A model generated the notes under the pieces. The model saw only the letters and a program-made list of their open reading frames with translations. It made no database searches and was not told the origin of the DNA. From Luteibacter sp. (GTDB lineage: Bacteria; Pseudomonadota; Gammaproteobacteria; Xanthomonadales; Rhodanobacteraceae), in NCBI RefSeq assembly GCF_009912395.1, contig NZ_WNDO01000020.1, forward strand, positions 83,255-107,254: DNA of 24,000 bases. Direction: 5' to 3'. This document shows, piece by piece, positions 1 to 24,000 of the stretch (positions are counted from its first letter, which is position 1; each line of letters starts with the position of its first letter). A program made the position numbers and the translations under genes.

Positions 1-1
1 G

Positions 2-373
2 GCCCGCTTGCGTCTTCGCCCGATCCTGATGACCTCGCTGGCCTTCATCCTCGGCGTGCTCCCGCTCGCGATCTCCACCGGTGCCGGCGCGAACTCCCGC
101 CACGCGATCGGTACGGGCGTGATCGGCGGCATGATGTTCGCCACGTTCCTCGGTCTGCTGCTGATCCCCGTGTTCTACGTGGTGGTTCGCCGCATGCTGG
201 GCGACAAGCTGGACGAGGTGTCGCACAAGATGCCGCACCACGGCGATGACGGCCACGATCCGCACGGCGGCGGCAACGCCCCCGGCCCGGTGAACACGGG
301 TCCGCATGCGCCGAACGTCGGCGACGTGAGGGCCTTCGATTCGGACCCCCGACGGGGCACCGACCGGCCGTAA
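2..373 (+). CDS. RND (AcrB/MexB-type) multidrug efflux permease, C-terminal fragment; the gene starts upstream of the window
   Basis: Translation [61 protein letters not shown] matches the conserved last TM helices of HAE1 RND pumps. The frame is open to the window edge. TAA stop at 371-373. It ends in an unusual His/Gly/Pro-rich tail of about 55 aa. Confidence 0.9.
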
Positions 374-381
374 GTGACACG

Positions 382-411
382 AAAAAGCCCGGCGAAAGCC
401 GGGCTTTTTTT
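382..411 (+). terminator. Rho-independent terminator downstream of the RND gene
   Basis: Stem AGCCCGGC (386-393), loop GAAA, stem GCCGGGCT (398-405), followed by a T run to 411. Confidence 0.8.
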
Positions 412-440
412 ATCGACGTCGGATGCTGCCGCCTCGTTGT

Positions 441-523
441 TGTAGGAGCGCGCTTGCGCGCGATCCCGCGATAGCGGGCCAAGTTGCCGCTGCCGCTGGA
501 TCGCGCGCAAGCGCGCTCCTACA
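441..523. repeat. REP-type inverted doublet (REPIN-like): two perfect 26-bp inverted copies separated by 31 bp
   Basis: TGTAGGAGCGCGCTTGCGCGCGATCC at 441-466 is the exact reverse complement of 498-523. Each copy holds an internal GCGCGC-TT-GCGCGC hairpin. It resembles the GTAGGAGCG..GC..CGCGA REP families of pseudomonads and xanthomonads. Confidence 0.75.
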
Positions 524-526
524 GGC

Positions 527-556
527 CACAAAAAAGCCCCGGCAAAACCGGGGCTT
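527..556 (-). terminator. Rho-independent terminator of the acyl-CoA dehydrogenase gene (minus strand)
   Basis: Stem AGCCCCGG (535-542), loop CAAAA, stem CCGGGGCT (548-555). On the minus strand the stem is followed by TTTTTTGT (the A run at 528-534 on plus). Confidence 0.75.
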
Positions 557-579
557 CGATGTCCACCGACAAGCGCCGC

Positions 580-1740
580 TTAGCGCAGGCCGGTTTCCGC
601 GCGTGCGATCACGAGGCGCTGGATCTCGCTCGTGCCTTCGTAGATCTCGGTGATCTTCGCATCGCGGAAGTAACGCTCCAGCGGCATTTCCTTCGAGTAG
701 CCCATGCCGCCGTGGATCTGCACCGCCTGGTGGGTGATCCACATCGCGGCTTCCGAGGCCACCAGCTTCACCATCGAGGCCTCGGTACCGAAGCGACCGC
801 CGGTCTTCTCGACCTGGCCCTTGGTCCATGCCGCACGCAGCGTCAGCAGCAGGGCTGCGTCGAGCTTGCACTTCATGTCGGCGATCTTCGCCTGGGTCAT
901 CTGGAAGGTACCGATCGGCGAGCCGAAGGCCTTGCGATCGCGCGACCACTGCAAGGTGGCCTCATAGGCAGCGCGTGCGATGCCCACCGCCTGCGACGCG
1001 ATGCCGATGCGGCCGGCGTCCAGCACGCCCATGGCGATGGAGAAGCCCTTGCCTTCCTGGCCCAGCAGGTCTTCCTTCGGGCAGATGTAGTCGTGGAATT
1101 CGATTTCGCAGGTGGCCGAGGCGCGGATGCCCAGCTTCGGCTCGGTCTTGCCGGCCAGGAAGCCCGGACGCTGCGTGTCGATGACGAAGGCCGAGACGCC
1201 CTTGGCGCCGATGCCGGGCGTGGTCACGGCGAACAGTACGATGTAGCGCGCCACCGGACCCGAGGTGATCCAGCTCTTCTTGCCGTTGATGACCCAATCG
1301 CCGTCGGCGTTCTTCACCGCGCGGGTGTGCATGTTCGACGCGTCGGAGCCCGACTGCGGCTCGGTCAGCGCATAGGCGCCGATGGCCTCGCCCGACGAGA
1401 TGGCGCGCACGTACTTCTGCTTCTGCTCTTCGGTGCCGTTCTTCAGGATGCCGTTGCAGAACAGCGAATTGTTCACCGACATGATGGTCGAGGTGGCGGC
1501 ATCGGCCGCGGCGATCTCCACCATGGCCAGCACGTAGGCCACCGGGTCCATGCCGGCACCGCCGTATTCCTCCGGCACTTCGATACCCATCAGGCCCAGC
1601 TGGCCCATCTCCCGGATGTTGTCCAGCGGGAACTCGCCCTTGGCGTCCAGCTCGGCGGCCACGGGGGCGATGCGCTTCTGGGCGAAATCACGAGCGATGG
1701 ACTGGATCGACAGTTGGTCGTCGGTAAAGCGGAAATCCAT
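580..1740 (-). CDS. Acyl-CoA dehydrogenase (short/medium-chain type), 386 aa
   Basis: MDFRFTDDQL...YALTEPQSGSDA...WITSG...IHGGMGYSKEMPLERYFRDAKITEIYEGTSEIQRLVIAR are typical ACAD motifs, including the catalytic Glu in YEGTSEIQ. Start chosen at ATG 1740, preceded by GGAGTA. The ORF-track start at 1773 adds 11 non-conserved aa. Confidence 0.93.
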   Translation of the reverse strand: MDFRFTDDQLSIQSIARDFAQKRIAPVAAELDAKGEFPLDNIREMGQLGLMGIEVPEEYGGAGMDPVAYVLAMVEIAAADAATSTIMSVNNSLFCNGILKNGTEEQKQKYVRAISSGEAIGAYALTEPQSGSDASNMHTRAVKNADGDWVINGKKSWITSGPVARYIVLFAVTTPGIGAKGVSAFVIDTQRPGFLAGKTEPKLGIRASATCEIEFHDYICPKEDLLGQEGKGFSIAMGVLDAGRIGIASQAVGIARAAYEATLQWSRDRKAFGSPIGTFQMTQAKIADMKCKLDAALLLTLRAAWTKGQVEKTGGRFGTEASMVKLVASEAAMWITHQAVQIHGGMGYSKEMPLERYFRDAKITEIYEGTSEIQRLVIARAETGLR

Positions 1741-1912
1741 GGGTACTCCTAGCGCCGGCCCGCAGGGCGGCAAAGTCTTTGGGGTAGAGACAAGCCCGCC
1801 ATTCTAACGGTCGTTTGAGTCCTTGCCGCGCCGCAGCGCAACATGCGGCCTTGACGCTACGCCGGGCCGGCCTCATCCTTATGTATCCCTGTATCGCGAT
1901 GAAAGGATGAAG

Positions 1913-2839
1913 ATGGACCTGTCAACGGCCTCGACCGTGCTGCGCCTGTTGGCGGATCCCACCCGCGTCCGCCTGCTGGCCCTGCTCGACCGCGAGGAGT
2001 TGACCGTGGCCGAATTGGCCGCCGTGCTCCATCTCGCCCAGCCGCGCGTATCCACCCACTTGGCCAAGCTGAAGGAAGCGGACCTGGTCCGCGACCGCCG
2101 CGCAGGTGTGTCCGCCTATTATCGTGCCAACGGCGAAGCCGATCCCACCCTTGCCGCGCTCGTGGCCTCGCTGCGCGACACGCTCAGCGACGCCTTGCTC
2201 CGCGAGGACGCCGAACGCCTGCCCGCCGTACTCGCACAGCGTGCGCGTAGCGAGGGCTGGGCCGATACGGTGGCCGGCGACATGGAGCGCCATTATTCAC
2301 CCGGTCGCACCTGGGAAACCCTGGGCCGCGCCCTGCTCCAGTTGCTGGAGACCGGCGACGTGCTCGACATCGCCTCGGGCGATGGCGTCACCGCCGAGCT
2401 GCTCGCACCGCACGCCCACTCCATCGTCTGCATCGACAGCTCCGATCGCGTGGTCGAGGCCGCACGCCAGCGCCTTGCGCATTTCCCCAACGTGGAGGTG
2501 CGAATTGGCGACATGCATGCCCTCGATGTCGGCACGAAGCGATTCGATCTCGTGCTGCTGATGCATGCGCTCACCTATGCGGAGCATCCGGACGAGGTGT
2601 TCCGCCAGGTCGCCGGCGTGCTCAAGCCGGGCGGTCGCGTGCTCGCGGTGACGCTGGGCGAGCATGACCATCGCGCCGTGGTGGAACCCTTCGATCACCG
2701 CAACCTCGGCTTCAACCCCAAGGCGCTGTCCAGCCTGGCCAGCAACGCCGGCCTCGACGTGGTCAGCTGCGAACGCCTCAGCCGCGAACGCCGCGCGCCG
2801 CATTTCGAGGTCATCAGCCTGCTCGCCCGTAAAGCCTGA
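1913..2839 (+). CDS. sahR: ArsR-family winged-HTH fused to a SAM-methyltransferase-like domain (SahR-type regulator of methionine/SAM-cycle genes)
   Basis: N-terminus [48 protein letters not shown] is an ArsR/SmtB HTH. C-terminus carries MTase motif [11 protein letters not shown] and LKPGGRVL. It lies directly upstream of metH with a 14-bp gap. Start 1913 is preceded by AAGGA; ATG 1907 is an alternative. Confidence 0.8.
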
Positions 2840-2853
2840 CCCGGAGCGATTCC

Positions 2854-3926
2854 ATGAGCACCCTGCCCTGGCTCCATCCCGATCGCGTGGCCCTCATCGA
2901 GAAGGGCCTGTCCGAGCGAATCATGATCCTCGACGGCGGCATGGGCACCATGCTGCAAGGACACCGACTGGACGAAGCCGGCTATCGCGGTGACCGCTTC
3001 GCCGGCGGTCACGACAGCCTGCACGATCACGACCATCCGGGTGAGTGCAACCTCAAGGGCAACAACGACCTGCTGCTGATCACCCAGCCGGACATCATCC
3101 GCGGTGTGCACGAGGCCTACCTGGAAGCGGGGGCCGACTTCATCGAGACGAACACCTTCAACGCCACGCGCGTCAGCCAGGCCGATTACCACCTGGAACA
3201 CCTAGTGCCGGAGCTGAATCGCGACGGCGCGCGCATCGCCCGCGAGGCCTGCGACGCGATGACGGCAAAAACGCCGGATCGCCCGCGCTTCGTCATCGGC
3301 GTGCTCGGTCCGACCAGCCGCACGGCATCGATCTCGCCCGACGTGAACGATCCTGGCTTCCGCAACATCGACTTCGAAACGCTGAAGGCCAACTACATCG
3401 AATCGGCCCGCGCCCTGATCGAGGGTGGCGCGGATACGATCATGGTCGAGACCATCTTCGACACGCTCAACGCCAAGGCCGCGCTGTTCGCGCTGTCCGA
3501 ACTGTTCGACGAACTCGGTGCACGCGTGCCGGTGATGATCTCCGGCACCATCACCGATCGCTCCGGCCGTACGCTATCGGGACAGACAGCTGAAGCGTTC
3601 TTCTACTCGGTGGAACACATCCGCCCGCTGTCCGTGGGACTGAATTGCGCGCTCGGCGCGGAAGACCTTCGTCCCCACGTGCAGATGCTGGCCCGCATCG
3701 CGAACGCGGCGGTAAGCACCCACCCCAACGCCGGCCTGCCCAACGCCTTCGGCGAATACGACGAAACACCCGAAAGCATGGCCTCGACGATCCGCGATTT
3801 CGCCGCCAGCGGCCTGATCAACATCGTTGGTGGCTGTTGTGGCACCACGCCCGCCCATATCGCGGCTATCGCCGCGGCCGTGGCGCCCTATCCGCCGCGC
3901 GTCCGCCAGGCCACCGACCAAGCCGC

Positions 3927-3930
<4 letters not shown>
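2854..3930 (+). CDS. metH: Methionine synthase, homocysteine S-methyltransferase domain protein (split MetH, part 1), 358 aa
   Basis: [18 protein letters not shown], and the Zn-ligand cysteines in GLNCALG and [15 protein letters not shown] lies 7 nt upstream of the ATG. The TGA stop overlaps the next start (ATGA at 3927-3930). Confidence 0.92.
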
Positions 3931-6620
<2,690 letters not shown>

Positions 6621-6953
6621 TCAGTTGTCTTCCGGACCGCCGGGCTTAACCGTTTCCGCCGTGTCCTTGTGCTTCAGGTGCGCGAACACGTTGTAGAACG
6701 ACACCAGCATCGGGAAGGCCGTCTGGATGATGCCCACCGAATCGTTCTTGCCCCAGATGAAGTAGGCCAGGGTCAGGATGCTGCCGCTGGCCGACAGGTA
6801 CCAGAACGCCATCGGCACGGTGACCTTCTTGTTCTTCTTGGTCGCGTAGAACTGGACAAACCAGCGCGCGGTGAAGAGCAACGTGCCCAGCAGGCCGATG
6901 ATCTTCCAGGGGGTGATGGTCAGCAGGTGGAGATCGGCGAGAGCGTCGTGCAT
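6621..6953 (-). CDS. Lipid-A-biosynthesis N-terminal domain (LabN/PF07578-like) small membrane protein
   Basis: WKIIGLLGTLLFTARWFVQFYATKKNKKVTVPMAFWYLSASGSILTLAYFIWGKNDSVGIIQ fits the LAB_N pattern. Its stop codon directly abuts the metH stop (TGA|TCA at 6618-6623). Start 6953 is preferred because the terminator at 7034-7064 and a TACAAT hexamer (6981-6986, minus) lie upstream. The alternative start is 7028. Confidence 0.72.
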   Translation of the reverse strand: MHDALADLHLLTITPWKIIGLLGTLLFTARWFVQFYATKKNKKVTVPMAFWYLSASGSILTLAYFIWGKNDSVGIIQTAFPMLVSFYNVFAHLKHKDTAETVKPGGPEDN

Positions 6954-7033
6954 GGCGGTATCCGTCGTCGTAACCGGCGCATTGTAAGCACCGGAGCTGG
7001 CTGGAGGCTTAGCGGTGCCCGATGGCATGTGGG

Positions 7034-7064
7034 CAAAAGAAAACCCGGCACGGGGCCGGGTTTT
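7034..7064 (-). terminator. Rho-independent terminator after tRNA-Val (hairpin is bidirectional in form)
   Basis: CCCGGC (7044-7049), loop ACGGG, GCCGGG (7055-7060), extended by A/T pairs. The minus-strand transcript ends in TTTTCTTTT. Confidence 0.65.
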
Positions 7065-7074
7065 CGAAATTCGA

Positions 7075-7149
7075 TGGTGGGCGGTACAAGGATCGAACTT
7101 GTGACACCTGCCGTGTGAAGGCAGTGCTCTACCGCTGAGCTAACCGCCC
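7075..7149 (-). tRNA. tRNA-Val (anticodon CAC), 75 nt with encoded CCA
   Basis: The reverse complement GGGCGGTTAGCTCAGCGGTAGAGCACTGCCTTCACACGGCAGGTGTCACAAGTTCGATCCTTGTACCGCCCACCA folds by hand into a full cloverleaf. Acceptor GGGCGGT/ACCGCCC, D stem GCTC/GAGC, anticodon stem CTGCC/GGCAG with loop TTCACAC, T stem ACAAG/CTTGT with loop TTCGATC. Confidence 0.93.
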
Positions 7150-7161
7150 ATCGAGCGCGCC

Positions 7162-7190
7162 ATTGTACGTAGATGACAAGGGGGGGTCAA
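7162..7190 (-). promoter_or_regulatory. Sigma70-type promoter of tRNA-Val: TTGACC-17 bp-TACAAT
   Basis: On the minus strand the -35 TTGACC is at 7190-7185, the spacer is 17 bp, and the -10 TACAAT is at 7167-7162. A GC-rich discriminator GGCGCGC follows, and the mature tRNA 5' end lies 12 nt after the -10. Confidence 0.65.
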
Positions 7191-7197
7191 TACTTTC

Positions 7198-7797
7198 TCA
7201 GCTGGCCGTGCAGACCGCGCTGACGGCCAACTTGGTGCTCGCGACCGACCCAGAGACACCCAACGCGATCCTGGCCCCGGGAACATCCGACGTATTCACG
7301 CCGTTGCCCGTCTTGGTGCCGGCCAACCGGGCGCAGGCGACCATGTTCATCGCCGTACGCGTGCCATTGGGAACAGGCAGCCCCGTCTGACCGAACGTGA
7401 CAATGTTGCCATCGGTGGCCTGGACGGACACGTTGGTCTGTGCCGGCCCTACCCGCAACAAGACCATGCCCGCTGTGGAGGCGTTGTAGGCCTGGTTGGC
7501 CCCCGACGCCGAGGCGTTATACGCATAGACGATGTACCCGGCGTCATAGTTCACGCCACTGGTATCGCAGGACGTACCGGTCGAGCTACGGCAGATCGAG
7601 ACGAACTGATGCCTGTTCGCCGCCTCGGCCCTCGCGAACTGCATATCGCCGATGATGCTGTTCACCACGCTGCTCACGTAACTCTTTCGCGTGACGGTGC
7701 GCAGCGTCGGAACGGCGATGGCCAACAGCACCGCGATCACCACGATGACGACCATGAGCTCCAGCAGCGTGAAACCACGGTGCAGCCGGCCTTTCAT
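7198..7797 (-). CDS. fimT: GspH/FimT-family type IV minor pilin (pseudopilin-like)
   Basis: Prepilin leader MKGRLHRG|FTLLELMVVIVVIAVLLAIAVP, followed by a GspH-like body (DMQFARAEA). The ATG at 7797 overlaps the pilE stop by 1 nt (TGATG). The alternative ATG is at 7806. Confidence 0.8.
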   Translation of the reverse strand: MKGRLHRGFTLLELMVVIVVIAVLLAIAVPTLRTVTRKSYVSSVVNSIIGDMQFARAEAANRHQFVSICRSSTGTSCDTSGVNYDAGYIVYAYNASASGANQAYNASTAGMVLLRVGPAQTNVSVQATDGNIVTFGQTGLPVPNGTRTAMNMVACARLAGTKTGNGVNTSDVPGARIALGVSGSVASTKLAVSAVCTAS

Positions 7798-8222
7798 CAC
7801 CAGCACCGTCCGTTGGACGTCGTACCGGACTGGGATTTCACGCCGATCGAATCCAGTGTGAGGTTGCCGCAGACGTCGGATTTCTGGGCGAGCAGCGGCG
7901 CAGCGGTGAGCACGTAGCCCGTGGAGAGCGAACCGCCTGTCGGCGCCGCAATACTCACCTGGTAGTAGCCGTTCACGCTAGTGTCACTGGCGAATTTGAG
8001 ATCCGTGGTCATGCTCGCGGCGTATTTGTTATACGTAGCGTAGTAGCGCTCCTGCGCCGTCGCCGTGCGCAACAGCAGCTCCTGCCCCTCGCCTCGGCGC
8101 GCGCGGTACGTATAGCGCGTGTACTGGGGATAGGCGATGACGACAAGCACGGCGGCGACCGCCACGACGATCATCAACTCGATCAGGGTGAAACCAAGGA
8201 TTCGAGGTCCGAATCGACGCAT
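7797..8222 (-). CDS. pilE: Type IV pilus minor pilin PilE-like
   Basis: MRRFGPRILG|FTLIELMIVVAVAAVLVVIAYPQYTRYTYRARRGEGQELL...AQERYY is the PilE-type signature. A GGAG lies 10 nt upstream of ATG 8222. ATG 8249 would overlap the pilY1 end. Confidence 0.85.
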   Translation of the reverse strand: MRRFGPRILGFTLIELMIVVAVAAVLVVIAYPQYTRYTYRARRGEGQELLLRTATAQERYYATYNKYAASMTTDLKFASDTSVNGYYQVSIAAPTGGSLSTGYVLTAAPLLAQKSDVCGNLTLDSIGVKSQSGTTSNGRCW

Positions 8223-8238
8223 GCGATGGTTGCTCCGA

Positions 8239-11200
8239 TCAGTAAGCATTGTTCAGCTCCCGCCACGAACGCCGGCGCCAGATGGCGTCACCGATGTTGA
8301 AGGTGCCCGCCGGATTGCCGCTGCTGTCTGTGATGGTAAGGCCCGGCAACGCGATCTTACCGCCACCGACTGCCGTGGCCGCGGGCAATGCGCCGGTCAC
8401 CGGGACATTGCTCACTCGTACGCCCGCCTGCGTGAAACCTGCGCCCAGGTTGGCGGAACCCACGTTCACGCCACTGGCCGCTCCGCCGGTACCCGCATCG
8501 ACCACCATGATCGCTCCCTTGCGGACGGGTGCACAGGGGTCGGTGCTGCCCGGGATAAGCGACGTGATGATGGCGCGACCGCTGTCGAACAGAGCCGTGG
8601 CGTCGACGACCACCCGCTCTCCCTTGTTGGTCTGGCTACCTGGCGAGCCGGTGAACAGCGTGAAATACCAGCCGCCGATGCGGTTTCCGTTAGTGTCTGT
8701 AGCCGGCACAGGGTTATTCGTCAGGCCACGCACATTGTTGCTCTCGGTCAATGTCTGCGCCACCAGGGGCGTCGAGCCTTCGATGACCGGGGATGTGCTT
8801 CCAGGCCCACCGTCGCGAATACCGTAGACGTACTGCGTGCCGGCGCTGTTGTCCGCCGTGTTGTCGCTACCCCCCAGGTACTTGCCGGTACCGAAGATCA
8901 CCATGAAATAAGACGATGTCGGATTGGCGAACAGGCGAGGCATCACCGTGATCGGACGCCCTCCCTGATTGGACGAGTAGAACGCCAGCGACACGCTCCA
9001 CTTCGATGAATCGCTGTTGGAAAGATCGAAGCGCCACAGGTTGCCGCGGAGATCGCCTGCGAATGCCACATCGTCGATCTGGTCGTTGTCATAGTCGCCA
9101 AGCACGGGCGACGACAGACCGTAGCTGATGATTTTCCCGGACACGCCCGAAACACTCGTCGGTGTGACCAGCTCCCGGATCACGGCGCCGGTCTGTGCGT
9201 CAAGGACGAACAACGAACTTTGAGTACGGGTGGAAGCCGGATCGTTCGCGTACGTCGAATAAGGTGCCGCGCCCGTCGCCTGGGGAAAGTAACCAGACGG
9301 CACGAGGACAACCCACTTGCCGTTCGCCAGGCGACCAATGTTGGGCTTGCCATAGGTGTAACCCAGGTTCGCACCCACGGTAGCGCCGGTCGAATCGGTA
9401 CTGGTATTCGTGAACTCCCAAAGCACCTTGGCGCCGGCGTTGGCCTCGCTCGCCGAGGCATCCGTGATGTCCAGCGCATAGATACCGCGCCCTCCCAGGC
9501 GAAGGCCACCTACCAGAATGGAGTGCCAGCCCTGGTTGCTGCCCGTACTGAAGAACACATCCCTGACCACGGGTGTGGCGTCTACGGTCGGAACGAAAGT
9601 GAAGTCGGAACGCGGAGTCAGGTAGTTCAGTTTGTCGTACACGCTAAACGGGACATAGGCCCAACGCTCCGCACCGGGCGACGGCGTGACGTCGACAGAA
9701 TCCGCCGATGTGGCGCTGGTCGTGGCATCGAAGGCGTGCAACATACCGTCGTTGGCGCCTACGTAGATCGTGGGTGCCCGTTTGGCATGATCGGAGACGA
9801 ACTTCTCATAGCTGTACTTGAGAGCGGTACCGTCTGCCGTCAGCGTCGCTTCGGGCGATCCGGTCGGGAAGGTATCGGTATATCCACTGGCCGGATAAGC
9901 GACGTAGACCGACTGCGAATTGATGATCGCACCCAGCGTGGAGGTACGGCGACGGAACGTGGTGCCTTCCTTGCTGGCATCGCCTCGCAGGTAGGCAACC
10001 TTGTTGGCTCCGCTGCTGGCGCTGTTGAAACTCGCATCGACCCCGTTCATCGCGGTGGAGATGTTCGTCCAGCGGAAGGCCGTGCCATTCCCCGCATCCG
10101 GCGCCGTGCTGGTAAGGATCACGCGCGTGTCCGTGCCCTTGGCGCGCGAGGTCAGCAGATCGCCCGCACTCCACAGCTGGCGCCCGATGGTTCCGTCGGC
10201 GCCAACCAGGTTGGCCACCAGCGAACCGCTCCAGTTGGAACTGTCGAAGCCCGTCTGGTAGGTCACGCCCGCACCCGTCAGCACGGAGCTGCTCAACGCA
10301 CCCGCCACCGCGGACGTGCTACGGGAAATGATGCGTGCCAGCAATTGGTTCAGGGCGTTGCCGAGCGCGGCCGGATCGCGGGCGCTGAAGTACTGGCCAC
10401 GACTATTGATCGCGGAATGCCACGTGTCGTCGATGTCCGTCAGGTCACCGTTGCCGCTACCCGTCGGCTGCGGCCAGGACACCGTACCGGCGCGAAGACC
10501 GGCATAGTCACCGGGAAAATTGAGTGCACCGTCGATGCCCAGCGCAATCATGAACTGCACGACGTGCGGCCAGCTCGCCGAGTCGTTCTTGGGATTGAAG
10601 TACAGCGAGGCCGGAGGTGTGCCCGTGCCGTCCCAGTTGACCGTATTGCCATTGGCATCGGTGTAATCCACGTACGAGGTCGGCACGCCCAGCTTGGGCT
10701 TCGTACCGTTCACGAAGTCGGGACGCAGGTTCGTCGCCCAGTAATGAAAAGCAATATCGGACAGGGTCGAGTACGACGTGTTCGGAACATTCGCGTAAAC
10801 GGCGGACAACGGATCCGAACTGCTGCCTGAGTAACTCACGCCATCAGGAAGGGTGAGCGCCATCCGCGTATTGAGCAGTTTCTTCTTGGTAGTAGCGTCC
10901 AGATCGCTGCCATTCCAGTAGCCGTCGGTCACGAGCAGGCTGTAGTTCAATCGACAGGTCAGCTCCATACCCGAGGACGTGGGGCCGATATTCGGCTCCC
11001 AGTAGGGATTGGTATTGTTGGTGACGCCGCTTCCATAGCCGAAGAGGTCACCCGCGCGATTGATCGCGACTCGGGTCGGCGTGCCGCCACTCGCCTTGAC
11101 CTGGTAAAGCCAGGTGAAGAAGTTGGTGCGGGCATCCCCCGTGAAGGCATCGAATGTGGTCTTACCCCTGCCGAGAACGTAATTTCCATCATTGAGGTTC

Positions 11201-11936
11201 TGGTAGACGACGCGAATGTTCGTACCGAGGCTACCGAACACATTGGCGATAGCCGAACGCGTCATCAGGTTGCGGGTACGATAGTACGAGTACCAGTTGG
11301 CGAAGTTCTGCTGGACGGTGCTCGACGCACTGTTGATATAGGTAACGCTGCATCTCGAGTCGCTACCGACGGAGGGACAGGTCCAGTAGAACCCGCCGCC
11401 ATTGGAATAGCCTGAGGCGTAATCGGAGATACTGAAAACACCGCCGCTGGTCGGTGCACGTCCCGATGTGGTGTTCGTACCGAAGCGATAGGTGAACGAT
11501 TGCGAAAGGTCGATCGTGCCACCACAGTTGGCCGCGTTGCTTCCCGGTTTGTTCGCGCAGACGCCGTCGTACCAGGCGCCCGTATAAGATGCGTTCTTGA
11601 ACCGCGAGAGGCCATCGGCCGACACGGGTGGCGTGTACGTAATCGCTGGATTGTAGTAAACGAAATTCGTCGTCGACGAATAGTAAAACCGCGAATCCTG
11701 GTCGTCATCCAGCGTATCCGGCAGTCCCGTCGAACCCATCGAACCCGAATCATCGAAGGTCACCGCGATATTGGGCGACACGGCTACCGTGAGATCCGGG
11801 GGGCCGTGCTCAGGTCGGTGGTGTAGTACACCGTGGCCGTCTGCGCACTCGTCGGCGCCGTCGAACCACCGAGCAAGCCGAGCGCCAGGGCCGTCAGCCC
11901 CATGCCGATGCGCGAATACTTGACCAGAAGCTTCAT
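8239..11936 (-). pseudogene. pilY1: PilY1 (type IV pilus tip adhesin / biogenesis factor), reading frame broken by a frameshift in a G6 run at 11798-11803
   Basis: ATG 11936 opens a 50-codon ORF, MKLLVKYSRIGMGLTALALGLLGGSTAPTSAQTATVYYTTDLSTAPRISR*, which is the signal peptide and stops at 11784-11786. The 1180-codon body (8239-11781) is in the -1 frame. It carries a vWA/MIDAS-like motif TFDDSGSMG and the C-terminal PilY1 propeller with the Asp-rich loop GDYDNDQIDDVAFAGDLRGNLWRFDL. One extra C (minus strand) would join them as ...DLSTAPPDLTVAVSPNIAVTFDDSGSM... Confidence 0.85.
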
Positions 11937-11940
11937 GGGT

Positions 11941-12567
11941 TCAGTCCGCCTTCGCGGCAAAGGTGGTTTCCAGCACGCGGATGGCGTTCTCGTTGTTACC
12001 CATACCGCGCGCCGTGATGCGATAGACGTGTCGGTTGGTGCTGGTATAGCCGGTGCCCGTGGCGCCGGTGGCGCCCGATTCGTGCTGCATGCCCGCGTTG
12101 GGCGGCAACTCGAGACCGAGATCTTCGATGATGTAGACCGGATTGTTCTTGAGGCCAAACGTGCCATCACCGGACGCAGCGGTGTAATCCACTGGCTGGT
12201 AGGTGGTGGCACCCGTGGTGACCCACCCCGTCGAACTGCGGAACGTCTGCACCGTCGCATTCGGCGGGTTGGCGGCATAGGCGTAGCAGGACGCAAGGGC
12301 ACCGGTGCCGCAAACCATGCGGGTGGCCGGGTCCGAACTCGCCCGCCACAGGCGCCACTCGGCGCCACGCAACGCGGATTCCGCGCTCCACTCCGCCAAC
12401 TGCGAATTGCGCAGTCCGCCAGCGAGCTTCTGCTGCAAGAGCGACGTTCCCGACGCGCTGATCGCCAGGATGGTGATCAACAGCAGGAAGATGAGCGCGG
12501 TGATCAACACGACGCCCCGCTGGCGGCGCGACGGAAGGAGATGCCTGGGAAGGTAACGATGATTCAT
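11941..12567 (-). CDS. pilX: Type IV pilus minor pilin PilX-like
   Basis: N-terminus RRQRGVVLITALIFLLLITILAISASGTSLLQQKLAG is the PilX N-terminal domain pattern. It sits between pilW and pilY1. Its stop is 4 nt before the pilY1 ATG. Confidence 0.8.
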   Translation of the reverse strand: MNHRYLPRHLLPSRRQRGVVLITALIFLLLITILAISASGTSLLQQKLAGGLRNSQLAEWSAESALRGAEWRLWRASSDPATRMVCGTGALASCYAYAANPPNATVQTFRSSTGWVTTGATTYQPVDYTAASGDGTFGLKNNPVYIIEDLGLELPPNAGMQHESGATGATGTGYTSTNRHVYRITARGMGNNENAIRVLETTFAAKAD

Positions 12568-12585
12568 GGCGTGATCGCTCGCCGC

Positions 12586-13926
12586 TTACGGGTTGTAGTT
12601 GCGCATCATCACCACCGTGCTGAACTGGCGGCGAATCATGGGTAGGGCAAAGCCCTGCGTCGCGGGCGAGATCCCCCCGGTTCCCCGCTGGTCGGGGGCG
12701 ACCGGCGTGGTGTTGCCCTCCGGGGAGTAGGCATAGGCGAGGTCGGGGCCCTGCAAGGTGTAGAGAGGGGTCTGGCCGTCCATCAGGATGTTCACCTCGA
12801 TGGTCTTCAGGGCGCGCCACAGGCATCCCATGTCCGTGGCCGTGGCACCCTGGGCCCCCGACGGGCATGGAATCGTGGCGCCCGCGCGCGAGTCGACATC
12901 GGCCGCGGACAGATAGTGCAACAGGCCATTCTGGTCTTCGACGCCGTAACGGAAGTCGAGACGTTCGACGCCACGGACGATTTCCTGGCAGGTCGCGCCG
13001 ATGCCACTGTCGCAGCGCATCAGGGCACCGGTCTTGATGCCGGTCGCCGTACCGTCGTCGCTCACAACCTGAAGGAAGTAGGTGACGGTACGAAAATCGG
13101 TGCTCAGACGAAACAGGCGCGGCGCCGATTGCGGCTTCAGCGCCCGCGGCGCGCTGAAATTGACCTTGTTGTCGCCTGGCACGAGGTTGTTGCTGCCGGT
13201 GGTCTGGAATATCTGTGCGGTGGAGCAATCGGCAAGCATGACGAGATCGCCGTCCTGGATACCGGTAGGGCTAAGTTCGCCCACCGAGGGCGAGGTATTA
13301 GGTACCAGGGTGATGTGATCGATCGTGCCATCGTTCTTCGGCACGATGACGCTGTTGCCGCCGATGGCCCAGCCGCGAGCGGAGTCCACATAGCGCATCT
13401 GGAACACCGCGCCGCCCATCACTCGCGACCCGACGTCGGTGCCCATCACCGGCACGCCCATGGCAGCGGTGGGCGGGCTGGAGGGCGTGCACGCGGCCAC
13501 CGTGCAATCGAATCCGCGCATGAAGAAGAACGAAGGCAGGTTGTAGGCGGCCGTTGGCTTGACCGGATACGGAGTGCCCCACGGAGTGGTGTTCTGCGGG
13601 AAGGTCAGGTTCATGGCCAGCACGCGAGGGGTACGCAGTGAATCGAGCGCGACGCCGCTGGTGGCCGCAAGGTTGGCGATACCTCCCGTGCTACTGCAGT
13701 ACTGTGCGCCGGCCATCTTCAGGTCGGCACTGATCCGGTTGATCGCATAGCGCCCCTCCTCCTGCAGACGGGCCATCTGGTTCTGCGCCCGATTGCTTGA
13801 CGAGGTGGACAGGAACAGGGTCACGATGCCCCCGGCGACGATAAGACCCAGCACCAGGGCGACCATGAGTTCGATCAAGGTCACGCCGCGCTGGCGGCGG
13901 TCGGTGGAAAGACGCGCCAGGATCAT
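12586..13926 (-). CDS. pilW: Type IV pilus assembly protein PilW (minor pilin), 446 aa
   Basis: MILARLSTDRRQRG|VTLIELMVALVLGLIVAGGIVTLFLSTSSSNRAQ. Its ATG overlaps the pilV stop (ATGA at 13923-13926). The upstream 106 codons of the ORF-track entry overlap pilV and are not used. Confidence 0.85.
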   Translation of the reverse strand: MILARLSTDRRQRGVTLIELMVALVLGLIVAGGIVTLFLSTSSSNRAQNQMARLQEEGRYAINRISADLKMAGAQYCSSTGGIANLAATSGVALDSLRTPRVLAMNLTFPQNTTPWGTPYPVKPTAAYNLPSFFFMRGFDCTVAACTPSSPPTAAMGVPVMGTDVGSRVMGGAVFQMRYVDSARGWAIGGNSVIVPKNDGTIDHITLVPNTSPSVGELSPTGIQDGDLVMLADCSTAQIFQTTGSNNLVPGDNKVNFSAPRALKPQSAPRLFRLSTDFRTVTYFLQVVSDDGTATGIKTGALMRCDSGIGATCQEIVRGVERLDFRYGVEDQNGLLHYLSAADVDSRAGATIPCPSGAQGATATDMGCLWRALKTIEVNILMDGQTPLYTLQGPDLAYAYSPEGNTTPVAPDQRGTGGISPATQGFALPMIRRQFSTVVMMRNYNP

Positions 13927-14453
13927 GGTTCGAACACCCAGGTGAAGGATTGCAGGTTGCTGGACGTCGTCTTGTCGTCCCCGCCGGTGAAGCCACGCTC
14001 CGCCCAGGTAATCGACATCGTGCAGGTACCGCTGTAGGGCGGCCGCATGGCGTACTGGCCGGTCGGGTCGAAGCCGCTGGCCTTGACGCAGCTGATGGAT
14101 GTCGTGCCGACGGCCGGCAACTGCTGACTCCACAGGATCTGGTCGCGCAGCGCTACGTCGGCCGGTTTGCAGCCGTTGGCCGCGTCGCAGGCAGGAGCGT
14201 TTCCGGTGATCGGATACTTGGCGCTGTCGTAGCTGGCGTTCCACAAACCGACAGGGTTCGCCCGCATGCGGTCGACCATATTGTTAGCCAGGAAGGTCAC
14301 CTGCGTCCGCACGTAGGCTGTGGTGTTGGCGCGGGTGGCGGTGATCATCAGCCCACCCAGGCCGATCAGGCCGATCGTGAAGATCAGCACCGCGACCAGC
14401 ACCTCGATGAGCGACACGCCACGCTGGACGCGCGGCGACGGAATGCGATTCAC
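13923..14453 (-). CDS. pilV: Type IV pilus modification/minor pilin protein PilV
   Basis: MNRIPSPRVQRG|VSLIEVLVAVLIFTIGLIGLGGLMITATRAN is the PilV N-terminus. GTG start at 14453, with GGGGGA 6 nt upstream. First gene of the operon. Confidence 0.85.
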   Translation of the reverse strand: MNRIPSPRVQRGVSLIEVLVAVLIFTIGLIGLGGLMITATRANTTAYVRTQVTFLANNMVDRMRANPVGLWNASYDSAKYPITGNAPACDAANGCKPADVALRDQILWSQQLPAVGTTSISCVKASGFDPTGQYAMRPPYSGTCTMSITWAERGFTGGDDKTTSSNLQSFTWVFEP

Positions 14454-14681
14454 CCTGGATCCCCCAAAGCCATACGTTTGAGCGACACGTTAACTGAACG
14501 AGGATCGCTCTCCGAGCCTGGGCCGACGTGCAGTCAGATTCCTCCGACAAGCGGCACGGCGGCCCATCGGAGCCGCCCGCGGCGGCGCCGGGCTGAACGC
14601 CGACACCCGGACGTAGCCTCGGGATAACAAAGCGGTCACGCAGCGCCAGCCAAAATACGCAGGCTACGAAGGAGTCGTTCC

Positions 14682-14942
14682 GTGCTCGCGCAATATGTCT
14701 ACACCGCCGCCGAAGTGTTGATCCGCATCGTCCGCCATGGCCACCGCTGGCGGGCCCTGCAGGGCGAACGCGAGGTCGGCCGCTACGAGACCCCCGAGGA
14801 CGCCGTCCGCGGCCTGCGCGAGGCCATGCCGGCCCAGCGTATTCCGCGTCGACTGGGCGACTGGCGCTTCATCCCCGCCGCCCCGCTCGGTCACCTCTCA
14901 CCGCCCAGCCCGGCCGCCATGGCTCGACTGGCATCCGCCTGA
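14682..14942 (+). CDS. Hypothetical small protein (86 aa)
   Basis: GTG start preceded by GAAGGAG with 7-nt spacing. Third-position GC is strongly high. I recognise no family. Confidence 0.45.
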   Translation: MLAQYVYTAAEVLIRIVRHGHRWRALQGEREVGRYETPEDAVRGLREAMPAQRIPRRLGDWRFIPAAPLGHLSPPSPAAMARLASA

Positions 14943-15137
14943 CCCGCAGGTCCGAAGGCGCGCGTCCACCGCGCGCTTGGCCTGGGCGAGGATGTCGCTC
15001 AGTTCATCGCGGTTCCTGATCGCCCCATTGGCGTCACGAACGGCCACCGATTCCACTTCCACGTCTTGGAGCACGAGCGTGTAGCCGCTCTCGCTGCAGA
15101 GGATGTCGTATCCCCTGTAGTGCACTGGCGTTTCCAT
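14898..15137 (-). CDS. Hypothetical small protein (79 aa), convergent with and overlapping the previous ORF by 45 nt
   Basis: METPVHYRGYDILCSESGYTLVLQDVEVESVAVRDANGAIRNRDELSDILAQAKRAVDARL... GC3 is high and the SD is weak. Start chosen at ATG 15137. The longer ORF to 15278 is Arg-rich. Confidence 0.35.
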   Translation of the reverse strand: METPVHYRGYDILCSESGYTLVLQDVEVESVAVRDANGAIRNRDELSDILAQAKRAVDARLRTCGSGGCQSSHGGRAGR

Positions 15138-15318
15138 GATGTCATCCCGCGGTCGTTGGGCGACCGAATGAATTTCCGGCCGCCGATCGTTCAGGTGGGT
15201 GCCGATGCGTCCCCTCGCCATCGTGTGTCGCACCCGCCCCATGAAGATCGTGTATGCATTTCCGGCGATCGGCAGCAATACTGCGACAAATTGCCGTTTT
15301 AGCGCATTGTCTGTCGCA

Positions 15319-15879
15319 TCAACGGGAGGACGAGCGCCACTCCCGCGCCAACATGGCGAAAATCATGTCATCGACCCATTCCCCGCGGAAGAAGTAGCTT
15401 TCGACATGATGGGCCTCCTGACGAAACCCCAGGGACCGCAGCAGCGCGATGCTGGCCACGTTGCGCGGATCGACCGAGCCGACCGCACGGCGATATCCCC
15501 AGTCACCGAACGCGGCGTCGAGCATGGCGCTCATCGCCTCGCGCGCGTAGCCCCGCCCCTGCCGGTCGGGACGCAGGGAGACACCGAACTCGATCGCGTC
15601 ATCGGTACTCGCGGGGAAATGCACGCCGAGGTCACCCAGCAACTCGCCGGTTTCCCTGTCGCGTACGGCGAGCTGCGCCCAGCTGTCGGGCTCCCGGAAG
15701 CCTAGCGAGGACTGCTCCGCGATGAACCGTTCCGCCTCGGCGATATCGGCCGGACGCCAGCCCTGGTATCGGGCGACCGCATCGTCACCCCGATACGCGA
15801 AGAGCGTGTGCGCGTCGTCGGGTACGAGGGCGTCGAGATGAAGTCGGGTCGTGCGGAAAGTGTCTCGCGTTGCGTCCAT
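15319..15879 (-). CDS. GNAT-family N-acetyltransferase (RimJ/RimL-like), 186 aa
   Basis: LRPDRQGRGYAREAMSAMLDAAF (acetyl-CoA motif A, Q/RxxGxG/A) and VDPRNVASIALLRSLGFRQE. AAAGG lies 7 nt upstream of ATG 15879. Confidence 0.88.
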   Translation of the reverse strand: MDATRDTFRTTRLHLDALVPDDAHTLFAYRGDDAVARYQGWRPADIAEAERFIAEQSSLGFREPDSWAQLAVRDRETGELLGDLGVHFPASTDDAIEFGVSLRPDRQGRGYAREAMSAMLDAAFGDWGYRRAVGSVDPRNVASIALLRSLGFRQEAHHVESYFFRGEWVDDMIFAMLAREWRSSSR

Positions 15880-16042
15880 GTGCAAGCCTTTGGCCGAAAG
15901 CGCTGAAATTAGCACTTACCTGCCGGCCCGCGATATGCGTCGTATCTCTTTACGCAACCGTTACCCGGAAAGCGCCCCATGCGGGCAGCTTTTTTACGGG
16001 ACGCCCCCGGATACTGGACTCCCTTCCCCACGAGTCGCCCCG

Positions 16043-16477
16043 ATGTCGATCGTCGTCATCACCGGTCCATGCCAAACCCACCCCTCCCACCTCGCCGAGG
16101 GCGCCATGTGGCGGTTGTGGGAGCGCGCGCAGGCGGCCGGCGTGGACTTGCTCTGGCGTCCGTGCAACGACTTCATCGAACTGACCGGTCACCTGGATCG
16201 CTCGCCCATCGACCACGCCGAACTGGTGCTGCTGGATGTGGATGCCGCCGATGTTCCCGAAGCCGAAGTGGTACCGCTTCGCCGGGCGCTGGCCGCACTC
16301 GACGTCCCCTACATCGAGATCCACGACGGCAGCGACGAGACCGATGCCTCGATGCTTGCTCCAGGACACCCCTCGCTGGTCAGCGTAGTGGTGCCGGGTA
16401 ACGCCATGGCCGGTTACGACATGGCGCTGTCCATCGGCCTGCGCTACCTCGGCGCCCAGACCCGCATGGCTGCCTGA
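16043..16477 (+). CDS. Type II 3-dehydroquinase (AroQ)-fold-like protein with degenerate catalytic motifs, 144 aa
   Basis: By-eye colinearity with AroQ: IVVITGP vs LVLNGPN, PCNDFIELTGHL vs QSNxEGelid, VPYIEIHDGS vs PxiEVHlSN, VPGNAMAGYDMAL vs GfGxxgYxlAL. The NPGAxTHTS and RExFR motifs are absent. The start is uncertain because the SD is weak. Confidence 0.55.
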   Translation: MSIVVITGPCQTHPSHLAEGAMWRLWERAQAAGVDLLWRPCNDFIELTGHLDRSPIDHAELVLLDVDAADVPEAEVVPLRRALAALDVPYIEIHDGSDETDASMLAPGHPSLVSVVVPGNAMAGYDMALSIGLRYLGAQTRMAA

Positions 16478-16496
16478 CCGACGTCAGGCCTTTTCC
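16472..16496 (+). terminator. Hairpin spanning both convergent stop codons (AroQ-like / tetR)
   Basis: GCCTGAC (16472-16478), loop CGAC, GTCAGGC (16483-16489), followed by CTTTTCC on the plus strand. There is no T run on the minus strand. Confidence 0.45.
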
Positions 16497-17134
16497 TGGC
16501 GACGCCGCATCGCGGCTTCCGCCCCATCCACCAGCAGCGTTACCGCGCTGGTGAATGCCTCCTCCGGATCCGCTTCGCTGACCGATACCCACCCCGCGCT
16601 GAGCAAGGGGTGGTTGGTCGCGTCCGGCATGTCGGCCGAGACGACACGCGTTGGCTCGGCCTGTTCTTCCAGCACCCAGCCGACCACGAAACGCCCGGTC
16701 GCCATCATCAGACGCACGGCTTCTTCAGCCTCGAAACCTGCCGCTCGCAAGAAGACCATCTTGGCCTCGATACCGCTGAAGTCACCGGGTCGGGGGCGGG
16801 TACCCGCATGAAGGCGGGCACCATCGCGATAGGCCAGCAGCGACCGCCTGAAACTCAGCGCATTGGCCAGGAACCACGTCCGCCAGTCGGTGCCGGATGT
16901 CGGCGGCGGCGAATCGTGATGCTCGCGCCCTATCCGCTCGGCCATGGCCTCGAGCAAGGCCTCCTTGCTGGGAAAGTGCCAGTAGAGGCTGGGTGAGCGC
17001 ACCCCGAGATACTCGGCAAGCCGACGCGTGGTGAGTGCGTCGATACCGATATCGTCGAGCAGAACCAGTGCTCCGCTCAGAACATCGTCCTTGCTGAGTC
17101 GCCGGGCGGGACGGGAGGTTTTGGTGTCAGCCAT
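16484..17134 (-). CDS. tetR: Tetracycline-repressor-type TetR (true TetR subfamily), 216 aa
   Basis: LTTRRLAEYLGVRSPSLYWHFPSKEALLEAMAERIGREHH and WRTWFLANALSFRRSLLAYRDGARLHAGTRP closely parallel TetR(B/D) [40 protein letters not shown] and [28 protein letters not shown]. It is divergent from a TetA-like pump. Confidence 0.92.
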   Translation of the reverse strand: MADTKTSRPARRLSKDDVLSGALVLLDDIGIDALTTRRLAEYLGVRSPSLYWHFPSKEALLEAMAERIGREHHDSPPPTSGTDWRTWFLANALSFRRSLLAYRDGARLHAGTRPRPGDFSGIEAKMVFLRAAGFEAEEAVRLMMATGRFVVGWVLEEQAEPTRVVSADMPDATNHPLLSAGWVSVSEADPEEAFTSAVTLLVDGAEAAMRRRQEKA

Positions 17135-17153
17135 ACCCTATCGATGATAGATA
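17135..17153. promoter_or_regulatory. tetO-like operator a: ACCCTATCGATGATAGATA
   Basis: Palindromic core CTATC-GAT-GATAG. Compare Tn10 tetO TCCCTATCAGTGATAGAGA. It directly abuts the tetR ATG (17134). Confidence 0.8.
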
Positions 17154-17170
17154 AAGTATGCCATGCTGTC

Positions 17171-17189
17171 TCCCTATCATTGATAGATA
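17171..17189. promoter_or_regulatory. tetO-like operator b: TCCCTATCATTGATAGATA
   Basis: Palindromic core CTATC-ATT-GATAG. It lies 5 nt upstream of the tetA ATG (17195). The centre-to-centre distance to operator a is 36 bp. Confidence 0.8.
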
Positions 17190-17194
17190 ACCGT

Positions 17195-18406
17195 ATGCGC
17201 CTCGCCATTCCCGTCATCCTCATCGCGATCCTGCTCGATGCCGTCGGGCTGGGTCTCATCATGCCGATCCTTCCCGGGCTGCTGCGGACCCTGGCACCTC
17301 CTGGCACGCAGACCTTTCACTACGGCGGGCTGCTGGCCGCCTACGCGCTGATGCAGTTCCTGTGCGCCCCGATCCTCGGGGCGCTGAGTGACCGCTTTGG
17401 CCGGCGCCCCATCTTGCTGCTGTCGATGATTGGCGCGGCCGCAGACTATGTGTTGATGGCCGTCGCCCCCTCCCTCGCCTGGCTGTATGTGGGACGCCTG
17501 ATCTCGGGGGCCACCGGCGCGAACATGGCCGTCGCCACCGCCTCGCTCACCGACCTGACGCCCCCGGAAGGACGTGCGCGCCGTTACGGCCAGCTGGGTG
17601 CGATGTTCGGCCTGGGCTTCATCGCCGGCCCCGTGCTGGGTGGCCTGCTCGGCGACTGGCACCTGCGCGCCCCGTTCGTCGCTGCCGCGATCCTCAATGG
17701 CGCGAATGCATTGCTGGCCCTGATCTTCCTGCCCGAATCCCGGGCGGCTGACGATCGCCCGGCGCTCTCGCTGAAAGCCGTCAATCCGTTCACCGCCCTG
17801 CACCGCCTTTCAGGTGGTCCCCGCCTGCTTCCGCTGGCCTGCGTGTTCGCCCTGATCAGCTTCGTGTCGCAAATACCCGGCACGCTCTGGATCCTCTACG
17901 GCCAGGATCGCCTCGCCTGGTCCCTGTCGGTGGCCGGATTGTCGCTTGCGGCGTACGGTGCCTGTCATGCCATGGCCCAGGCCGTCCTTACCGGTGCCGC
18001 GGTGAAGCGGCTTGGCGAGGCGGCCGCGCTGCTCGCCGGACTGGCTGCGGAAATCGTCGGCATGCTGCTCATGTCGATCGCGACACGTTCGTGGATTCCC
18101 TTCCTTGCGCTGCCGCTGTTTGCCGCCGGCGGCATGGCGATGCCCGCCCTGCAGGCACTGCTGTCACGCGAGGTAGACGACGCCAGGCAAGGAGAACTGC
18201 AAGGCGTGCTCGCCAGCGTCATCAGCCTGACGGGCATCGTGGGGCCATTGCTCGTCAGCGCCGTCTACGGGTGGTCACGCGGATGGTGGCCGGGCGCGAT
18301 CTGGGCGTTCGGCGCGATGTTCTACCTCCTGGTGTGGCCACTGCTCGCCTGGCGAGCACGAAGCACGCCGAACCCCGCGATGGCAGGCGCTCAGGGGGAG
18401 CGATAG
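17195..18406 (+). CDS. tetA: MFS tetracycline/H+ antiporter TetA-like (12-TM class), 403 aa
   Basis: MRLAIPVILIAILLDAVGLGLIMPILPGLLR ... YALMQFLCAPILGALSDRFGRRPILLLS ... GFIAGPVLGGLLG ... FLPES closely parallels TetA(A/B/G) (LDAVGIGLIMPVLPGLLR, GALSDRFGRRP). The ORF-track start at 17144 lies inside operator a and is rejected. Confidence 0.92.
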   Translation: MRLAIPVILIAILLDAVGLGLIMPILPGLLRTLAPPGTQTFHYGGLLAAYALMQFLCAPILGALSDRFGRRPILLLSMIGAAADYVLMAVAPSLAWLYVGRLISGATGANMAVATASLTDLTPPEGRARRYGQLGAMFGLGFIAGPVLGGLLGDWHLRAPFVAAAILNGANALLALIFLPESRAADDRPALSLKAVNPFTALHRLSGGPRLLPLACVFALISFVSQIPGTLWILYGQDRLAWSLSVAGLSLAAYGACHAMAQAVLTGAAVKRLGEAAALLAGLAAEIVGMLLMSIATRSWIPFLALPLFAAGGMAMPALQALLSREVDDARQGELQGVLASVISLTGIVGPLLVSAVYGWSRGWWPGAIWAFGAMFYLLVWPLLAWRARSTPNPAMAGAQGER

Positions 18407-18633
18407 GCCTCCAGGCTTGCGACTCGCGCGCAGACATCGTCGGCCACGTCGTCGAGCGACGCCGAACTTCCCAGCATCTCTCCCGCAGGCAAGCCGGTAC
18501 CCGGAAAGATGGCGTGCCAGACGGCACGCGAAGCGTCTTCGTCCTTCCCCGCGGTGACGGCAGCGAAGACGGAGCGCCCTGCCCGATCCTTGCAGCGAAG
18601 CCAGAGACGCACGGGTTTGGGCAAGGAATGCAT
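18391..18633 (-). CDS. Hypothetical small protein (80 aa); its 3' end overlaps the tetA 3' end by 16 nt
   Basis: ATG 18633 is preceded by GAGG (10 nt) and lies 11 nt after the upstream HTH gene stop. GC3 is high. I recognise no family. Confidence 0.4.
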   Translation of the reverse strand: MHSLPKPVRLWLRCKDRAGRSVFAAVTAGKDEDASRAVWHAIFPGTGLPAGEMLGSSASLDDVADDVCARVASLEAYRSP

Positions 18634-18644
18634 ATCCACGGACC

Positions 18645-18935
18645 TCAAAGACTCGATTCGTCGTCCAGCCATCCATGGCGCAGATTCATCGCCCACTCGA
18701 TGTCACGCGCCATACGGTCGTCGATATCGGCTCCTTCGATGATCTCGGCCAGATCGAAGGGATGGATGCCCAGCGAAAGAGCCTGCGCGCCGATGCTGGA
18801 AGCGCCCTCCCGGCGCAGCTCGTCCAGGATCACCCCAAGCCTGGCGCGGCGGAGCAATGGGAGATCCTCGTGATGGAAGGGTTTGGTCACCTGTCCGAGT
18901 CCCCCTTGCGCTGGCTCGTTCAGGTGATAACGCAA
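18645..18935 (-). CDS. Small HTH (XRE/phage-repressor-like) protein; start uncertain (TTG 18935 or GTG 18890)
   Basis: The C-terminal part IGAQALSLGIHPFDLAEIIEGADIDDRMARDIEWAMNLRHGWLDDE resembles the HTH plus the xxLExALxLxxGWLD ending of CI/XRE-type N-terminal domains. Confidence 0.5.
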   Translation of the reverse strand: MRYHLNEPAQGGLGQVTKPFHHEDLPLLRRARLGVILDELRREGASSIGAQALSLGIHPFDLAEIIEGADIDDRMARDIEWAMNLRHGWLDDESSL

Positions 18936-19100
18936 TCGGGAGAAAACCCCCTACGTCTCCAGGCCCAAAGAGCTGAACACTTACTGATGCCCGACGACCT
19001 TGTAGGAATGCCCCTACATGAATTCGGGAAGTGCCTGTCTAAGATGCCCCTGTCGCGACAGCTTCACGCGACATTGACAAAAGACAGGAACAGGGAATTC

Positions 19101-19727
19101 ATGAAAAAGCTGAGCTTGCTTGCCGCCACCGCCATAGCGGCACTCGTATCCATCTCCATCGCGCATGCGGACAACAGCGGCGTCTTCGTCCAGGCAGACG
19201 CAGGTCGCACGACCGTGTCCACCAGCAACGGAAAATTCTCCTTCGGAGTCTCCGGCGGTTATCGCTGGGCGGTCGCCCCCTCCTTCGCCCTCGGCGTGGA
19301 AGCCGGCTATGTGGATCTGGGACATCGCAGCAATACGTATAATTACAGCCTGAACTACGGCCCCCACAGCCTTTCGGGTACCTCACGCAATCGCGGTAGC
19401 GTCAAGGCGGCCACCTTGGGCGTCAACGCCAAGTGGGACATGTCCGAGACGTACTTCCTCATGCTGCGTGGCGGCATCGCACGCTACCGCCTGAACAACA
19501 CGACGAAGTCCTACAGCGTCTCCGATGGCGTGTCGTACAGCGATAGCGATAGCGATATACACAACAGCACCCGATACTACGTCGGCGCAGGCTTCGGTAT
19601 GCATCTGATGCCGAACCTGGACCTTCAGGTCACGTACGACCATTACGCCCCCCGTTACAGCACCTACGGCTATCACCTCTCCCCGAAGCTGAACTCCTGG
19701 TCCGCCGGCGTCGAATACCGCTTCTGA
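19101..19727 (+). CDS. Outer-membrane beta-barrel protein (OmpW/Opa-like, OMP_b-brl family), 208 aa
   Basis: Signal peptide MKKLSLLAATAIAALVSISIAHA|D. Alternating hydrophobic beta-strand pattern. C-terminal SAGVEYRF ends in the terminal Phe of the OMP sorting signal. Confidence 0.85.
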   Translation: MKKLSLLAATAIAALVSISIAHADNSGVFVQADAGRTTVSTSNGKFSFGVSGGYRWAVAPSFALGVEAGYVDLGHRSNTYNYSLNYGPHSLSGTSRNRGSVKAATLGVNAKWDMSETYFLMLRGGIARYRLNNTTKSYSVSDGVSYSDSDSDIHNSTRYYVGAGFGMHLMPNLDLQVTYDHYAPRYSTYGYHLSPKLNSWSAGVEYRF

Positions 19728-19750
19728 TCCACGCGCGGCACCCTGAAAGA

Positions 19751-19775
19751 CGACGGTCGGCTTGCCCGGCCGTCG
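19751..19775. terminator. Hairpin between the convergent OMP and beta-lactamase-family genes
   Basis: CGACGGTCGG / CCGGCCGTCG form an imperfect stem around CTTGC. No clear T run on either strand, so it may only be a stabilising or rho-related structure. Confidence 0.35.
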
Positions 19776-19782
19776 ATCCATC

Positions 19783-20760
19783 TCACTGCATGGTGGCGGC
19801 AACCAGCCCGCCTACTTCCGCGAAAAGCGCATCCGCTTGCTTGGACGACATCTTCGCGTCGCTCAACAGCAGCACGACGATCTTTTTCCGCCCATCGGGT
19901 GCGGTCACGATACCGATGTCGTTCCACGCGGTGAGATGATCGCGGGTCGAAGGACCGGTACCCGTCTTGTCGGCGATCTGGAAGCCGGCTGGCAGACCTG
20001 CGCGGATACGGTTCGGGATGACCTGGGCGGTCATCATGTCCAGCAATCGTTTCGTCGAGGTCGGCGACACCATGTCTCCCGCCTGGAGGCGACGCAGAAA
20101 CGCGCCGGCCGCATCGAGCGTCGTCGAATTGAGCTTGCCGGCCACGACCGCCGCGAAGCCCTTCGTCAGGCGACGATCCTGCTCGGCCTCCGAGATATCG
20201 TCGGGGTACTGTTCGCCCGGCTTGAGATCGTCAAGTACTCGGCCGAGATCACGCTCGCCCATGTCGATGCGCATCCCATGCACGCCCTTGCCTTCGAGAT
20301 AAGCCGTCACGACCTTGCCGCCGCCCAGGACACGGATCAGGGCATCCACCGCCGTGTTGTCGCTTTGCGTCACGGCCGCATGCAGCAATTCGTCGATCGT
20401 GAGATCGAGCGACCCCGACTTCAGGCGCACGCCCACCGAGGGAACCGCCGATCCGGGAACCACATCGGCGGGAGTCAGGTGCACCTTCTTGTCGAACGAC
20501 AGCTTGCCCGCGTCGATCTGGTCCAGCACAGCCGCCGCCACCGGCGCCTTGAACACGCTCATCATCAGGTAGCTGCGGTCGTCGTTCACCTTGATGGTGT
20601 CGCCCGTCACAGGATCCATGACGAGAATGCCCAGCGTACCGGGCCGGGCTTTCTTCGCCACCTGCTCGAGCGAGGTACGAAGGTCGACGGCGGACGTGGC
20701 GGCCAACGCCGTGCATGTCGCGAGCGAGAGGGACAGGCCACACAGGAGTTGCTTGATCAT
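19783..20760 (-). CDS. Class A beta-lactamase-family serine hydrolase, secreted, 325 aa
   Basis: Signal peptide MIKQLLCGLSLSLATCTALA. Motifs SVFK (SxxK), SDN and KTG are in class A order and spacing. The region between the putative omega-loop Glu (MGERDL) and NSTTLD carries roughly 25 extra residues. Confidence 0.85.
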   Translation of the reverse strand: MIKQLLCGLSLSLATCTALAATSAVDLRTSLEQVAKKARPGTLGILVMDPVTGDTIKVNDDRSYLMMSVFKAPVAAAVLDQIDAGKLSFDKKVHLTPADVVPGSAVPSVGVRLKSGSLDLTIDELLHAAVTQSDNTAVDALIRVLGGGKVVTAYLEGKGVHGMRIDMGERDLGRVLDDLKPGEQYPDDISEAEQDRRLTKGFAAVVAGKLNSTTLDAAGAFLRRLQAGDMVSPTSTKRLLDMMTAQVIPNRIRAGLPAGFQIADKTGTGPSTRDHLTAWNDIGIVTAPDGRKKIVVLLLSDAKMSSKQADALFAEVGGLVAATMQ

Positions 20761-20848
20761 CGGCAAAAATCCATTGACGGAAACCCGCATAGACTGGGTG
20801 GACGAATGGTCGCGCCAATGGCCGAATGCTGGCGATTTCCGGGCGCGC

Positions 20849-22063
20849 CTAACGTGGCGTCCGGATGGGGACACGACGACCGTAGGTAAAGCAACGCCAG
20901 ACCCATTCGAACGGCCCCATGTCGAAACGTGACATCCACAGCGGTGACCAGATCAGTTGAAGGCACCAGACGCCGACGACGATAGCCCACAACACCGGTC
21001 GATCGACCTGCCCCATCCAGCCACCACGACCGCCGTAGAAGATCGAGGTCATGATCAGCGACTGGGTCAAGTAGTTGGTGAACGCCATGCGCCCGGCCGC
21101 TGCGATCGGTGAAAGCAGGCGCGCGGCCCCGGCCCGTATGAGCAGGATGAGGCCCGCCGCGTAGCCGAGCGCAGCCCAGGGCGACACGATCAACTGAAGG
21201 AAGTGACCGCCGACGACCGGGGATGCGAGGATGTCCTGTTGCCAGGTCAACCAGCACACGAGCGCCAGGGCCAGGGCGCCGACGACAACCAGTACGCGAT
21301 AGCGACGATCAGGCCACGCGCCTGCGAAGAAACCATACTTAAACAAGGCCAGGCCGATCATCATCAACGCCAGGGTCGACGGCACCAGGTCGATATCGCC
21401 ACGCAACAGCTTCAGGTAGGCCTGCGTATTGGCCCGATACGCCCCTTCCCAGGATGACCTGGCGTCGTCGATCTGTGCCGCGATACGGGCCCTGTGTTCG
21501 GCCTGCATATTCGCCGCGTGCTCCGGCGTGACACTCGCGGTCGCCTGGGCAGGATGCGGATACAGATCAGGGAATTCCCGAACGGACATGGCCAGGAATA
21601 ACGCGAGACCCACCGTCATCAGCGTTCGCGGCTTCCACGAACGGCAAAAGAACATGATGCATCCCGTGACGGCATACAACGAAAGGATGTCACCCCACCA
21701 GATGCCGAACCCATGCAGCATGGCAAAGAAGAACAACGTGATGAGCCGCCGCCTGAGCAGGCGACCACGCACCGGATCGTTTCGTTCGCCTCCGACGAGA
21801 AACAACGACACACCGAACAGCATGGAAAACAGCGTCACGAACTTCTCGTGGAAGAACGCGTCCATGAACCAGTACGAGAAGGCAGTCAGGCCTTCGTTGG
21901 GAAACGGCCAGCTTTCCGGCTTGAGCGAGGCGGAGATAGGAACCGCGTAGCCATCCGCGTTGACCGCGAGAATGCCGAGGATTGCGATGCCACGAATCAG
22001 GTCGAGCGACTGGATTCGAAGCTTGGGTTTCGTAGAGGCGGCTTGCGCCGTGATGGATGACAT
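20849..22063 (-). CDS. DUF418 (YeiB-like) polytopic membrane protein, 404 aa
   Basis: SLDLIRGIAILGILAVN N-terminal motif, multiple TM segments, and C-terminal PFEWVWRCFTYG, which is characteristic of DUF418. It is co-directional with the beta-lactamase-family gene and 88 bp upstream of it. Confidence 0.85.
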   Translation of the reverse strand: MSSITAQAASTKPKLRIQSLDLIRGIAILGILAVNADGYAVPISASLKPESWPFPNEGLTAFSYWFMDAFFHEKFVTLFSMLFGVSLFLVGGERNDPVRGRLLRRRLITLFFFAMLHGFGIWWGDILSLYAVTGCIMFFCRSWKPRTLMTVGLALFLAMSVREFPDLYPHPAQATASVTPEHAANMQAEHRARIAAQIDDARSSWEGAYRANTQAYLKLLRGDIDLVPSTLALMMIGLALFKYGFFAGAWPDRRYRVLVVVGALALALVCWLTWQQDILASPVVGGHFLQLIVSPWAALGYAAGLILLIRAGAARLLSPIAAAGRMAFTNYLTQSLIMTSIFYGGRGGWMGQVDRPVLWAIVVGVWCLQLIWSPLWMSRFDMGPFEWVWRCFTYGRRVPIRTPR

Positions 22064-22237
22064 GTCGAACCGGTACCAACGAGCGAAACAAGCGGGCATG
22101 TTTCATCCGCCCTCTCCGCTCAACATGTGCCGGATGGACTATCGGTATCTCTTAAACGTAGCGAACGACCATAAAACAAGGATGGTCGCAGCACGTCCAT
22201 CCATGAAGAGGCCACGCCTATCGTGCCCCATGCGTCC

Positions 22238-22693
22238 TCAGTATCCCGAATTCGTCGACAAGGCCTGGCAGGTCGAATCATGCTCGGGATGCGCGTTGGC
22301 CGCGCACGCGGAGCGCGCTTCCTGCAAGCCTTCCGTCACCCGGTGGCTGCGGCCGGGCGCGTTGTAGGGAATCTCCGCGTTTCCTGGTGCATGCCACGAA
22401 GGCGTCGACGGATTCGCGGCGGATTCGATCGGCGTGATGGCATGCGGCGCTTCCCACGGCGTACCCGCCGTCTGATTATCGCGCTGCTTGATGAGCTTTC
22501 CGTACTCGTGCTTCTGCTCCGGGCTGGCATTCTGGATCATCGCGTTGAGTCGACGGGTTTCTTCTCCCGTGGATTTCATCCGCTTCAGATCCTTGTCCAC
22601 CACCTTGCTCGCCTGCTCCTTCTGCTCGGGCGTGAGCTGGGCATGGGCGGAAAAGGTAGCCACGAGAACAAGAGCCATTATCAGACGTCGCAT
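22238..22693 (-). CDS. Secreted periplasmic protein with LTXXQ-like motifs (CpxP/Spy-like, tentative), 151 aa
   Basis: Signal peptide MRRLIMALVLVATFSAHA|Q, followed by LTPEQKEQ and ASPEQKHEY helical repeats. AAGGA lies 7 nt upstream of the ATG. Confidence 0.6.
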   Translation of the reverse strand: MRRLIMALVLVATFSAHAQLTPEQKEQASKVVDKDLKRMKSTGEETRRLNAMIQNASPEQKHEYGKLIKQRDNQTAGTPWEAPHAITPIESAANPSTPSWHAPGNAEIPYNAPGRSHRVTEGLQEARSACAANAHPEHDSTCQALSTNSGY

Positions 22694-22815
22694 GACGAAT
22701 ATCCTTGGCAGCCGGTAGAAGGAGCTTATCTTCCCCGCGCCTCATCGATGCGCTGCGTGTCTCCGGGCGTTTATCCGCTACTAAGCCTTGGCATTCATCC
22801 CCGGTATGACAACCG

Positions 22816-23007
22816 CTAATTCGACGCCTGATGCAGGATCGCGCTCACGACGACACCCGCTGCGCAGGCCGTCGCGTTGTTGCCACTTGAGGAGCAGACG
22901 GGACCGGGCGGCGACTGAGCGGAAGCCGGCCGATCGTATGCGTAGTCGTGATTCGTGGTGGCGCACCCGGCAAGGGCGACCAAGGCAAAGCAAGCAAGAA
23001 TGCGCAT
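22816..23007 (-). CDS. Small lipoprotein (63 aa)
   Basis: MRILACFALVALAGC has the lipobox LAG|C. GGGGAG lies just upstream of the ATG. Confidence 0.6.
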   Translation of the reverse strand: MRILACFALVALAGCATTNHDYAYDRPASAQSPPGPVCSSSGNNATACAAGVVVSAILHQASN

Positions 23008-23187
23008 GAGACTCCCCGGATCTGTTCAGGAAATCCTCCCCTGATTTCCTCGCCTTGTCTGTAGGGCAATACCTACACCAGCAGCACGCATCGTGGCTCG
23101 CAATCTACCGACGCACACGCTCGGAACGGTGTTCACCCCGCCCGGCAAAGCCGTGCCGCGCGCCATGTCCAAGCGTGAAAAGCGGGT

Positions 23188-23214
23188 ACAAAAAAACCAG
23201 CGTTTCCGCTGGCT
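23188..23214 (-). terminator. Strong rho-independent terminator (minus strand) with no CDS immediately upstream
   Basis: CCAGCG (23197-23202), loop TTTC, CGCTGG (23207-23212). The minus-strand transcript continues into TTTTTTT (A7 at 23190-23196 on plus). Confidence 0.7.
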
Positions 23215-23259
23215 TCTTTGTGCCTCAAGGACTCGTCTGGACGCCCTTGGACTGATCTA

Positions 23260-23282
23260 TGGTGCCGGAAATAGGAATCCAA
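23260..23282 (-). other. tRNA 3'-end-like fragment (T-loop, 3' T-stem, acceptor, CCA), possible att-site remnant
   Basis: The reverse complement TTGGATTCCTATTTCCGGCACCA resembles T-loop TTCGATT + stem + 7-nt acceptor strand + discriminator A + CCA. No 5' half of a tRNA can be folded upstream of it. Confidence 0.3.
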
Positions 23283-23434
23283 TTTTGGCTCTGCCAAGCC
23301 ATTTCTGCCCATGCATGTGCAAAATATGTGCAGATTTTCCAGCTCGGTCTTGTTTAAGTCGAATCCGAGAACTGGTCATGGAATGGCCTACAACCCGCAT
23401 TCCTACGCGGTTTGCTTATTTAATCGCAAAGCAC

Positions 23435-23743
23435 CTACTGATCGGGCCCAAGCTTCTGGAAGTTGTCCCAGAAGGCCCGGCGCTCAGTCCGAAGCCGGTC
23501 GATGTCTGGCAGGTGGTAGGAGAGCCAACGCTCCACCATCCGCCGCCCCTGGGCCTCTGACCCCACGTAGGCCTCCATGTGCCTCATCCAGTCCGCCGTA
23601 GGCATCACCCGGCTCAGATACCGCCCATCTGGCATGGGCCTCACATAGCCGACTTCCACCCCATCGATCGTGCCGACCATGATGTCCGACCCCATCAGGG
23701 CCGGACGCCAGATGATCTCTACGGTGAGGGCTCGGTAGGGCAT
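23435..23743 (-). CDS. Hypothetical protein (102 aa)
   Basis: Open frame with high GC3. It makes noticeably more use of AGG/GGG codons than neighbouring genes. I recognise no family. Confidence 0.5.
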   Translation of the reverse strand: MPYRALTVEIIWRPALMGSDIMVGTIDGVEVGYVRPMPDGRYLSRVMPTADWMRHMEAYVGSEAQGRRMVERWLSYHLPDIDRLRTERRAFWDNFQKLGPDQ

Positions 23744-23805
23744 TAGCCCAGCCTACGCCGGGGCGGTCTCAGGCGGTGGGACACGCCCGGCGGTATGCTC
23801 CGGCC

Positions 23806-24000
23806 ATGACCCACCCCAACGAAGCCGCGGTCCTGCAGTTCGCCAGCATCAACGCTGAGGCGGAGGCCATCGGGTATGCCGTGCTGGCCAGCGACTTCGA
23901 GGAGGCCCGGTTCCGCGCGCACTTGGTGGCGAGCCTCGCCGAGGATCTCGGGCTAAGCCCAATCGTCGACGCGGCGCGCGATGTTGAGTTGCGCCTCGGG
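23806..24000 (+). CDS. Hypothetical protein, 5' fragment running off the window
   Basis: ATG at 23806, with 65 codons open to the window edge (MTHPNEAAVLQFASINAEAEAIGYAVLASDFEEARFRAHLVASLAEDLGL...). Divergent from the previous ORF. Not in the ORF track, presumably because it is incomplete. Confidence 0.45.
   Translation, partial: MTHPNEAAVLQFASINAEAEAIGYAVLASDFEEARFRAHLVASLAEDLGLSPIVDAARDVELRLG

Follow-up and report, generated by a model that had tools for sequence, protein, structure and literature searches.

A single base separates the pilY1 gene of this Luteibacter strain from an intact reading frame, and the missing base falls into a run of six C residues shortly behind the part of the gene that encodes the signal peptide. 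The question raised by this locus is whether such a lesion constitutes an ON/OFF switch of the kind known from Neisseria pilC, a low-rate switch of another type, a defect that is bypassed during expression, a plain loss of the gene, or an error in the assembled sequence. We addressed it by a computational analysis of the window (the whole 24-kb stretch of DNA in which the locus lies), its orthologues, and the available information on its origin.

The divided pilY1 gene and its operon

Translation from the minus-strand ATG at 11936-11934 yields a 50-codon ORF with a signal peptide (MKLLVKYSRIGMGLTALALGLLGGSTAPTSAQTATVYYTTDLSTAPRISR*), which ends at a TAG (11786-11784) shortly past the coding-strand run CCCCCC (11803-11798), i.e. 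GGGGGG on the plus strand. The PilY1 body is encoded by an ORF of 1180 aa with a GTG start (8239..11781), which lies in the -1 frame relative to the leader ORF and reads ...GPPDLTVAVSPNIAVTFDDSGSM... in this frame. Addition of one base to the C6 run fuses both ORFs into a protein of 1232 aa with the seamless junction ...TTDLSTAPPDLTVAVSPNIAVTFDDSGSM..., the junction peptide of the repaired PilY1 being ...YYTTDLSTAPPDLTVAVSPNIAVTFDDSGSMGSTGLPDTLDDDQDSR. At the repaired junction (...TDLSTAPPDLTVAVSPNIAVTFDDSGSM), 31 residues are identical to P0007 as well as to the PilY1 of L093, a Logan contig from one of the closest relatives. The original prediction had described a 50-codon signal-peptide ORF that stops after the G6 run, a 1180-codon body in the -1 frame, and a 1-nt frameshift past the signal-peptide region that one added base would mend without a seam; sequence and translation confirm each of these points, and the repair indeed restores the orthologous protein.

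The signal peptide is composed of a basic n-region (K2, K6, and R9), the hydrophobic core GMGLTALALGLLGG, and the c-region STAPTSA↓Q, with the cleavage site TSA↓Q read by eye from the translation. The frameshift is located 14 codons 3' of this likely cleavage site. Hence the N-terminal Sec signal peptide is not continuous with mature PilY1 and is held by the separate 50-codon ORF, while the body ORF begins at Val53 of the repaired protein and carries no hydrophobic leader. Although the body frame is open up to 11940, it contains no ATG, GTG, or TTG above 11781, so that an alternative start or signal peptide for this frame was rejected, and the product of the sequence as written would be leaderless from GTG 11781, in agreement with what had been predicted. 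The N-terminal region around the DDSGSM motif is presumably vWA-like, an assignment that we take over from the known PilY1 of P. aeruginosa. In public annotation, the body appears as an intact PilY1 (GAK28_03480; KAF1005228.1 / WP_291782005.1), and the 50-aa leader product is listed as hypothetical protein GAK28_03481; in GenBank and RefSeq, both products are assigned to a Luteibacter MAG, on a contig of 107 kb.

The identity of the gene is supported by a match of its beta-propeller to Pfam PF05567 (E=1.2e-55, profile positions 29-403 of 411) and by a match of query residues 589-1144 to PDB 3HX6, the C-terminal domain of P. aeruginosa PilY1 (E=2.1e-52), where the homologous beta-propeller is recognized at low identity and the C-terminal domain alone is covered. 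With NCBIfam NF040838, the protein reaches a score of 129 against a cutoff of 350, and is thus not an equivalog of that family. Its position between pilX and pilE is that expected of the PilY1/PilC family, with a gap of 4 nt between the pilX stop and the pilY1 ATG, and the same order of minor-pilin genes recurs in at least 10 related loci. As in the fimU-pilVWXY1E operon of P. aeruginosa, the genes are arranged in the order pilV-pilW-pilX-pilY1-pilE, and in P. aeruginosa PilY1, too, a DxSxS region comes after an N-terminal signal peptide; in contrast to that operon, a fimT/fimU-like gene stands at the 3' end in the window. To the best of our knowledge, no homopolymer control is known for P. 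aeruginosa pilY1. Downstream of the operon, the plus strand carries a LAB_N gene and a split metH. The coordinates of all features are compiled in Table 1.

Table 1. Features of the split pilY1 locus and genes of the surrounding minor-pilin operon, in window coordinates
Feature	Position	Strand	Matches and remarks
Whole pilY1 locus, 5' fragment plus body, with 1-nt deficit	8239..11936	-	Pfam PF05567, PDB 3HX6
5' fragment: signal peptide and ~14 mature residues, then 4 out-of-frame codons and TAG	11784..11936	-	
Signal-peptide coding part, residues 1-32	11841..11936	-	Read off the translation; layout common to all close orthologues
C6 run (G6 on the plus strand), site of the missing base	11798..11803	.	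Orthologues: 7 bases, xxC/G CCN CC
Premature TAG of the upstream frame, in the loop of the 5-bp hairpin CACGG-UAG-CCGUG	11784..11786	-	
pilY1 body, 1180 codons from GTG 11781	8239..11781	-	-1 frame, no signal peptide
DDSGSM (DxSxS, MIDAS-like), 15 codons 3' of the frameshift	11737..11754	-	Motif in more than 70 related loci
pilX, 208 aa, intact	11941..12567	-	Pfam PilX_N, PilX; 92% aa identity to L093
pilW, 446 aa, intact	12586..13926	-	Pfam PilW, N_methyl; gene call in L092; dN/dS 0.05
pilV, 176 aa, intact	13923..14453	-	NCBIfam TIGR02523, 75.6 bits (cutoff 52.2); Pfam N_methyl
pilE-like minor pilin, 141-150 aa depending on start choice, intact	7797..8249	-	Pfam ComP_DUS, N_methyl
fimT/fimU-like minor pilin, 202 aa, intact, last operon gene	7198..7806	-	Pfam GspH, N_methyl

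The break in comparison with orthologues

In each of the orthologues that we inspected, the two halves of pilY1 correspond to a single continuous protein, and the split is therefore not due to chance. A protein search returned full-length Luteibacter PilY1 proteins of 1208-1244 aa at 64-74% identity, all of them with a signal peptide, and the repaired PilY1 is 73-74% identical to full-length proteins of this genus. Since the protein homologue search itself peaked at 74% identity, the closest relatives, Logan contigs L093-L095, were reached via the PilX cluster. These contigs share 83% DNA identity with the window over 10.4 kb, and their PilY1 proteins are 89-90% identical at the amino acid level to the repaired window protein, and over residues 1-46 of the leader ORF, identity to the N-terminus of L093 PilY1 is about 91%. 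In addition, a scan of GTDB-representative genomes returned 80 loci from relatives of at most 62% identity, and the 25 residues before DDSGSM are in frame in more than 70 of them. A megablast search of the junction against a plasmid collection gave no match.

At the junction itself, the Rhodanobacteraceae loci read ...PP(D/E)LT..., and nearly all Luteibacter PilY1 proteins carry T-A-P-P-D-L-T, with T-A-T-P-D-L-T in L. aegosomatis. About 25 distinct orthologues were checked codon by codon, and their Pro-Pro codons are CCG CCG, CCA CCC, CCT CCC, or CCA CCG; none of them has a homopolymer at the junction, the longest C run being 4. Comparison of the tract among orthologous pilY1 genes, which had been proposed as a check, thus speaks against a shared run. 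When the first 210 nt were aligned with 8 relatives, a single 1-nt gap emerged, and it is confined to the window. A frameshift suspected in pilX of L. aegosomatis (178 aa in L081, 207 aa in L082) was dismissed, as the two DNA sequences are 100% identical and only the start-site call differs.

These comparisons also bear on the origin of the run. Luteibacter sp. W1I16 has ACG GCC CCG CCG GAT at this site, and removal of a single G gives exactly the ACG GCC CCC CGG AT of the window, so that the C6 run is possibly the product of the deletion, not its cause. By one route, the first Pro codon would have lost its third base, a G, A, or T (GCC CCG CCG GAT to GCC CCC CGG AT); by another, a synonymous change from CCG to CCC would have created C7, which then slipped to C6. 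Counted on both strands, GGGGGG occurs 6 times in the window compared with 21 ± 5.6 times in dinucleotide shuffles, meaning that G/C 6-runs are depleted and that the C6 run itself is within chance. Other 6-runs are found at 8870-8875 in the pilY1 body, at 12673-12678 in pilW (the further in-frame G6 already noted at about 12674), and at 19648-19653, all of them in intact ORFs, and an intergenic G7 lies at 7180-7186. As far as the sequences tell, the C6 run appears to be incidental and lineage-specific, and not an evolved contingency tract.

Provenance of the sequence and age of the lesion

The window probably represents the Lv19 Luteibacter bin from Lagria villosa eggs, sequenced by Illumina HiSeq 2x250 at 68x, as is suggested by the genus, the MAG status, the accession era, and an identical beetle-derived contig. 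According to the supplementary tables of beetle studies including mBio 2020, this bin (Lv19_1_2 = DBSCAN_round1_2, WNDO00000000) comprises 5.4 Mb at 68x, is 100% complete, and is assigned by GTDB to Luteibacter sp009912395. The Lv19 sample consisted of L. villosa egg clutches collected in 2015 (Illumina HiSeq 2x250; supplementary tables), and female accessory glands, sequenced on NovaSeq, yielded a conspecific bin, Lv20_10 (31x; supplementary tables). The identical contig is Logan contig L092 from run SRR27332975, whose 6568 bp match window positions 7549-14116 at 100% identity, the C6 run and both ORFs included. This run belongs to PRJNA1054523, a Lagriinae beetle metagenome project, and its sample and platform were assigned by inference. 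SRR27332975 also holds a second Luteibacter lineage in which pilY1 is intact (L091).

Homopolymers are classic sites of indel errors, and with a MAG rather than an isolate as the source, a pilY1 that is otherwise perfect, and a later beetle study that relied in part on Nanopore reads and cautions that errors can split genes in a long-read-only assembly, the true genome might be suspected to have 7 bases and an intact pilY1. We consider this very unlikely, because the MAG is most likely based on Illumina HiSeq 2x250 data at 68x, and k-mer assembly of another run, carried out independently, gives C6 inside 6568 bp at 100% identity, a degree of agreement that would be unexpected from raw noisy long reads. 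A 6-base run is well inside Illumina accuracy. Besides, the remaining genes of the 24 kb are intact and have full-length Pfam matches, and the three further 6-runs lie within intact ORFs. Agreement of two separate assemblies, data that appear to be short-read, and the intactness of the other genes together make a homopolymer miscall unlikely. Two caveats had accompanied the original prediction, and they fare differently: an assembly error is disfavoured by two concordant, apparently Illumina-based assemblies, whereas the evidence favours a fixed pseudogene. The C6 consensus comes from two assemblies of a single clone, whose similarity is too great for them to bear on the evolutionary stability of the frameshift.

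The age of the lesion can be approached through substitution rates. Relative to L093, dN/dS is 0.068 for pilY1; codons 1-46, which precede the break, yield 0.067, and each third of the part behind the break falls between 0.05 and 0.07. The remaining five genes of the operon range from 0.05 to 0.13. The low values on both sides of the break indicate that purifying selection acted on both halves throughout essentially the whole period of divergence. No second lesion was detected in the 1180-codon pilY1 body, and together with the signature of purifying selection this implies that the frameshift is either very recent, or not real, or bypassed. From the sequence, the lack of secondary lesions would also fit an allele that is still in use.

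Switching, bypass, or loss of PilY1

The locus had been likened to the phase-variable pilC of Neisseria, in which phase variation of pilC1 and pilC2 in N. gonorrhoeae and N. meningitidis was described by Jonsson et al. (1991, as cited in PMC5953494). Both systems concern a homologous PilC/PilY1 type IV pilus tip protein, and in both a G/C-run frameshift near the 5' end decides on the secreted protein. Unlike the hypermutable pilC tracts of G9-G20, which are a conserved feature of the pathogenic species, the run in the window has 6 nt, occurs in one lineage, and lies 3' of the signal-peptide coding region and not within it. It is shorter than the at least 9 nt usually set as the threshold for G/C tracts (PhasomeIt criterion; PMC5953494), and it is neither conserved nor variable in length among relatives, the one further copy of this allele, on contig L092, also having C6. 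In commensal Neisseria, pilC has no tract and shows no phase variation (PMC5953494). Furthermore, the exact forms of the C7 ON protein (1232 aa) and of a minus-2 protein (1231 aa) are absent from a collection of 15 billion proteins, and a search of JGI metagenome contigs with the exact flanks and a variable tract N{4,9} returned 0 matches. The analogy with pilC therefore extends to protein homology and to where the lesion lies, but it fails for the properties that define a contingency tract. With a run of 6 in place of G9-G20, orthologues devoid of a tract, no ON protein, and the OFF state in both assemblies, a Neisseria-like ON/OFF switch is not borne out.

A different precedent is bvgS of Bordetella pertussis, for which a C6/C7 phase switch was reported (Stibitz et al., 1989, as described in PMC1891110), and for which mixed alleles have been demonstrated in cultures (PMC1891110). 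The likeness extends to an in-ORF frameshift between C6 and C7 in a high-GC proteobacterium, as C7 in the window restores both the frame and the orthologous sequence. The polarity is reversed, however, bvgS being ON at C6 and OFF at C7 and pilY1 being OFF at C6, and bvgS encodes a sensor kinase unrelated to PilY1. Since bvgS switches at C6/C7, run length alone leaves room for reversibility. We thus considered a low-rate, bvgS-like switch between C6 (OFF) and C7 (ON) by slipped-strand mispairing, in which a piliated minority would be kept and the consensus would reflect whichever state is at an advantage on beetle eggs and glands. Several points speak for such a switch: there is a precedent with exactly C6/C7 (PMC1891110), the homologue PilC undergoes phase variation in pathogenic Neisseria (PMC5953494), the orthologous APPDLT would be regained with C7, and the leader and body ORFs are pristine (dN/dS 0.07). 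We nevertheless regard it as unlikely. No orthologue has C7 or any run longer than 4 at the site, so that nothing points to selection for a tract; in addition, 6-runs are depleted in the window, two separate sequencing projects both yielded the OFF state on assembly, and, as mentioned, the ON protein is missing from the 15-billion-protein collection. Tracts of 6-7 nt also slip less often, by orders of magnitude, than the G9-G20 tracts of genuine contingency loci, which weighs further against the switch. We regard as quite unlikely a nascent contingency locus, that is, a lineage-specific low-rate C6/C7 switch of the tip adhesin, perhaps combined with leaky -1 slippage of tRNA-Pro, with the OFF state favoured on host eggs and accessory glands. 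It would be convergent with Neisseria pilC and mechanistically similar to Bordetella bvgS, and, if reversible, it would represent a contingency switch arising de novo, which would be of modest interest.

Leaky expression is conceivable, because a -1 P-site slip of tRNA-Pro on C-CCC re-pairs perfectly and gives the wild-type APPD, as part of the conserved APPDLT. A bypass of this kind, or by slippage of RNA polymerase on the C6/G6 run, would have in its favour the minor Arg codon CGG in the A site (57/421 here), a small 5-bp hairpin with the TAG in its loop that starts 4 nt past the CGG, and intact ORFs on both sides. Nevertheless, we find it hardly credible: the in-phase heptamer C CCC CGG does not form the canonical slippery motif X XXY YYZ of programmed -1 frameshifting, no upstream Shine-Dalgarno-like element is visible, and no orthologue is frameshifted at this position, so that there is no conserved recoding site. 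A stable stimulatory RNA structure 3' of the site is lacking as well, since folding is no better than that of shuffled sequences (z = +1.10 over 98 nt and -0.17 over 38 nt). The 5-bp hairpin, the only 3' feature, is absent from relatives and was rejected as positive evidence for a frameshift stimulator, given that the RNA folds no more stably than the shuffles. To our knowledge, transcriptional slippage has been documented for long A/T runs and not for 6-nt G/C runs, which also counts against such a bypass.

It is therefore probable that the locus contains a genuine, recent null frameshift in pilY1, i.e. a fresh pseudogene that public annotation has missed. The original prediction had held that a uniform G6 with no variants would point to a simple pseudogene rather than a switch, and at the level of assembly consensus the data lean towards this outcome. 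We surmise that 1 nt was deleted very recently within the Ala-Pro-Pro codons, 14 residues past the signal peptide. Translation from ATG 11936 would then produce a 50-residue peptide that ends at TAG 11786-11784, and the 1180-codon body would be translated at most weakly, from GTG 11781. As a body product without a signal peptide has no access to the periplasm or the pilus tip, the allele would be null. Unless a paralogue at another locus of the genome takes over, the strain would accordingly neither assemble pili nor adhere or twitch in a PilY1-dependent manner. The picture is that of an ordinary frameshift pseudogene, with a single-base indel, an early stop, an intact downstream ORF and intact neighbours, and orthologues in frame; nothing essential differs, the twist being that the signal peptide is cut off and that the pieces are annotated as normal genes. 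On these grounds we infer loss of PilY1 function, the absence of reversion, and provenance from the microbiome of Lagria villosa beetles.

For annotation, a pseudogene means that the public 50-aa 'hypothetical protein' and the 'intact' 1180-aa PilY1 are one disrupted gene. If the allele is truly null, this Luteibacter probably lacks PilY1-dependent adhesion, twitching, and surface sensing, and the loss of these functions would bear on host colonisation and transmission. The main relevance of the finding lies in annotation and in the biology of a single symbiont community. It also calls for methodological caution, as a frameshift at a short G/C run beside a signal peptide mimics pilC phase variation, and it is the orthologues that reveal that no conserved tract is involved. 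The Luteibacter strain itself is abundant and apparently recurrent in the egg and gland microbiomes of Lagria villosa, and it is rich in biosynthetic gene clusters.

Variability of the pilus genes at a conserved site

The pilus genes pilV, pilW, pilX, pilY1, pilE and fimT were compared with the corresponding loci of L. anthropi (CP077072.1, L096), L. aegosomatis (CP095740.1, L081) and the closest relative, represented by a Logan contig (L093). All six are only 43-60% identical at the protein level to those of L. anthropi, whereas the flanking genes metH, LAB_N and GNAT reach 87-96% against the same genome. Judged from these sequences, the six genes from pilV to fimT form a hypervariable cassette residing at a conserved chromosomal site, and the discrepancy between flanks and pilus genes suggests that the cassette has been replaced or that the pilus tip complex has undergone diversifying evolution.

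In L. aegosomatis, an island of about 6.5 kb separates fimT from the LAB_N gene. Its gene content resembles that of a mobile element that has integrated beside the minor-pilin operon, and the island is absent from the window, from L. anthropi and from two other relatives (L083 and L084).

Features discussed, with coordinates in the window unless stated otherwise
Feature	Coordinates	Strand	Content
Split methionine synthase	2854-6620		two adjacent genes
G7 run	7180-7186		intergenic
Pilus cassette	7198-14453		pilV-pilW-pilX-pilY1-pilE-fimT
pilY1	8239-11936	minus	two separate CDSs in GenBank and RefSeq
Inverted repeat	11766-11778	minus	CACGG-TAG-CCGTG
Beta-barrel gene	18675-19727		outer-membrane protein
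L. aegosomatis island	15346-21547 (L081)		phage-type integrase, DUF4145 protein, helicase-like gene

Broken and intact pilY1

Both GenBank and RefSeq present the pilY1 halves as normal genes, namely a hypothetical protein of 50 aa and a PilC/PilY family protein of 1180 aa, and neither half carries a pseudogene flag in these records. The premature stop lies in the loop of a perfect 5-bp inverted repeat, the end of which forms the GTG start of the body ORF. This hairpin is absent from relatives, is no more stable than those of shuffled sequences and is probably coincidental.

Two Luteibacter lineages were recovered from the beetle metagenome run SRR27332975: one (contig L092) matches the window at 100% identity, including the disrupted pilY1, and the other (contig L091) shares 76% DNA identity across the locus and encodes an intact PilY1 (P0005). 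Their co-occurrence fits the contamination of 7.7% reported for Lv20_10, a bin probably of the window's species from Lagria villosa accessory glands.

Other features of the window

G/C runs of six are about 3.5-fold depleted in the whole window relative to shuffles. At the operon's 3' end, some 12 nt downstream of the stop codon of the fimT-like gene, lies the window's longest homopolymer, the G7 run.

Methionine synthase is encoded by a homocysteine S-methyltransferase gene (358 aa) and a second gene (about 899 aa) with pterin-binding, B12-binding and activation domains. A frameshift was rejected as the cause, and the split is regarded as natural, because the identical two-gene arrangement is common to all Luteibacter relatives compared.

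Public records disagree on the start of the beta-barrel gene (350 aa in GenBank, 208 aa in RefSeq), and its Pfam OMP_b-brl match covers residues 152-350 only.
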